64,000 nucleotides of DNA from Candidatus Peregrinibacteria bacterium (GTDB lineage Bacteria; Patescibacteriota; Gracilibacteria; UBA1369; UBA12473). The position numbers were made by a program, and so were the translations under genes. The DNA is taken from assembly GCA_018659585.1 (NCBI GenBank), contig JABJMC010000006.1:33728-97727 (forward strand), read 5' to 3'. The notes beneath the pieces were generated by a model. The model did no database searches. It was not told where the DNA came from and saw only the letters and a list, made by a program, of their open reading frames with translations. This document shows, piece after piece, positions 1 to 64,000 of this stretch. Every line of letters begins with the position of its first letter. Position 1 is the first letter of the stretch.

Positions 1-194
1 CCACCAATCGAAGAACCATCAAACCAAACATTATTAGTAATAGCATCGGATAGTTTATGGACTGGGATTGAGACCGCCTTTAAAACACCATAAATATCCG
101 TGAATTGTAGGTCAACAAATTCCACAGCCTGTTCATTAGCCATATCCATTACCATTTCTTTAGTAACGTTCGCGCGTGGAATTTTGTCATACAT
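1..194 (-). CDS. glnA: Glutamine synthetase type I, N-terminal part (runs off the window)
   Basis: Manual translation from ATG at 194: MYDKIPRANVTKEMVMDMANEQAVEFVDLQFTDIYGVLKAVSIPVHKLSDAITNNVWFDGSSIG; contains the GS motifs LQFTDIxG and FDGSSI. Not in the ORF track. Confidence 0.93.
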   Translation of the reverse strand, partial: MYDKIPRANVTKEMVMDMANEQAVEFVDLQFTDIYGVLKAVSIPVHKLSDAITNNVWFDGSSIG

Positions 195-290
195 GTGCTC
201 GCGACGAACCTTAGTTAAAAGAGCTGTTTTGGGGGGATCTTGTGTAGCTGCAGGAACCATAAGAGAGAAAAATTAGGAATAATAAAAGTT

Positions 291-364
291 GCCCATAAAA
301 TGGTAGATCCTCCGGGGCAATATTGCGCTCGCCAGAGGATCCGTAACCCATTTTTACCTGAGGC
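291..364 (-). promoter_or_regulatory. Long hairpin in the glnA 5' leader (candidate cis-regulatory RNA)
   Basis: On the minus strand AAAAUGG pairs with CCAUUUU and GGAUCCUCUGG with CCGGAGGAUCU (two G-U pairs favour this strand). A U-rich tract follows. Confidence 0.5.
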
Positions 365-429
365 CGTTTCAAAATCAATGTTATCTTGGATTGTAAAAAA
401 AAGCTGTAGAAACCTGTTAACAAGCCTTC

Positions 430-458
430 TTGACCTGTTTTTATAGGTGCGCTATAGT
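430..458 (+). promoter_or_regulatory. sigma70-type promoter for the TrmB-family gene
   Basis: TTGACC-17 nt-TATAGT. Confidence 0.6.
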
Positions 459-496
459 AAGATTGTCGAAAATTTCTACAACAAAACAACTTGACT

Positions 497-1243
497 ATGG
501 ATTTAAAAAATGTTCTAAAAGGTATTGGTTTTAATAGCAAAGAATCCAGTGTTTATTTAGCTGCTTTAGAATTAGGCGCTTCCCCAGCTTCGGATATTGC
601 TCATCGGGCCAAACTTAATCGCGTTACTACTTATGACATCCTAGATAAGCTTATGCGCAAGGGGTGTATTAGTCAGTACACTCAACGGGGGACTAAGATT
701 TTTTCGGCAACTGATCCGGATGCCTTGCGTGAGAATTATCGTAATAAATACATGAATTTTAAGGCGGCTCTTCCGGATTTCAGAAGAGTTTCTGGGACTA
801 TTCGCCATCCACGTGTTCGATATTATGAGGGGATTGAAGGAATGAAAAGAATTTACGCGGATACTTTGACTGCCAAAACAGAGATTCTAAACTACGCTGA
901 TTCCAAATCTATTCGTGAGTATTGGCCAGCCTATGATGAGGAGTATGTTAAATCTAGAGTTAAGAAAAAAATCTATTTACGTGGAATTTGTCCAGATGAT
1001 GAAGTTGGAAAATCTGTGGCGGCTAAGAATAAAAATAATTATCGTGAAATTCGGCTGGTTCCACCCAGTGAATTTTCTTTTACTAACGAAATCAATGTTT
1101 ATGATGACAAAGTAGGCATTATTTCATTTGGTGAAGATCGCACTGTTTTGGGAATGATTATAGAAAGCACGGAAATTGCTAATACCCAAAGAGCGATTTT
1201 TGTGATGGCCTGGGAATTCGCGAATATGCGGAAAGCACGTTAA
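497..1243 (+). CDS. TrmB-family transcriptional regulator (CPR type)
   Basis: N-terminal wHTH (GFNSKESSVYLAALELG...IAHRAKLNRVTTYDILDKL), PRVRYYEGIEG and the C-terminal EINVYDDKV..GMIIES pattern. ATG 497 preferred over TTG 491. Confidence 0.85.
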   Translation: MDLKNVLKGIGFNSKESSVYLAALELGASPASDIAHRAKLNRVTTYDILDKLMRKGCISQYTQRGTKIFSATDPDALRENYRNKYMNFKAALPDFRRVSGTIRHPRVRYYEGIEGMKRIYADTLTAKTEILNYADSKSIREYWPAYDEEYVKSRVKKKIYLRGICPDDEVGKSVAAKNKNNYREIRLVPPSEFSFTNEINVYDDKVGIISFGEDRTVLGMIIESTEIANTQRAIFVMAWEFANMRKAR

Positions 1244-1245
1244 AT

Positions 1246-3273
1246 CTAAACTCGCCCAAATTTTCTTTCCAGTTCCGAGTAAGTCATACGGATCATGGTT
1301 GGGCGGCCGTGTGCACAAGCAGAGCTGCCTTCGGTTTCGAGGAGTGATTTAATCAGGGCTTCTTGCTCATAAGTGGAAAGCCGACGATTGAATTTAATGG
1401 CGGCGCGGCAGGCCAGGGTGTGCAAAATATGGTCGTGTCGTCGCGCCGCCTCCTTCGGCGCTTGTTCATTAAGAAGGTCATCAATAAATCCTTGCATCAC
1501 CTCGCCAACATCTTCATCCACCAAAAAGTCCGGAACTGTATCAATATTAAAAGTACTGCCACCAAATTCACTAATTTCAAATCCCAAAGATCCCAAAAGT
1601 TCCAAATTTTCCTCAAGCACCGCTTTTTCACGATAATTTAGTTCCAACTGAATTGGTGTGAGCAAGGATTGCTTAGTTGGCTCGCGTTCTGTTTCATTCG
1701 CTCTAAATTTACCCAACATCACACGTTCATGAGCCGCGTGTTGATCAATTACCACAATTCCCTCATCATCCTGCGCAATTATATAGCTGTTTTTAACCTG
1801 GGCAATTGGTCTAATTCGTCCTTGAACTCGTGTTTCAGAATAAGCTTCATCAAAAGTCGCAACCGCATCATTAACAGACTCGGGCTCGCTAACAATCGGC
1901 GCCCCAAAAACCGGACTAGCCGGCGCAGCGCTGGGCGCACTACTTGGCGCTCCAAACATCGATGAAACCGGGCCGCTTGATGGCATCTCAGAAACTGTTG
2001 GTTCCTCGGTAATTCCACGCGCCGCTAATCTTTCCTGCCGTTTTTGCAAAAGGTAAGCTCTGCGCGTCGCAATATCCGAAGATCCCATTGTATACGAAGC
2101 ACTAGTCCGCGCTCCAGGAGTAAATTCACCACTCAAGCTTAAACTTGGCGCCTCGGTTGGGTCATATTCTGCTCCAGATTCCTCGACTTTTGGGCGCTCA
2201 TTTGAGACCGCCTGGATATTCTTTTTACGCATATAAGCTGGCATGTCTAAATTCGATTCTCGAAGTGGCACATTATGCATCAAGTGTTCCTTGTGAAGAG
2301 CTCCATGTACCGCAGATTTTACTACTCGAAAAACTTCCTGAGGATTTGCAAAACGAACCTCTAATTTTCGCGGATGAACATTTACATCAATTCGATTCGG
2401 ATCAATTTTAATCGAAACCACAAACACGGGGTGTTGCGTCGACGGAATTAAGTTAGAAAATCCCTCTTTGATCGCGTACGCCAACCGATGATCCTGCACT
2501 GGCCGACCATTTATAATAAAGTACTGATACTTGCGCGTCGTGCGGGCAGTCTGCGGTTTGCCAACGTGTCCACTAATCTGTAAATCACTGCCTCCATAAA
2601 AAATTTCAATCATCTCGCTGCTTACAGCTTTTCCAAATAACGCCCCAATCCTGGCCGCTATTTTTGAAGTTTTAAGTAAATCAAAAACCGTTCGATTATT
2701 TGATACAAATTTAAACGCCACCTCCGGATGAGCCAGGGACGCATCTTGAACCGCGTCTAAAATATGACGGTATTCAGTTTGTTCACTTTTTAAATATTTT
2801 TTCCGCGCTGGAGTATTAAAAAACAAATTAGAAATTTCTAATTTCGTACCCACCGAACATCCCGCCGCTGTCACCACCGGATCCTTTCCGCCTTCCATTT
2901 CTAGCCGAATCCCTCCGAGTGCATCCTCTCGTTTAGTTTGCAAAACAACATTCGAAACAGAGGCAATACTAGCCAATGCTTCTCCTCTAAATCCCAAAGT
3001 TTTCAACTTATCCAAGTCATCTAAATCACGGATTTTAGAAGTCGCGTGCCTCTCAAAAGCCAAGCGCGCATCCATCTCATCCATCCCCACACCATCATCA
3101 GTTATCACAATTTTCTCGGTCCCGCCTTTTGCAATCTCCACCGTAATATGAGTTGCCTTGGCATCAATCGCGTTTTCTAATAACTCTTTTACAATCGAAG
3201 CCGGTCGTTCAATTACCTCGCCAGCCGCGATTTGATTAACTAATTGATCTGGTAAAACACGAATTTGTCCCAT
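1246..3273 (-). CDS. mutL: DNA mismatch repair endonuclease MutL
   Basis: NQIAAGEVIERPAS, GFRGEALASI, endonuclease motif DQHAAHERVMLG, ACRAAIK, CAHGRP. Start trimmed to MGQIRVL (ATG 3273). Confidence 0.97.
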   Translation of the reverse strand: MGQIRVLPDQLVNQIAAGEVIERPASIVKELLENAIDAKATHITVEIAKGGTEKIVITDDGVGMDEMDARLAFERHATSKIRDLDDLDKLKTLGFRGEALASIASVSNVVLQTKREDALGGIRLEMEGGKDPVVTAAGCSVGTKLEISNLFFNTPARKKYLKSEQTEYRHILDAVQDASLAHPEVAFKFVSNNRTVFDLLKTSKIAARIGALFGKAVSSEMIEIFYGGSDLQISGHVGKPQTARTTRKYQYFIINGRPVQDHRLAYAIKEGFSNLIPSTQHPVFVVSIKIDPNRIDVNVHPRKLEVRFANPQEVFRVVKSAVHGALHKEHLMHNVPLRESNLDMPAYMRKKNIQAVSNERPKVEESGAEYDPTEAPSLSLSGEFTPGARTSASYTMGSSDIATRRAYLLQKRQERLAARGITEEPTVSEMPSSGPVSSMFGAPSSAPSAAPASPVFGAPIVSEPESVNDAVATFDEAYSETRVQGRIRPIAQVKNSYIIAQDDEGIVVIDQHAAHERVMLGKFRANETEREPTKQSLLTPIQLELNYREKAVLEENLELLGSLGFEISEFGGSTFNIDTVPDFLVDEDVGEVMQGFIDDLLNEQAPKEAARRHDHILHTLACRAAIKFNRRLSTYEQEALIKSLLETEGSSACAHGRPTMIRMTYSELERKFGRV

Positions 3274-3311
3274 AGTAGTCCTATGATGCCGCGCTAAGAA
3301 CAAAAACGCAA

Positions 3312-4610
3312 CTACTCTATTTCTTTCAAAGTTAAAGCCCCATTTGGACACACCGTTACACATAAACTGCAATCTTCACATAATTCAGGGTCCACGTCTG
3401 GGAAAGCTCTAGATTCAAGGCCTTCCGCTACTACAAGCGGCGTTATAGCCCGCGATCCACAAGCATCCATGCAATCCATGCAACCTGTACATGATTCTTC
3501 ATTAAGGCTTAAGGTCAACGGTTCAGTCAGGCTATGTAATTCAGGGGATCTTCCTAAATCAATATTAGTTGCAAAAAACTGCCCCAAAGTTTCTACATAG
3601 CGGCCGATTCCTTTGTGCCGTCTAGCAATTTCTTGTTCTAGATTTTTAAAGGTATCCGCAACTCGACAACGAGCCTGCACTGCATTTTCCTGCAACGCAT
3701 CATGCAACATCATTAGTCCCTCTTCTGGGCCATGCGCTAAAAAGTGCGTACATGCTTCCACAGCATCTGCCCCATTTTCAAAATATTCTTGAATATTATG
3801 AGTCGTTACCCCACCAACTGCAATATAAGGATAATCAGCCCCTAAAGTTTCTTTAACTCGGCGGCAAATTAAAGGTGAAATTTCAGACAAAGGCAATCCC
3901 GCCAGCCAACCTTCTTCTTCCGCCAACATTCTTTGCGAATCATAAGGACCTAAAGAATTAATCCCCACAATTCCGGCTGCCCCCTCTTCTTTAATCATTT
4001 GTGCAATTTCTAAATAATGGCCGTCATAATAACTAATTTTTACAAACACTGGATATATCCATCCAGCCGCCTTAACCGCAGCTCGAACCCGATCACGCGC
4101 TTTATTAGGGTCATCTTTAGAGTGATGAAGAGAAACCTCGAAAAATATTGGAGGCAAGCCTGTAAAAAGAGTCAAAAAATTTTTAATTTCACGGATGTTC
4201 CGTTCAATTTCGTCCGCCTCATATCCCACACTAATAAAAAGAGGGGAGTTAGTTTTTAAAGCCTGTTCAAGAAGAGGTAAATATTCCTGTTTAAATCTTC
4301 CCGCAAACGAAGTCTCACAATTCATACTCACTCCCGCACGCATCATAATTCGCCGCGTATCCGGTTCTCGAATACTATCTAAAGCTTCTGCCCCGCGTGA
4401 AGGTCCGCCACCCATAGTTTTCATGGCTAAAAAGGGCTGAATCCCGCGTTGAGTAATTGGGCTATCCTTATCAATATCAAGGTCGCGGCCATCAGAAGCA
4501 TGGCCCGTGAATTCTGCAATTGGTTTAATGGAAGCCGTATGCGGGCCCGAGGCCACACCAATTAAAGGAATTTCATAACCGCAAATATTTGCAGTGGGAC
4601 ATTCTGACAT
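3312..4610 (-). CDS. Dihydroorotate/dihydropyrimidine dehydrogenase-like FMN protein with C-terminal 2x[4Fe-4S] domain (PreA-like)
   Basis: GVASGP, VFVKIS, GINSL, AVGGV and GADAVEACT TIM-barrel motifs; CTGCMDCMDAC and CEDCSLCVTVCP. Start likely MSECPT (4610). Confidence 0.75.
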   Translation of the reverse strand: MSECPTANICGYEIPLIGVASGPHTASIKPIAEFTGHASDGRDLDIDKDSPITQRGIQPFLAMKTMGGGPSRGAEALDSIREPDTRRIMMRAGVSMNCETSFAGRFKQEYLPLLEQALKTNSPLFISVGYEADEIERNIREIKNFLTLFTGLPPIFFEVSLHHSKDDPNKARDRVRAAVKAAGWIYPVFVKISYYDGHYLEIAQMIKEEGAAGIVGINSLGPYDSQRMLAEEEGWLAGLPLSEISPLICRRVKETLGADYPYIAVGGVTTHNIQEYFENGADAVEACTHFLAHGPEEGLMMLHDALQENAVQARCRVADTFKNLEQEIARRHKGIGRYVETLGQFFATNIDLGRSPELHSLTEPLTLSLNEESCTGCMDCMDACGSRAITPLVVAEGLESRAFPDVDPELCEDCSLCVTVCPNGALTLKEIE

Positions 4611-4728
4611 GTGGGGGTGGATTAGTAGTCTCAAAACCTACCGTAAGTTTTTGGGTGTCGTCAATATGAATATTGACAAAAAGCGCGCACTGGGTGTACA
4701 AAAGTTATCCATCCTAACCCCATTTAGC

Positions 4729-5154
4729 ATGACACAAACTCCACCCTTAGCTAAAGAAACAACTAAAGCCCCCGAAACCGTTCAATTACCGCAAGCTGCC
4801 CTTGCTGGATTTTTTGACCATGTAGAAGATGAGGCGGATCAAGAAGATCGTAAAAACGATATGATTAATGCGGTTGATGAAGCTTTGCGAGATCACGGAA
4901 TGGAAACTTTTGAGGGAGCCGTGGATTTTTTTGTTGATGACGATTTTCATTGCGTAACCATTTGGATAACACCACCAGACAGCATGTCTCAAGAAGATTT
5001 TGAGGCAATTATTGATAAACTATTTCCGAACGGTGTGTTAAAAGACAGAAATGCAGGCGCCCAGTTTTTGGTAATCCCTTTAGAGAAGCCGGCTGCTAAG
5101 AAAGATGTGGTCTCTGTAGTCCAAGAGACTTCTAAGGGGAGATTTCGTATCTAA
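4729..5154 (+). CDS. Hypothetical acidic protein
   Basis: ORF track 4594..5154; ATG 4729 avoids overlap with the divergent gene and follows TAACCC. Confidence 0.65.
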   Translation: MTQTPPLAKETTKAPETVQLPQAALAGFFDHVEDEADQEDRKNDMINAVDEALRDHGMETFEGAVDFFVDDDFHCVTIWITPPDSMSQEDFEAIIDKLFPNGVLKDRNAGAQFLVIPLEKPAAKKDVVSVVQETSKGRFRI

Positions 5155-5338
5155 AACCCTTGACAAACTCCCCAGATAGTATAGATTTCGACTGATCTTA
5201 CCCTTCAGGTTAAATTCAAAAAATTACAAAATTTTACGTAAGTTAAGTCAACCCCCTCATATTGACTCTCCAACCTGGATGCGTAAAATATATATGAAAT
5301 ACTGATACGGACCTGCACTACGAGTTTTTAAGATCATC

Positions 5339-6529
5339 GTGAGTTTATTAACCCCTTCAAAGATTAATAACAACGTCAATCACGACGCTCGCAAAGAGCG
5401 CCACCATAAATTGTTTGGAAAGACCAGATCTCGAGTTGCCCGTTTCAATCAAATCCGAGGGCGATTAAATCGTCACGCTCATAATGGTCGTACTCGATTT
5501 TGTGATCCTTTGCACGGTCATTCTCCAGCCCAGCGACTCTTTTTCCGAGTAGCTGGTTTATGTATGGTTCTCCTTATTATTAATTCTGCTAATCCTAGTT
5601 ACGCTTATGATTTAGGGGGTAGCTATAATTCCGAGGTTTATGACAGTTTAGAGGTTAATACAAATTTAAGTTTTTATTCTGATCAGGACGGTTATATTAC
5701 CAAAACAATGCCCAGTGAAGGCGAAGCTCGTTATTTGAATCGTGGCTCTGAATATGTCACGCACGAGGTTCAGCCCGGCGACACTTTATCAGTGATTGCT
5801 TATCGGTATGACCTTTCTATGAACACTATCCTCTGGGCTAATTCTAGCCTGGGAAATGGTAATTATTTGAAATTAGGAGAAGAAATTAAAATTCCACCAG
5901 CTGATGGCTATGGCGTAAAAGTTAAAAGTGGGAATACTTTGACTGCTTTAGTTGAAAAATATGAAGGGGACGAAGAACAAACTCTAGCTTTTAACGAATT
6001 GGCTGAAGATGGAACTTTAATTGTTGGCGAAGAATTGTTTATTGTTGATGGTGAAAAACCTTATGTTTATGTCGCGGCAACTACTCGTAATGACTACACA
6101 ACTAGTTATGCCAATACAACGCGTATTTCGAATGATATTGTCGCCACGCCAACTGGTAATGGTTGGGTTAGGCCAACTTCTGGTGCCCTTACGCAAGGAT
6201 ATCGTTGGGGTCACTATGCTTTTGATATTGCCGATCGTGGCAAACCACCGATTGTAGCGGCTGATGGCGGAACTGTTCTCCAGGCTGATTATGGATGGAA
6301 TGGCGGTTATGGAAATGTGGTAAAAATAGATCACGGAAATGGATACATAACACTTTATGCTCACATGGAAGAGCTTTATGTTGTGGCGGGTGATTCTGTA
6401 AATGCCGGGACAGTTATTGGTAAAATGGGAGCTACCGGAAGAGTTTATGGAGCCACGGGTATTCACCTTCATTTTGAACTTATTTACAATGGTGTGAAGG
6501 TTAATCCATCGCAAGTATTTGGTTGGTAA
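5339..6529 (+). CDS. LysM-domain M23 family peptidoglycan endopeptidase
   Basis: LysM (HEVQPGDTLSVIAYRY), M23 motifs HYAFDIA, YAHM and HLHFE; N-terminal membrane segment. Confidence 0.92.
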   Translation: MSLLTPSKINNNVNHDARKERHHKLFGKTRSRVARFNQIRGRLNRHAHNGRTRFCDPLHGHSPAQRLFFRVAGLCMVLLIINSANPSYAYDLGGSYNSEVYDSLEVNTNLSFYSDQDGYITKTMPSEGEARYLNRGSEYVTHEVQPGDTLSVIAYRYDLSMNTILWANSSLGNGNYLKLGEEIKIPPADGYGVKVKSGNTLTALVEKYEGDEEQTLAFNELAEDGTLIVGEELFIVDGEKPYVYVAATTRNDYTTSYANTTRISNDIVATPTGNGWVRPTSGALTQGYRWGHYAFDIADRGKPPIVAADGGTVLQADYGWNGGYGNVVKIDHGNGYITLYAHMEELYVVAGDSVNAGTVIGKMGATGRVYGATGIHLHFELIYNGVKVNPSQVFGW

Positions 6530-6543
6530 CGTAGATACAAATC

Positions 6544-6587
6544 TTCAGGTTACAATTCACCCCCGGGGGTGAATTTTTCTCTGTAAA
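6544..6587. repeat. Dispersed palindromic intergenic element, copy 1
   Basis: TTCAGGTT-AC-[AATTCACCCCCGGGGGTGAATT, perfect 22-bp palindrome 6554-6575]-TTTCTCTGTAA; homologous copies at ~33800 and ~38600. Confidence 0.8.
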
Positions 6588-6689
6588 AACGTCAAAAACA
6601 GATCGTGTTCGTCAAGCTACCCTTGCCACCTCAGCCCAGTTCCTCTAAACTAACTCCCGGCTTATTCCGTTTCTAACCTTGCGCCTTAA

Positions 6690-6968
6690 ATGCTGGACTT
6701 TTTCAAGTCTTTCTTCGGCTCTCTGCTTCACATGCCGCAACAGTTATTACTGCTTGCGATAAGGCTCTACCAAAAAACCCTTTCTCCAGATCATGGGCCT
6801 CTTAGTCGTATTTTCCCAGGAGGGTTTTGTCGGTACACACCGAGCTGTTCTGAGTATGGAAGACTCGCGATTTTAAAGCACGGTGCTATTAAAGGTGGAA
6901 TCAAAGCTGTTTGGCGCATTATGCGCTGTAATCCATGTAGTCGTGGTGGGGTGGACCTACCTAAATAA
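6690..6968 (+). CDS. yidD: Membrane protein insertion efficiency factor YidD
   Basis: [28 protein letters not shown]. Confidence 0.92.
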
Positions 6969-6979
6969 CCCATTTTAAA

Positions 6980-8554
6980 GTGAGTGAACGCACACAACCT
7001 AAACGGGCCTTGGTCAGCGTGGCTGACAAAACTGAGTTAGTAGATTTTTGTCGTGCTCTAGCCGAAGAATTCGGAGTTGAATTAATTTCAACCGGCGGCA
7101 CAGCCAAACTTCTTCAAGAAAACAACATCCCAGTTCGAGAAGTATCAGACTTAACCGGCTTCCCAGAAATTTTTGGAGGTCGTGTAAAAACCCTCCACCC
7201 AAAAGTTCACGGCGGTATACTTATGCGCCGCAATAATGGTGATGACAAAAAAGAAGCTGAAGAGCACAGTATCCCAGAAATCGACATGGTTGTGACCAAC
7301 CTCTATCCATTCAAACAAACCATTAGTAAGGAAGGCGTTACCGAAGAAGAAGCTGTCGAAGAAATTGATATTGGAGGAGTAACTTTACTCCGGGCTGCAG
7401 CTAAAAACTTTAAAGATGTTGCCATAGTTACGGCGATTCGTGATTACACCCCTCTTTTAGACGAAATGCGTCACGAAGGAGGAATTTCTTTTCAAACTCG
7501 TCGCAATCTATCTATTAAGGCTTTTGAAAAAACTTGTGATTACGATAAATCTATTTCTGAGTATTTCAAAAACAAGGGCGAAACAGTTGAATTGCTAGAT
7601 CTCCACTACGAAAAATCAATGAAACTTCGCTACGGAGAAAACCCACATCAACGAGCGGTGTTTTTCAAAGATCCCAACAATCATTATCCAAATGTTACCA
7701 ACGCCAAAACCATTCAAGCGAATAAGGAAATTTCGTTTAACAATATTCTAGACGGTGATGCGGCTATTAAAATCGTAACTGATTTTGCCAGGCCAACCGT
7801 GGCTGTTATGAAACACACTAACCCGTGTGGAGTAGCCACAGCGCAGGATATTGATACTGCTTTTGAAACTGCTTACAACGTGGATCCCATGTCTGCTTTT
7901 GGATGTGTGATTGGGATGAATCGAACCTGTACAACCAAGATTGCGCAGTATATTGCTGATAATAAATTATTTGTAGAATTAATTACCGCCCCAGACTTTG
8001 AAGAGGGGGCACTCGAAATTTTCCGAAAACGCAAAAACCTTCGTTTACTTGCGACTGGAAAACTTCGCCTTAATCCCAACCAACGCGACATTAAAACCGT
8101 GGCTGGAGGAATGCTCGTGCAGTACGCGGATCAACACGTGATTTCTAAGGACGACTTAAAAGTTGTTACCAAAATCAAGCCAACCGACGAACAAATCAAG
8201 GCCATGATGTTTGCGCGTAAAGTTGTTAAACATGTTAAATCCAACTCAGTCGTCTTTGCCAAGGGAGAACCAGACAAAGGAATCGAACGAATTGTAGCTA
8301 TTGGTGCCGGACAAATGGCCCGTGTAGACGCTGTGTTTATTGCCACTCATAAAGGAGGCGATGACATCCAAGGCTCAGTGCTAGCTTCCGACGCTTTCTT
8401 TCCCTTCCCAGACGGAGTAGAAGAGGCGCACAAGGCTGGGGTAACTGCTATTATTCAACCTGGTGGCTCTATCCGCGACAAAGAAGTTATAAAACGTGCC
8501 GATGAGCTTGGAATTGCGATGGTCTTTACTGGCGTTAGATCGTTTAAACATTAA
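6980..8554 (+). CDS. purH: Bifunctional AICAR transformylase/IMP cyclohydrolase
   Basis: STGGTA, GRVKTLHP, IDIGG, LRYGENPHQ, KHTNPCG, SDAFFPF, QPGGS. Confidence 0.97.
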   Translation: MSERTQPKRALVSVADKTELVDFCRALAEEFGVELISTGGTAKLLQENNIPVREVSDLTGFPEIFGGRVKTLHPKVHGGILMRRNNGDDKKEAEEHSIPEIDMVVTNLYPFKQTISKEGVTEEEAVEEIDIGGVTLLRAAAKNFKDVAIVTAIRDYTPLLDEMRHEGGISFQTRRNLSIKAFEKTCDYDKSISEYFKNKGETVELLDLHYEKSMKLRYGENPHQRAVFFKDPNNHYPNVTNAKTIQANKEISFNNILDGDAAIKIVTDFARPTVAVMKHTNPCGVATAQDIDTAFETAYNVDPMSAFGCVIGMNRTCTTKIAQYIADNKLFVELITAPDFEEGALEIFRKRKNLRLLATGKLRLNPNQRDIKTVAGGMLVQYADQHVISKDDLKVVTKIKPTDEQIKAMMFARKVVKHVKSNSVVFAKGEPDKGIERIVAIGAGQMARVDAVFIATHKGGDDIQGSVLASDAFFPFPDGVEEAHKAGVTAIIQPGGSIRDKEVIKRADELGIAMVFTGVRSFKH

Positions 8555-8558
8555 ATAA

Positions 8559-8672
8559 TAGTCGCCTAACATATTTTTGAAAAGCTGAAGATTTAGAAGG
8601 TAATATTTAAGGTTTAAGTTGTATAAAGGATAGATTTTGTGATAGAATAGTAATGTTTTAGTCGCCTAACAT
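8559..8672 (+). repeat. 14-bp direct repeat upstream of the Fic gene
   Basis: TAGTCGCCTAACAT at 8559-8572 and 8659-8672 (exactly 100 bp apart). Confidence 0.75.
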
Positions 8673-8678
8673 TTTCAA

Positions 8679-9665
8679 GTGAAGTTTATCCGCGAGAAGC
8701 AAATTAGAGGAAAAACATATTTTTATTTTGAAATACCAATAAAAGTTAATAACGAAAGGGTCGTCTTGAGGAAGTATTTAGGAAAAGAATTGCCTAAAGA
8801 TCTTCCTTTTGAAGAATTTGCGAAAGATATTGTTAAAAAAATCAATAATAATGAAATGGAATACTTTCAGCCCAAATCTATTCTTCCTATTGAGCAAGCA
8901 AGATTTTGGTATTACAGTCTTCATCAAGAAATAGCCAAAAGTGATCTCAAAAAATTTCGACTACTTTTTTCGGTGTTGTTTATTTTGAATTCTAATCGTG
9001 CCGAAGGGTCGCAAGTAACCAGAAAAGACATTGAAAAATTTATTCTTCGTAAAAGAAACCCCAAAACAAGTCTCGATATAGAGGTAGTAAATTCATTTAA
9101 GGCTCTAGAGTTTGCTTTTTCTGGTGAAATGAAGTGGAATCTTAAATCAATTAAGCATATTCACTCCTTATTATTTGATCGTATAGCGCCTGAAATCGCA
9201 GGGAAGTTTAAAAAAAATGAGGTTATTATTGGGAATGAAACTACCACTCCAGCCAAGGACGTTCGGAAAGAATTGAGCCAACTTCTTAAGTGGTTTAAGG
9301 ATAACAAAAAGCACATCTATCCACCTAAATTGGCACTAGAATTTCACCATAAATTTGAGGCAATTCATCCTTTTGAAGATGGAAATGGCAGGGTTGGGCG
9401 CATCCTTTTTAATGCCTATTTAATTCAGATGGGGTACATGCCAACGATTTTCTTTAGTCAAAATCACCGGTCGTATTGTAATGCTATTTCTATGGCTCGA
9501 GATGGGCATTCTCTTAAATTGGCCCATTATTTTATTGGGCAAGTTAAAAAAACACGTCAAGCTGTAGAGGAGTACAAAAAAGAAGGTTCTATCCAAGGCG
9601 GTTCACGCCAAATTGGACAATGGGCTATCGAGAGAGGTAAGATCCGATTAAATCCTAAGTTCTAA
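8679..9665 (+). CDS. Fic family protein (AMPylase), class II type
   Basis: Canonical HPFEDGNGRVGR motif; upstream inhibitory-type motif SNRAEG. Confidence 0.92.
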   Translation: MKFIREKQIRGKTYFYFEIPIKVNNERVVLRKYLGKELPKDLPFEEFAKDIVKKINNNEMEYFQPKSILPIEQARFWYYSLHQEIAKSDLKKFRLLFSVLFILNSNRAEGSQVTRKDIEKFILRKRNPKTSLDIEVVNSFKALEFAFSGEMKWNLKSIKHIHSLLFDRIAPEIAGKFKKNEVIIGNETTTPAKDVRKELSQLLKWFKDNKKHIYPPKLALEFHHKFEAIHPFEDGNGRVGRILFNAYLIQMGYMPTIFFSQNHRSYCNAISMARDGHSLKLAHYFIGQVKKTRQAVEEYKKEGSIQGGSRQIGQWAIERGKIRLNPKF

Positions 9666-9667
9666 GT

Positions 9668-10429
9668 ATGACCTTCCTCCAAGCCCTTCTTCTCGGAATA
9701 ATTCAAGGCATTGCTGAATTTTTGCCAATTTCATCTTCTGGGCACCTGGTACTTTTCGAGTCAATTTTTGGTTTAGAAATTGAAACGCTTAAAGGATTTG
9801 ATGTGGTGCTACACCTCGGAACTTTAGTCGCAATTGTGATTTATTTTTGGAATGATTTATGGGGGTTATTTAAAAACCGTCGTCTTCTTGGATATATTGT
9901 GTTGGCCACGATTCCGGCCGTGATTGTTGGTTTTACAATGGAGGATTGGTTGGATTATGTTTTTAGAGATCCCAAAATGGTATTACTCATGCTCGCGTTA
10001 CTCGCAGTGTTTTTTGTAATTGCCGAAAAATATCCGCCCAAAAAAGAGCGCTGGCGCTTTACTTTGAAAAACACTTTTTTAATGGGAATTGCGCAGGCTT
10101 GCGCTTTAATTCCGGGAATTTCTAGGTCTGGATCCGTGATTGGAACGGGTTTACTATTTGGACTTAAACGAGAAGAAGCCGCGCGATTTGCGTTTTTACT
10201 CGGGACTCCGGCGATTGCTGGGGCCTCATTACTTACTGGGATTCACGTGGTGCAGGGCGAAGCTCCTTTGCCATCTTGGGATTTAGTAATAGTTGGATTT
10301 TTTGCTTCCGCGGTTGCGGGTTATTTAAGTGTGTCTTTTTTAATGAAATTTCTAAAAACACACAGTTTAAGAGTATTTTCAATTTATTTGGTGGTAGCGG
10401 CGGTTATAGGTATAATTGTCCTCAATTAG
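9668..10429 (+). CDS. uppP: Undecaprenyl-diphosphatase
   Basis: QGIAEFLPISSSGH and PGISRSG motifs; multi-pass membrane protein. Confidence 0.95.
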   Translation: MTFLQALLLGIIQGIAEFLPISSSGHLVLFESIFGLEIETLKGFDVVLHLGTLVAIVIYFWNDLWGLFKNRRLLGYIVLATIPAVIVGFTMEDWLDYVFRDPKMVLLMLALLAVFFVIAEKYPPKKERWRFTLKNTFLMGIAQACALIPGISRSGSVIGTGLLFGLKREEAARFAFLLGTPAIAGASLLTGIHVVQGEAPLPSWDLVIVGFFASAVAGYLSVSFLMKFLKTHSLRVFSIYLVVAAVIGIIVLN

Positions 10430-10446
10430 CCCCCACCCCTTAGTTA

Positions 10447-10830
10447 ATGGAATTCAAAGCCTCTGAATTCGAGAATGATATAGCGCGAAGTTATGACCAT
10501 TTTGAGCGAGCCCATGGTGAAGACAAAAGATCGAAACAAGAACAAATTTTGTCGCGCATTAGATCCGCGGTGGCTGGGTTAGGAACTCAACAAGGGGACT
10601 GCCCTTTAACTATTTTGTCTGAGAAAATGGAGGGAGAGGAGGTGGTAGTTGAATTTGGCGGAGAAAATTGTGGGTCATTAGCCCTAATTATCAGAAGACT
10701 TTATCCATCCTGGGAATATAGTCCTGCGGAAGAAGGGCGAGGCCGTCATCAAGTTAGGCTTAATGTTAAAGCAATTGCCGAAAAGGTTATCGCTCAAACC
10801 AGAAATAGAATTAGAGAGATCCCCGCTTAA
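10447..10830 (+). CDS. Hypothetical protein
   Basis: 127-aa ORF filling the gap in the operon direction. Confidence 0.65.
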   Translation: MEFKASEFENDIARSYDHFERAHGEDKRSKQEQILSRIRSAVAGLGTQQGDCPLTILSEKMEGEEVVVEFGGENCGSLALIIRRLYPSWEYSPAEEGRGRHQVRLNVKAIAEKVIAQTRNRIREIPA

Positions 10831-10859
10831 TTGACGGATTTAAGGAACAGGCCTACAAT
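10831..10859 (+). promoter_or_regulatory. sigma70 promoter for lemA-htpX
   Basis: TTGACG-17 nt-TACAAT. Confidence 0.65.
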
Positions 10860-10889
10860 TTAGATGCTTTTATTTGTTAATAAAAAATT

Positions 10890-11609
10890 ATGGAAGAAGA
10901 AACCATAGACGTTACCACCGCACCAGTTGCTGATGCTATTCCACCAGTTGAGACTACTGCTATTAATGTTGAACCAACCGAAGTTGTCGAAACTGTTGAA
11001 ACTGTGGTTGAAACAACAGCCTCTGCTTCTAGTTTTGGAGTTGGTACAATTGTGCTAATTGTAGTTGGGGTTGTGCTGGCTTGGCTGGCTTTTACCTACA
11101 ATAAATTGGTTCGCTTAAGAATGCGTGTTAAGGAGGCTTGGTCTGATATTGAAGTGCAATTAAAACGTCGTTATAACCTTATTCCTAATCTGATCGAGAC
11201 AGCCAAAGGTTACATGACTCACGAAAGAGAAACTCTAGAAAATGTGACCAAGGCTCGTACTGCGGCCATTGGAAATAATGGAACTCCAGCGGACCAAGGA
11301 CAAACCGAAAACATGCTAGCTGGAGCTTTAAAAACTTTGTTTGCCGTATCTGAAAACTACCCAGATTTGAAAGCAAATCAGAACTTTTTAGAACTTCAAC
11401 GTGAATTAACAGATACCGAAGACAAAATTCAAGCAGCCCGACGTTTTTATAATGGAAATGTTCGAGAAATGAACACCAAGGTTCAACTTTTTCCTACTAA
11501 TTTAGTGGCTGGAATGCTTGGATTTAAAGAAGCGGATTTCTTTGAAGTTGAAAATGAAGAAGAGCGCAAAAATGTAAAAGTTAAATTTGACGACGATACT
11601 AAAAAATAA
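10890..11609 (+). CDS. lemA: LemA family protein with acidic N-terminal extension
   Basis: YNKLV, WSDIEVQLKRR, ENYPDLKANQNF, ARRFYN. Confidence 0.95.
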   Translation: MEEETIDVTTAPVADAIPPVETTAINVEPTEVVETVETVVETTASASSFGVGTIVLIVVGVVLAWLAFTYNKLVRLRMRVKEAWSDIEVQLKRRYNLIPNLIETAKGYMTHERETLENVTKARTAAIGNNGTPADQGQTENMLAGALKTLFAVSENYPDLKANQNFLELQRELTDTEDKIQAARRFYNGNVREMNTKVQLFPTNLVAGMLGFKEADFFEVENEEERKNVKVKFDDDTKK

Positions 11610-11611
11610 TC

Positions 11612-12514
11612 ATGTCGCTCGCTTATACTGAAATCGCCAGAAACAAAAGGCGGTCCTGGCTGCTGCTGTTTCTATTTATAGGGCTTTTAATGGCTTTAGG
11701 TTTTTTTATGGGTGAATTTGCTACTGCTGGGGCTGGAGTAGAAGGCCTAATCATCTCGGCTGTAGTAGCTAGTATTTGGGTGTTAATAACTGTTTATCAG
11801 GGCGGGAGAATAACTTTATCAGCCAGCGGCGCTAAACCAATTGAAAAGAGGGATAACCGGGAGCTTTATAATTTAGTAGAAAACTTGAGTATTGCCGCGG
11901 GACTCCCAACCCCGAAAATCTACGTCATCCAGTCCGCGGCCCTGAATGCCTTTGCTACCGGCAGAGATCCAAATCATTCTGCTGTGGCCGTGACCACCGG
12001 TTTGATGGAAAAATTAGATAAAAGAGAATTAGAAGGAGTGATTGCGCATGAGCTTTCGCATATTGGAAATTTTGATACCCGTTTAATGATGATTGTGACG
12101 GCTTTGGCCGGAACAGTGATGATTATGGCGGATGTATTTTTGCGCTGGACTTTTTATAGACGCGGGGGAGGGGGGCGCCGGGATGGACGTTTGCAGTTGG
12201 CACTAATGGTCGTCGGCGTTTTGTTAATTATTTTTTCCCCAATTTTTGCCACGCTCATCAAGCTAGCCATCTCCCGAAAGCGCGAGTATCTCGCCGACGC
12301 GTCCGGCGCCCTTTTAACACGCTACCCCGAGGGCTTAGCCAGTGCTTTAGAAAAAATCTCCAGCGATCACACCCCAGCTCATTTCGCCACCAAAGGCACC
12401 GCTCATTTGTACATTTCCAATCCGTTAAAAGCCGGCACCTGGTCTAAATGGTTTTCCACTCATCCACCAGCTCAGAATAGAATCGCTAAGTTAAGAGAGA
12501 TGAACTTGGGGTAA
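11612..12514 (+). CDS. htpX: Zinc metalloprotease HtpX (M48)
   Basis: NAFATGR, HELSH, SRKREYLAD, STHPP; adjacent to lemA. Confidence 0.95.
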   Translation: MSLAYTEIARNKRRSWLLLFLFIGLLMALGFFMGEFATAGAGVEGLIISAVVASIWVLITVYQGGRITLSASGAKPIEKRDNRELYNLVENLSIAAGLPTPKIYVIQSAALNAFATGRDPNHSAVAVTTGLMEKLDKRELEGVIAHELSHIGNFDTRLMMIVTALAGTVMIMADVFLRWTFYRRGGGGRRDGRLQLALMVVGVLLIIFSPIFATLIKLAISRKREYLADASGALLTRYPEGLASALEKISSDHTPAHFATKGTAHLYISNPLKAGTWSKWFSTHPPAQNRIAKLREMNLG

Positions 12515-12568
12515 AACTTGACAAAAGTCAAAGCAGTGATAAGGTGCAAGCCTGTAAATTTTTTAGGA

Positions 12569-13426
12569 ATGGGCTTAGAGGATCAATATCAGCAGCAATT
12601 TGAAAGCTCCAGGCAAGTAGCTGAGCAAGCCCTCGGAGAAGTATTTGATATAGACGATTTAATTCAGGGAGTTGAAAAAGAAGTTGATAACGTTTTTTGC
12701 CATGCCATGGCTGCTTTATCTCGTGGTGAAACGTCAGAGTATTGTCAGGCCGAAAATTGGGACCCTGCAGAACTAGAAATTGCCAGAGAGTGTGCTGAAA
12801 TAGCTGCTCGAAGCTTAGGAATAGATCACCCAGAGATCCTTGTCGCTATTCGTGAGATGGGATTTAATTATACGCACCTATTGTTAAGAAATCATTTTCC
12901 TCAATTTGATCTCTCTCGTATTATTCAGCCTGATTGGGAGCAGGTGTATGCAACTTTTGATGGGATGATTACACCTTGTTTGCGCGAAAGATGTCCTGAA
13001 ACTTGTTGTGGTCAAAAGCCAGATGAGATAGATGGAGGGTTATTTAATTCATTATTAATTACGAGTCATGGAGAATTAGATGGTCAGCATTCATTGAGCC
13101 CCCCATTTAAAGAAATGGGAATCATTACAAGAACTAATTGGAGCAGTGGATTACCATTAATTAATCAACCTCTAACTCGTGTTAGTGGATGTAGAAATAA
13201 AAATGGTGCTTGTAAATTAGAAACCAGAAAACCTTTTGCTTGTCGTCTTTATCCGTTTCGGTTTGATTTAAATAGACCATTGGAAGAAAACTGCCCTCAA
13301 GTTAAAGAAATAGCTTCTCACAAACCCACTAGAGAAAGGTTACGAGAAGTACGTCTCTTAACAGGACATTGGCCTCAAGATGATCAATGGGAAGCTCAAA
13401 TAGATAAACTTCTAGAGGCAGCTTAA
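12569..13426 (+). CDS. Hypothetical protein with C-terminal Cys-cluster (YkgJ/CxxCxxCC-like) domain
   Basis: CLRERCPETCC ... C ... C ... RKPFACRLYPF ... CP; ATG 12569 preferred over TTG 12518. Confidence 0.65.
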   Translation: MGLEDQYQQQFESSRQVAEQALGEVFDIDDLIQGVEKEVDNVFCHAMAALSRGETSEYCQAENWDPAELEIARECAEIAARSLGIDHPEILVAIREMGFNYTHLLLRNHFPQFDLSRIIQPDWEQVYATFDGMITPCLRERCPETCCGQKPDEIDGGLFNSLLITSHGELDGQHSLSPPFKEMGIITRTNWSSGLPLINQPLTRVSGCRNKNGACKLETRKPFACRLYPFRFDLNRPLEENCPQVKEIASHKPTRERLREVRLLTGHWPQDDQWEAQIDKLLEAA

Positions 13427-13506
13427 GCTAAAATCCTCTCGACAAAAAGCCCCAATCTATGATATTTAATAGCTAAATAAACTTATTTTTAGCTTTCTTC
13501 AAGAAA

Positions 13507-14529
13507 ATGACTTCTACAAACATACAAGACTACAAAATCGCCACCATGGGGAGCCACACCGCGCTTCAAATTCTCAAAGGAGCCAAAGATGAGGGCTTTC
13601 AGACCTTATGCGTGGTCACCCCAAAAACCCGTCCAGTCTACGAACACTACGGCATGGTCGATGAATTTATCGAAATCGATCACTACAAAAATTTTTGTGA
13701 AATCGAACAACAATTAATCGACAAAAACTGTATCGCCATTCCACACGGCTCATTTGTGAGTTATTTAGGCCACGAATGTATGAAAAATTTAAAATGCATG
13801 CATTACGGAACTAAAGGCATCCTCGAATGGGAATCAGATCGTGCCATGGAACGTAAATGGCTCCTGAAAGCTGGCCTTAAATTGCCTAAGATTTTTAAAT
13901 CACCAGAAGAAATTGATCGCGCCGTAATTATTAAATTCCACGGAGCCAAAGGCGGCTCTGGTTATTTTATTGCTAATAATCCCAAAGAATTTTACGAAGG
14001 GCTCGCAAAATACGGCCGCGATGATGATTATGTTATTCAGGAGTACATTGTGGGTGTGCCCATGTATGTTCACTATTTCTACTCTCCTCTCACCAAAGAA
14101 CTCGAAATCATGAGTTTTGATAAACGCTACGAATCAAACGCTGATTCTATTGGTCGAATTGCTGCTCGTGATCAATTAGCCGCAGATATTCAAACTAGTT
14201 ACACCATTACTGGAAATATTCCATTGGTAGTTCGCGAATCACTACTACCAATGCTATATGAAATGGGTGAAAACACGGTCAAAACTTCGCAAGATTTAGT
14301 TGGTAAGGGTCTTTTTGGTCCGTTCTGTCTCGAAGGGATTATGGATACGAATTTGAATTTTTATGTTTTTGAAATTTCCGCTCGAATTGTGGCGGGGACA
14401 AACCCATTTATTAATGGGTCTCCTTATACTGCCCTCCGTTATGACGAGCCAATGTCTACTGGACGCCGCATGGCTCGTGATATTAAACAGGGTATTGAGA
14501 GCGGACAATTAGATAAAATACTTGGTTAA
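13507..14529 (+). CDS. purP: Archaeal-type FAICAR synthetase PurP (ATP-grasp)
   Basis: GSHTALQILKGAKDEGF, PHGSFVSY, GAKGGSGYF, GPFCLE, FEISARIVAGTN, MSTGRR. Confidence 0.9.
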   Translation: MTSTNIQDYKIATMGSHTALQILKGAKDEGFQTLCVVTPKTRPVYEHYGMVDEFIEIDHYKNFCEIEQQLIDKNCIAIPHGSFVSYLGHECMKNLKCMHYGTKGILEWESDRAMERKWLLKAGLKLPKIFKSPEEIDRAVIIKFHGAKGGSGYFIANNPKEFYEGLAKYGRDDDYVIQEYIVGVPMYVHYFYSPLTKELEIMSFDKRYESNADSIGRIAARDQLAADIQTSYTITGNIPLVVRESLLPMLYEMGENTVKTSQDLVGKGLFGPFCLEGIMDTNLNFYVFEISARIVAGTNPFINGSPYTALRYDEPMSTGRRMARDIKQGIESGQLDKILG

Positions 14530-14540
14530 CCTTTTTTCAA

Positions 14541-15077
14541 ATGAACTACGAAGAAGCGCACCAGATAATGGTCGACAACTTGAAAAACCCCAACATGCAT
14601 AAACATTGCTATGCTGTCGAAGCAGCTATGCGAGCTTATGCCAAACATTTTGGTGAGGACGAAGAAACTTGGGCTGTGGCTGGGATTTTGCATGACTTTG
14701 ATTATGAAAAATGGCCCGAAGAACACCCAGCCAAGGGCGAACCTCTTCTTAAAGAAATGAATGTCCCTGCTGAAATTATCCAAGCCATTCAAGAACATGG
14801 CTATATTCCGGCCGAATCACGAATGGGTAAGGCTTTAAAGGCGGTGGATCGATTAACTGGACTTATTACAGCCGTGGCTTTAGTTCGTCCGGATAAAAAA
14901 TTAGAAACCGTTAAAATCAAATCTGTAAAAAAGAAAATGAAAGACAAAGGCTTTGCCGCCCAGATTGATCGTGAAGATCTCCGCGCTTGCGCCCAGGACC
15001 TTGGCGTCGAGTTTGAGGAACACGTTCAAATTGTTTTAGATGCAATGAAATCTATTTCTGATAAACTAGGATTATAA
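14541..15077 (+). CDS. HD-domain (HDIG-type) phosphohydrolase
   Basis: KHCYAVEAAM, GILHDFDYE, AVDRLTGLI, KKMKDKGFAA. Confidence 0.88.
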   Translation: MNYEEAHQIMVDNLKNPNMHKHCYAVEAAMRAYAKHFGEDEETWAVAGILHDFDYEKWPEEHPAKGEPLLKEMNVPAEIIQAIQEHGYIPAESRMGKALKAVDRLTGLITAVALVRPDKKLETVKIKSVKKKMKDKGFAAQIDREDLRACAQDLGVEFEEHVQIVLDAMKSISDKLGL

Positions 15078-15090
15078 TTAATTAAAATCT

Positions 15091-16278
15091 ATGGTTACTA
15101 AAGAAGATATTCAAAAAATCCTCGCAGGCTATGACTTAAACAATCTTACGATTGGAGTCTTAGGAGGTCACAGCGCTTTAGATGTTGCTAATGGCGCTAA
15201 AAAACATGGTTTTCGAACCGTTGCTGTCTGCCAAAAAAACCGCGCTAACACTTTTTCTAAATACTATAAAACGCGCGGGGATAAAGGCTGCATCGACGAG
15301 GTGATTTTGGTCGACAAGTTTGAAGATGTAACCAAAGAAGATGTCCAAAAACAGCTTCGTGAACTAAATACAATTTTTATTCACAATCGCTATTTTTGGG
15401 TTTATTTTAATGATTTTGCAGATATAGAAGAGCGTTTTCAGGTTCCAATTTATGGACTTCGCCAAGGAGTAAAATTAGAAGAACGCGATCAGCCGCTTAA
15501 TCAGTATCATTTGCTAGAGAAGGCTGGGATTCGATTGCCAAAAATTCTTCGTGAAGGAGGTGAAGTACTAGAAAAAGAAGAGTTGAACAAGCGTTTGGAG
15601 CACCATTTTGTGAAAGAAAAAGGAGCTCCCATTTTAGTTAAAGCCAACGAAGCTACTCGCTCTTATGAACGAGCCTTTTTTGTGGCTACTACCGCTGCTG
15701 ATTATTTTAAAAAAGCAGAGGAGATGGTGTCCGCCGGCATCACAACTCAAGAAAATGTTAATCAAGCTACCATCGAAGAATTTGTTATTGGAGCGCACGT
15801 TAATTTGAATTTCTTCTACTCAGAACTTAACAACGAATTAGAACTCATGGGAACCGACTCTCGTCGCCAAACCAGTCTTGATGGGTTCTTACGATTAGAT
15901 GGCAAAACCCAGACAGATTTATTAAATGGTGGTTACAAACCTTCTATGATCGAAACCGGGCACTTTGCCGTCACCATGAAGGAATCTCTTTTGGAAAAAG
16001 CTTATGACATTGGTGAAAAGTTTGTAAAAACTATGAAAGAAACGGTGCCACCTGGCATGATTGGACCATTTGCCTTACAAGGCGCGGTGGCTGCTTATGA
16101 GGGAAGGGAAGAATTTGTGATTTTTGATGTTTCAATGCGTATTCCAGGTTCACCAGGAACTAAATACACTCCTTATTCTGGGTACATGTACGGCGAAAGC
16201 TTAAGTTATGGCGAACGAATTGCTATGGAAATCAAACAAGCAGTCGATGAAAATCGTCTCCCAGAAATCATCACCTAA
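15091..16278 (+). CDS. PurP-like paralogue (DUF1246/DUF1297 ATP-grasp)
   Basis: GGHSALDVANGAKKHGF, ERAFF, GPFALQG, FDVSMRIPGSPG, GERIAMEIK. Confidence 0.88.
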   Translation: MVTKEDIQKILAGYDLNNLTIGVLGGHSALDVANGAKKHGFRTVAVCQKNRANTFSKYYKTRGDKGCIDEVILVDKFEDVTKEDVQKQLRELNTIFIHNRYFWVYFNDFADIEERFQVPIYGLRQGVKLEERDQPLNQYHLLEKAGIRLPKILREGGEVLEKEELNKRLEHHFVKEKGAPILVKANEATRSYERAFFVATTAADYFKKAEEMVSAGITTQENVNQATIEEFVIGAHVNLNFFYSELNNELELMGTDSRRQTSLDGFLRLDGKTQTDLLNGGYKPSMIETGHFAVTMKESLLEKAYDIGEKFVKTMKETVPPGMIGPFALQGAVAAYEGREEFVIFDVSMRIPGSPGTKYTPYSGYMYGESLSYGERIAMEIKQAVDENRLPEIIT

Positions 16279-16300
16279 ACATTCTTTAAACCCTCTCAAA

Positions 16301-16714
16301 ATGGAAGAAGAACCAGGCGTTATCGATTTTGAAACTCTTTGTGCTGACGACCCTGAACATTGTGATTTAATTATGGAAGAAAAATTAAAAAGTGGAGTTT
16401 CACCACAAACCGATATGATTATGCCCGACGAGGTCACGATTGATCCAGAGTTACAACAACTCATGGAACTTCTTAGTAATCCGTGGGTGATGGCTGCTTT
16501 TGTAGCAATAACTATATGGGCAGCAGTTTGGAAAGGATTTGCCCTGTGGCGCGCTGCCAAAAACAGCCAACTATACTGGTTTATTGCACTTTTAGTTGTG
16601 AATTCAATGGGAATTTTAGAAATTCTTTATTTATTTGTTTTTTCCAAAAAAACCACCAAAAAAACCACCAAAAAATCCAAGGCTAAAAAGTCTTCGGATC
16701 CAATAACAATTTAA
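16301..16714 (+). CDS. DUF5652-like small membrane protein (CPR)
   Basis: WKGFALWRAAKNSQLYWFIALLVVNSMGILEILYLF; ATG 16301 avoids overlap with the upstream gene. Confidence 0.78.
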   Translation: MEEEPGVIDFETLCADDPEHCDLIMEEKLKSGVSPQTDMIMPDEVTIDPELQQLMELLSNPWVMAAFVAITIWAAVWKGFALWRAAKNSQLYWFIALLVVNSMGILEILYLFVFSKKTTKKTTKKSKAKKSSDPITI

Positions 16715-16732
16715 TTTTTAACTCACTAAACT

Positions 16733-17914
16733 ATGGCTCACGAAGAAGAAGTTTTCCCAGAGCACGATCTCCCCACATCCCAAAATGATCAGGAAGAAGA
16801 AGGTCCGATTCCTCGCCCTGATATTGAAATGTATTACACGGATAAAGAAAATTTAGAGTTAGGTGTAAAAGAAGCCTTAGATGATTTAGAGGAAGAAGTT
16901 CTCAAAAATCCAGAAAGAATGACCCCCGAAGAATTAGCTGAAGCTGCTGATGATATGCGTGAAGGTGAAATTGAATATTTAGAACGTCAAAGCAAGCACG
17001 ATGATCCTGAGGTAGCGGATCGCGCCAAATTTGTTTTGGAAATTAAGGAGGATATAGACGAACTTATTGATGAAGTTAATAAACATATAAAAAAAGGCGA
17101 TCACGATATTGCTGAGAAGAAAATTCGTAAGTTCTTAGAAAAAACACATGAGACTTTAACAGAATCAAATGTTGAAGGGCCAGATGTAGATATGGCTTTA
17201 GGTCAGATGAAGTTATTGATTAACTTGGATCTTTCTCTAATTGAGGCCGAAGAAGAAAAACGTAGTGCTCTTTTGACCGTGCTTTCCACCGGGATTGATA
17301 TTGTGCCGTTTGTTGGTGGTCTAAAAATGATGGGCGAAGGAGTTTATGGTGAAACGTTAGATGGGCAAAAAATGTCCGGGACTAAACGGTTATTGCACAT
17401 GGGAGAAGGAATGTTTTGGGAAGTAATTGATGTTGTGGCCTTAGTTGCTGCTCTAGGCTCCTTCGGGAGTGGAGGAGCGGTTGTAGAGGGCGGTGCCGCG
17501 GCTACAAAGATTGGACGCGCCGCGCACGGCGCAGAAGCTGTGGCCAAAGCTGCCAAAGGCGCCCGAGCTTTAGAAACCGCACCACGCGTTTCCAAGACCA
17601 TGACTCGCACCGGCGCTCTCATGCGCAAACATGGTGTCTCCGGGTCTAAGGAAATGTATCGCGCGGGTCGCTTCTTAGTTGATAATCCAGCTGCAGAAAA
17701 AGTCGTTCAAAAAGGTTTTGAAAAAGGCTTTGAAAGACGCGCTGGCTCACAAACAAGAGCCGCCGGCGCTATTGCCGGAAAAGCCAAAGAAGCGCTCCAA
17801 AGCCACGAGGAACAAGTTCGTCTACTTGTAGAAATAAATGACGAACGTGAAAGATTGACTCGCATTTTGGACGATATCGCTGCTAATATGCAGGCGCAAC
17901 AAGCTGCTGAATAA
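16733..17914 (+). CDS. Hypothetical protein with pre-toxin TG (PT-TG)-like segment
   Basis: Acidic helical N-half, then DIVPFVGGLKMMGEGVYGETLDGQKMSGTKR, a hydrophobic/Gly-Ala stretch and a basic region. Confidence 0.6.
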   Translation: MAHEEEVFPEHDLPTSQNDQEEEGPIPRPDIEMYYTDKENLELGVKEALDDLEEEVLKNPERMTPEELAEAADDMREGEIEYLERQSKHDDPEVADRAKFVLEIKEDIDELIDEVNKHIKKGDHDIAEKKIRKFLEKTHETLTESNVEGPDVDMALGQMKLLINLDLSLIEAEEEKRSALLTVLSTGIDIVPFVGGLKMMGEGVYGETLDGQKMSGTKRLLHMGEGMFWEVIDVVALVAALGSFGSGGAVVEGGAAATKIGRAAHGAEAVAKAAKGARALETAPRVSKTMTRTGALMRKHGVSGSKEMYRAGRFLVDNPAAEKVVQKGFEKGFERRAGSQTRAAGAIAGKAKEALQSHEEQVRLLVEINDERERLTRILDDIAANMQAQQAAE

Positions 17915-17923
17915 TTTTAAATC

Positions 17924-19249
17924 ATGAAAGTACTCCTGTTAGCCGCTGGCCGCAGCCAGCGCGTCAAACCTATTGCTGACAAAAATTTCTTACGATTCTG
18001 TGGGAAATATTTAATCCACCATCAAGTGGAGGCTCTAAATAAAGCTGGATTTAACGATATTATTTTAATTGGCGGGGCTCATAATTTAAAACAACTCAAA
18101 ACCTTTGCCAAAGACTTTCAATCTCATCACAAAGATTGCACTATTAAAGTCGTGGAGCAAAAAGACTTAGACGCTGGCATGGCTGGCGCTGTTTTAAGTA
18201 CCAAAAAACAGGTTAAAAAAGACGAGCCAATCTTGATAGTTAGTTCTAATGACGTGGTGGAGCAGGAGGCTTACAAACTAATTTTTGACGCTGCTCAAAA
18301 CGAATATTTTGAAAGCTGTCTTTTAGGTAAAAAAGTCACGGAATATTTCCCGGGTGGATATTTAGAGGTCGATTCCCAGTGGCAAATTAAATCTATTATT
18401 GAAAAACCAGGAAAAGGTAAAGAGCCAAGTGATTTAGTAAATTTAGTACTTCATCTTCACAAAGATTCCCAAAGACTTTTCCGCTATTTAGAGGAAGCCC
18501 AAAGCAAAAAAGATGATTTATACGAAGTTGCTTTAGATAAAATGATGAAAAGCGGCGTAAAAATGCAAGCCATCCCTTACGAAGGTTATTGGCAACCTAT
18601 TAAATATCCATGGCACGTTATCGAAGTTGCTAAACATTTCTTTGAGTTAGCGCCTAAGCACATTGCCCCATCCGCAATAATTGGCAAAAGAGTTACTATT
18701 TCGGGCGAAGTTTTCATCGAGGAAGGCGCCAAAGTTTTTGACGGGGCTACGATCATTGGGCCCGCTTATATTGGACGAAATTCCGTGGTAGCAACCAATG
18801 CCTTGGTGCGTGATTCTTATGTTGGCGAAGAGTGTGTAATTGGATTTGCAAGCGAGGTAGCTCGTAGTTTTGTTGGTGATCATGTTTGGACTCATTCAAA
18901 TTATATTGGTGACAGTATTATTGGAAGCAATGTTTCGTTTGGAGCGGGGAGTGTTACGGGAAATCTTCGTTTTGATGAGGCTAATGTAAACGTGAATATT
19001 AAAGATGAAAAAATGGATTCTGGAACTCCTAAATTAGGTTTAATTACTGGCGATAATATTCGAGTAGGAGTTAACACCAGTTTTATGCCTGGGATCAAAA
19101 TTGGTAGTGATTGTTTGATTGGCGCTGGCTTAGTTATTAATCAAGACATCCCAAATAAAAGTTTTGCTCGTGGTCAAATAAACCTCGAAATTTCTCCTAA
19201 TAAAATGGAAAAACTTCCGTCACGCGAGAATTTGAAAAAAAAGTTATGA
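17924..19249 (+). CDS. Sugar-phosphate nucleotidyltransferase with hexapeptide-repeat domain (archaeal GlmU-like)
   Basis: LLAAGRSQR, IEKP, YPW, left-handed beta-helix, YIGDSIIG, GNLRFD. Confidence 0.88.
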   Translation: MKVLLLAAGRSQRVKPIADKNFLRFCGKYLIHHQVEALNKAGFNDIILIGGAHNLKQLKTFAKDFQSHHKDCTIKVVEQKDLDAGMAGAVLSTKKQVKKDEPILIVSSNDVVEQEAYKLIFDAAQNEYFESCLLGKKVTEYFPGGYLEVDSQWQIKSIIEKPGKGKEPSDLVNLVLHLHKDSQRLFRYLEEAQSKKDDLYEVALDKMMKSGVKMQAIPYEGYWQPIKYPWHVIEVAKHFFELAPKHIAPSAIIGKRVTISGEVFIEEGAKVFDGATIIGPAYIGRNSVVATNALVRDSYVGEECVIGFASEVARSFVGDHVWTHSNYIGDSIIGSNVSFGAGSVTGNLRFDEANVNVNIKDEKMDSGTPKLGLITGDNIRVGVNTSFMPGIKIGSDCLIGAGLVINQDIPNKSFARGQINLEISPNKMEKLPSRENLKKKL

Positions 19250-20055
19250 CACCCAAAGTCTCGATCATTATAGTGAACTATAATCACAAATATTTTCCTA
19301 AAATGTGTGTGGAAGCGATCGAGCGTAGTCAAACAGATTTTGAATACGAAATTATAGTAGTAGACAATGGTTCCATTGATGAAAGCCTTCCCAAATTACG
19401 CGAATTACAGAAAGAAAAACGCATTCAACTTATTGAATCCAAGAAAAATTTAGGTTATGGCCAGGCAAATAATTTAGGCGTAGAAAAAGCCAAAGGCGAA
19501 TTTGTGATTATTTCTAATCCCGACATTTTTGTAAAAGAAGACACCATGCAAAAATTAGTGGATTATTTAGAACATCATTCCGAGATTGGATTATTAGGGC
19601 CCAGGCTTCGTTATTACAATGGCGAAATTCAAGAATCTTGTCGTCGCCATATGACGTTTTTTGATCTAATTATTAAGCGAACTTTTCTCAAAAAACTTCC
19701 TCGCTATAAAAAACGTTTAAAACGTTATTTAATGCATGATTACGATCACAAAACTATTCAAGAGGTAGAACTAATTACTGGCGCTTATTTTGTGATGAAA
19801 AAAGATGTCTACGAGGAGGTAAAAGGCTTTGATCCACGCTTTTTTCTATTTATGGAGGATTACGATCTTTGCTTGAAACTTATTCAAAAAGGTTACAAGA
19901 TCATCTATTTCCCATTGACCGAAGCCGAGCATTATCATAAAAGATTATCTAGTGGCAGTGTTTTCCACTTACTAGGACGTCGGGTCTTTTGGATCCATGT
20001 CTCAAGTGCTCTCAAGTACTTCTGGAAATGGCGCCATTTCAAATCTCATATTTAA
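19246..20055 (+). CDS. Glycosyltransferase family 2
   Basis: SIIIVNYN, VVDNGS, NLGYGQANN, NPD, GFDPRFFLFMEDYD; ATGA overlap with the upstream gene. Confidence 0.93.
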   Translation: MTPKVSIIIVNYNHKYFPKMCVEAIERSQTDFEYEIIVVDNGSIDESLPKLRELQKEKRIQLIESKKNLGYGQANNLGVEKAKGEFVIISNPDIFVKEDTMQKLVDYLEHHSEIGLLGPRLRYYNGEIQESCRRHMTFFDLIIKRTFLKKLPRYKKRLKRYLMHDYDHKTIQEVELITGAYFVMKKDVYEEVKGFDPRFFLFMEDYDLCLKLIQKGYKIIYFPLTEAEHYHKRLSSGSVFHLLGRRVFWIHVSSALKYFWKWRHFKSHI

Positions 20056-20066
20056 CTTAAAAAATC

Positions 20067-20678
20067 ATGAAACTTCTCACCAAAACTTTTGTCGGAATTT
20101 TTCTAACTCTCTTTTTAGCTAGTTGCGTTAGTAGTGAATCTGATTATTACACTATGCAGACTTTTGATGACGAGCCAAGCTACAATATTGTCGAAATGAA
20201 AACCACAGATCCTTTTGGGGAAACATTTAGTTTTTTGTTTGCTAAAGACGCTTGGGTAATAGAGGAATGGCCAGCCGAAGAAGCTCCGGCTCGCGTGGTC
20301 TTAGTTCATACAGCTTACGAAGATCGTTCCTGTTATTTGTTGCCGGGAAGTATTGGGACTGGTGGTGAAGAAGGACAACAATTAGTAGAAGGAGTGCTTA
20401 TAACTTCTAATGGCACTGCCAAAAAATTAGATATCTACAGTTCTTCTGGTGACAAAATTAAGCAAATTATTGGCTACGAAGTAGACGGCATCCCTTATAT
20501 TTTTGAAATAAATCTCCCGGTTTCCGAGCCTGAACAATGTCAACAGGATGCTCAAATAGTAAACGCTTCATTTAAGATCGTTGGCGCAGAGGAGGAGATT
20601 CCCGAAGCACTGGATTCAGTTGTTGAATCAATTGAAGAAGTTGCCGAAGTTGAAGAGGAAGAACCTACTGTTCAATAG
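20067..20678 (+). CDS. Putative lipoprotein
   Basis: Signal peptide with lipobox FLASC; acidic tail. Confidence 0.75.
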   Translation: MKLLTKTFVGIFLTLFLASCVSSESDYYTMQTFDDEPSYNIVEMKTTDPFGETFSFLFAKDAWVIEEWPAEEAPARVVLVHTAYEDRSCYLLPGSIGTGGEEGQQLVEGVLITSNGTAKKLDIYSSSGDKIKQIIGYEVDGIPYIFEINLPVSEPEQCQQDAQIVNASFKIVGAEEEIPEALDSVVESIEEVAEVEEEEPTVQ

Positions 20679-20943
20679 TGCAATCGCCCTTAATTTTACA
20701 CTGACAAGCTAAGCGATGTTCACCATCTGCTTTGCCCATGGCTTTTAAAGTTTGGGCTTCGTGTTCAGTTTCTTCAGTTAAACCCTCTTTGTTTTCAGAG
20801 ACTTTAATTAAACAAGTCCCACAAATTCCATTTTCACAGCCATAAGGAATAGGCCAACCATTTTTTTGAGTTACATCACGTAGTTCAGCTCCTTCATCAG
20901 CGTCAACTGATTGTCCAGTATTTTGAAATGTTACTTTTGGCAT
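20665..20943 (-). CDS. 2Fe-2S ferredoxin
   Basis: CENGICGTC ... RLACQ. Confidence 0.93.
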   Translation of the reverse strand: MPKVTFQNTGQSVDADEGAELRDVTQKNGWPIPYGCENGICGTCLIKVSENKEGLTEETEHEAQTLKAMGKADGEHRLACQCKIKGDCTIEQ

Positions 20944-20994
20944 TTTTTAAATATTTAGAAGTTAGTGGCTGTATATTATCATAAATTAATTTAA

Positions 20995-21140
20995 TAAAAA
21001 GAGAGGTTGCTTGGCCCTTAAGTACCGGTAGTTGGTCGCTCCAGCGGCGACCACTACCTGCATTCTCGCGGGATTGCTCCCTGCGGGAGACCAAGCCAAT
21101 CCCGCTCCGAAAGCTACTTAAGACCTCAAACAACCTCTTC
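20995..21140 (-). ncRNA. Candidate ~140-nt structured RNA (three-way junction) upstream of ferredoxin
   Basis: Minus strand: GAGGUUGUUU/AAGCAACCUC and GGUCUUAAGUA/UACUUAAGGGCC closing stem with G-U pairs; inner hairpins GCGGGAUUG/CAAUCCCGC and GGUAGUGGUCGC/GCGACCAACUACC; ends in UUUUU. GC-rich island in an AT-rich spacer. Confidence 0.7.
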
Positions 21141-21198
21141 TTTTCATCTAATCTATGAGATAATACCTTCATAAAGTTAAAAAATAACCTCAAAATTC

Positions 21199-21699
21199 AT
21201 GGCTAATGTTTTGCTAATTATTTCTCCTCAAGACTATCAAGATAAAGAGTACAGTGACACCAAAGCCGCGTTAGAGGCAGCCGATCATATTGTATTCACA
21301 GCTAGTACCGTTGAAAAAGCTCATGGAAAATTAGGGGGCATAGTAGAATGTGATGCTCTAATGTACGAGGCTAATGCCGAGGATTATGATGCCGTAGTTT
21401 TTATTGGGGGGACAGGGTGTTTTGAATATTTTGAGGATGATGCCGCGCATAGCGTTGCCAAAGATTTTTACGAGGCTGGTAAATTAACCTGCGCTATTTG
21501 TGCTGCCCCTGGAATTCTCGCTAATTGTGGTTTGCTTGACGGGAAAGAAGCCACTTGCTGGCCTGGCGAAGAAAATCACATTCAAGAAAAAGGCGCTAAA
21601 TACACCGCCACACCTGTTCAACGCGATGGATTAATTATTACTGGTAACGGACCCGAGGCTGCCCATGAATTTGGACAAACCATTGCTGACGCCCTTTAG
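21199..21699 (+). CDS. DJ-1/PfpI family protein
   Basis: DYDAVVFIGG, AICAAP, ITGNGPEAA. Confidence 0.93.
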   Translation: MANVLLIISPQDYQDKEYSDTKAALEAADHIVFTASTVEKAHGKLGGIVECDALMYEANAEDYDAVVFIGGTGCFEYFEDDAAHSVAKDFYEAGKLTCAICAAPGILANCGLLDGKEATCWPGEENHIQEKGAKYTATPVQRDGLIITGNGPEAAHEFGQTIADAL

Positions 21700-21757
21700 T
21701 AGCTCTTGTCAAGAAGGGGTAAAAATGCTATAATAACAAGAAATAAAAACAAAAACC

Positions 21758-22084
21758 ATGAGTGATCTTTTTATAAAAACCATCAAAGAGGCAGTTTTTT
21801 TAAAGCCAGAATGGCGTGAAAAATTGCTTAGTTTTAATGACAAAATTACTCCTGAACAAGAACAAAAAATTATTGAATTAGTAAACAACGCTAGGGAGCA
21901 GTACGAAACAGCGATTTTAAACATGAACGAAGAAAGTAATGCTGCTAACAAAAAGTATTTAAAAGGCATGGAAGATTTCTTCCGCCACGACGTCCCAGCC
22001 GCCATGAAAAAAGTCGAACAAAAATCACAAGATAAAGAAGAAGAGGAATTAGAAGGGATTCTTACTGATTTAGAAAAAATTTAA
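21758..22084 (+). CDS. Hypothetical coiled-coil protein
   Basis: 108-aa charged ORF preceded by an A-rich leader. Confidence 0.7.
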   Translation: MSDLFIKTIKEAVFLKPEWREKLLSFNDKITPEQEQKIIELVNNAREQYETAILNMNEESNAANKKYLKGMEDFFRHDVPAAMKKVEQKSQDKEEEELEGILTDLEKI

Positions 22085-22093
22085 TTAATAATT

Positions 22094-22978
22094 ATGGGAG
22101 TAGAAGATCGCCCACAACCAGAAGTTATAGACTCACCAGATTCATCAATAGATGATGGACAAGTGGAAGTAGTTACCGAGCAAAACTTAGATAGCGCTCG
22201 CGAAACAATGCGAGATCGGATAGCTAATTTATATGAAGATGTGAGTGAAAGTGATCATGAAATTGCTGATGAATTAAAGAGCGAATTAGATAGTCTGGCT
22301 TATAATTTAGTGGATGTTAACGAACAAGAATTGGAGGCAATATTAGAAAGAACTGAGTCTGCCTTAACTACAATTGAAGCCACTTTTCAAGGTGGCTTAG
22401 AGGAAGTTTTAGGCGAAGAGTTAGGCTCAGAGGAAATAGTTGATCGAAAACCATTAAGATCGCGACGAGCCGAGAGAGTTAGGCAAAAACCTGAGGACCC
22501 AGTAAAAACAGCTCAAGCTCTTCAACATATAGAAGAAATGAGTGGTGGGAATTGGAAAAAAATAGATGAAAGGTATAGAGAATTTGCCGAACTTTTAGAT
22601 AAAGGAGGCGTAAAATTAGGAGATGATAAAATAGCTCTTGCTCACGAACGTGGCATTCAGGCCGCTCGGAATTTAGGTAATCTTGGTGACGCTAAAGAAC
22701 GATACGAAGCTGCTGGCCAGCTTGATGGTGCCGAGAAAATAGGGCAAACCATTGGAATTGTAAGTTTGAAAGTCTCTCCTTCCGAAGTAAGTGGTGAAGA
22801 AATTTTAAAGCCTAGTTTGATGCCTTTTGATCCTACTTTAAGAAACAACATCAGTGTGGCTCAAGCAGCTTTACAAGAGAGAGGGTCTTATCAAGGATCT
22901 TTGCCCGTTGGAACCTATGATTTTGGTGGTCAAACTCTTCAAGTTGAGAGTGGAGGAGAGTATAAAATGAGAGGTTGA
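22094..22978 (+). CDS. Hypothetical acidic protein
   Basis: 294-aa ORF in operon arrangement. Confidence 0.75.
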   Translation: MGVEDRPQPEVIDSPDSSIDDGQVEVVTEQNLDSARETMRDRIANLYEDVSESDHEIADELKSELDSLAYNLVDVNEQELEAILERTESALTTIEATFQGGLEEVLGEELGSEEIVDRKPLRSRRAERVRQKPEDPVKTAQALQHIEEMSGGNWKKIDERYREFAELLDKGGVKLGDDKIALAHERGIQAARNLGNLGDAKERYEAAGQLDGAEKIGQTIGIVSLKVSPSEVSGEEILKPSLMPFDPTLRNNISVAQAALQERGSYQGSLPVGTYDFGGQTLQVESGGEYKMRG

Positions 22979-23026
22979 CAAAATCCATTAAATAAGGCAC
23001 AATAACATCCTTATTTAATTTTCCCC

Positions 23027-24496
23027 ATGACAGTTATTGTACCTGATCGCGGCACAGACATTATTAGTGACGAACGTCATGCGGCTTATGAGTCTTTGAT
23101 TGAACAGGAAGCATACGGCCGAATTGAGATGGTAATTCGGGAAACACGTGAAGATATTAAGTGGACTACAGATGTAATTGCTCATGGCGAGCATTGTAAG
23201 CCTGGGCAATATGGTCAATACAAGGATATTTGGAGTATTCCAAGAAATTTAATTAGTCCCGAAAATGGATTAAGAGGATTATGGGACCGGGCTTGGAATT
23301 TGCCACCTGATAATCCTGATTTTGACGAAATGGAAGAACACCGTGGCGAAAGCTTAATTCAAATTATCACTCAATACCGGGCTCTTTTAATGTCCCGCTT
23401 AGAATGTGTGGAAGAAATGATGCACCAGGAAAAAGTTAGAATTTTTTGGGATGGAGATATGGAAAATAACATTCGTCAGGGAGGTTCTGGAGATTGTTCC
23501 TTTTTAGCGGCTGTGGATTCCTTAAAAGGTAATTCTCTAGGACGGAGAGCTGTCACCAAAAGCATCCGCTTTAACGAAGAAACCAATCAGTGGTATGTGA
23601 AATTCCAAGGAGACGAACAAGAAAGAGAAATGCCAATTACTCAAGCTCATTTAGATGAGATGAAACATGCTGGCAAGGCCATAGAAGAAGGGGCTTTAGG
23701 TGATCAAATTTTAGAGCGAGCTTACGCCCGTTTAGAAGATAAACGTAAAAGAAACGTATTTCACGGAGAATATGAGGCCGTAACAGTTAGGGTTACTGAC
23801 ATGGCTTTTGAAGGTGGCTGGGCCCAAAATGTTTTTAATGATATTTGTGGAAAGGAGGATATTTATGCCTACCGTCATTCAGCGATGTATGCAGAAGACA
23901 CCTTTAGAGCAGCTGAAGGAAGAGACGCGGTTTTTGCTAGTTCCAGCCTTGGTCCTTATGAATTAAAAGAATTAGTCTTAGCTAGTAAAATACAGTTAAA
24001 AGGGTCTGGGAATATGGAAAAAATTGAACGCTGGATTAGTAAATTAGAGGAGGGGGACACTAAGCATAGCGAACACATTGAATACTACATCCGTGATGTA
24101 AATGGTCGTCAACACGCTTTGCACGCGGCTCATGCTTATTCAGTTAAGCAGTTTAATTCTGAAGAAGGTTGGGTAGAATTAGCTAACCCTCATGATACGT
24201 CACCTAGCCAGAGAATAAGAGTTTCTATCGAAACTTTTCAAACTATGTTCAAATTTTTGTATGAGGGTAGATTTATTAATATAAGTTTATTAAGTAGAGA
24301 CGAATTCCAAGTTGATCACGCTATTCGACTTAGCGCTCCGCCTGAACATCCACAAGAACCAAAACTTCTTAACGAAGACGGTTCAATACCGGCCCTACAT
24401 CTACCACTCCCTGATCTACAAGAGGACCCTTTTGAAGCTGAGGCAACTGGTCTTCGTAAGTTGGTCGATCTTCTTGGTAGTATAATCCGACGTTAA
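23027..24496 (+). CDS. Calpain-like (peptidase C2) cysteine protease
   Basis: IRQGGSGDCSFLAA (Cys), ILERAYA, HAYSV (His), LANPHD (Asn). Confidence 0.82.
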   Translation: MTVIVPDRGTDIISDERHAAYESLIEQEAYGRIEMVIRETREDIKWTTDVIAHGEHCKPGQYGQYKDIWSIPRNLISPENGLRGLWDRAWNLPPDNPDFDEMEEHRGESLIQIITQYRALLMSRLECVEEMMHQEKVRIFWDGDMENNIRQGGSGDCSFLAAVDSLKGNSLGRRAVTKSIRFNEETNQWYVKFQGDEQEREMPITQAHLDEMKHAGKAIEEGALGDQILERAYARLEDKRKRNVFHGEYEAVTVRVTDMAFEGGWAQNVFNDICGKEDIYAYRHSAMYAEDTFRAAEGRDAVFASSSLGPYELKELVLASKIQLKGSGNMEKIERWISKLEEGDTKHSEHIEYYIRDVNGRQHALHAAHAYSVKQFNSEEGWVELANPHDTSPSQRIRVSIETFQTMFKFLYEGRFINISLLSRDEFQVDHAIRLSAPPEHPQEPKLLNEDGSIPALHLPLPDLQEDPFEAEATGLRKLVDLLGSIIRR

Positions 24497-25226
24497 TCCG
24501 GTCTTCCCATTCTTCCGCGGCTTTAAACGCCTCGACTTTGCTAGTTATATCGTGCGATTTATCTTCTTCTAATTTGCGCACCCTTTCCTGGTACCACTGA
24601 TAAGTATTTTTTTTATTAAAAGTCACACATGGCTGCAAAACATCAAGAATTGCGGTCCCTTTATGTTCTACTCCTTGTTTAATCAGCGAAGTTAAATGTT
24701 GAATATCACCGGAAAAGCCGCGCGCCACAAAAGTTGCCCCCGCGGAAACAGCAATTTTAATCGGATTAACTGGGACTTCGAGCGTCCCATGCGGTGTGGA
24801 ATGTGAACAATAACCCTCGTCACTAGTCGGGGATGTTTGACCAGTTGTCAGCCCGTAAACTTGGTTGTTTTCTACAATATAAAGAAGGTTGTGATTACGT
24901 CGCATCAGGTGTGTAAAGTGTCCCAATCCAATTCCATAACCATCTCCATCACCGCCCACAATAATTACATTTAAATCATGGTTTGCCAGCTTTACGCCAC
25001 TCGCTAGCGGCGCTGGTCTCCCGTGCAAAGTGTGAAAGCCAAAAGTCTTTATCCAGTGCGGCATTTTTGAGCCACAACCAATTCCCGAAACCACCACATA
25101 ATTCTCCTGCGGGACATCCATTTGGGTCATGGCCTGTTTAATAGCCATCCAAATTCCATAATCACCACACCCCGGGCACCAGCTCGGGAAGGTATTACTT
25201 TCTAAACTTTTAAGTTCAATAGCCAT
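24369..25226 (-). CDS. 2-oxoacid:ferredoxin oxidoreductase beta subunit
   Basis: WCPGCGD, SGIGC, HGR, GGDGD, YGLTTGQTSPT, LQPCVTFN. Confidence 0.95.
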   Translation of the reverse strand: MAIELKSLESNTFPSWCPGCGDYGIWMAIKQAMTQMDVPQENYVVVSGIGCGSKMPHWIKTFGFHTLHGRPAPLASGVKLANHDLNVIIVGGDGDGYGIGLGHFTHLMRRNHNLLYIVENNQVYGLTTGQTSPTSDEGYCSHSTPHGTLEVPVNPIKIAVSAGATFVARGFSGDIQHLTSLIKQGVEHKGTAILDVLQPCVTFNKKNTYQWYQERVRKLEEDKSHDITSKVEAFKAAEEWEDRINVGLYYQEDRPTYEDQLPQLQKGPLVDQGVVDVGPVLNRLR

Positions 25227-25228
25227 AG

Positions 25229-27076
25229 TTAGAGTAAGGATTTAATTTTTTCTACAATTTCACCTGGATAGAATGGTCGGCCATCCCATTGTAAGAATTT
25301 TTCATCAATTTCCAGCAGAGTTTCCTGGCGAATTAGTTGGCCAAGTTGAGCGTTATGATTTCCTTCAATTAAAAGAGTTTTTTTCGCTTTTTTAAGGAAA
25401 GATTTCACTTCTTCCGCTGGGAAAGGATAAAGATAAGTTGGGTGAATTAAATTAACTGTAATGCCTTGTTTTGCCAGTCGGCGCATGGCTTCTAAAACAG
25501 GCGCTTTAGTAGATCCCCAGGCCACGACCGATAATACAGCTTCATCTGGTCCGTATACATTTACCGGTGGTAACTCGGTTTTAAGCTCCTCTATTTTGCG
25601 AAGGCGTTTAGCGTGTTGAGCCGTACGCATTTCTGGAGTTTCTTCTAAATCACCAACCTCGTTATGTTCGTAACTATTAGATACGTAACGACCAGTTTTC
25701 ATTCCTGGTAGAGTACGTGGTGAAATTCCAGAATCAGTAACTTGATAACGCGGAAAATCTTCATCAATTTTGCCAGTTTCCGCGGCAATTGGTCCGCGAT
25801 CAATTTCTGTTTTCTCTCCAAAATCATCCACAGAATACAAACTTTCAGACAAATATTTATCTGACACCAATATAACTGGTATGTGATAACGTTCCGCGTA
25901 ATTAAAAGCGTGTTGAATCATTTGATAAGCCTCTTTTACATCTCCAGGAGCCATTATTAATTTGGGGAATTCATCGTGCCCAGCATTCAAAACATATTGC
26001 AAATCACCCTGGCTGGTCCAAGTTGGCATGCCTGTTCCTGGTCCGGGACGTTGCACTTCTAACAAAACTAGCGGCACCTCGGCAATCCCAGCCATACTCA
26101 AAGCTTCGTTCATTAGCGCAAATCCACCACCAGAAGTAGCGGTCATGGCCCGTACGCCAGCGTAACTAGCCCCAATCGTATGCAAAACTGCCGAAAGTTC
26201 ATCTTCGGTTTGGCGTACTACTATTCCTAATTCTTCGTCATGTTTAGCAAAAACACTCAAAGTCGAAGAAGCTGGCGTCATCGGATAAGCCGCAAAAAAC
26301 TTACATCCTGCGGCCATTGCCCCATACGAAAAAGCCTGATTTCCAGATAAAAGCATGCGGGCTGGCTCTTCGGTTGGTTTAGCGTGGTGCGGGAATTTGC
26401 TTGGATCAAAGTGCTCGTTCATATAATCATAACCTGCCTTAGCCATCTTAATATTCAAATCCACGACCTTTTCACCTTTATCTTCAAACTGATGCTTAAT
26501 CAAATCATGTAAATAGTTCAAGGGATAACTAAGTAGCGCCAACGACGCCCCCAAAGCCACCATATTTCGCATCACATCCAGCCCTTCATTCTCTTTCACA
26601 ATTTTCCCAAAAGGAACCGGGAACCAAGAAACTCCATCCTTAACTTCATCCTCCAAAATTTCCAAATCCTCTGGGTCAAAAATAATCCCCCCGTTTTGAG
26701 TCACATCATCATGGTGCAAATCAAAAGTCTCGCGATTTAAACACAGCAGCAAATCAATGGTCCGAATTTGCGAATAAAGTGGTGCCGGACTAACTCGAAT
26801 GTGATAACTATTATGACCTCCTCGAATCAAAGATGGATATTCCAAATAAGCAAACACATTCAAACCTCCTCGCGTAAAACACCGTGCAAACAATTCTCCA
26901 GTCGAGTTAATTCCCGAGCCAGCTTCGCCACCCACCATCCAAGTTACGCAACGACGTTTGTTAAAATCGCAAGTTCCCTCCGGTTGTGGCTCCGGCGAAA
27001 TTTCAGTATTAGCGTGACCATTTCCATTGGAAAGGACACGAGTTTGGGTCGATTTTTCTAAAACAACTTCTTTCAT
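25229..27076 (-). CDS. 2-oxoacid:ferredoxin oxidoreductase alpha subunit (gamma-alpha fusion)
   Basis: GGEAGSG, SLIRGGH, YPMTPAS, TATSGGG, QRPGPGTGMPT, WGST. Confidence 0.95.
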   Translation of the reverse strand: MKEVVLEKSTQTRVLSNGNGHANTEISPEPQPEGTCDFNKRRCVTWMVGGEAGSGINSTGELFARCFTRGGLNVFAYLEYPSLIRGGHNSYHIRVSPAPLYSQIRTIDLLLCLNRETFDLHHDDVTQNGGIIFDPEDLEILEDEVKDGVSWFPVPFGKIVKENEGLDVMRNMVALGASLALLSYPLNYLHDLIKHQFEDKGEKVVDLNIKMAKAGYDYMNEHFDPSKFPHHAKPTEEPARMLLSGNQAFSYGAMAAGCKFFAAYPMTPASSTLSVFAKHDEELGIVVRQTEDELSAVLHTIGASYAGVRAMTATSGGGFALMNEALSMAGIAEVPLVLLEVQRPGPGTGMPTWTSQGDLQYVLNAGHDEFPKLIMAPGDVKEAYQMIQHAFNYAERYHIPVILVSDKYLSESLYSVDDFGEKTEIDRGPIAAETGKIDEDFPRYQVTDSGISPRTLPGMKTGRYVSNSYEHNEVGDLEETPEMRTAQHAKRLRKIEELKTELPPVNVYGPDEAVLSVVAWGSTKAPVLEAMRRLAKQGITVNLIHPTYLYPFPAEEVKSFLKKAKKTLLIEGNHNAQLGQLIRQETLLEIDEKFLQWDGRPFYPGEIVEKIKSLL

Positions 27077-27100
27077 GGGGTGCTAATTATAACTTAAGTT

Positions 27101-27712
27101 TTATTCTTCGTCGATTACCACTTTTCCGTGTTGAATCCAGCGAATAACTTCTGGATACCATTTCATTTCTAATGATTGAACCTTAGCGTTAAGATGATCT
27201 GGAGTGTCACCAGGTTCAATTTCGGTTTCTGCTTGGTGGATGATCGGTCCCTCATCACATTTTTCGGTTACAAAATGAATAGTCATGCCGGTTTTTTTAT
27301 CACCGCTTTCAAGTACTGCTTCGTGCACATTTGCCCCAAAATAACCAGGCCCGCCAAATTTAGGAAGTAGAGCGGGGTGCACGTTAATAATTTTCCACTT
27401 AAAGTGTTGCACAAACTCATCACTCAAAATCCGCATATAACCCACCAAAACAATCAAATCCACTTGTTTTTCGTCGAGAACAGCGGCTAATTCTTGGTCA
27501 AATTCCTCCCTAGATTTCCCCTTAGGATTCACAAAAACCGTATCAAAACCTTGCTCCTTAGCACGCTTAAGCGCATAACAATTTTTCTTATTCGAAGCCA
27601 CCACTGCTAACTCCACTCCGGGCATTTTTTTAGCTTCAATTTCATTAATAATAGCCTGCAAGTCAGTGCCATTGGTGGATGCAAGAACCGCAATGCGAAA
27701 TGTTTTTTTCAT
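27101..27712 (-). CDS. purN: Phosphoribosylglycinamide formyltransferase
   Basis: ASTNGTDLQA, GYMRIL, INVHPALLP, GMTIHFV..DEGPII. Confidence 0.95.
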   Translation of the reverse strand: MKKTFRIAVLASTNGTDLQAIINEIEAKKMPGVELAVVASNKKNCYALKRAKEQGFDTVFVNPKGKSREEFDQELAAVLDEKQVDLIVLVGYMRILSDEFVQHFKWKIINVHPALLPKFGGPGYFGANVHEAVLESGDKKTGMTIHFVTEKCDEGPIIHQAETEIEPGDTPDHLNAKVQSLEMKWYPEVIRWIQHGKVVIDEE

Positions 27713-27824
27713 CGTATTTAAAACATAGCATCCAAATTAAAAGCCTTCAAATCATCTCTTTATAAGGGGTTGACATATCTTTAAATAAAGGCAAGAATAA
27801 GGCAACGATTTTTTAAAAAATAGC

Positions 27825-28577
27825 ATGTTATCTACTCCAGGTCCCCACGAATCTCAATCATCATTAAGCCCAACTCCTCAATCTAATAATTTAGGGCGCG
27901 CTGGGTTAGGCTTGTTGGCTATTATGAAATTAACTCAATTTGGCTGTGGGGATGTCCAGGCTCAAGAAATTCCTCCGCCAGTACCTACCAGCCCCCCGGT
28001 TGCAGCCGCGGCTGATGGCGAGGGGAGCACTCCAGATCCCTGGGCTGATGATTTCCCGCATGATTTGACTATTTGTGATTATGAGCAAATTCGTAGTGGA
28101 GAAACTTCTTCCGAAGCTTTGCGCGTAGATCAAGTAATGTTTCCTGACTCAGGAGGAGAAACGCAAAGAGATAGAGTATGGTGGGATTTTAACGGAGATG
28201 GTAACCCAGATTGTCGCACCCACGTTACTTATTCAAGAATGACTGGGATGGCCGGCCTTCTCCCTGATGGATCAAGATTTCTTGAAACTCATTATACTGA
28301 GAATTGGGAAGATGGACCCTTAGTAGATGTTTGGGAGCACAACTTTTTAGATTCAGGTTCTCGAATAGGGAAGCGTTTAATTGATGCCAATCGTGATGGA
28401 GAAACTTTTCGGGTAGAAGTGTTAGTAGATGGGATGCTAGTTGGAGTAAGTGAAAGAGAAGATTTAACTATCGATGAAGTTGAAGCCTATGTTAGAAGTA
28501 GAGGCTCTGCTATAAATGGATTAGTTCAACCATCTGAAGACCCTTATATTCCCACCCCAGGCTACCCCGGAATATAA
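27825..28577 (+). CDS. Exported protein, paralogue 1 (DxNxDGxPDC motif)
   Basis: Hydrophobic N-region followed by Cys; WWDFNGDGNPDCRTHVTY and LIDANRDGETFRVEVLVDG. Confidence 0.7.
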   Translation: MLSTPGPHESQSSLSPTPQSNNLGRAGLGLLAIMKLTQFGCGDVQAQEIPPPVPTSPPVAAAADGEGSTPDPWADDFPHDLTICDYEQIRSGETSSEALRVDQVMFPDSGGETQRDRVWWDFNGDGNPDCRTHVTYSRMTGMAGLLPDGSRFLETHYTENWEDGPLVDVWEHNFLDSGSRIGKRLIDANRDGETFRVEVLVDGMLVGVSEREDLTIDEVEAYVRSRGSAINGLVQPSEDPYIPTPGYPGI

Positions 28578-28597
28578 TTTAAACACACACAATTCAC

Positions 28598-29293
28598 ATG
28601 CCAATAAATATTGCACCCCAGCAAAGCGGGGTTAGTATGCCTAAAACTGGAAAATCACCAGAGGCGATTTTAAGAATAGCCGCTCCTTTAGTTTTTGCTG
28701 CCATAGCCAGTACGCAAGTGGCTTGTGATAAATGGTTTGAATCACGTGAAAGAAGGCCTAGTACGCCTTTTGTTGAGGCCCCACTCCCAGCTTCGGCTTT
28801 AGAACTTGCAGAGCCTCCTGCAAATTCAACCACTACAGGCTCAAGTCCTTTGCCTTTTTGCGAATCACCGAGAAAACAACGAAATTGCGGTACCTTTATA
28901 CAAGCTAGTAATCCAGCTGGAGAAATAAGAGAAGATAGTTGGTGTGACACTAATAATGATGGAGAGCCAGATTGTAAAACTAGTGTTACTCATTATCCGG
29001 CAACTTTTCATCAAACAATAGATTTATCTACTGGTGGAATAACAACTTTTTATTCCGAAACCTCAGCCTGGGAACAAGGCGAAAAAATAACCGTTACCAC
29101 TCAAGTACCCTCTGATGGATTAGCTATGACTTTAATTCTGATAGATGAAAACCAAGATGATCTTACCTTTGGAGCCAGAGTTTTAGTTGATGGGATAGAA
29201 GTCGCTAGAACTGACCGTAATAACTTAAATCAATTGGACTTACACGAATTTATTGAAAAAAGTTTAGGTCCTAGTGATTACCAATCTCCTTAA
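28598..29293 (+). CDS. Exported protein/lipoprotein, paralogue 2
   Basis: QVAC lipobox-like; WCDTNNDGEPDCKTSVTH and LIDENQDDLTFGARVLVDG align with paralogue 1. Confidence 0.7.
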   Translation: MPINIAPQQSGVSMPKTGKSPEAILRIAAPLVFAAIASTQVACDKWFESRERRPSTPFVEAPLPASALELAEPPANSTTTGSSPLPFCESPRKQRNCGTFIQASNPAGEIREDSWCDTNNDGEPDCKTSVTHYPATFHQTIDLSTGGITTFYSETSAWEQGEKITVTTQVPSDGLAMTLILIDENQDDLTFGARVLVDGIEVARTDRNNLNQLDLHEFIEKSLGPSDYQSP

Positions 29294-29329
29294 TCAAAAT
29301 TAATTATCAAAGCACCACAACCTTTATTA

Positions 29330-30010
29330 ATGGCCACCCTTAGTGCAGCTATTGGATGTCATCACCCCGTGGACTTGGAGAACCCTCTGGCCGACGAACC
29401 CCAAGATGTAAATACCCACATCCGCGCCAGATTAGATGAGCTGCCACTTTGTCCACCAGAAGAAGGCGATGATTTATATCTCCAGCAGGCTCAAGTTTCT
29501 ATTCCTTATCCAATGGATGAATCAACCAATTGGGAAGCTTATCCCGAGGTTGAGTATTTTGTTTACAACAATGCTGATACTGGTGAGGAATGCACAACTA
29601 AAACAACTTTCACTCGTCCAGTTATGTCTACCTATTTATTACCTAATGAAATTATTACGACTTGGGAGTATGACGCGGTTTACTCAGGCTTAGGGGATTC
29701 TACGCGAGGGACTCACCTAGAAGTGCTTATAGAATCAGTTCTGCCAATTAAAACTAGAGTGAAGGTAACGGCTTTTGATAATGATGGTGATGGTGATGCC
29801 GATAAATTAATGGTTACTGGAGATCACACTCTTAAGCTTCCTTCCCTAGAGCTTATCCCTCCAGATGGTTATTCAACGCATCAAGCAGTTTTGGAGTGGC
29901 TTTTGGAGAATATGGAACCAGAAGAACTTGAACCCTCAACCCCAATTTGGCCTGATAGTGCTCCTTTGGAGCCAGATTTAGATGATAGAAACAGAAGAAC
30001 GGAAGTGTGA
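29330..30010 (+). CDS. Exported protein, distant paralogue 3
   Basis: AIGC; ECTTKTTF; FDNDGDGDAD Ca-binding-like loop. True start uncertain. Confidence 0.6.
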   Translation: MATLSAAIGCHHPVDLENPLADEPQDVNTHIRARLDELPLCPPEEGDDLYLQQAQVSIPYPMDESTNWEAYPEVEYFVYNNADTGEECTTKTTFTRPVMSTYLLPNEIITTWEYDAVYSGLGDSTRGTHLEVLIESVLPIKTRVKVTAFDNDGDGDADKLMVTGDHTLKLPSLELIPPDGYSTHQAVLEWLLENMEPEELEPSTPIWPDSAPLEPDLDDRNRRTEV

Positions 30011-30069
30011 ACTTTCAGGTTAAATATCTGACGTAAAAAACAACCCTTAATTCGCGCTAGGGGAATAAT

Positions 30070-30098
30070 TTGACGATTCTCCAATGTGAGGATACAAT
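30070..30098 (+). promoter_or_regulatory. sigma70 promoter driving the large ncRNA candidate A
   Basis: TTGACG(30070-75)-17 nt-TACAAT(30093-98); no plus-strand ORF follows. Confidence 0.7.
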
Positions 30099-30159
30099 TT
30101 TATGATTTCAACAAATAAGAAATCAAAAATAAAAACAAAAACAAACTTCTTTAAACGCT

Positions 30160-30220
30160 TGCTCTTTAAAAACTCTTGGCCCTCTTTCCCTCCTTCACTT
30201 CATATTACATATTGAAAACT
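30160..30220 (+). promoter_or_regulatory. boxA-like antitermination motifs
   Basis: TGCTCTTTAAAAACT (30160-74) matches rrn boxA TGCTCTTTAACA; ACATATTGAAAACT (30207-20) resembles the Firmicute-type TTGAAAACT boxA. Confidence 0.55.
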
Positions 30221-30615
30221 TGAGGAGGACGCAAAGAACGGCCTTCCTCCAACCTCTAGGAAACGGGTAAATCCCTTTCCCGGACTGGACCGTTTATAGA
30301 GCATGGACGGCGAGGTTAGAAAAACACCGCTTGTTTCTAACTTCACCGACTCTGCTCTGTGATGGTAGTTCCCTTGACCAGGAACTTCCGATTGTTAGAA
30401 ATAGTCTGGTGTTTCCCCATTGACCCGTAAGGTGTCAGTCTGGAAACACGTCAAACAGACGGCTATGGTCAGGCTTATATATTGAACCAAAGCAAGGCAG
30501 TCCAAAAACCGAGGATAGGATCACCTCACTAAAAACCACTCTTTTAAAAGGGACCTCTGAGCAGCTTAAAACAAAAATAAAACTGCTAATAGAAAGCCAA
30601 TAAGGGTGGTTTTTG
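30221..30615 (+). ncRNA. Large structured ncRNA candidate A (~400 nt)
   Basis: Helices GGACUG/CAGUCC (closing), AUAGAGCA/UGCUCUGU, GAGGUUAGAAA/UUUCUAACUUC, AGUUCC/GGAACU, GUGUUUCC/GGAAACAC with a GUAA tetraloop, AAAAACCACUCUU/AAGGGUGGUUUUU; no ORF. Confidence 0.75.
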
Positions 30616-30619
30616 CTTA

Positions 30620-31246
30620 TTAAACAGCCGTTGGCCTAATCATCGGAGCACTCTTATAAACTACATAACCCATGATTGGCAGGATTATGAGCAATGCCCA
30701 AACTCCCATTTCTGGAGTTTCTGCAGGGGGAATAAAAATTTCATAATCAGAATAAAAATTGAATGCATTTACATCCCATCCTGAACCTCCGCCAGTGGTT
30801 AAACACTCAAATTTAACAAAGGCTGTATTAGAATCGGTTGCAAAAGATACAAACATTGTTTTCGTTGAACTTGTCTCGTTGCCTTGATAATTCCAGTCAA
30901 CATTATTGGATGAAGTATAAGCTTTAAAATTAGTACAATAGGTGCCGGAATCATCCCCTTGATGTACAACTTCCAATTTATTTACATTTACTTTACTGGA
31001 ATCAATAAATAACCTACCAATAGCCGTTGCACTTCCGCCGCTCACGCTAAATTCAAAACTATTAAAAGGATCCATATCTCTAACAGCCTCTAAGCTTTCC
31101 AGACTACAAGATGAAGCGCCATCTTCCAAACAGGTCAGATAGGCTTGAGGAATCATCAAAGTAAACTCACCAGCAAAAGCCACGTGTGGCAAAATCATGG
31201 CTGCAACCATAAGCGCTGCTCCAATCCTTTTAAAACTCTTTAACAT
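30620..31246 (-). CDS. Secreted surface protein with C-terminal sorting-type signal
   Basis: Signal peptide ending AFA; discoidin-like FKAYTSSNNVDW; C-terminal TPEMG + TM helix + K. Confidence 0.7.
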   Translation of the reverse strand: MLKSFKRIGAALMVAAMILPHVAFAGEFTLMIPQAYLTCLEDGASSCSLESLEAVRDMDPFNSFEFSVSGGSATAIGRLFIDSSKVNVNKLEVVHQGDDSGTYCTNFKAYTSSNNVDWNYQGNETSSTKTMFVSFATDSNTAFVKFECLTTGGGSGWDVNAFNFYSDYEIFIPPAETPEMGVWALLIILPIMGYVVYKSAPMIRPTAV

Positions 31247-31329
31247 ATTTTGGGAGGTTAAAAATAATATGTTTATACTATAAAAAAAACATACCCTAAC
31301 CGGAAAGTCAATTAAGGATGGTTTTTTAC

Positions 31330-31719
31330 TTATTGATCACCATATTTTTCTTCGGCGGCTTCGATTTGTTCTTGTACCATTTGTTGTTCTTCTTCAGAGA
31401 TTTCAGGGCCATCATAAGATAGGCGGAAAAGATCATCCCCATCTTCACGAACATAAGTATGATCGTTCTCTGGATAAACAACACAATTATCTCCACACCA
31501 ATCTTCGGCCGAAGGAGTAAAAGTAATCTCTACACCATCATTGAGCAAAGTGACAGTTTCAGCTTGAGCAGCTTCTTCAGCCGCCTCGATTTGATCTTCA
31601 ACTATTTGAAGATTTTCTTCGGAAATTTCAGGTTGAGGCTCTTCGTTGGTGGTTGAAGTGCAGCCTAAAAACAGCACACTTAACCCAATAATTGCCAGGA
31701 TTGATAAAGTTTTTTTCAT
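31330..31719 (-). CDS. Putative lipoprotein
   Basis: MKKTLSILAIIGLSVLFLGC lipobox; internal repeat QIEAAEE x2. Confidence 0.78.
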   Translation of the reverse strand: MKKTLSILAIIGLSVLFLGCTSTTNEEPQPEISEENLQIVEDQIEAAEEAAQAETVTLLNDGVEITFTPSAEDWCGDNCVVYPENDHTYVREDGDDLFRLSYDGPEISEEEQQMVQEQIEAAEEKYGDQ

Positions 31720-31746
31720 AGAAATGAAAATTAAAAAATAATAAGT

Positions 31747-33102
<1,356 letters not shown>

Positions 33103-33131
33103 TCAGCCCCGCTATGCTAAAATGCCGCCGT

Positions 33132-33800
33132 ATGGAAATTATTTGGCACGGACAATCTTGTTTCACTTTAAAAGGATCAAAAGCTACAGTTGTAACTGAT
33201 CCTTACGGTGATATTGGTCTTAAACTCCCTAGTTTGAAGGCCAATATTTTAACTGTGAGCCACGATCACGAAGATCATAATAATGTGGCCGCAGTTGAAG
33301 ATAATCCTCAACTTTTTGATTGGCCCGGCGAATACGAAGCCAATGGTGTTATGATGACCGCTTTAAATGCTTTTCATTACCGTAAATCCGAAGAAGAAGA
33401 TGAAAAAGCAGCCGCCCGTGGAAAAACATTAATTTTTCACTTTGAAATCGATGGCATAAAAGTTTGTCATTTAGGAGATTTAGGACACAAATTAACAGAT
33501 GATATGGTCGAAGCAATCGGCGATGTTGATATTTTATTAATTCCGGCTGGCGGCGATTCAACCATTGATCACAAAACTGCTCACCAAGTTATTGAACAAA
33601 TCGACCCCCGCATAGTTATTCCTATGCACTACAAAATTCCCGGCTTAAAAGTCGAAGCTGATTTACAAGACGTAGAACCTTTCTTAAAAGAAATGGGAGT
33701 TTCTTCCAGTGAATCTCAAGAAAAATTAGAAGTCAAAGGCCGCAGCTCACTCCCAGAAGCCACCACTGCTTACGTGGTTTTGGAGGCCCAACTGGGATAA
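33132..33800 (+). CDS. MBL-fold metallo-hydrolase (lactamase_B_3-like)
   Basis: WHGQSCF, TDPY, SHDHEDHN, HLGDLG, IPMHY; ATG 33132. Confidence 0.9.
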   Translation: MEIIWHGQSCFTLKGSKATVVTDPYGDIGLKLPSLKANILTVSHDHEDHNNVAAVEDNPQLFDWPGEYEANGVMMTALNAFHYRKSEEEDEKAAARGKTLIFHFEIDGIKVCHLGDLGHKLTDDMVEAIGDVDILLIPAGGDSTIDHKTAHQVIEQIDPRIVIPMHYKIPGLKVEADLQDVEPFLKEMGVSSSESQEKLEVKGRSSLPEATTAYVVLEAQLG

Positions 33801-33856
33801 ATATGGTCTAGTTTTCAGGTTGCAATTCACTCCCGGGAGTGAATTTTTCTCTGTAA
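33799..33856. repeat. Dispersed palindromic intergenic element, copy 2
   Basis: AAATATGGTCTAGTTTTCAGGTTGC-[AATTCACTCCCGGGAGTGAATT 33824-45]-TTTCTCTGTAA; compensatory change relative to copy 1. Confidence 0.8.
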
Positions 33857-34060
33857 TAGCTGTCAATGGGTTGCGTTATTATTAAATCAAATCATACGTG
33901 ACCGTATGCGGTGAATCTACAGGTTGAAAAATGGCAAAATCACATCCAATCATCACTTTTAAAACCCCCATCTTCCATTCACAAAAATTTAATTTTTTAT
34001 TCATTTTCCGTTCATTTTTTTGTTAAGTTTTCGTAATGGGTGATGTGGCAGGATGAAAGC

Positions 34061-34420
34061 ATGAAAAAAATGATTCCCTTGTTGGCCGCATTAACTTTTG
34101 TTCCTGGTTGTCGCGACAAATGTTTAGAACAGAACTACACTTCGGCCCTCCAAATTGTCCGAGAATTTAACCAAGGACGTTGCCAGTCAGTCTTTAATAG
34201 TGACCAACGTGATCTTAAATGTCCCACTGGAATCCTACGCGGCAGAGTTAATAGCCATGTTTTTGAGTTAGAAATGGAATGTGGGCAAGTTCAAATTCAA
34301 ATGCAAGAGGAGGCAGGAGCTTTAGTTTGCGGTCATAATTTGCAATTAACCACCGGTCCTGAATTTATAGCCATGCGTGATCAATTCGAAGAAATTCTAT
34401 CTCAATTAGAGGTAGACTAA
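34061..34420 (+). CDS. Putative Cys-rich lipoprotein
   Basis: MKKMIPLLAALTFVPGC; six Cys residues. Confidence 0.65.
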   Translation: MKKMIPLLAALTFVPGCRDKCLEQNYTSALQIVREFNQGRCQSVFNSDQRDLKCPTGILRGRVNSHVFELEMECGQVQIQMQEEAGALVCGHNLQLTTGPEFIAMRDQFEEILSQLEVD

Positions 34421-34453
34421 ATCAGGGGTAATCGTTATTCTAAGCACGATTTT

Positions 34454-34528
34454 GTCCCCGTAGTTCAATGGATAGAACAAGACCCTCCTAAGGTTTAGAT
34501 GTAGGTTCGACTCCTACCGGGGACACCA
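34454..34528 (+). tRNA. tRNA-Arg (anticodon CCT)
   Basis: Acceptor GTCCCCG/CGGGGAC, D arm, anticodon arm AGACC-CT CCT AA-GGTTT, GGTTCGACTCC T arm, encoded CCA. Confidence 0.97.
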
Positions 34529-34530
34529 CA

Positions 34531-34560
34531 CGCAAAACGGAATGAAATTCCTGTTTTGCG
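34531..34560 (+). terminator. Hairpin downstream of tRNA-Arg
   Basis: CGCAAAACGGAAT-GAA-ATTCCTGTTTTGCG. Confidence 0.5.
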
Positions 34561-34644
34561 CAGCGAGCCAAAGGCGAGCAACCTTTGCTGGGTTTTTGCA
34601 TTCAAAATAAAAGTTTGTTTCGCGGCGGAGCGGCGGATTTTTAT

Positions 34645-34673
34645 TTGACACCTTTTCGAAAACCATTTAAATT
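34645..34673 (+). promoter_or_regulatory. sigma70 promoter for large ncRNA candidate B
   Basis: TTGACA(34645-50)-17 nt-TAAATT(34668-73). Confidence 0.65.
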
Positions 34674-34679
34674 ACGTCC

Positions 34680-35415
34680 GCGTTCACAATTCGTATCAGT
34701 AAGACATTCCCCACCCCTTTCCAATTTTGGTGGAGGAATTTCTTCGATACACGTGATCCTTGACAGTGCGAAATGTATAAATTGATTAACGGTGGTTATC
34801 TGAGAGTTTCTTATCAGTTAAGAGGTTCCTAGATGACCACCGCTCGCGGTGGACTGAGTGCCCCTTCGGGGGCCCATAGCTGAGGTCCTACACCTAATTA
34901 GGAGAGCTGTCCCCATTGGATTGGGACCCCATAGCATAGAGAACATCGCAGAACTCAACAAAAAACCAAAACCTGGGCGAAAAAAAACCGTACGCCGACG
35001 TCCGCAAGCAAAGTGAGTGCTGTATTGCGCTGATGTAGAAGCTGCAGCCAAGAGCTGGATGCGCTGATGTTGATGCTGAGCTGAAGTAGACTACTCATAA
35101 CGCTCCGGAAACGTGGTCGTACCCCACCAATATAGCCCGACACCCCGGTGATTGCTTGTGGTGAGACTTTCTGACTATAACCCTCGTGTGAGGGGAATAT
35201 CTTAGTTCAGTTTTGTTCGAACCTCAAGGTGGAGACTTAGCAACTTCGCTGCTGTCGCGTTGGCTCCCCAACACGGAGTTTCATCGCGTTTAGTGATGCG
35301 GGTCGCCAAAGTTCCCCACAATCAGGTCACTGCCCATCTCTGTCGCTTCCTTCACGGGTCGCGGCAGGGGTGGGACTGGGAGGAGGATCAATCAATCCAC
35401 ATCTCGCACTGTCCA
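34680..35415 (+). ncRNA. Large ornate ncRNA candidate B (~650-735 nt)
   Basis: Closing stem GACAGUGCGAAAUGU(34762-76)/ACAUCUCGCACUGUC(35399-413) plus AUUGAUU/AAUCAAU; many internal helices with G-U pairs and a C(UUCG)G tetraloop. Confidence 0.8.
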
Positions 35416-35436
35416 TTCCCTAAATTTAGCTTAAGT

Positions 35437-35775
35437 ATGGTCAGGTCATTACCAAGCGATGTAGCTGACAAAATAACAAGTTTTTATCAAACACATAAAG
35501 ACCTAAGCGGAAAAGATTGGAACCCTGATCAAGGCCAGCCAAGAAATTGTCCCGCTTTTGATGATAAAAAACATGATCTTAATACAGGTGGAGGTTTCAC
35601 TGAAATAGACAAAATATGTAGACAAATTTTTCATTGCCGAGTGTGTGAAGCTTGCAATACTTTAATTAGAGGAGATATTGCTTTTCAAGACCAAGCTAAC
35701 GAACAAGTTAGACGCATAGACGAAGGAGTCCCAGCCTTAGGTGATGACGAATTTTACGGAACAATCGACGACTAA
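35437..35775 (+). CDS. Small Cys-rich hypothetical protein directly downstream of ncRNA B
   Basis: ATG 35437 (MVRSLPSD..., 112 aa); NCPAF ... ICRQIFHCRVCEAC. Confidence 0.6.
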   Translation: MVRSLPSDVADKITSFYQTHKDLSGKDWNPDQGQPRNCPAFDDKKHDLNTGGGFTEIDKICRQIFHCRVCEACNTLIRGDIAFQDQANEQVRRIDEGVPALGDDEFYGTIDD

Positions 35776-35777
35776 AT

Positions 35778-37541
35778 TTATTCCAAATACCCCCCAACTT
35801 GCAGTCCCCACAGTCTTTCGTAAAGGCTGTTTTTTTGACGAATCAATTCTGTGTGTGTGCCTTCCTCTACAATTTTCCCATCATTCAAAACAATAATCCG
35901 ATCCATATTTACAATTGTCGAGAGTCGATGCGCAATAATAAAAGTTGTCTTGTTTTTCATCAAATTATGCAAAGCCTCTTGAATCAATTTTTCAGATTCA
36001 GAATCCAAGCTAGAAGTAGCCTCATCAAGAATCAAAATTTTAGTATTACTTAAAATTGCGCGGGCAATGGCCACTCGCTGGCGTTCGCCACCAGACAATT
36101 TTACCCCGCGCTCTCCAACATAAGTTTTATAGCCTTTGGGGAATTTTTTAATAAAATCATGACAACGTGCGAGTTTTGCAGCCGCCATCACCTCCTTATC
36201 CGAGGCGCCAAGTCGGCCATAACGAATATTTTCTATAATCGTACGATGGAATAAAATCGGATCTTGCGGAACCAGAGCAATTTGTTTACGCAAACTATCT
36301 TGAGTAACTTTTGAAATGTCATGACCATCCACCAAGATTTTCCCTTTTCCAACATCAAACAGTCGCAATAACAGTTTAGTAACTGTGGATTTTCCACCTC
36401 CAGACGGACCAATCAGAGCAATCTTTTCGCTGGGCTTAATTTTTAGGGAAAGTCCTTTAATAACGCCAGTACCGTCTTCATAAGAAAAACGAACGTTTTT
36501 AAATTCAACGCGACCATGCACGATTTTAATCTTTTGCGCATCTGGAGCATCTTGAATCTCCCAATCAGTATTCAAAACTTTTGTCATCTCTTCCGCATCG
36601 GCAAATCTTTCGTAAAGTCGTTGCAAATTATGCCCAAAATGCCAGAGCTGCCTAAACAGTTCTAACAGATAAAATTGAACTAAAACAAAGTCACCAACAG
36701 TAATTTCTCCTTGTTGCCACAACTTAATCGCCACAAACATAAGCAAGGCATTAAGCGCCAAGGCAAACACTCCTTGAACAGTCTCAACATGCGTCCCAAA
36801 AAACCAAGACGCCTTTTTCTTTTTTCGCCAATCTTCCGAAACTTTTTTAAACTTAATAGTCTCCTTATTAAGGTTCGCAAACAACTTAATATTAATGTTG
36901 TTCATAATCGTATCCGCCAAATTTGCAGTCACCTTAGTATCGGCGCGAACAGATTTAAGATCGTAATGTTTAATCTTATAAAGAGTGACGAAATAGCTAA
37001 AAACTATAAAAAACACACTCCAAATAAGTAGCGGCACTCCAAGTTTCCAACTTAGATATAAAAGAACGCCATTAGCAATTATCGTCCGGATCGCAATCGG
37101 AATAAATTCAAAAATAATAATGTCAAAAATTCCCTCAAACGCGTAACTAATTCGGTTCATTTTTTTAACCAGCCCTCCTGTAAAACTATTATTAAAAAAG
37201 TTATAAGAGTGACGATGCAAATGCTCAAAACATTCATCCAAAATATTGCGCATTACATTCGTTTCCAGAACAGACATTGTATAAAGAAGCGCACGCCAAC
37301 ACATCATATTGGCGAAATCTACTCCCACCATAATCGCAAGAAGCGTTAAAAGCGTTCGGACTGCATCATCAACAACTTCGGCCTCCACAATTGTATCAAT
37401 AAATTCTTTGTAGATAACCGGGAAAACCATACTCAAACTAATCGCCATCACAATCGAAAAAATCGAAACAGCGGTTAGCACCTTGTAACGCGCCAAGTGT
37501 TTTAAATAAAATCGAATTGTTTGTTGACGTAGGTTTTTCAT
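35778..37541 (-). CDS. ABC exporter, fused permease/ATPase (MsbA/Atm1-like)
   Basis: TM domain, GPSGGGKST, LSGGERQR, ILDEATSSLD, IAHRLST. Confidence 0.95.
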   Translation of the reverse strand: MKNLRQQTIRFYLKHLARYKVLTAVSIFSIVMAISLSMVFPVIYKEFIDTIVEAEVVDDAVRTLLTLLAIMVGVDFANMMCWRALLYTMSVLETNVMRNILDECFEHLHRHSYNFFNNSFTGGLVKKMNRISYAFEGIFDIIIFEFIPIAIRTIIANGVLLYLSWKLGVPLLIWSVFFIVFSYFVTLYKIKHYDLKSVRADTKVTANLADTIMNNINIKLFANLNKETIKFKKVSEDWRKKKKASWFFGTHVETVQGVFALALNALLMFVAIKLWQQGEITVGDFVLVQFYLLELFRQLWHFGHNLQRLYERFADAEEMTKVLNTDWEIQDAPDAQKIKIVHGRVEFKNVRFSYEDGTGVIKGLSLKIKPSEKIALIGPSGGGKSTVTKLLLRLFDVGKGKILVDGHDISKVTQDSLRKQIALVPQDPILFHRTIIENIRYGRLGASDKEVMAAAKLARCHDFIKKFPKGYKTYVGERGVKLSGGERQRVAIARAILSNTKILILDEATSSLDSESEKLIQEALHNLMKNKTTFIIAHRLSTIVNMDRIIVLNDGKIVEEGTHTELIRQKNSLYERLWGLQVGGYLE

Positions 37542-37603
37542 AGGGGTTATTAAAAGTCCTCCCAGAAGGAGGATGCTTACTATACAATTTATGAAAAATT
37601 AAG

Positions 37604-38515
37604 TCAAGGGGTGTCAATGCTATGCAAAACTAGCATGTTTGTACAGCTTCTGCCTTCCCCAAAATCTTCATCGACCATTAAGTAATGTTGTCCATTTTTA
37701 TCATAAAAAAATCCTTCCGAAGCTATCCCAGTATCAAGTCCAATGGCTTTTTGAATATTAAAATTAGAGGTTTGTTCCATAACTTGAAGAGCTTCACCGT
37801 AAGTCATATTTTCAGTAAAATTCACAACTCCCTTCTTTTCTCCTCCTTCCACAAAGAAGCGGAGTTCATATTGGAGTGGATTAGAAGATGAAAATTTTCC
37901 TCCTGGACGAATGAACGAAGTTTGTTGAAAGAGTGACCCCCCGCTTTGTTTGAGTTGACCTAAAAATTCTTGAAAATTAGAAAGTTGATTCAAGTATTCA
38001 ATTCTTGGGTTACCGTTTTCAATTACTAATAAACCGTTAAGGCTTGATTTAGGAGTAGCTTGGCCGACCATTTCACCATTCTCCAAGGCAACGCCTTCTA
38101 TTTGGCGATCTCCTCCTGGCGCTAAAAATGCTCCGGCAACTATTACAGCTTGCCCATTGAAGTCTTTTTCAATTGCTGCAAAATTAGGCCGACCATTAGT
38201 ATCAAAATATTGGGGATGTTTGTCGTTTGAAACAAAATCTGCTCTAGCCTGAGGATCTTCCATTTCAAAAAAGCTACCTACCAATTTTTCTGGTTCTCCT
38301 TCAAATGTCGCAAAAATTTTATAGCGAGAAAATCCTGGGCCCATATTGTGGTCAGGCATAACTTCAATCCGAGAATCAACAACTTGGCGTTGAGGAATGG
38401 TTTCAGCTGCTTCAGCATCAGAAATAATCAATCCCTGCAGAGATTGCAAAGAGTTTTTTGCAAGTTCGAGTGGATTCAATTCGTCCCCGGTAGATCCGCT
38501 TTCAAAGTCATTCAT
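37604..38515 (-). CDS. Hypothetical protein, C-terminal phosphodiester-glycosidase (DUF2233)-like region
   Basis: NGLLVIENGNPRI, SLFQQ and AIGLDTG resemble the family's G-x-phi...phi-x-LDGG pattern; start uncertain. Confidence 0.5.
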   Translation of the reverse strand: MNDFESGSTGDELNPLELAKNSLQSLQGLIISDAEAAETIPQRQVVDSRIEVMPDHNMGPGFSRYKIFATFEGEPEKLVGSFFEMEDPQARADFVSNDKHPQYFDTNGRPNFAAIEKDFNGQAVIVAGAFLAPGGDRQIEGVALENGEMVGQATPKSSLNGLLVIENGNPRIEYLNQLSNFQEFLGQLKQSGGSLFQQTSFIRPGGKFSSSNPLQYELRFFVEGGEKKGVVNFTENMTYGEALQVMEQTSNFNIQKAIGLDTGIASEGFFYDKNGQHYLMVDEDFGEGRSCTNMLVLHSIDTP

Positions 38516-38590
38516 TTTTAAGGTTTTAAATTCCATTAATAATAACACAAATTGGCGATTTGGTCAATGAAAGGGGCGATTTTCCTTGCG

Positions 38591-38650
38591 AAATATGGTC
38601 TAATTTTCAGGTTAAGAGTTGACGCATGCGTTAACTTTTCCCCTGTAAAA
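38591..38650. repeat. Dispersed palindromic intergenic element, copy 3
   Basis: AAATATGGTCTAATTTTCAGGTTAAG-[AGTTGACGCATGCGTTAACT 38617-36]-TTTCCCCTGTAAAA; same flanks, different palindromic core. Confidence 0.7.
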
Positions 38651-38687
38651 CATTTCGCGCCAATTTATAGTGTCAACTAAAAAGATA

Positions 38688-38730
38688 TTGACGGTGAGTC
38701 AGACCTCACCTATAGTGTGACCACACTCAC
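38688..38730 (+). promoter_or_regulatory. SOS promoter with two candidate LexA boxes
   Basis: TTGACG-17-TATAGT; GTGAG-N6-CTCAC (38694-709) between -35 and -10, and GTGTG-N6-CTCAC (38715-730) over the -10/TSS. Confidence 0.75.
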
Positions 38731-38741
38731 CTAACCCAGCT

Positions 38742-38918
38742 ATGAAAACATTTTTTATCATCTATTGGACTATTTTTGGCATCGGGTGGTTGGCGGCACG
38801 TTCTTATAAGAGATATCACCGTCATCACATTCAGCGTCATCGGTACGCCGAGCGTCATCGGGCTCAGATCGCTCGCTTAAATGGTCGTCATCAACTTCGG
38901 CTTTTCAAGACTCTCTAA
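38742..38918 (+). CDS. Unannotated 58-aa membrane-anchored peptide with C-terminal QLRLF motif
   Basis: MKTFFIIYWTIFGIGWLAARSYKRYHRHHIQRHRYAERHRAQIARLNGRHQLRLFKTL; preceded by TAACCC and 19 nt upstream of lexA. Confidence 0.7.
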   Translation: MKTFFIIYWTIFGIGWLAARSYKRYHRHHIQRHRYAERHRAQIARLNGRHQLRLFKTL

Positions 38919-38937
38919 TTCCTAACCCATCCTTTTT

Positions 38938-39555
38938 ATGGAAGACCTTACTAAAAAGCAGAAAAAAGTTCTTAAATTTATTGAAAAATATCAGTGGGAA
39001 AATGGTGCTTCTCCAACAATCCGCGAAATGAAGGAACGGTTCGAGGTTAGCTCCGATAATAGTATTTTAAAACTATTAAACGCCCTTAAGAAAAAAGGCT
39101 ATATCAAAAAAGACGACACTCCGCGCGGAATTAAAATGCTTTCTAGTGTTCGCGAGCGGATGGATGCGGCCGCCGCAATCATTCGTGTGCCTTTGGTCGG
39201 AACAATCCCGGCCGGCGGCCCCGTCGCAGCCGAAGAAAACACCATCGAGACTTACGAAATTGGCAAAGGGCTTATGCCTAGTAGCAAAGGGGCTTTTTTG
39301 CTCCGAGTAACCGGCAACAGCATGATCGATGCTGGAATTTACGAAAGCGATATGGTTATGGTTGCTCCAGATCAAAATGTTCGCTCCGGTGACATTGTAG
39401 TCGCCCTTATTGATGGCGAGAATACCGTCAAAACGTACATTAACGAAAAAGGTAAAGTTTATTTGCAGGCCGAGAATCCTGAATACGAAAATATTTATCC
39501 AACTGAAGAACTTCAAATTCAGGGTGTGGTTACCGGCCTTATCCGAAATTATTAA
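38938..39555 (+). CDS. lexA: LexA repressor
   Basis: LTKKQ..SPTIRE wHTH, IPAG cleavage site, GNSM (Ser), TVK (Lys). Confidence 0.95.
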   Translation: MEDLTKKQKKVLKFIEKYQWENGASPTIREMKERFEVSSDNSILKLLNALKKKGYIKKDDTPRGIKMLSSVRERMDAAAAIIRVPLVGTIPAGGPVAAEENTIETYEIGKGLMPSSKGAFLLRVTGNSMIDAGIYESDMVMVAPDQNVRSGDIVVALIDGENTVKTYINEKGKVYLQAENPEYENIYPTEELQIQGVVTGLIRNY

Positions 39556-39619
39556 TTCTCGCGCCATAAGGCGCAAACTTCCTTAAACGTCACGCGCCAG
39601 CAGGCGCGAATCTACAATT

Positions 39620-40747
39620 ATGAATGAAACCCCTATTTTGCATGTTGATGCAGACGCCTTTTTTGCATCTGTTGAACAACGACTCGAACCTAAATATCGA
39701 GGGAAACCAGTGATAGTGGGAGGAAGTCATCGCGGAGTGGTTAGTAGTGCTAGTTACGAAGCCCGTCAATTTGGGATTCACTCCGCGATGCCTATATTTA
39801 GAGCTCGTAAACTCTGTCCACACGGGATTTTCATTAAAGGTAGTCACCACACTTATGCCGAATTTTCCCAGGCTATGTTTCAGATTTTCAAAAAATACAC
39901 TCCTACCGTAGAAATGACCTCCATCGACGAGGGCTATCTTGACCTTACCGGTACCACCAGGCTTCACAAAGCCGCTTACCACCAAATCGCCGCTCATCTT
40001 CTTTGCGAGGTCGAAAAATCCCTGGGGATTACTCTTTCCGGTGCTCTTTCTTCCTGTAAAATTGTTTCCAAAATTGCTTCATCGCGTTTTAAACCACGAC
40101 GACTTTCTTGGGTTCACGCGGCTCACGAAAAGCAATTCTTGGCCTCCTTGCCCCTCAAAGAAATGCCTGGAATCGGCCCCCAAAGCCTCCCTAAATTTAC
40201 CCGCCTCGGTCTCCAGACAATCGGCGATTTGGCCGAACTCCAGTTCGAGGCCATGTGGCAGATGTTTGGTGGCTACGGCATGGTTCTTTGGGAGCGCGCC
40301 AACGGCATTGATCATCGCCCGGTTTCACCACACGCCCCTAAACGAAAATCAATTTCCGAAGACAAAACTTTCCCTATTGATCTCGATTCCCCTCAACTCC
40401 TTCTCGAGGAATCTTCTCGCATGCTCAAAAAACTGTGCTACCAAATCCGCAAAAATAATCGTTTTGCCGCTACTCTCACTCTCAAAATCCGTTACTCAGA
40501 CTTTGCCACTTACACCCACCAACGTTCCCTCGACCAACCTTCTAACGTTCCCTGCGGCCTCCTTCCAACCCTCAAATTACTTCTTAAAAAACGCGATTCA
40601 TCCCGCCGCGTCCGCCTGCTCGGAGTTAGTCTTTCCAACCTCCAGAGCCAAGTTCAGCTTGAGCTCTTCGGCCGCAGCGCAAAGAGCCAACATCTCGAGC
40701 AGTCGTTAGATACACTCCGCAAAAAGTATGGACTTGGGGTTATTTAG
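39620..40747 (+). CDS. dinB: DNA polymerase IV (Y family)
   Basis: HVDADAFFASVE, SYEAR, SIDEGYLD, LKIRYSDF, RLLGV, clamp motif QLELF. Confidence 0.95.
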   Translation: MNETPILHVDADAFFASVEQRLEPKYRGKPVIVGGSHRGVVSSASYEARQFGIHSAMPIFRARKLCPHGIFIKGSHHTYAEFSQAMFQIFKKYTPTVEMTSIDEGYLDLTGTTRLHKAAYHQIAAHLLCEVEKSLGITLSGALSSCKIVSKIASSRFKPRRLSWVHAAHEKQFLASLPLKEMPGIGPQSLPKFTRLGLQTIGDLAELQFEAMWQMFGGYGMVLWERANGIDHRPVSPHAPKRKSISEDKTFPIDLDSPQLLLEESSRMLKKLCYQIRKNNRFAATLTLKIRYSDFATYTHQRSLDQPSNVPCGLLPTLKLLLKKRDSSRRVRLLGVSLSNLQSQVQLELFGRSAKSQHLEQSLDTLRKKYGLGVI

Positions 40748-40889
40748 TCGCAACAAATCTACGCCCTCATTGAGGGAGCGTCATAATATGCTAAACTACC
40801 CTTAATGACCTCCCACTTCGTCAATCATAAATATTTGTAATTTAATCGCGCCCAGCGCGTTTGTTTAAGCTAGAAATTAATTCCTACAC

Positions 40890-41648
40890 ATGGAACCAAT
40901 CCGCAGCTTCAACCGCTACGAGTTAAAATTCATCCTCGACACCAAGCATATGCGTGAGGTGCAGGAGGGTTTAAAGGCTTATTTAGTCCCAGATAAATAT
41001 GGTGACAAATACGGCAATTATAACCTGTCGAGTCTTTATTACGACAACGATGATTTCACTTTTTATTGGGAAAAGGTAGAGGGTCTTAAATTTCGCCGCA
41101 AGATCCGAATCCGCCATTACGAAACCAAAAAAGCCCTCACTCCAAAATCCAAAGTTTTTGTCGAAATCAAACAAAGACTAGACCGCGTAACTCAAAAGCG
41201 TCGGGTAGTTCTTCCTTACGAACAGGCATTGCAGCTTTGTGACGAACGTATTCCTCCTAAAAACATCAAAGACGAAAAAGACCAAATGGTAATCGACGAA
41301 ATTTTTGGAATGCTCTTTCAGTACAACTTAAAACCACAGTGCATAACGAGTTACCAGCGCATGGCCTTAGTTGGCACTGAACTCGATCCGGGGCTTAGAG
41401 TGACTTTTGACACCAATCTTCGCTATCGTCGCCAAGATCTCGACCTCGCGTCTAAAAAGCCAGGTCCTTATATGCTCGACCCTGACAAATGTGTGGTCGA
41501 AATCAAAGTTAACGACCGTATCCCGTACTGGCTCACTGAATTTGCCGCTGACACCGGCCTTTCTCTTGTTCGTATTAGTAAATATTGTACCGGGTTAGAA
41601 AAAGCGGAATTAGTTCCGCCTCTAACCTATGATTATCCAACTAAATAA
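40890..41648 (+). CDS. VTC-domain (polyphosphate polymerase-like) protein
   Basis: RYELKF, SLYYD, RKIRIRHY, FVEIK, LRVTFD, VEIK, SKYC. Confidence 0.9.
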   Translation: MEPIRSFNRYELKFILDTKHMREVQEGLKAYLVPDKYGDKYGNYNLSSLYYDNDDFTFYWEKVEGLKFRRKIRIRHYETKKALTPKSKVFVEIKQRLDRVTQKRRVVLPYEQALQLCDERIPPKNIKDEKDQMVIDEIFGMLFQYNLKPQCITSYQRMALVGTELDPGLRVTFDTNLRYRRQDLDLASKKPGPYMLDPDKCVVEIKVNDRIPYWLTEFAADTGLSLVRISKYCTGLEKAELVPPLTYDYPTK

Positions 41649-41666
41649 TTTCTTAACTTTATTATT

Positions 41667-42374
41667 ATGGATGCTTCTACTGCCGAATTTCTCCAGACAA
41701 TCTTCACTTTTGAAGATCTAACTGGAGTGTTCTCCATCACTGATGTGGTGCTTACGATTGCTTTAAGTTTTGTACTTACAGCGATCATTGGTTACGTTTA
41801 TAAGATTACTCACAAGGGAGCTTCTTATACTCAAAGTTACGTTCACACCCTAGTTTTAATGGGTATGATTGTGGCGATCATTATGTTAATTGTTGGTTCA
41901 AATATTGCGCGAGCCTTCTCTTTAGTTGGTGCTCTTTCTATTATCCGTTTTCGTAATGCGGTTAAGGAGACGCGTGATGTTGGATTTATCTTTTTTGCGA
42001 TGGCAATTGGGATGGCCAATGGAACTCGATTTTATTCACTCGCGATCATCTCTACTATTATGATCTGTTTGATTGTCCTTATGATGAATCGGTTTGATTT
42101 TTACAAAAAGGACTTAACCAGCAAGATTTTGAAAGTCTATGTTACGAGTAAGACCGATTACGATCATATTTTTGATAGCACTTTTGTTAAATACACCAAG
42201 GAATCAGATTTAATTAGTGTGGATTCAGTTCGTTCTGGCATGCTGACTGAATTGGTTTATAACGTGGATCTTAAAAAATCCACCAAATCCAACGAGTTTT
42301 TAAACGCAATTAAGAAACTCAACGGCAATAACAAAGTCACTCTAATTACAGGTTATAATACCACGGATCTTTAA
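41667..42374 (+). CDS. DUF4956 membrane protein
   Basis: GSNIARAFSLVGALSIIRFRNAVKETRD. Confidence 0.9.
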   Translation: MDASTAEFLQTIFTFEDLTGVFSITDVVLTIALSFVLTAIIGYVYKITHKGASYTQSYVHTLVLMGMIVAIIMLIVGSNIARAFSLVGALSIIRFRNAVKETRDVGFIFFAMAIGMANGTRFYSLAIISTIMICLIVLMMNRFDFYKKDLTSKILKVYVTSKTDYDHIFDSTFVKYTKESDLISVDSVRSGMLTELVYNVDLKKSTKSNEFLNAIKKLNGNNKVTLITGYNTTDL

Positions 42375-42377
42375 AGT

Positions 42378-44084
42378 ATGCATATTCCCATAAAACTTAG
42401 GCGTCATTATAAACTGCTAGTAGCAGTAGTAGCAGTATTTGTAATTTCGATTACTGTTTTAGGTGAAGTGCGTGTAATCCCATATACCGTCAGTGCCGAT
42501 ACTTATGCTCAGGATGTAGAGAGTGAGGGCAACACTTTTGGGTTATTGGGACGAGCTGATAGTTCAGATTTTTTTGATGAAATTGATGTGATGCACGAGG
42601 TTGAAATCGATATGGACCCCGATGATTACGATATGATGATTCTCACTTACGAAGAAACAGCGGAAAAGGATTATTTTGAAGTGGATATAACTATTGATGG
42701 TGTTCTTTATGAAAGTGTGGGGATTCGTCTTAAGGGGAATTCTTCACTGCGGGGAGCAATTGGAATGGGTATGGGACAAGGGGCCGCTGTTAATAAAGTA
42801 CCTCAAGAATTTCAAGAAAATGATTACGAAACTCCTTTTATGATTAAATTTGATGAGTATGTTGATCAGGATTTTATGGGTCAAACTCTAATGTCACTGC
42901 GGGCGCAGTTCAACGATGCTACAGCTATGCAGGAGGTACTTTCTTATGAAATTTTGGAGGATATGGGAATTACAGCGCCAAGTATTGTTTATGGAACAGT
43001 TAGTATGAATGGTGAAGGGGAACGACTTTATATGCTTTGCGAAGTTGTTAATGATGAATTTTTAGTAGAGTATATGGGAGCTACAGATGGCGCTGAGGGA
43101 GATTTGTTTAAATCTGGGGGAAATGGTCATATGATCTATGAAGGCGATGATCCCACCATGTATGGAACCTACGAGCTTCAAACTAACGAAGGAGTTTCGG
43201 ATTTATACGACTTAATTGAAATGTTTAAGTTCTTTGACGAGGCTGAAGAGAATGAATTTTTCGCCCAAATAGACGAGTATATGGATATGGATGTTTATTT
43301 AGATTATCTGGCGTTTTGTAATGTGTTGGTGAATTTAGATTCGCACGCTGGGAATGGAAATAATTATTACATTTATCAGTATCCAGACACTGAGCAATTT
43401 GTAATTATTCCTTGGGATTTGAATGAAGCTTTTGGAAGATTTGGAATGAATGGTGATCGCTGGCAGTTTGGACTTTATTTTGAGGAATACAAAATTAAGC
43501 AAAGTATGGGACAGGGTGGAGCTGGGGGAGAACAACAACGTAATGGAATGGGGCCTCCTGAAGATGGCATGATGATGCCTCCAAAAGATGGAGGAGGGAT
43601 GATGCCAATCAACGAGAATTTTGAGATTGCAGACCTGTTTTTTGACACTGCTTTTGCCGCTGCCCACTCAAACCATCCACGCGCGGAACTTGTTCAACAA
43701 CAAATGATGCCTCAGGATGGCCAGAAAGGAATGCGCCCACCTCGCAATAAAGGTAATAATTGGCCGTCCGCACCAGTAGTTTTTGAAGAAGACATGGACT
43801 TGTCTGAGCTTTCGCCACTTATGGCCTGGGTTTTTGATACCGAAGAATTAAATGAACAGTATTTAGATGCCATAATTTCCTTGCTTAAGGATGAATTCGC
43901 AATCGATAAGGTTCAAACACGCGCAGATGAGCTTATAGAGTTTTTAACCACGGAAAATGAAGAGCGCGGTTTTTGGACAGATAAAGAATATGAACGGTTT
44001 GTTACCGGGGCAGAGGGGCTTAAAGATTTTGTCGAAAACAGGCATGAATATTTGTGGGAACTTTTGAGGGAAGAGATAAAATAA
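42378..44084 (+). CDS. CotH kinase family protein
   Basis: VGIRLKGNSS, GDLFK, NNYYIY, IPWDLNEAFG; Gly/Met/Pro-rich insert. Confidence 0.9.
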   Translation: MHIPIKLRRHYKLLVAVVAVFVISITVLGEVRVIPYTVSADTYAQDVESEGNTFGLLGRADSSDFFDEIDVMHEVEIDMDPDDYDMMILTYEETAEKDYFEVDITIDGVLYESVGIRLKGNSSLRGAIGMGMGQGAAVNKVPQEFQENDYETPFMIKFDEYVDQDFMGQTLMSLRAQFNDATAMQEVLSYEILEDMGITAPSIVYGTVSMNGEGERLYMLCEVVNDEFLVEYMGATDGAEGDLFKSGGNGHMIYEGDDPTMYGTYELQTNEGVSDLYDLIEMFKFFDEAEENEFFAQIDEYMDMDVYLDYLAFCNVLVNLDSHAGNGNNYYIYQYPDTEQFVIIPWDLNEAFGRFGMNGDRWQFGLYFEEYKIKQSMGQGGAGGEQQRNGMGPPEDGMMMPPKDGGGMMPINENFEIADLFFDTAFAAAHSNHPRAELVQQQMMPQDGQKGMRPPRNKGNNWPSAPVVFEEDMDLSELSPLMAWVFDTEELNEQYLDAIISLLKDEFAIDKVQTRADELIEFLTTENEERGFWTDKEYERFVTGAEGLKDFVENRHEYLWELLREEIK

Positions 44085-44150
44085 CAAGGGGTTGACAAAA
44101 AGCAAAAGGTGGTGTTAAGGTGATTGCCATCCATTTAACCCCACCCCCAA

Positions 44151-45104
44151 ATGGCTTCAGACAATGATACTCCTTCTAATGAAGAAGGCGATGGCGAGTT
44201 AACAGTAAATCAAGCCCTAGATTTCCTCAGCGAAGAATTAGGATTAGGAGATAGTGCAGATGTAGCCGCCGAAGATCCTCAAGAAGTAACAGATCCTATA
44301 GCGGAATGTCGCGATAGAATGCACGGCCCCCCTAGACCTACTCTCCAAAACCAGCTAGATAGTGTATTTGGGATGCCAGATACACAGCGTGAAGCTTTAG
44401 AAAACAACCCTCTTTATTCAGCCAATGTAATTTATTGTATGGCTACAGTTAACTCAGAAGCTTTAAGAGAAATTAGAGCAAGAGTAGCGAGTACCCCAAG
44501 TGATGAAGATCTAGAGGACTTAGGTTTAGCATTATTCACGGATGCTGAGATTCAGCTAACAGAGCGCGAACTAGGAATTGCTGATGATGCGCAAACAATT
44601 TCAACGCAGCTAGCGGTTCTGGACGCTATGATTAAATACGAAGAAGAAAGAATTAGAATCAGCTGTGAAAGATTATTATTCTTTGGAGTGGATAGACTGT
44701 CTTCAACTCCACTACCTAGCGATGTTGTAGAGGCATCTACGGAATCAATACAAGAATTTAGAGTACCTTCAGCTGCTCGATTAGAATTAATAGAAGGGAT
44801 GGATGAGGATGAAGCACATGAAAAATTAGAAATGTACCTAGGGATTATTAAAAGTGTTGACCAAGCCATCACATTCCTCCAAGGAGAAGATTCTACCGCT
44901 GTAAAATTTTTATCAGACGCAGCTAGAAATTTAGACCCCTTCCCTTTAGAATCAATCCCCACAGATTATAATTACGCTTTGAGAATAGCCATAGCCGAAG
45001 CTCTAACCAAAGAAGAACAAATCGCTGTGTTAGAAGTTGTTAAGGCTAACTGTGAAGGTCAAACAGGAGCTCTGAATGCAAGGCTAAAAGAGATAGAGGA
45101 ATAG
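44151..45104 (+). CDS. Hypothetical acidic helical protein
   Basis: 317-aa ORF with its own TTGACA promoter-like site at 44092. Confidence 0.72.
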   Translation: MASDNDTPSNEEGDGELTVNQALDFLSEELGLGDSADVAAEDPQEVTDPIAECRDRMHGPPRPTLQNQLDSVFGMPDTQREALENNPLYSANVIYCMATVNSEALREIRARVASTPSDEDLEDLGLALFTDAEIQLTERELGIADDAQTISTQLAVLDAMIKYEEERIRISCERLLFFGVDRLSSTPLPSDVVEASTESIQEFRVPSAARLELIEGMDEDEAHEKLEMYLGIIKSVDQAITFLQGEDSTAVKFLSDAARNLDPFPLESIPTDYNYALRIAIAEALTKEEQIAVLEVVKANCEGQTGALNARLKEIEE

Positions 45105-45130
45105 TTAACTATCCATAACTTACCCCCAAA

Positions 45131-45619
45131 ATGCCCAATTCATGTCCAGAATGTTCCTTGGGCGGAGTATATGATCCTAATGTAGTAATACTCGGCTACA
45201 AAATCCCTTGGACGGCGTTAGGTAGTAAGGTGCCTAAAGAATTAAATATTCAAAATGGCTATGTAGGCACTAGGACTGATGGGACAGGATTTTGTAACCT
45301 TAGAGACAAAAAAACAAAACTCTGTAACATGCCAGTAGTGGTGGTTCAAGAACTTTTTGAGCAAATGGTGGATAAAATAGAAGGACCAAGCCCTCTTACA
45401 GATAGTAATTTGAATAATTATTTCGAAGAAACAAATCGTAAATTAATAAAAATATTTGGCCCCCAATTTAAGCCTGTTCCGCATGATAAAAATTTAGTAA
45501 AACCTTTTCGTAGGGCTGTTCTTGATCAGATAGAAAAATTTAAAGCGAAGTGTGAAATAATAGTTGACCCCACAAAATCCATTGATCCGCCACTGGAAGA
45601 GCTTGAAAATCAGGCCTAG
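45131..45619 (+). CDS. Hypothetical protein with CxxC and additional Cys
   Basis: CPEC ... FCNL ... LCNM. Confidence 0.65.
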   Translation: MPNSCPECSLGGVYDPNVVILGYKIPWTALGSKVPKELNIQNGYVGTRTDGTGFCNLRDKKTKLCNMPVVVVQELFEQMVDKIEGPSPLTDSNLNNYFEETNRKLIKIFGPQFKPVPHDKNLVKPFRRAVLDQIEKFKAKCEIIVDPTKSIDPPLEELENQA

Positions 45620-45636
45620 AAGTCTAGAATACGGCC

Positions 45637-48234
45637 ATGGCCAAGCTTACTCCCATGATGCGGCAGTATACGGAGATAAAAGGCGAATTTCAGGACTGCA
45701 TTCTGTTTTTCCGTCTCGGGGATTTTTATGAAATGTTTGAGGAGGATGCCAAGCAGGCAGCCAAGGTTTTGGGAATAGTTTTAACCTCCAGACATGGGAC
45801 CCCGATGTGTGGAATCCCTTATCATGCCGTTGAGCAGTATTTGGCCAAGCTCACCGCAGCTGGTATGAAAGTAGCGATTTGTGAACAAACTAGTGACCCG
45901 AGTTTACCCGGAATTGTAAAAAGAGAAGTTGTGCGCGTAATAACCCCCGGAACAACTTTTAGCGACAATCTACTCGAAGGAAAATCCAATAATTACGCAG
46001 TCGCAATTTTCCCAAAACGTGATTATTTTGGGTTAGCAGCAATAGACTTAACTACTGGCGAATTTTTGGTGACTGAATTGCACGGTTACGACCAATTAGC
46101 CACCGAAATTCAACGTCTCCAGCCGCGCGAAGTGATCTTGCCGCAAGAAATTAACGATGAAAATTTAACAACTTTACTCGAGGCTTTCGAAGGAGTTCAC
46201 GTTTACCCGTACGACACTTACAAAGACGCGAACGAGACTTTGCGCCAACAGTTTGAAGTGCAGAGTTTAGAGGCTTTTGGGATTGATAAGTGGCCTTTTG
46301 CTATTCAAGCTGCTGGGCGTTTATTGAATTATTTAAGAGGCACGCAAAAAACAAATATTTCCCATTTGAAGAGGTTGCGTCCGTACGCTCCAGACGATCA
46401 TATGATTTTGGATGAGGCGACGCTTCGTAATTTAGAATTGTTGTCAAACTTGCGCGAGGGTCAGAAAAAAGGGTCTTTGCTTGGTGTTTTGGATCACACT
46501 CAAACCGCCATGGGAGGACGACTATTAAAGAATTGGATTATTCGTCCGCTGACCGACATTGTTCGCATTGAAGGCCGACTTGAGGCCGTTGAAAAACTAT
46601 ATAATGAGGAACGTTTACACAGCGACTTAACAGAAGAGATTTCTGAAATTTTGGATTTGGAAAGAGTGCTTGGAAGGCTTAGTTTAGACCGAGGAACTCC
46701 ACGGGATTTAGTGGCCCTCAAAGTTTCGTTAATGCGAATTCCAGCCATTAAAAAAATGCTCAAAAAAACCAAATCACGTGTTTTGAATGAAGTTTATAAT
46801 CGTTTGGAACCTTTGCCAGATTTAGTTTCGTTGTTACATAAGGCAATTATCGAGGAGCCACCAATAAATTTAAAAGAAGGTGGCTATATTCACGATAGTT
46901 TTAATAAGGATTTATATGAATTAAGAACACTGGCGCGTGAGGGGAAAGGGTTTATCACTAGTCTGCAGGAGCGTGAGATTAAACGGACTGGAATTTCTTC
47001 GTTAAAGGTTAAATACAACAAAGTTTTTGGTTATTATATTGAAATTTCTAAGTCTAATTTGGATCATGTGCCAAATGATTATTTGCGCAAACAAACCCTG
47101 GTAAATGCCGAACGATTTATTACTCCGGAATTAAAGGAATATGAAGAAAAAGTTTTGTCCGCGGATGAAAAAAGTAAGGCTTTAGAAATGGAATTGTTTA
47201 AAGAAGTGCGAGCCGTGGTCATGCAAGAACTGCGAACGATTCAACAGAATGCTGAGGCCATTGCGAAATTGGATGTTTTATTAAATTTTGCGGAAATTGC
47301 GCGACGTAATCGTTACGTTAAACCAGACCTTTCTAAGGAAAATATTTTGGAAATTAAAGGGGGGCGTCATCCAGTCGTAGAGTGCATGAATGTGGCGGGG
47401 GATTTTGTGCCAAATGACACTATTTTGGGAACCGAGAATCAACAAATTATTCTGTTAACCGGGCCCAATATGAGTGGGAAGTCGACTTTGCTGCGGCAAG
47501 TTGCCCTAATTACTTTGATGGCCCAAATGGGGAGTTTTGTGCCGGCTCAGGCCGCCCGCTTGGGCGTTTCTGATCGAATTTTTACGCGTGTTGGAGCTAG
47601 CGATAATTTAGTTCGCGGCCAATCTACTTTTATGGTCGAAATGCAGGAAGCCGCCAATATTTTGAATAATGCTACCGCCAAGAGCCTTATTATTTTGGAC
47701 GAAATTGGCCGCGGCACCTCTACTTACGATGGAGTTAGTATTGCCTGGTCCATCCTTGAACATATTCACGATAAAATTAAAGCCAAAACATTGTTTGCCA
47801 CGCACTATCACGAGCTTATTTCTGTGGCAGACAAGTTAGCCCGCGCCCAGAACTTTTGTGTGGCGGTTCACGAAGATGATAAGGGCGTTGTTTTCCTTCA
47901 CAAAATTCAACCTGGCGGCACGGCCCGCAGTTACGGAATCGAAGTTGCTAAACTAGCCGGCCTCCCTCCTGAAGTTATTAAAAAATCTGAGCACATCCTG
48001 CAAAATCTCGAAGAAGGAGTTGTTGAAAAAGGCATTCGCGAACAAATGAAAGGAGCTTATGACAGTTCTCAAATCGGTCTTTTTGATCCTTCGCAAGAAG
48101 CTCCTCAAATGCTCGAACGCGAACACGGCAAACTAACGCATCCCGCCCTCGAGCGCCTCAAAGAAATCGATGTTAATCGAATGACCCCCTTAGAAGCGCT
48201 TCAGGCCTTGGAAGAACTTAAAAAGGAGGGTTGA
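45637..48234 (+). CDS. mutS: DNA mismatch repair protein MutS
   Basis: TPMMRQY, GDFYEMF, TGPNMSGKST, STFMVEM, DEIGRGTST, MTPLEAL. Confidence 0.98.
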   Translation: MAKLTPMMRQYTEIKGEFQDCILFFRLGDFYEMFEEDAKQAAKVLGIVLTSRHGTPMCGIPYHAVEQYLAKLTAAGMKVAICEQTSDPSLPGIVKREVVRVITPGTTFSDNLLEGKSNNYAVAIFPKRDYFGLAAIDLTTGEFLVTELHGYDQLATEIQRLQPREVILPQEINDENLTTLLEAFEGVHVYPYDTYKDANETLRQQFEVQSLEAFGIDKWPFAIQAAGRLLNYLRGTQKTNISHLKRLRPYAPDDHMILDEATLRNLELLSNLREGQKKGSLLGVLDHTQTAMGGRLLKNWIIRPLTDIVRIEGRLEAVEKLYNEERLHSDLTEEISEILDLERVLGRLSLDRGTPRDLVALKVSLMRIPAIKKMLKKTKSRVLNEVYNRLEPLPDLVSLLHKAIIEEPPINLKEGGYIHDSFNKDLYELRTLAREGKGFITSLQEREIKRTGISSLKVKYNKVFGYYIEISKSNLDHVPNDYLRKQTLVNAERFITPELKEYEEKVLSADEKSKALEMELFKEVRAVVMQELRTIQQNAEAIAKLDVLLNFAEIARRNRYVKPDLSKENILEIKGGRHPVVECMNVAGDFVPNDTILGTENQQIILLTGPNMSGKSTLLRQVALITLMAQMGSFVPAQAARLGVSDRIFTRVGASDNLVRGQSTFMVEMQEAANILNNATAKSLIILDEIGRGTSTYDGVSIAWSILEHIHDKIKAKTLFATHYHELISVADKLARAQNFCVAVHEDDKGVVFLHKIQPGGTARSYGIEVAKLAGLPPEVIKKSEHILQNLEEGVVEKGIREQMKGAYDSSQIGLFDPSQEAPQMLEREHGKLTHPALERLKEIDVNRMTPLEALQALEELKKEG

Positions 48235-48293
48235 CTCTAGTCTAGGTAAAAATCTCTTGCACTCCTTATTCGCCCCTGCTAGTATCTTCTCGC

Positions 48294-48359
48294 CTTCTTA
48301 GAAATAAGAAGCTTTTCTACTTGCGGAAAGGCCCTTGCAAGTTTATATCCACAGAAAAG
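48294..48359 (+). promoter_or_regulatory. Structured rpsF leader (candidate S6:S18 autoregulatory element)
   Basis: CUUCUUA-GAAA-UAAGAAG hairpin, then CUUUUCU/AGAAAAG and ACUUGC/GCAAGU stems with an internal loop containing CCA. Confidence 0.55.
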
Positions 48360-48371
48360 TAACCCTTAACT

Positions 48372-49091
48372 ATGTCTGAAGAAAACACTGCCGAACTCGT
48401 TTCCTACGAGATTATGGCCATCATCGAGCCCGATGTTACCGAGGCTCAATACAAAAAGCACGTTGATGCTTTGAAAGCCCTTCTTAAAAAAAGTGGTGCC
48501 GAAATCACACACGAACAAGAATGGGGCAAACGCGATTTTGCTTATCCTATCAAGAAGCAAGATAACGGATTTTATGTAGTTCTTAATTTCCAAGGTGTTC
48601 CTTCCGAAATTGTAGAGCTCGAAAATCAACTTCGAATCACTCCTTTTGTGCTTCGTCACTTAATTATCAAAACTCCAGCTGACTATGTGCCGCTTGAGTA
48701 TGATTGGGACGCTGAATTAGAGGAAGAAGTTGTTAAAGAAGAGAAGAAACCTGTGAAAAAACCTGCTCCAGTAGTGGTAAAAGCCAAGGAGGAGGAAGCT
48801 CCAGTCGAGGAGAAAGAAGAAGTCAAAGAAGAGCCAGCCGAAGAAGTAGTTGAAGAGGCTGCTCCAGTTGAGGAAGAAGCTCCAGCCGAGGAGAAAGAAG
48901 AGGCCAAAGAAGAAGTCAAAGAAGAACCAGCCGAAGAAGTCGTTGAGGAGGAAAAACCTGCCAAGGAGGAAGCTCCTGCTAAAAAGGAGAAAGAAGAAGT
49001 TATCACTGATAAAGCCAGTTCAGAGCGTCTTTCTAAATTAGATGAAAAACTCGAAGAACTTCTTAGTTCTGACAATGACCTTAATCTTTAA
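48372..49091 (+). CDS. rpsF: 30S ribosomal protein S6 with long acidic C-terminal extension
   Basis: YEIMAII, WGKRDFAYPIKK, VLRHLI; ~135-aa E/K/A/P/V tail. Confidence 0.93.
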   Translation: MSEENTAELVSYEIMAIIEPDVTEAQYKKHVDALKALLKKSGAEITHEQEWGKRDFAYPIKKQDNGFYVVLNFQGVPSEIVELENQLRITPFVLRHLIIKTPADYVPLEYDWDAELEEEVVKEEKKPVKKPAPVVVKAKEEEAPVEEKEEVKEEPAEEVVEEAAPVEEEAPAEEKEEAKEEVKEEPAEEVVEEEKPAKEEAPAKKEKEEVITDKASSERLSKLDEKLEELLSSDNDLNL

Positions 49092-49103
49092 CCCTAAGTA
49101 ATA

Positions 49104-49316
49104 ATGCCTAACAAGAATCGCAAAAATTTCGGAAAACTTTGCTACCCAGGCACTACTTGGGTAGATTACAAAAATCCAGTTATCAAAAAATACGTTACTA
49201 TTTACGGGCGCATTAAACCTCGTTACTACACAAAAGTGCCGATGGTTGTCCAAAAATCTCTTTCTCGGGCTATCAAAAATGCTCGAATTATGGGGCTCGT
49301 TCCTTTCACCAAATAG
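49104..49316 (+). CDS. rpsR: 30S ribosomal protein S18
   Basis: VDYKN, GRIKPR, QKSLSRAIKNARIMGLVPF. Confidence 0.93.
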   Translation: MPNKNRKNFGKLCYPGTTWVDYKNPVIKKYVTIYGRIKPRYYTKVPMVVQKSLSRAIKNARIMGLVPFTK

Positions 49317-49322
49317 TATTTT

Positions 49323-49982
49323 ATGGCGAAACAGGAACTAGCAATCATCTGTGATTTAGATGGTTTACTCGTAGACAGCGAACCCCTTCACTGGAAGGCG
49401 TATCAATCTGTTTTAGGACAGTATGGTTTGGATATTACCAAGGAAATGTTTATTGAAAGTTGGCTTTCGGGAAAGCATTATGGGACTACTTTTTATCTTA
49501 ACAAAGTAGGTATCAACGATTCTGCGGAAATAGCGGAAATAAGAGAACAAAAATCCGATAAGTTTATTGAATTAGCCACGGGAATATTGCCGTTAATGCC
49601 TGGAGTAGAGGAATTTTTGGATATGTTAGGGGAAAATGAAATTCCGTGCGCCGTTGGAACAGGTGGACACAGCAAAGAATATGATTTTACCAAAGAAGAA
49701 TGTGGACTTGATCGTATTAAAGTTTGGGTTGGTGGTGATGATGTAAAACACAACAAGCCAGCGCCAGATATTTTCTTGGGAGCAGCTGAAAAATTAGGTG
49801 TCAAACCTGAAAACTGCATTATTTTTGAGAATTCAGATATTGGAATGAGTTCGGGGTTAGCCGCGGGTATGAAAGTTGTGGTGATTCCAAGCCCGTACAC
49901 AAAAGGACAAGACTTTACCGGGGCAAATAAGGTATTATCTTCTTTGAGCGAAGTTACTCCTGACTTGCTTTCCAGTCTCTAA
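49323..49982 (+). CDS. HAD-family phosphatase (beta-PGM/CbbY-like)
   Basis: DLDGLLVDSE, KPAPDIF, FENS. Confidence 0.9.
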   Translation: MAKQELAIICDLDGLLVDSEPLHWKAYQSVLGQYGLDITKEMFIESWLSGKHYGTTFYLNKVGINDSAEIAEIREQKSDKFIELATGILPLMPGVEEFLDMLGENEIPCAVGTGGHSKEYDFTKEECGLDRIKVWVGGDDVKHNKPAPDIFLGAAEKLGVKPENCIIFENSDIGMSSGLAAGMKVVVIPSPYTKGQDFTGANKVLSSLSEVTPDLLSSL

Positions 49983-49992
49983 CAAAATTTTC

Positions 49993-51084
49993 ATGCGATT
50001 TGTGGTTAAAATCGGAACAAATCTTCTGACTAATGAAGATAATTCTTTAAATACCAATTTTATTCAGCATATTGTGGATCAAGTTGCCTCTTTGCACAAG
50101 AAAGGACACGAAGCAATTATTGTTACCTCTGGGGCCGTGGCCGCGGGCCGTAAAAGCGTTGATTTAAAAAAAGAATCCAAAAATATTCCCTATCGCCAAG
50201 CCTTAGCCGCGATTGGACAAACTTATCTGTTAGAAACCTATCAGAAGAGTTTTGAAAAATACGATATTGTGATTGGACAGGTGCTACTGACCATGGTGGA
50301 TTTGGAACATCACCAGAATTTTTTGAGCACCCGCAATACCATGGAGCTTTTGCTCAAAATGAAGACGGTTCCCATTTTAAATGAGAACGATGTTACTACT
50401 TTTGACGAGATTAAATTTGGGGACAATGATAATCTTTCGGCGCACATTGCCAGCCTTTTGAATGCTGACAAATTACTGCTTTTAACAGATGTGGGGGGAG
50501 TTTATGATAGCAATCCTAAGGAGAATCCAAACGCTAAGTGTCTTCGTGTTATTGAAAAAGTTGATGAATCAATTTTGAGTCTGGCTGATGGCGGTTCAGA
50601 TAAAGGCATAGGTGGCATGGAAAGTAAGCTCAAATCCGCTCAGTTTGCGACCGAAGCCGGAGTCGATGTTTGGATTGCAGACGGAAACGAGGAAAACGTA
50701 ATAATAGATTTAGTAGAAGAGAAAAAACATCACGGGACTCATTTTCAAAAACAATTTGGATCCAAAGAAACGCGCCGCAAATGGCTTCAAACCAAACAGG
50801 TCAAAGGCGCTTCTATCACCCTAGACGAAGGTGCTGTTAAAGCTCTTTTGGAGCGTGGAAAAAGTTTGCTTTCTTCGGGGATTACCGCTGTTGAGGGTGA
50901 ATTTGAACGCGGTAATGTGGTGGTAATTCTTGGTCCCAATAAAGAAAAAGTTGGTTTTGGGCAGGTGAATTATAATGCCGAGGAATTAGTTAAAATAAAA
51001 GGCGCTCAATCTGAAGAAATAGAAAAAATCTTGGGTTATGCCCTTGAAAAAGAAGCAATTCATCGCGACAATATGGTGGTCTAA
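49993..51084 (+). CDS. proB: Glutamate 5-kinase
   Basis: VVKIGT, TSGAVAAG, NENDV, FGDND, GGMESK, C-terminal PUA domain IHRDN. Confidence 0.96.
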   Translation: MRFVVKIGTNLLTNEDNSLNTNFIQHIVDQVASLHKKGHEAIIVTSGAVAAGRKSVDLKKESKNIPYRQALAAIGQTYLLETYQKSFEKYDIVIGQVLLTMVDLEHHQNFLSTRNTMELLLKMKTVPILNENDVTTFDEIKFGDNDNLSAHIASLLNADKLLLLTDVGGVYDSNPKENPNAKCLRVIEKVDESILSLADGGSDKGIGGMESKLKSAQFATEAGVDVWIADGNEENVIIDLVEEKKHHGTHFQKQFGSKETRRKWLQTKQVKGASITLDEGAVKALLERGKSLLSSGITAVEGEFERGNVVVILGPNKEKVGFGQVNYNAEELVKIKGAQSEEIEKILGYALEKEAIHRDNMVV

Positions 51085-51165
51085 ATTTTGGTTCTCTAGT
51101 AAACAGGTTGAAAAAGTTGGGAAAATTTGGTAAAATATATAGAAATAAAAATAAAATAAATTCAC

Positions 51166-51666
51166 GTGAAAGAAATACCCAACGAACAAAACTTAGAAAA
51201 AAGTAAACCTTTGCTTACTTGGGCTGCTCCGGAATTCATCAAGCATTCCAAAACCGAGAAATGGTTTTACGTAGCTGGGTTTTTGGTGGCACTGCTAGTT
51301 TTGTATGCTTTGTGGAGTGGTTCTTGGACAATGGCCATTGCCTTTATTGTGCTGGCTGGTGTTTATTACATCTCTCATCACAAAGACCCTGGCGAGGTGA
51401 CTATTAGTCTTAGTCATTTTGGGGTAAAAATTGGTAATCGACAGATTCCTTACAACCAAATCAAAGCTTTTTGGATTATTTATCATCCTCCGCATGTTAA
51501 GACTCTAAAACTTTTGACAACTGATAAGTGGATGTCAGAAATGACTATTCAACTAGAAAATCAGTCTCCCGGAGAAGTGCGAACTATTTTGATGAAGCAC
51601 GTCCCTGAATATGAAGGGAAAGGGGAATCCTTTGTCGATACTCTAATCCGCTTGGCTAAACTTTAA
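51166..51666 (+). CDS. Conserved CPR two-TM membrane protein
   Basis: LTWAAPEF..K..KWF, two TM helices, PH-like IPYNQIKAFWI. Confidence 0.75.
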   Translation: MKEIPNEQNLEKSKPLLTWAAPEFIKHSKTEKWFYVAGFLVALLVLYALWSGSWTMAIAFIVLAGVYYISHHKDPGEVTISLSHFGVKIGNRQIPYNQIKAFWIIYHPPHVKTLKLLTTDKWMSEMTIQLENQSPGEVRTILMKHVPEYEGKGESFVDTLIRLAKL

Positions 51667-53639
51667 TGATTATGTTTTACGAAAACAAAATAATTTGGAA
51701 AAAGAACCGAGAGGAGCGTCGCGCCGAACGTGAGGCTCGTCGCCTTGAACGACAAGGCTTAGAAGAATTTGATGCCGTGGCTGAAACTACAGATGAGTTG
51801 TCAGATTTAACACACGAATTAATTGAACCTCGACCAGCTGAAACAGAATTAGAAGAATTAATTGATGAAATCGATATTAAGAAAATCGATATGAGTCGTA
51901 ATTTAATGAGTCAGGAAGCGAATCTTTATATAAATGGGCTTGATGATGAAACAGATCTATTTAAGAAAAGTTTTGCCGAGGATTTGAAAAAAACCCTAAT
52001 GGCTCGAGATATTCCTATGCGTGAAAAAGGAAAAACAATCTACAACGATACAGATTTCCAGTATCGACGTTATATTGATGATGTTAGAGAGCAGTATCAC
52101 GTGGAAGTCTGGGAGATTGACCAAAAAATTAAAGAAGCCGTGGCTAGGGGCGAAAGTGAAGAAGATGCCGTTGAATACTATCGAGAAGAATTTGATAAGC
52201 TAACTGAAAACGCAATTGTTGTTTTGGAAGCCTACAACAAAGCAATTCGGATGCTATTAGCTGTGGCTGGAAGCCAAACTGGCGTAGATAATTATATTGA
52301 TGGTGGGGCTGAATGGAGTGAATTAGATGGATTTAATCGGAATGGTCGCGAATTAATGGAAAAAATGAGCCCGCCAGCGGGGATTTTGAGAGATTCGATG
52401 TCTTCAGATTTTGATATTGGCGCTTTTAGTTTAGAAAACATGGGTGATTGTGGTGAGAGTATTCAAATTATTGGCAAAATCCATGAAGGCGTAGAGCCAC
52501 TTACTTCTGATGACTACAATCATGTAATTGATTCAATTGAAGTGTTTTTTGACCACAGTTTTGACCCCGAAACATCCGCTTCTTTAGAAAGATCCATTCG
52601 GGTTGTTGAGGATACGGGAATGATGACCGCAGTTTACGCTATGAATCAAAAACAACGTTATGAATTGGGAAAACATATTGTGGAAAGATTTAAAAAAGAC
52701 GATCCCGATCAAGCTAAAAAAGGAATAGAATTTTTAACGAGTACAAGTGTCCTAGATGTTGGCCAAGCTCAGAATCTTCTAGAAGAGGGAATTGGGTGGG
52801 CCGCTGTATTTGATGACGAAGAATTAGAAGAAATTCACGCTATCCGCGATCAACTTGAGCAGTTACGCAAGCAATGTGCTCGTGATATGAAAAAAGGATT
52901 GCCCATGAATATGGCCATGGAAAAGATTACTGGCTCAAACGGAATTCTTTATGAAATTGTTTTCCGCTTTGCCGCAATTGGAACGGTTTTACCATTTGTT
53001 TTGGGAATTAAAAACCCTGGGAATTGGGGTGAAATTGTTACTAATCCGATGTGGCTCGGATGTTTGGCTGTTTCGGGAGTGACTTTGGACCACGTAACTG
53101 GAGGGATTGGTAGTGGTTATACCTCGCAAGCAATTGCCGGGATTGGAGCCAAAACCGAAACTACCGAAGAATCTGAGGATCGCTATAAGTGGGCCGCCTT
53201 TAACCGCGTTGTCGGTGATAATTATCAGGCTCGAAAATATTTATTGGGATCCCGAATAGAAGGTTCTGACGGTTTTGAATATGACGCTGAAGTTTTGGGA
53301 GACATTATGTTGATGGCTCTGGATAGCGAAGAAAATATTTCGGATTTCCACTTTGATTTCGATGAATTTATTGAATATCAAATGGAAGAAGAACTTCATC
53401 ACTTATCACAAACTGACCCTGATCTTGAGAACCCAGAGGAAGAAGCTCTCACGGTTTTGGCGGAACGATATGGAGCGACTTTAAATGATCAAGATCCATT
53501 AGGAATGACCCCTCCCGAAGGAATAGACGGTGTTGCTGATATTTGCGACCAACTTTTCCGAGTTATGGAAGCTAAAGAGTTGGGGGATGCCTTATTGATT
53601 TTTGAGGAGTCTGACGAAAAACGTGGAATTAATAATTAA
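51666..53639 (+). CDS. Large acidic hypothetical protein with hydrophobic hairpin
   Basis: 657-aa ORF, TAATG coupling with the upstream gene. Confidence 0.8.
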   Translation: MIMFYENKIIWKKNREERRAEREARRLERQGLEEFDAVAETTDELSDLTHELIEPRPAETELEELIDEIDIKKIDMSRNLMSQEANLYINGLDDETDLFKKSFAEDLKKTLMARDIPMREKGKTIYNDTDFQYRRYIDDVREQYHVEVWEIDQKIKEAVARGESEEDAVEYYREEFDKLTENAIVVLEAYNKAIRMLLAVAGSQTGVDNYIDGGAEWSELDGFNRNGRELMEKMSPPAGILRDSMSSDFDIGAFSLENMGDCGESIQIIGKIHEGVEPLTSDDYNHVIDSIEVFFDHSFDPETSASLERSIRVVEDTGMMTAVYAMNQKQRYELGKHIVERFKKDDPDQAKKGIEFLTSTSVLDVGQAQNLLEEGIGWAAVFDDEELEEIHAIRDQLEQLRKQCARDMKKGLPMNMAMEKITGSNGILYEIVFRFAAIGTVLPFVLGIKNPGNWGEIVTNPMWLGCLAVSGVTLDHVTGGIGSGYTSQAIAGIGAKTETTEESEDRYKWAAFNRVVGDNYQARKYLLGSRIEGSDGFEYDAEVLGDIMLMALDSEENISDFHFDFDEFIEYQMEEELHHLSQTDPDLENPEEEALTVLAERYGATLNDQDPLGMTPPEGIDGVADICDQLFRVMEAKELGDALLIFEESDEKRGINN

Positions 53640-53644
53640 CTTTT

Positions 53645-55105
53645 ATGTCTGACGAAAAACCACAATTCGAAATCTCTGCTGATGAGTTGATGTGGGATCA
53701 AATAGATCTCGACGCATCCTTGTCTCCAGAAGAGGCTAAAAAATATAAAAACCTTATCGGTGGTGGTTTGATTTTTGTAGATCCAATTGGCAATAACAAT
53801 GCCAATGATTTCATGTATCTTTCGGAAGGAGATATTGAATCAATGATTTCTGAACACAGAGTTCCTGGAGATCGCAAAGTTTGGCTACATTCTTCTTACG
53901 GAGGAGAACTAGAAACTACTCTTGGTGAAATTAAACGCACTCGATTTATTGGTATTGTTGATGAAGACGGACAACCAATGACTTTCTCCGCACCAGTACA
54001 TGTGTCAGGAAAATTACTGCCAATTTTTTCTTTACCACCTGCCAATCAGAAACCAAATAAAGAAAAATCACATCAAGAATCCCATGAAACCGAAGCCGAT
54101 AAAAAAGATAAAGAAGAAGAAAGTCCCTTAATCGCCAAAATCAACGAAGATTTTGAAAACGGCTTAATCACCGAAGAGCAACGCGATGAATTTATTCAAC
54201 TCGCCGAAGAAGAAAATTTAATTTACGTGGATATTAATGGCACGCCGCAATATCTTTCCAAGGAATACGTGCAATGGTTAATTGATGAGGGAAATGATCC
54301 TAGTTTAGAGGTTGAAATAGTATTGTCAGCCACGGGCGAACATGAGGGTGAAAAAGTAGCTTTGGAAGAATTAATTCCAATTTTAGATCGCCCAGATTCC
54401 GGTGGTGTTAGCAATCGCGTCGAAGAATCTAGCGTGGACGAAGAGAGTAAAGAAAAAGACATTCCAACTGATGCCGTTCCAATCCCCGAAGAAAAAGAGG
54501 GAGATGCGGACCCAAATCACATAGATTTACCAGAAGGATTTGCTCCACCAGAAAATCTCCAATCTTTATCTAATGATCTGCCAAAAGTTTCGGCAGCCCT
54601 TCCTGGCGACGGAACTCTAGAAGAAAAAGATAGCATCAAAGTGTCTCACAAGGGAAGAGAGGAAGGAGTGGCTTTAAGTGATCGACCACATCAGATGTTA
54701 GTGGATCTTGGAGAAGAACAAGCAGAACTCGAGGAAGATAATCCTATGGACATGCTTCCGGATGGAATCAAAGCTCCACAAGCTCCTCAAAAAGGACCGG
54801 CTGGCCAGCAACAACAAAAACAGAAAGATGCCGAAAAAGAAGCTGCTAAAAAACAACAAAAAAACGTTGACGATCAATTGAAGAAATCTGAAGAAGACGG
54901 AGAAAAGGAAGATGAACAAAAACCAAATCGTGTGAATAATAATTCTTTTCGGAGTGGTGGAGGAAAAGGAATCCTGCGAAAAGCTGCGCCGTGGGCTGTT
55001 GGGGGAGGGATAGGCCTTGGGATGGCTAGTCCGTTTGCTTTAAATTCTCTTAGTGCTAGTGCCCACTATGAACCGTTATTATCTCTAATTTCTATACTTG
55101 TTTAA
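53645..55105 (+). CDS. Acidic low-complexity protein with C-terminal hydrophobic anchor
   Basis: 486 aa; C-terminal AAPWAVGGGIGLGMASPF. Confidence 0.8.
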   Translation: MSDEKPQFEISADELMWDQIDLDASLSPEEAKKYKNLIGGGLIFVDPIGNNNANDFMYLSEGDIESMISEHRVPGDRKVWLHSSYGGELETTLGEIKRTRFIGIVDEDGQPMTFSAPVHVSGKLLPIFSLPPANQKPNKEKSHQESHETEADKKDKEEESPLIAKINEDFENGLITEEQRDEFIQLAEEENLIYVDINGTPQYLSKEYVQWLIDEGNDPSLEVEIVLSATGEHEGEKVALEELIPILDRPDSGGVSNRVEESSVDEESKEKDIPTDAVPIPEEKEGDADPNHIDLPEGFAPPENLQSLSNDLPKVSAALPGDGTLEEKDSIKVSHKGREEGVALSDRPHQMLVDLGEEQAELEEDNPMDMLPDGIKAPQAPQKGPAGQQQQKQKDAEKEAAKKQQKNVDDQLKKSEEDGEKEDEQKPNRVNNNSFRSGGGKGILRKAAPWAVGGGIGLGMASPFALNSLSASAHYEPLLSLISILV

Positions 55106-55114
55106 AAAATCATC

Positions 55115-57508
55115 ATGAAAAAGTGGCTTACAAAAATCAAAAATTGGATCGATAACAAAGGATTAATAAAAATCTTAGTCCCACTCGCTGTCTTGGTAAT
55201 TGCCATAGTGGTTCTACCAGATATAGTGGGAGCAGATGAACCTAGCGAGGCTTCAAAAAAAGTCGAAGAGGTAAAAGCAAACCTAGTGGCCACAGTCATT
55301 ACTTTCCACGCCTTTTTACAGGCTTTATTGTACCCAGTGGTGATGATTGCGAGTGCTTTAATGGATAACGAAATTCTTTTGAGTCCAGAAATGGAAAGTA
55401 AGATTTTGGGTATTTGGGTGGAAATTCGAAACTGGGTAAATATTATTTTTGTTTTAGTGTTGGTGGGAATTGCGCTTTATAACGTTATGGGTGTTGCCGG
55501 TGATGGTAGTAATTACGCCTTAAAAGCTATTTTGCCGAAAATTGTGATTGGTTTGATTGCTGTGAATTTCTCGTTCTTAGCAGTGAAACTAATGATTGAT
55601 TCGGTGGGAGTGTTAACCGAGGCGGTGTATGCTTTACCAACGAATTTTATAACCTGGGATAGTTATGCCGATGATCTAGAATTGCGGTTATGTAGAAGTA
55701 GTGAAAGCAGTACTGCAGAAGGTGAAAAAGTGAAGGATTTAGGCCCCAAAAAGGTAAAAGATGCCTCGGTTTTGGGTATGATTTTTTGTGAAATCGAAAA
55801 CCCTGAGGCTGCGGCTGATGATAAGGTGTTAAGCGGTCTTTTTAGTCCCACTGGAGAAACTTATTTCAGTCATTTTGGAGAACATAATGCCACGGCCTCG
55901 ATTATGATTAATATGGGCTTAACCGCGGATGCTGATGTGGTTAAGTTAGACGAGGGAGGATTAGATGAGTTAGCAGCCATGGCGATTCACGCTTTATTTG
56001 GAATTTTCTTGTTTTTAATGTTTGGATTTGCCTTTGTGGCGTTGGTGGTGGTGCTCATTGCTCGATTGATTATTTTGTGGATTTGTTTAGCCTTATCGCC
56101 ACTAATTGTGCTGTTCTTTGTATTCCCAGATATTGCTAATTTTGGGGGTGGAGAAATGGATCTTAAAGATAAATTCTTAAAGCACTTATTTGTGCCTTTG
56201 GTAATTGGAGTGGTGCTTTCCATTGGCTTTACTATGTTAAATGTTTTATATGACTCTGAATCTGGACAATGGACCAAGCAATTAGGTCCCAATGTTGAAT
56301 TTGGTCAGTTAGATACAACTTCCGTTGATGTGGCCGAAATGACCACTACTTTAGGAAAAGACATTACTGACTTCCAAGATTTATTAATTGCGATTTGTGC
56401 AGTGTTGATTATTTGGATTGGAGTATTTGCAGCCGCGGATCAGACAGTGGCTAGCAGTGTTACTTCTACTATTAAGGGTGCTGGTGAAAGTGTTGGTAAG
56501 TTCATTGCCAAGACTCCACTCTATATGACTACTATCCCTGTGCCAGGTATGGGTGACGAAAAAGGTGATATGTCGTTGATGTCATTGATGAAATTGCCGA
56601 AGATGAAGGCTAATGCTCGGGATAATAAAAGTTCCGAACAAGCACGAGACGTTGGTAAACATATTGGAATGCTAGAGGCTGATTTAGGTGATAAGTTTGA
56701 GGACTCAAAAACAAAAATGCGTGATGCTACGGGTGGTCCAGCGGAAGCACAGGTTTTACAAGAATATATGATGAATAAAGGTGCTGATGATAACCAGGGT
56801 TACATTGCTAAACTTTTAGGAGAGTCAGAAGGGTTAGGTTTAAATAATCCAGGTTGGCAAGAAAAAATTAAAGAATGGAAAGAGGATGGTACGCTAGCAA
56901 GTCAATTAGAATCAGGAGAATTACATGAGCATATCAACGGTGTGTCTTCTGGCGGGTTAGACCCAACTGAGGGTGATGGTTGGGGGACTTCAGATGTTTC
57001 CGATGGCTCCGCCTCTGGTAGTGCTGGTACAGATTCTGGTGACAGTAGTACAACTTCTACGACTGATGTAGGCACTGACTTATCTACCCTTAATGATGAA
57101 GGTCATGAAAATATGGATGATGATGAAGCCGCTCCTGTTAGACAACAAATAGTTAGTGGCTTATTAACTGCTGGTAGTGACCAAGAACCTACTATGCAAG
57201 GAGCCTTTAGTGGTATTAATTTTGAAGATGAGAATGACCAAGTTAGAGCCAATTTAGAAGCAACTTTAACTGAGGCTCGAACGGGTGGTCGAAAGAGTGG
57301 AGAAATAAGTACTATTATTAATGAAGCCTTTGATGGAATGGCTATTGGTGGTGATGGCAAGATTAGTGCCGCGCAATATACGGAGCGTTTGAAAGATGCT
57401 ATAACTGCTCATCCACCGAAGCCAGCCACTGCTGAAGAAGCTCCTGGTGAAGGTGAGCCTCTGGTTCCTCCCTCTCCAACTCCGGGAGGAGGGGAAGAGG
57501 AAGGATAA
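55115..57508 (+). CDS. Polytopic membrane protein, VirB6/TrbL-like CPR family
   Basis: WVEIRNWVNIIF, LPKIVIGLIAVNFSFL..MID, ARLIILW..LSPL; Gly/Ser/Asp-rich C-terminus. Confidence 0.7.
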   Translation: MKKWLTKIKNWIDNKGLIKILVPLAVLVIAIVVLPDIVGADEPSEASKKVEEVKANLVATVITFHAFLQALLYPVVMIASALMDNEILLSPEMESKILGIWVEIRNWVNIIFVLVLVGIALYNVMGVAGDGSNYALKAILPKIVIGLIAVNFSFLAVKLMIDSVGVLTEAVYALPTNFITWDSYADDLELRLCRSSESSTAEGEKVKDLGPKKVKDASVLGMIFCEIENPEAAADDKVLSGLFSPTGETYFSHFGEHNATASIMINMGLTADADVVKLDEGGLDELAAMAIHALFGIFLFLMFGFAFVALVVVLIARLIILWICLALSPLIVLFFVFPDIANFGGGEMDLKDKFLKHLFVPLVIGVVLSIGFTMLNVLYDSESGQWTKQLGPNVEFGQLDTTSVDVAEMTTTLGKDITDFQDLLIAICAVLIIWIGVFAAADQTVASSVTSTIKGAGESVGKFIAKTPLYMTTIPVPGMGDEKGDMSLMSLMKLPKMKANARDNKSSEQARDVGKHIGMLEADLGDKFEDSKTKMRDATGGPAEAQVLQEYMMNKGADDNQGYIAKLLGESEGLGLNNPGWQEKIKEWKEDGTLASQLESGELHEHINGVSSGGLDPTEGDGWGTSDVSDGSASGSAGTDSGDSSTTSTTDVGTDLSTLNDEGHENMDDDEAAPVRQQIVSGLLTAGSDQEPTMQGAFSGINFEDENDQVRANLEATLTEARTGGRKSGEISTIINEAFDGMAIGGDGKISAAQYTERLKDAITAHPPKPATAEEAPGEGEPLVPPSPTPGGGEEEG

Positions 57509-57570
57509 TCAGCCTAAGTCTTGACAAATAATATATAAATGATATAAAGATAGAAAAATAAAAAAATATT

Positions 57571-60500
57571 ATGTTAGACCCTAAAATACTAAAACTCGAT
57601 TGGCTCCAAACCGGCTCGCTCGCCGGAGGCCACCGTTTTGTGTTTCAAATGGGTCCTGGTGGCGGACAAGGCGGGGGAAACCCGGGTGAAGATAGTTCTT
57701 CCTCTCAAATAGCGGCGGCCGAAGCGCAACAACAAGAGGCGCTAGATCGTCAAGAACGCCAAGAAGAACAAGAGCAAGTAGATGATGGCAATCCATCCTC
57801 GCAACGTCGCAATCAACAACATATTCGCCGTTTAGAACAGTTATCAGCTCGTGATGCTATTAGTGGGGAAACCTTGGCTCAGGCCACGGATGCCCTCCAA
57901 AGTAATGATCGCTACCGCCAAAGTGCGGCTCGCTTACTGGCAGTGCAACGCATTAACGGCGCTACTTTTGACACAGCTTACGAATGTTTAGAAAGCGGGA
58001 ATAACAGTGAAAAAGCCCTGGCTCGTGGATTTGTTTCTGGACGTCTTACACAAGACTCTTTTACCAGTGCTGTTTCGGATTTAGATAGTAATGACCAGTA
58101 TGAATCACGGCTCGCGCGACGACTTGCTATGCGCCGTATCAACGGCGAAGAATACGAACGGGCGCGCGAAGGACTCAGGAGCACTGATGTTGATGTGCAG
58201 CGTGCTTCTCAAATGTTGGCTCTGGGTGGTTTAACACCGCAGGCTTTCCGTGATGAATTACAAATGGCCGCTCGGGCGAATGAGGAGGCCCAGCTTAATC
58301 CAGAAGAAGAAACCTCTCCGGTGGATGCGCAACGCGAACGAACTCATGATCAAATTATAGAGCTACTTTTACAAGCTAATGTTTTGATCGAAGAACTTCC
58401 GGAACGCGAACGAACTCGTCCGCTACTCCGTCTTCGCAATAATTTGCGAGACATCAACACTCGCGATACTCAAAACCAAACCGCTTTATCTGTTCTTTTA
58501 CGCCAAATTAATGAGGAGGAAGAACATCTCACCGAAAAAGAACGTAATGAAATTTGGAACTTTACCGCTGATACTAAAGACGAATTTACTCAATTTAGAG
58601 AGCGATTAGGGCAAATGGATTTAACTTCTAGCCAACGCAAAAACATTATTCGATTAAAAGCCGAAGAATACGATATTGAAGAAAGATTTATAACTGAAGC
58701 TAAGATTTTTGATTCTATTATGAAAGCTTCCTCTAGCATGGTTTTACAGGAAAGACGACGTGAACAAATGATTGAGGAGGCCACTCAAACTTCGGGTATT
58801 AATATTGAAAAAGGCACCCAAATTCAGTACGTCACACCAAATGCGATTAGTGGAAATATGCAGACCGTCACCATTCATAATGTTGAAACAGTGGTGGCCC
58901 CAATCATGAACCGTCAGGGCGAAGTAATTGGGTCGCAACCAACTAACTTACGCATTCATTTAGATAATGGCGAAACTCATTCTTTGGGACGTTTTATTAA
59001 ATGGGTGGAAGCGGCTGATGTTCACGAAACTATCAATTCTCAGGCTGAATTAGATCAAAAACTAGGCTTACCAGAATTAGGAGTCACTCTTCAGTCTGGA
59101 CAACAATTAGAATACAACACTGGCTATAACGTAAATCGAAAAGGAAATATCGTTCCTCAGCGCGACAATGTTCAAGTGGTTTCAGTTAGTGACAATGGCG
59201 TGGAATTAGCTGAACCAGTGGTCACTTTGACCCCGGAACAAGCCCCGCACGTTGGACTTACTGCGCCGCGAATGTCCCGAGAAATGAATCTGGGTGAATT
59301 TGCTAAATGGGCGCGGCGCAACGAAGCTATGCCTGATGTGACAAATCTTCCTGCTTTACGCGAGCATTTACGCAACATGAGCAATCATCGCAATCAGACT
59401 ATGAATCGCAGCCCACAGGCTTATCCACCAATTCGCGTGGAAAAAGATGAAGTTGTGAAGTTTGGCGATGAAAATGGACGCAAGTTTCAAATCAAAAAAG
59501 CTGATGATGATGAAGTGACTTTTCAAGACGGAACCAAGATGACTTTACCGGCTTTCTTGGTGTGGGCCCGCAATAACAATGTAGAAAGCTCCATGCCAGA
59601 ACCAGAAAGTGAAAGGGCCGCTGATGCAGCTTCTAATTTAGGCGATGAACCTCGTAAAAAAGCCAAAGAAAATGCTTTCAAAAAAGCTATGGCCGATATT
59701 TTTAGTGGCAATAAAAAAACTGATGACGGAAAATCTTTCTTTGAAAAAATGGATCCGTATATCCCCTCTCGCGAACATCCTTATGGTTATTTTCAAGAGC
59801 TTTATGCCCAAACAACATTCCTTTCTATGATGGATATTTACAACATGGGTAAGGAAATTATTGAACTTGTCAAACGTAAACACCAACGTCGTTCTAAAAG
59901 TCGTTTTGGTAACGTTGGTAAAAATCTTCCAGGAGTACTAGGAACAGAAATGAATCGTATTACTCAAGCCGCGGAAAACGAAGAGGTAAATCAGTATAAA
60001 GAAGCCATGGAACAATGGGGTGTCTGGGAAGTCTTATCTCAGCTACATGGGACAAGCAGTAAGGATGAAGCCAAGGCTTGTTTCCTTGTATTAACTGAAA
60101 AGGGTGAACTCCGGTGGGATGACATGCGCATGTGGGGGACTTTGAATATTTTGACTTCTAAATTTACGCATGAGGGAGCCAAGTTGTTTATTCCTATTAA
60201 TGAAAAGCCACAACCTCACCCTGAAACCGGGATCAAAACCTCTGGTGAAGATCGCGCTCGTGAAGCCATGGATGCTTTGTGGGGAGAAGGTCAGGGAGCA
60301 GATTGGTTTAGTAAAAACACCAATGCTTTTAATAGCAATAAAAGTGCTTACGAATACAAAGGTAAAACTTTGGAGCATGATCCGAAATCTACTGGAGGTC
60401 TAGCTGGTGAGTTGACTCGTCTTTTAAAAGAATGGAAAACAGGTAAATACGTTAATCCGCATGAGTATGAAGAGCTAATCGATTTTGGAATTAAGTACGG

Positions 60501-61599
60501 TAAAATGTCTGGTGAAGAAAAGATCTTTTTCTTGTTTGAAGGTATCACTGCCAAGTGTCCTTCGGGTCCAATGTCTGGCATGACACTCTTGCATTTAGAT
60601 CGTATTGGTGAATTGGATGGTGTTTATTTGAACCAATTTCCAATGTTGGACTTTTTTACTAACAAACTTCCTAAACCACAGCATCCTAAGTTTATTTCTG
60701 GAGAAACAGATGAAGTCCCAAAAGGAGGATATAAAGTTGAAGATTTTGAATATTTTAGAGATAAATATTTTAAAGAGGATTCAAAAAATTGTGAAGTTAG
60801 TAAGAATTTCTCTAAATTTTTGTGGGAACACATGGTGGTGGATCCTTACTTTAGATTGCGTTTATCAAAAGGTCTACGTCGCGCGGAAGCCATGGATCAT
60901 GATGATGCTCATATCTTTATTCCACCGGCTGGTTTAGAGGAGTTAGGTAACTTAACTCGTTCCTACCAAGGTAACCAAAAGTTCTTCACCCCTGAGGGTT
61001 ACAAAAATGGTTACTGTGGATTTAATCAATATATTGTTAGTTTAAGTAATCGTTACGAGGAGCTTAATCAAACTTTGAATAACACCAAAGAGCCAAATAT
61101 TAGAAAGGCTTTAGAAGATTTAATTAAAGAAACCGAAGATCAAATGATGAATGGTGTTCAAGGGTATCTGCTTTATGATTCTTATTTAAGTGGCCGAAAT
61201 GACCAAAGAGATCCTGCCCGGGCTCGTCTAGACCGCGAACACTACAAACAAGTAGCGGTTAATGATTTAAGCTCCGGCGATGATTTTACAGTTGGTCAGC
61301 ACCAAGCTCAACTTAGTAATTTAGTAAAAGAAGTCTGTGAGGATTATGGTATTGATTGGCAAAAAGAAATGCTTTTTGAAGGCGCTAGTTACAATGATCG
61401 TCAAAAACAAAGTGATATTGCCGCGGGAATTGATAATTTCTTGAAAAACAGTCTTCCACAAAAAATTATAGAAATGGGCCCCAAACAAATGTTTGCAATT
61501 GTAAAGAGAAGAAAATTAGCTGCTCAGAACGGAAATCATCACGATGAAAATGCTTTGCGCGGAATTCCAGATTCAAACAACTGGGTTACTCTTAAATAA
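57571..61599 (+). CDS. 1342-aa hypothetical protein with two internal repeat types
   Basis: Four 31-aa helical repeats and three beta-rich repeats ending L(G/P)xFxxW. Confidence 0.85.
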   Translation: MLDPKILKLDWLQTGSLAGGHRFVFQMGPGGGQGGGNPGEDSSSSQIAAAEAQQQEALDRQERQEEQEQVDDGNPSSQRRNQQHIRRLEQLSARDAISGETLAQATDALQSNDRYRQSAARLLAVQRINGATFDTAYECLESGNNSEKALARGFVSGRLTQDSFTSAVSDLDSNDQYESRLARRLAMRRINGEEYERAREGLRSTDVDVQRASQMLALGGLTPQAFRDELQMAARANEEAQLNPEEETSPVDAQRERTHDQIIELLLQANVLIEELPERERTRPLLRLRNNLRDINTRDTQNQTALSVLLRQINEEEEHLTEKERNEIWNFTADTKDEFTQFRERLGQMDLTSSQRKNIIRLKAEEYDIEERFITEAKIFDSIMKASSSMVLQERRREQMIEEATQTSGINIEKGTQIQYVTPNAISGNMQTVTIHNVETVVAPIMNRQGEVIGSQPTNLRIHLDNGETHSLGRFIKWVEAADVHETINSQAELDQKLGLPELGVTLQSGQQLEYNTGYNVNRKGNIVPQRDNVQVVSVSDNGVELAEPVVTLTPEQAPHVGLTAPRMSREMNLGEFAKWARRNEAMPDVTNLPALREHLRNMSNHRNQTMNRSPQAYPPIRVEKDEVVKFGDENGRKFQIKKADDDEVTFQDGTKMTLPAFLVWARNNNVESSMPEPESERAADAASNLGDEPRKKAKENAFKKAMADIFSGNKKTDDGKSFFEKMDPYIPSREHPYGYFQELYAQTTFLSMMDIYNMGKEIIELVKRKHQRRSKSRFGNVGKNLPGVLGTEMNRITQAAENEEVNQYKEAMEQWGVWEVLSQLHGTSSKDEAKACFLVLTEKGELRWDDMRMWGTLNILTSKFTHEGAKLFIPINEKPQPHPETGIKTSGEDRAREAMDALWGEGQGADWFSKNTNAFNSNKSAYEYKGKTLEHDPKSTGGLAGELTRLLKEWKTGKYVNPHEYEELIDFGIKYGKMSGEEKIFFLFEGITAKCPSGPMSGMTLLHLDRIGELDGVYLNQFPMLDFFTNKLPKPQHPKFISGETDEVPKGGYKVEDFEYFRDKYFKEDSKNCEVSKNFSKFLWEHMVVDPYFRLRLSKGLRRAEAMDHDDAHIFIPPAGLEELGNLTRSYQGNQKFFTPEGYKNGYCGFNQYIVSLSNRYEELNQTLNNTKEPNIRKALEDLIKETEDQMMNGVQGYLLYDSYLSGRNDQRDPARARLDREHYKQVAVNDLSSGDDFTVGQHQAQLSNLVKEVCEDYGIDWQKEMLFEGASYNDRQKQSDIAAGIDNFLKNSLPQKIIEMGPKQMFAIVKRRKLAAQNGNHHDENALRGIPDSNNWVTLK

Positions 61600-61615
61600 A
61601 GATCCCTGAGGGTTA

Positions 61616-63859
61616 TTATGGTCGGGCGTCAGCGTATTTTTTGATGAGGTCAGAAGTTTTCATGACCTCTTGTTCACGCTGTCCGTAATAACGCGCCGTA
61701 ACTGTGCCGTCTTTAGCTTCTTTTTCTCCCACAATTAACATTACAGGGATTTTGGAAGTCTCGGCCTCGCGGATTTTTTTGCCTAAAGTTTGATCACTAA
61801 CATCCATGTCTACACGGTAGCCCGCTTCGAATAATTCATCACGAACTTGCTTGGTATATTTGTTGAATTTTTCGCTAAGTGAAAGCACACGCATTTGCAC
61901 CGGAGCTAGCCAGAATGGGAAGGCTCCAGCGTAGTGCTCAACCAAAATAGCCATGAATCGTTCCAAAGAGCCAAGCAGCGCGCGGTGAACCACCACTGGA
62001 GTATGCAATTGACCATCTTTACCTTCGTATTTAAGTTCAAATCTAAGTGGCATTTGAAAATCAATTTGAATAGTGGCGCACTGCCATTCCCGTTTTAAAC
62101 AATCCCTGATTCTAAAGTCAATTTTTGGGCCGTAAAAAGCGCCATCACCATCATTAAATTCATATTTAATTTTGGCTTTTTTAAGAGCGTTTTCTAGGGC
62201 GTCTTCTGCTGTTTTCCATTGCTCGTCAGTCCCCATAGACTTCTCTGGTTTAGTAGAAAGAACCACTTCGTACTCAAACCCAAATATGTCATAAACATGC
62301 TGCGTAAACTCAATACAACGAATAATTTCGTCACCTAATTCCTCTAGCGATACAAAAATATGAGCATCATCCATAGAGAACTTACGCACGCGAGTTAGGC
62401 CACCCAGAGCTCCGCGAACTTCATTACGATGAAGCATGGCAAAATCAGCAATTCTAAATGGTAAATCACGATAACTTCTAGTTCGCATCTTAAACATCAA
62501 CATGTGCGACGGACAGTTCATGGGCTTCAAAGAGCAATCAATCCCATCAACTTCCATACAAAACATATTTTCTTTGTAGTGTTCCCAGTGTCCACTTTGT
62601 TCCCACAGCGCTTTGTCATAAACCAGGGGAGTTATCACTTCTTGATAATCTCTTTCGCGGTATTGACGACGAATCAAATTAGAAAGCTCGTTAAAAACAA
62701 CCGTTCCTTTGGGATGATAAAAAGCTGCTCCTGGTGAAACATCGTGGAATTGATAGAGATCCAAATCCATTCCCAGCTTGCGGTGATCACGTTTTTTAGC
62801 CTCTTCTAGTCGCACTAAATAATCATTAAGATCTTTTTTATTCTTAAAAGCCACGCCATATATGCGCTGCAACATGGGACGTTTTTCATCACCACGCCAG
62901 TAAGCTCCGGAAATTTTCATTAATTTAAAGACTCCAGCTTGGCCCGTGTGTTCTAGCTGTGGTCCGCGGCAAAGATCCGCAAAAGTCACTTTATCATTTA
63001 GCTTATTAGTATAAAAAGTCACTTCTTTTGCACCTTCTTTTTCTAAATCTTCAACTAATTCAACTTTGTAAGTTTGTTTAGCTTTTTTAAGGATGGCTTT
63101 AGCCTCTTTGGTACTGGCGGTTTCTTCGTGAAATGGTTGTGCCTGTGAAATAATTTTCTTCATTTTTTTCTCTAATAACCGCAAATCCTCGGGAATCAAA
63201 GTACGCGGTAAATCAAAATCATAGTAAAAACCATCTTCAATAGTCGGCCCAATACCCAGATTAGCTTCTGGAAACATTTCCAAAACAGCTTGCGCCAAAA
63301 TATGAGACAGCGAGTGGCGCATAGTATCTAGGTCTTCATTATTTTTTGGTGCTAGTTTAACTTTGGAACGTTTTTTCGTGGACTGAATAATAGGCTCAAG
63401 ACGTGGCTTGGCTAATTTTATATAATCAGACGTTTTTAAGGCCATTGATCTATCCAAACGAGCCGCATTAAAATAAAGTTCATCATGCTCTAGAAGTGCT
63501 GGATCAACAATCAATTCCAGGTTAGGATCAAAGGAAAATGGAAGAACCGTCCCAGCCACCGACCCAGAAAGTTCTTCAGCAATTTCAGTGGTCGCAAAAG
63601 ATATATATGTGCCATTAAATAGTGCTTTAACTGCCTCTAAGTCTACTTTTGCATCGCCTGGTATAACTGCTAAAACATATTTCGTTACTTTTTTAATTTT
63701 CACCATCATAACAATACATTTGGCGGCCTGTGATAGTTTATTGCCACGCATCTTGCTAACAATGTCGGTCTGTCCCTCGGGGGAATGATCGATCAACTTA
63801 TATTGGGCCTTATTTTTATCAAGAAGCTTAATAAGTTTAGTGTAGAGATCATTAGTCAT
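61616..63859 (-). CDS. thrS: Threonyl-tRNA synthetase with N-terminal YbaK/YeaK (ProXp)-type domain
   Basis: RHSLSH, GAYWRG, RDHRKLG, KPMNCP, GAFYGPKID, ERFMAIL; first ~157 aa YeaK-like (QAAKC, GTVLPFSF, FNAARLDRS). Confidence 0.96.
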   Translation of the reverse strand: MTNDLYTKLIKLLDKNKAQYKLIDHSPEGQTDIVSKMRGNKLSQAAKCIVMMVKIKKVTKYVLAVIPGDAKVDLEAVKALFNGTYISFATTEIAEELSGSVAGTVLPFSFDPNLELIVDPALLEHDELYFNAARLDRSMALKTSDYIKLAKPRLEPIIQSTKKRSKVKLAPKNNEDLDTMRHSLSHILAQAVLEMFPEANLGIGPTIEDGFYYDFDLPRTLIPEDLRLLEKKMKKIISQAQPFHEETASTKEAKAILKKAKQTYKVELVEDLEKEGAKEVTFYTNKLNDKVTFADLCRGPQLEHTGQAGVFKLMKISGAYWRGDEKRPMLQRIYGVAFKNKKDLNDYLVRLEEAKKRDHRKLGMDLDLYQFHDVSPGAAFYHPKGTVVFNELSNLIRRQYRERDYQEVITPLVYDKALWEQSGHWEHYKENMFCMEVDGIDCSLKPMNCPSHMLMFKMRTRSYRDLPFRIADFAMLHRNEVRGALGGLTRVRKFSMDDAHIFVSLEELGDEIIRCIEFTQHVYDIFGFEYEVVLSTKPEKSMGTDEQWKTAEDALENALKKAKIKYEFNDGDGAFYGPKIDFRIRDCLKREWQCATIQIDFQMPLRFELKYEGKDGQLHTPVVVHRALLGSLERFMAILVEHYAGAFPFWLAPVQMRVLSLSEKFNKYTKQVRDELFEAGYRVDMDVSDQTLGKKIREAETSKIPVMLIVGEKEAKDGTVTARYYGQREQEVMKTSDLIKKYADARP

Positions 63860-63897
63860 AGTTATGAGGGTTAGGGGCGCAAATGAGCGCGAGATTT

Positions 63898-63975
63898 TTA
63901 AAACAACACAGCGATGAAGCTGTGCTCGGACCTAACGTAACCAATCTGGTCAATTAGGCGGTTCCACCGAGCTTC
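63898..63975 (-). promoter_or_regulatory. T-box riboswitch antiterminator and terminator upstream of thrS (Stem I outside the window)
   Basis: Minus strand GCUCGG-UGGAACC(bulge)-GCCUAA...UUAGGU-CCGAGC, overlapping terminator AGCACAGC/GCUGUGUU + GUUUU. Confidence 0.88.
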
Positions 63976-64000
63976 CCTAGGTAGTTAAGGCACTCTTGTT

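What the first reader, a model, noticed from the sequence alone, without database searches (positions are those of the whole stretch)
34645..35775. ~700-nt ornate ncRNA next to tRNA-Arg, built like an rRNA precursor and followed by a small Cys-rich gene
Seen: promoter TTGACA-17-TAAATT, a leader hairpin (34693-34750) and a boxA-like GATCCTTGACAGT (34755-67). A long stem pairs the ends: 34762-76 with 35399-413 (14/15 bp) and 34781-87 with 35390-96. It encloses ~600 nt of helices: GGUGGUUAUCU/AGAUGACCACC, GCCCC(UUCG)GGGGC, GUCCC/GGGAC, a long interrupted helix 35147-76/35301-32, and CCCAUCUCUGUCGC/GCGGCAGGGGUGGG. G-U pairs consistently favour the + strand, and there is no credible ORF. Known: a boxA overlapping an end-pairing stem is how pre-16S rRNA is antiterminated and cut by RNase III, and large ornate RNAs such as GOLLD and ROOL often lie beside tRNA genes. 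Inference: a processed, stable ~600-nt RNA, possibly a new class, with the 112-aa Cys-rich protein (35437-35775) as a candidate partner. The weak 16S-like snippets (GUAC..CACC..GCCCGACAC at ~35119-43; GACUGGG at 35374-80) are suggestive only.
Basis: partly seen in the sequence, partly recalled or inferred. Interest (0 to 1): 0.88.

Follow-up and report, generated by a model that had tools for sequence, protein, structure and literature searches.

The report
rRNA-style boxA cassette, non-coding cargo
This stretch is one copy of a previously undescribed family of transcription units in a tiny marine Peregrinibacteria genome that borrow the design of a ribosomal-RNA precursor (an antitermination signal plus a stem pairing the two ends) to carry GC-rich cargo, here a non-coding cargo ahead of a small orphan gene.

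Summary
The described anatomy is largely real. There is a promoter-like site, a leader hairpin and a boxA. A 23-bp end-pairing helix closes about 600 nt of ORF-free, GC-enriched sequence. No Rfam family matches.

Two results change the reading.

(1) The boxA differs at one of 12 positions from this genome's own 16S-leader boxA. In all 4 relatives whose pre-16S flanks I could read, boxA lies inside the leader-trailer helix, exactly as here.

(2) The locus is not unique. At least 8 units in this 1.4-Mb genome share the plan of boxA-like site, 5' arm, GC-rich cargo and 3' arm, and its congeners hold others. Some cargoes encode secreted proteins or lipoproteins. Others are ORF-free strings of very stable hairpins (z -6 to -8). 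A covariance model of that family's 5' module picks this site as the best hit in the window (E 0.011).

This copy is the weakest member. Its 486-nt interior folds no better than shuffles (z -0.3), and it has no homologue in any other genome searched. The Cys-rich ORF is an orphan and is not a conserved partner.

The most likely reading is a Nus/boxA-driven, RNase III-processed leader cassette. Transcription is untested, because no RNA run holds it.

The parts
34454..34528 (+). tRNA-Arg(CCT), the upstream neighbour, followed by two terminator-like hairpins (34569-34587 and 34615-34633)
34645..34673 (+). sigma-70-like promoter TTGACA-17-TAAATT; the only promoter-like site on the + strand between the tRNA and the Cys-rich ORF
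   Evidence: 10 of 12; consensus match only
34693..34750 (+). leader hairpin (20 bp), in the place of the hairpin that precedes boxA in the 16S leader
34755..34767 (+). boxA-like GATCCTTGACAG(T). It differs at one of 12 positions from the own 16S-leader boxA GATCTTTGACAG, and shares the 10-mer CCTTGACAGT (and the T that follows the 12-mer) with the 16S boxA of relative G004 (GCTCCTTGACAGT)
34762..34787 (+). 5' arm of the end-pairing (leader-trailer-like) helix; it starts inside boxA
34790..34842 (+). hairpin 1: two-tier, 23 bp with 5 G-U pairs, -29.3 on + against -22.0 on -. The family model R1 aligns it to the family's hairpin 1
34845..35330 (+). cargo interior: ORF-free, GC about 0.5, includes the UUCG hairpin (34860-34873); overall no more stable than shuffles
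35333..35374 (+). 3' hairpin: 17 bp with 4 G-U pairs, -30.0 on + against -16.3 on -
35390..35413 (+). 3' arm of the end-pairing helix; it ends 23 nt before the ATG of the ORF
35437..35775 (+). 112-aa Cys-rich orphan ORF. Codon usage is native-like, there is no promoter of its own, and it is followed by a terminator-like hairpin at 35810-35830

Best explanation
The stretch is a divergent, species-specific member of a lineage-specific family of 'rRNA-precursor-style' transcription cassettes. The family occurs in a marine Peregrinibacteria (CPR) genus.

The shared plan is: a promoter, one or more leader hairpins, a boxA, then a 5' arm that starts in or next to boxA. That arm pairs with a 3' arm 350-930 nt downstream, and the two arms bracket a GC-rich cargo.

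Inferred mechanism, by analogy with rRNA operons:
- NusB/NusE bind the boxA RNA and make RNA polymerase processive across a long, untranslated, hairpin-rich stretch.
- The two arms pair as a leader-trailer helix.
- RNase III cuts that helix.

In this copy the cargo carries no gene and has little structure beyond its two end hairpins. Cutting would therefore release an RNA of about 600-650 nt. It would also leave the downstream orphan Cys-rich ORF on an mRNA with a leader of roughly 25-35 nt.

Shown: the sequence anatomy, the match to the lineage's own rRNA leaders, and the existence of the family.
Inferred: transcription, Nus binding, RNase III cleavage, and any function of the released RNA.
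For: boxA:
- GATCYTTGACAG occurs exactly twice in the 1.41-Mb genome: in the 16S leader and here.
- The family-degenerate boxA pattern lies outside ORFs of 100 aa or more at only 3 places: the 16S leader, here, and C3:3023-3034.
- The same 12-mer sits 118 nt upstream of 16S in G002 and about 96 nt upstream of 23S in G026.

Design:
- In 4 of 4 relatives with readable 16S flanks, the 34-42-bp leader-trailer helix starts 0-3 nt from the boxA start.

Family:
- Nine units have end helices of 18-35 bp, at -23 to -43.5 kcal/mol. Seven are in G000 and two in G002. An eighth G000 unit is on C49.
- Their arms differ in sequence but stay complementary. One example is GACAGTGCGAAATG/CATCTCGCACTGTC here against GATAGCACGAGATG.../...CATCTCGTGC in C3.
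- GC islands carry flanking inverted repeats in 13 of 80 cases, against 22 of 400 random controls.
- Model R1, built from 4 family members without this locus, gives its best hit in the window at 34717-34843. The hit scores 18.1 bits, E 0.011, and is full length. It aligns boxA, arm and hairpin 1. The next hit scores 11.4 bits.
- Hairpin 1 of the family has 3 pairs with compensatory changes.

Strand:
- Hairpin 1 and the 3' hairpin are much better on the + strand.

Machinery:
- nusB (C35:776-1150) and the RNase III gene (C35:1225-1611) are neighbours.

Transcription unit:
- The only promoter-like site on the + strand is at 34645. There is no terminator-like site between the RNA and the ORF, and there is one after the ORF.
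- The ORF's codon-usage score is 0.182, against 0.258 +/- 0.093 for real genes.

Assembly:
- The junctions are real DNA. Ten runs hold all sampled words, and contigs in other runs bridge them with 0 differences.
Against: - There is no expression evidence. No RNA run holds the stretch, which says nothing either way.
- The interior has z -0.3. Other ORF-free family members give -6.1 to -8.0, and known RNAs give -1.8 to -3.9.
- The end helix shows no RNA-strand bias. Across 9 units it is better on + in 5 and on - in 4, and here the - strand is clearly better.
- The boxA differs from the own rRNA boxA at a core position (T to C). That C does occur in G004's 16S boxA.
- Genome-wide, the degenerate boxA pattern is no commoner than its reversed control (19 against 19). 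A loose 'half-boxA plus 14-bp stem' scan is also at chance (19 against 29).
- The R1 hit is only E 0.23 on the scale of the whole genome.
- Rho's RNA-binding domain was not found in this 96.7%-complete genome. An anti-Rho role for boxA is therefore doubtful.
- This copy has no orthologue, even in the same genus. There the tRNA-Arg to ABC-transporter gap holds unrelated genes.
Confidence: 0.5

Rival explanations
1. Relic cassette. The unit is a decayed member of the family whose cargo has lost its gene or its hairpin string. It may still be transcribed, but it has no function of its own, and its flanks survive only because the decay is recent.
For: - The interior is indistinguishable from shuffles, unlike other members.
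- It is species-specific.
- It lies in a variable hotspot beside a tRNA, where congeners carry other genes.
- Coding members show that cargoes can be genes.
Against: - The flanks are intact: promoter 10 of 12, boxA, a 23-bp end helix with one mismatch, and two hairpins of 17 and 23 bp whose G-U pairs work only on the + strand.
- GC stays at 0.5-0.55 in a 0.40 genome.
- tblastx finds no remnant of any other unit's cargo, and no Pfam trace appears in any frame.
- The native-looking downstream ORF has no other promoter-like site.
Confidence: 0.22
2. DNA-level inverted repeats. The arms are recombination sites of an invertible segment (a phase-variation switch) or the terminal repeats of a non-autonomous mobile element, and not an RNA helix.
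For: - The arms show no strand bias, and here they pair better on the - strand.
- The only mismatch in the 15-mer is A.C on +, which is G.U on -.
- GC islands are enriched for flanking inverted repeats.
- Cargoes are often surface proteins, which are classic targets of phase variation.
- The genome has 4 serine-recombinase genes.
Against: - boxA sits at the arm in at least 6 units, and the same layout occurs in true pre-16S rRNA, which is not invertible.
- The arms differ between units, unlike sites for one recombinase or one transposon family.
- The element is single-copy in the genome.
- I saw no target-site duplication by eye.
- No recombinase gene lies beside it. All 4 lie in long open frames (446-564 aa) on other contigs, or 13 kb away from the C36 unit.
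- All contigs laid were in the reference orientation with no strand-change joints. These were low-depth contigs, which drop rare variants.
Confidence: 0.13
3. One reading: a stand-alone, processed, ornate RNA of about 600 nt, of a new class, that works together with the Cys-rich protein.
For: - The closed, multi-hairpin architecture, and the whole-element z of -3.76.
- No Rfam match.
- Sister units of the C3 type really are extremely structured and ORF-free.
Against: - The interior is not structured beyond chance.
- There is no homologue of the RNA.
- The protein has only heterogeneous weak hits to unrelated repeat proteins.
- The C3 unit has no co-oriented downstream ORF.
Confidence: 0.08
4. 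Chance: an ordinary long intergenic region with a few fortuitous hairpins and a fortuitous boxA-like word.
For: - Promoter and terminator scans are at shuffle level.
- Similar inverted repeats of 15 nt at 93% occur elsewhere in the surrounding 5 kb.
- The degenerate boxA count equals its control.
Against: - 0 of 300 shuffles reproduce the long-range repeat, and 1 of 1000 the end duplex.
- The boxA, the arm and hairpin 1 coincide at the best R1 hit in the window.
- The same plan recurs at 7 further loci in the genome.
Confidence: 0.03

Closest known systems
Bacterial rRNA operon leader: boxB-like hairpin, boxA, and the 16S leader-trailer helix cut by RNase III (rrn antitermination complex)
   Same: - The order is promoter, hairpin, boxA, then a 5' strand of a long-range helix that pairs with sequence beyond the cargo.
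- The boxA differs at one of 12 positions from the organism's own.
- boxA is embedded in the helix, as in 4 of 4 relatives' pre-16S.
- Papers: the abstract of PMC10250234 describes the leader-trailer helix as essential and boxA as contributory in E. coli. Passages of PMC5725501 give the gamma-proteobacterial boxA consensus GYTCTTTAANA.
   Different: - The cargo is not rRNA. There is no Rfam SSU or LSU hit, and alignment to pre-16S is at chance.
- The cargo is about 600 nt.
- The helix sequence is unrelated to that of the rRNA leader.
- There are several such units per genome, and some carry protein genes.
boxA elements outside rRNA (E. coli and Salmonella suhB 5' UTR; putative boxA upstream of other genes)
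   Same: A boxA in the leader of a non-rRNA transcript. PMC5725501 (passages read) reports that such regulation is widespread, and that boxA more than 50 nt upstream and boxA on non-coding RNAs were left out of its survey.
   Different: - Those cases have no end-pairing helix.
- There, boxA lies close to the start codon and represses the gene.
- Here boxA is about 680 nt upstream of the ORF and overlaps a bracket helix.
- That CRISPR arrays carry boxA is my recollection only. One search listed papers that mention both terms, but I did not read them.
Large ornate bacterial RNAs (GOLLD, ROOL; also OLE, raiA, HEARO)
   Same: Several hundred nucleotides, ORF-free, next to a tRNA gene, and closed by a long-range stem. 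Sister units are strings of very stable hairpins.
   Different: - No covariance-model match, even at E<=10 in a 1.5-kb search.
- There is no conserved core. In the family only the first 100-250 nt or so are conserved between species.
- This copy's interior is not significantly structured.
Invertible DNA segments (invertons) and MITE-like elements
   Same: Inverted repeats of 13-17 bp or more bracket 0.4-1 kb, and surface-protein cargo is found in some units.
   Different: - The arms are not shared between units.
- A boxA sits at the arm.
- No adjacent recombinase, no target duplication, single copy, and only one orientation seen.

Membership tests
rRNA operon (pre-16S/23S) leader-trailer unit | boxA matching the organism's rRNA boxA, downstream of a promoter and a hairpin | tested here: met
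   GATCCTTGACAG against the own 16S-leader GATCTTTGACAG. The pattern occurs only at these two places in the genome.
rRNA operon (pre-16S/23S) leader-trailer unit | a long-range helix that pairs leader with trailer and overlaps boxA | tested here: met
   A 23-bp helix starting at position 8 of boxA. The layout is the same in 4 of 4 relatives' pre-16S.
rRNA operon (pre-16S/23S) leader-trailer unit | the enclosed RNA is ribosomal RNA | tested here: not met
   No SSU, LSU or 5S hit. Local and collinear alignment to pre-16S is at chance.
GOLLD / ROOL / other curated large RNAs (Rfam 15) | a match to the family covariance model | tested here: not met
   Only the tRNA passes the gathering score. At E<=10 in 34400-35900, only noise appears outside the tRNA. 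Sister units also have no hit.
boxA-bracketed GC-rich cassettes of this genus (family defined here) | a 5' module (leader, boxA, arm, two-tier hairpin 1) recognisable by model R1 | tested here: met
   Best hit in the window at 34717-34843: 18.1 bits, E 0.011, full length. Genome-wide it is weak, E 0.23.
boxA-bracketed GC-rich cassettes of this genus (family defined here) | a 3' arm complementary to the 5' arm, 350-930 nt downstream, enclosing GC-rich sequence | tested here: met
   Loop of 596 nt and 23 bp. GC is 0.47-0.55 against a genome value of 0.40.
boxA-bracketed GC-rich cargo, ORF-free 'hairpin-string' subtype (C3 type) | a cargo far more stable than shuffles | tested here: not met
   z -0.3 here, against -8.0, -6.1 and -6.85 in C3u1, G002u2 and G002u1.
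Inverton | both orientations present in a population; recombinase nearby | tested here: inconclusive
   Only the reference orientation was seen in contigs of 4 runs, with no strand-change joints, but contigs drop rare variants. The 4 serine-recombinase genes lie elsewhere.
MITE / insertion sequence remnant | several copies with the same terminal repeats, target-site duplication, transposase remnant | tested here: not met
   Single copy. No Pfam trace in six frames. No duplication seen by eye.

The most novel reading that the evidence does not exclude
A Peregrinibacteria genus has turned the rRNA-precursor design into a general chassis for expressing and processing GC-rich cargo. The design is boxA plus a leader-trailer helix, and nusB and the RNase III gene are encoded side by side. 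The cargo is 55-70% GC in a 40% GC genome.

Some cargoes are surface-protein genes. Others are a new class of processed non-coding RNAs: ORF-free strings of hairpins that are more stable than the cell's rRNA, and whose sequence turns over completely between species while the 5' module is conserved.

The window's unit would be a functional member. Its RNase III processing would both release an RNA of about 600 nt and mature the mRNA of an orphan Cys-rich protein.
Probability: 0.3. Interest if true: 0.85.

Novelty: new variant of a known kind. Interest (0 to 1): 0.62.

Why it matters
boxA/Nus antitermination and leader-trailer helices are textbook features of rRNA operons. boxA alone is known on a few mRNAs.

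A family of non-rRNA units that copies the whole design would show that the rRNA-maturation machinery has been recruited for other transcripts. The design in question is the hairpin, the boxA, and the bracket helix that overlaps boxA. The organisms involved have minimal genomes, use almost no Shine-Dalgarno sequences, and have no detected Rho.

The family would also explain part of the odd GC-rich islands in these AT-rich genomes. In addition, it gives a concrete set of candidate RNase III substrates and Nus targets to test in an uncultured lineage.

For this particular locus the gain is more modest. It moves from 'unique ornate RNA' to 'least structured copy of a cassette family'.

Tried and rejected
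Known RNA.
- Rfam at the gathering score over the window and at E<=10 over 34400-35900 found only the tRNA and noise.
- RNase P RNA, tmRNA and a partial 16S lie elsewhere in the genome.
- A weak-SSU search at E<=10 found nothing here.

Hidden gene or other genetic code.
- Table 25 ORFs, Pfam on the table 25 ORFs and the neighbouring genes, Pfam on ten stop-to-stop frames and PHROGs gave nothing.
- Codon scores of the interior ORFs are -0.03 to -0.15.

Pseudogene of the congeners' gene at this site.
- tblastn with the G002, G001 and G005 proteins gave only noise.

Homologues of the RNA.
- None in the own genome, in 60 relatives, or among phages and plasmids.
- 400 genomes of the class gave only 22-36-nt hits. 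I examined the recurring hits at query 618-645. By my own reading of alignment A1 they fall in a GGGSIRIH-coding stretch, which I recall as an aspartyl-tRNA synthetase motif.
- The neighbouring ABC-transporter loci in metagenomes were at most 54% identical.
- The exact 21-mer was absent from all species genomes.

rRNA relic. Alignment to pre-16S is at chance.

Type III toxin-antitoxin repeats. Only a 2-copy 8-mer lies upstream, and one 19-nt repeat pair lies in the interior (D5).

Expression. No RNA holder is listed. The four DNA runs laid were low-depth contigs with 0 differences across the RNA, so they gave neither variation for covariation nor RNA ends.

Cys-rich protein.
- The word-based search found only itself, and I searched near lengths only.
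- The Atlas holds a model at pLDDT 0.43 and gave no usable hit.
- The full HMMER search gave 8 weak hits to unrelated repeat proteins.

Failed analyses.
- duplexfold on 200-280-nt flanks gave meaningless energies. I used only the sequences printed, and one search replaced those analyses.
- The loose stem scan was uninformative.
- The stricter scan was at control level.

Not done.
- I ran no structure prediction, complex prediction or fold search.

Literature.
- No listed paper paired boxA with CPR terms (top 10 of 486 listed).
- None paired boxA with RNase III, lipoprotein and GC-rich cargo (1 irrelevant paper).
- Supplements were not opened.
Full report
SETTING.
- The window is C37:33728-97727 of a 1.41-Mb, 49-contig, 96.7%-complete genome with GC 0.40.
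- Two congeners' records are labelled Candidatus Peregrinibacteria and Peribacteria MAGs.
- The DNA occurs in 20 listed seawater or marine metagenome runs, none of them RNA.
- The local gene order is:
  - enolase (-)
  - an MBL-fold protein (+)
  - a 126-aa ORF (+)
  - tRNA-Arg(CCT), 34454-34528
  - an ORF-free stretch, 34529-35436
  - a 112-aa Cys-rich ORF, 35437-35775 (+)
  - a convergent ABC transporter, 35778-37541 (-)
.

OBSERVATION.
- The closing helix is more than chance. 0 of 300 dinucleotide shuffles of the 757-nt region have a repeat of 15 nt with at most 1 mismatch at least 200 nt apart. 1 of 1000 shuffled end pairs reaches its -26.0 kcal/mol.
- Sliding windows place the significant local structure at the two ends only. 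34700-34849 has z -4.24 and 35300-35449 has z -2.83, both weaker on the minus strand. From 34850 to 35250, |z| stays at or below about 1.3 on either strand.
- The 486-nt interior has z -0.3. Under the same procedure the genome's 16S 5' part gives -1.78, two 16S segments of a congener give -2.85 and -2.52, RNase P RNA gives -3.88 and tmRNA gives -2.22.
- 'Ornate' therefore overstates this copy. It is a closed loop with a strong hairpin at each end.

NOT A KNOWN RNA, NOT A GENE, NO RELATIVES.
- Rfam finds only the tRNA.
- No frame shows a protein family, under table 11 or table 25.
- BLAST, nhmmer and exact-pattern searches find no relative in the own genome, 60 relatives, 400 genomes of the class, phage and plasmid records, held loci or all species genomes.
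- The tRNA-Arg to ABC-transporter synteny is kept in congeners, but the gap holds unrelated genes: a 252-aa secreted-type protein in G002, 3.5 kb of genes in G001, and a 307-aa membrane protein in G005. The site is a variable hotspot.
- Population contigs are identical to the window, so covariation cannot be tested on this copy.

THE boxA IS THE LINEAGE'S OWN.
- The genome's 16S leader reads: promoter TTGACT-17-TAGAAT, a hairpin, then TGATCTTTGACAGC.
- The site here is TGATCCTTGACAGT. GATCYTTGACAG occurs at exactly these two places in the genome.
- In relatives the same 12-mer lies 118 nt upstream of 16S (G002) and about 96 nt upstream of 23S (G026).
- It also lies about 128 nt upstream of a tRNA in G001, and in two promoter-proximal 5' leaders in G021.
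- The one deviating base, the C at position 5, is present in the 16S boxA of G004, GCTCCTTGACAG.
- In 4 of 4 relatives with complete 16S flanks, the 34-42-bp leader-trailer helix begins 0-3 nt from the boxA start. That is the layout seen here.
- The interior, however, shows no similarity to pre-16S. This is a mimic of the design and not a decayed rRNA gene.

A FAMILY.
- The only other ORF-free boxA match in the genome is C3:3034-3023 on the minus strand. It has the same plan:
  - a strong promoter and leader hairpins
  - boxA GTTCTTTGATAG
  - a 14-nt arm perfectly complementary to a site about 650 nt downstream
  - an ORF-free cargo of GC 0.5-0.62 in between
  - no Rfam hit
.
- Its first 250 nt or so are conserved at 76-78% in two congeners, and the rest is not alignable. 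G002 carries two such units in tandem.
- Further units in G000 are a second unit on C3 and single units on C32 and C36. Two units on C26 and one on C49 have cargoes that are ORFs with signal-peptide or lipobox N-termini.
- One of those cargo proteins has 12 relatives at 45-86% identity. None of the cargo proteins has a Pfam family.
- Across nine units the end helices are 18-35 bp. The arms differ in sequence but remain complementary. Several share a GCACGA motif after boxA, with matching CGTGC in the 3' arm. This locus instead has GTGCGA paired with TCGCAC, which amounts to two compensatory pair changes relative to the C3 unit.
- A model of the 5' module (R1: 4 sequences, 155 positions, 32 pairs) finds that module in all four genomes of the genus. 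Otherwise it gives only one weak hit among 100 relatives.
- R1 places its best hit in the window exactly on this locus, at E 0.011.
- ORF-free cargoes of the C3 type are strings of long GC-rich hairpins with z -6.1 to -8.0, stronger on the + strand. Between species, similarity is confined to about the first 100 nt after boxA and is equal in all six frames. It is therefore at the RNA or DNA level and not at the protein level.

MECHANISM (inferred). nusB and the RNase III gene are adjacent on C35.
- By analogy with rRNA operons (abstract of PMC10250234; passages of PMC5725501), I propose three steps. boxA recruits NusB/NusE. The polymerase then reads through the long untranslated, hairpin-rich cargo. 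The arms pair and RNase III cuts them.
- At this locus the only promoter-like site for the Cys-rich ORF is the cassette's own. There is no terminator-like site before the ORF and there is one after it. The 3' arm ends 23 nt before the ATG.
- The ORF has native-like codon usage. The genome essentially lacks Shine-Dalgarno motifs, with 1-3% of genes carrying any tested 4-mer.
- Processing would thus also mature that mRNA.
- Rho's RNA-binding domain was not found. If boxA is functional, it more likely serves processivity and folding than protection from Rho.

WHAT WEAKENS THIS.
- There are no RNA data.
- The arms show no strand bias.
- Loose motif-plus-stem scans are at control level.
- This copy's cargo looks unstructured and is confined to one species.
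- The family membership score is modest.
- The relic and DNA-inversion readings therefore remain open. The genome has four serine-recombinase genes in long open frames, none next to a unit.

VERDICT. The locus is, however, one divergent and weakly structured copy of a cassette family and not a unique ornate RNA. The Cys-rich protein is an orphan with no evidence of partnership. The family itself is the more interesting result. My searches found no description of it in the paper library.

Noticed in passing
G000:C3:2362-3165 (minus strand; locus L061), with orthologues at G002:C10 (L065, boxA starts at 937 and 2088), G003:C51 and G001:C134: ORF-free boxA-bracketed units whose cargo is a string of long GC-rich hairpins (z -6.1 to -8.0). 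They have a conserved 5' module of about 250 nt and a cargo that cannot be aligned between species. No Rfam hit. This is a better candidate for a new structured-RNA class than the window's copy.
   Followed up: partly
G000:C26:23428-24416 and 24803-25624 (L078); C49:about 2440-3413 (L079); C32:375-1183; C36:50986-51406; C3:3222-3897: Further units with a boxA-like site and end-pairing arms around GC-rich cargo. The C26 and C49 cargoes are ORFs with lipobox or signal-peptide N-termini and no Pfam family. One has 12 relatives at 45-86% identity. A tRNA gene follows the C49 unit.
   Followed up: partly
G000:C35:776-1150 and 1225-1611: The nusB gene and the RNase III gene are immediate neighbours on the same strand.
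   Followed up: no
whole genome G000: There are 80 GC-rich islands (GC of at least 0.52 over 150 nt, 350-3500 nt long, some reaching 0.6-0.71 GC) in a genome of GC 0.40. 13 of 80 have flanking inverted repeats, against 22 of 400 random controls.
   Followed up: partly
window 33150-33299: The strongest local folding signal in the scanned 4.5 kb (z -6.0 on +, -4.5 on -) lies inside the MBL-fold ORF 33096-33800.
   Followed up: no
G001:C6:9323-9334 (L049); G021:C4:13457-13468 (L044) and C69:8627-8638 (L052): The exact rRNA-type boxA GATCTTTGACAG lies about 128 nt upstream of a tRNA gene in G001. In G021 it lies in two promoter-proximal 5' leaders of protein genes, one of which starts with a lipoprotein-like signal peptide.
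   Followed up: no
whole genome G000: Rho's RNA-binding domain (PF07497) was not found. Only 1-3% of 542 long genes have any tested Shine-Dalgarno-type 4-mer upstream. The congener G003's 16S ends in ...GGACCACCTCTTTT rather than the usual anti-SD tail.
   Followed up: no
window 39831-40796 (C37:73558-74523): A 13-nt inverted repeat with at most 1 mismatch flanks another GC-enriched stretch that overlaps the ORF 39620-40747. It may be chance.
   Followed up: no
L078:2653-3009 (G000:C26:25652-26008): A RelB-family antitoxin ORF (Pfam E 3.3e-12) starts just downstream of the 3' arm of the second C26 unit.
   Followed up: no
G001 gap between tRNA-Arg and the ABC transporter (L010): A 94-aa ORF with a CxxC...C cluster lies next to the ABC transporter, in the same relative position as the window's Cys-rich ORF. 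No similarity was detectable.
   Followed up: partly
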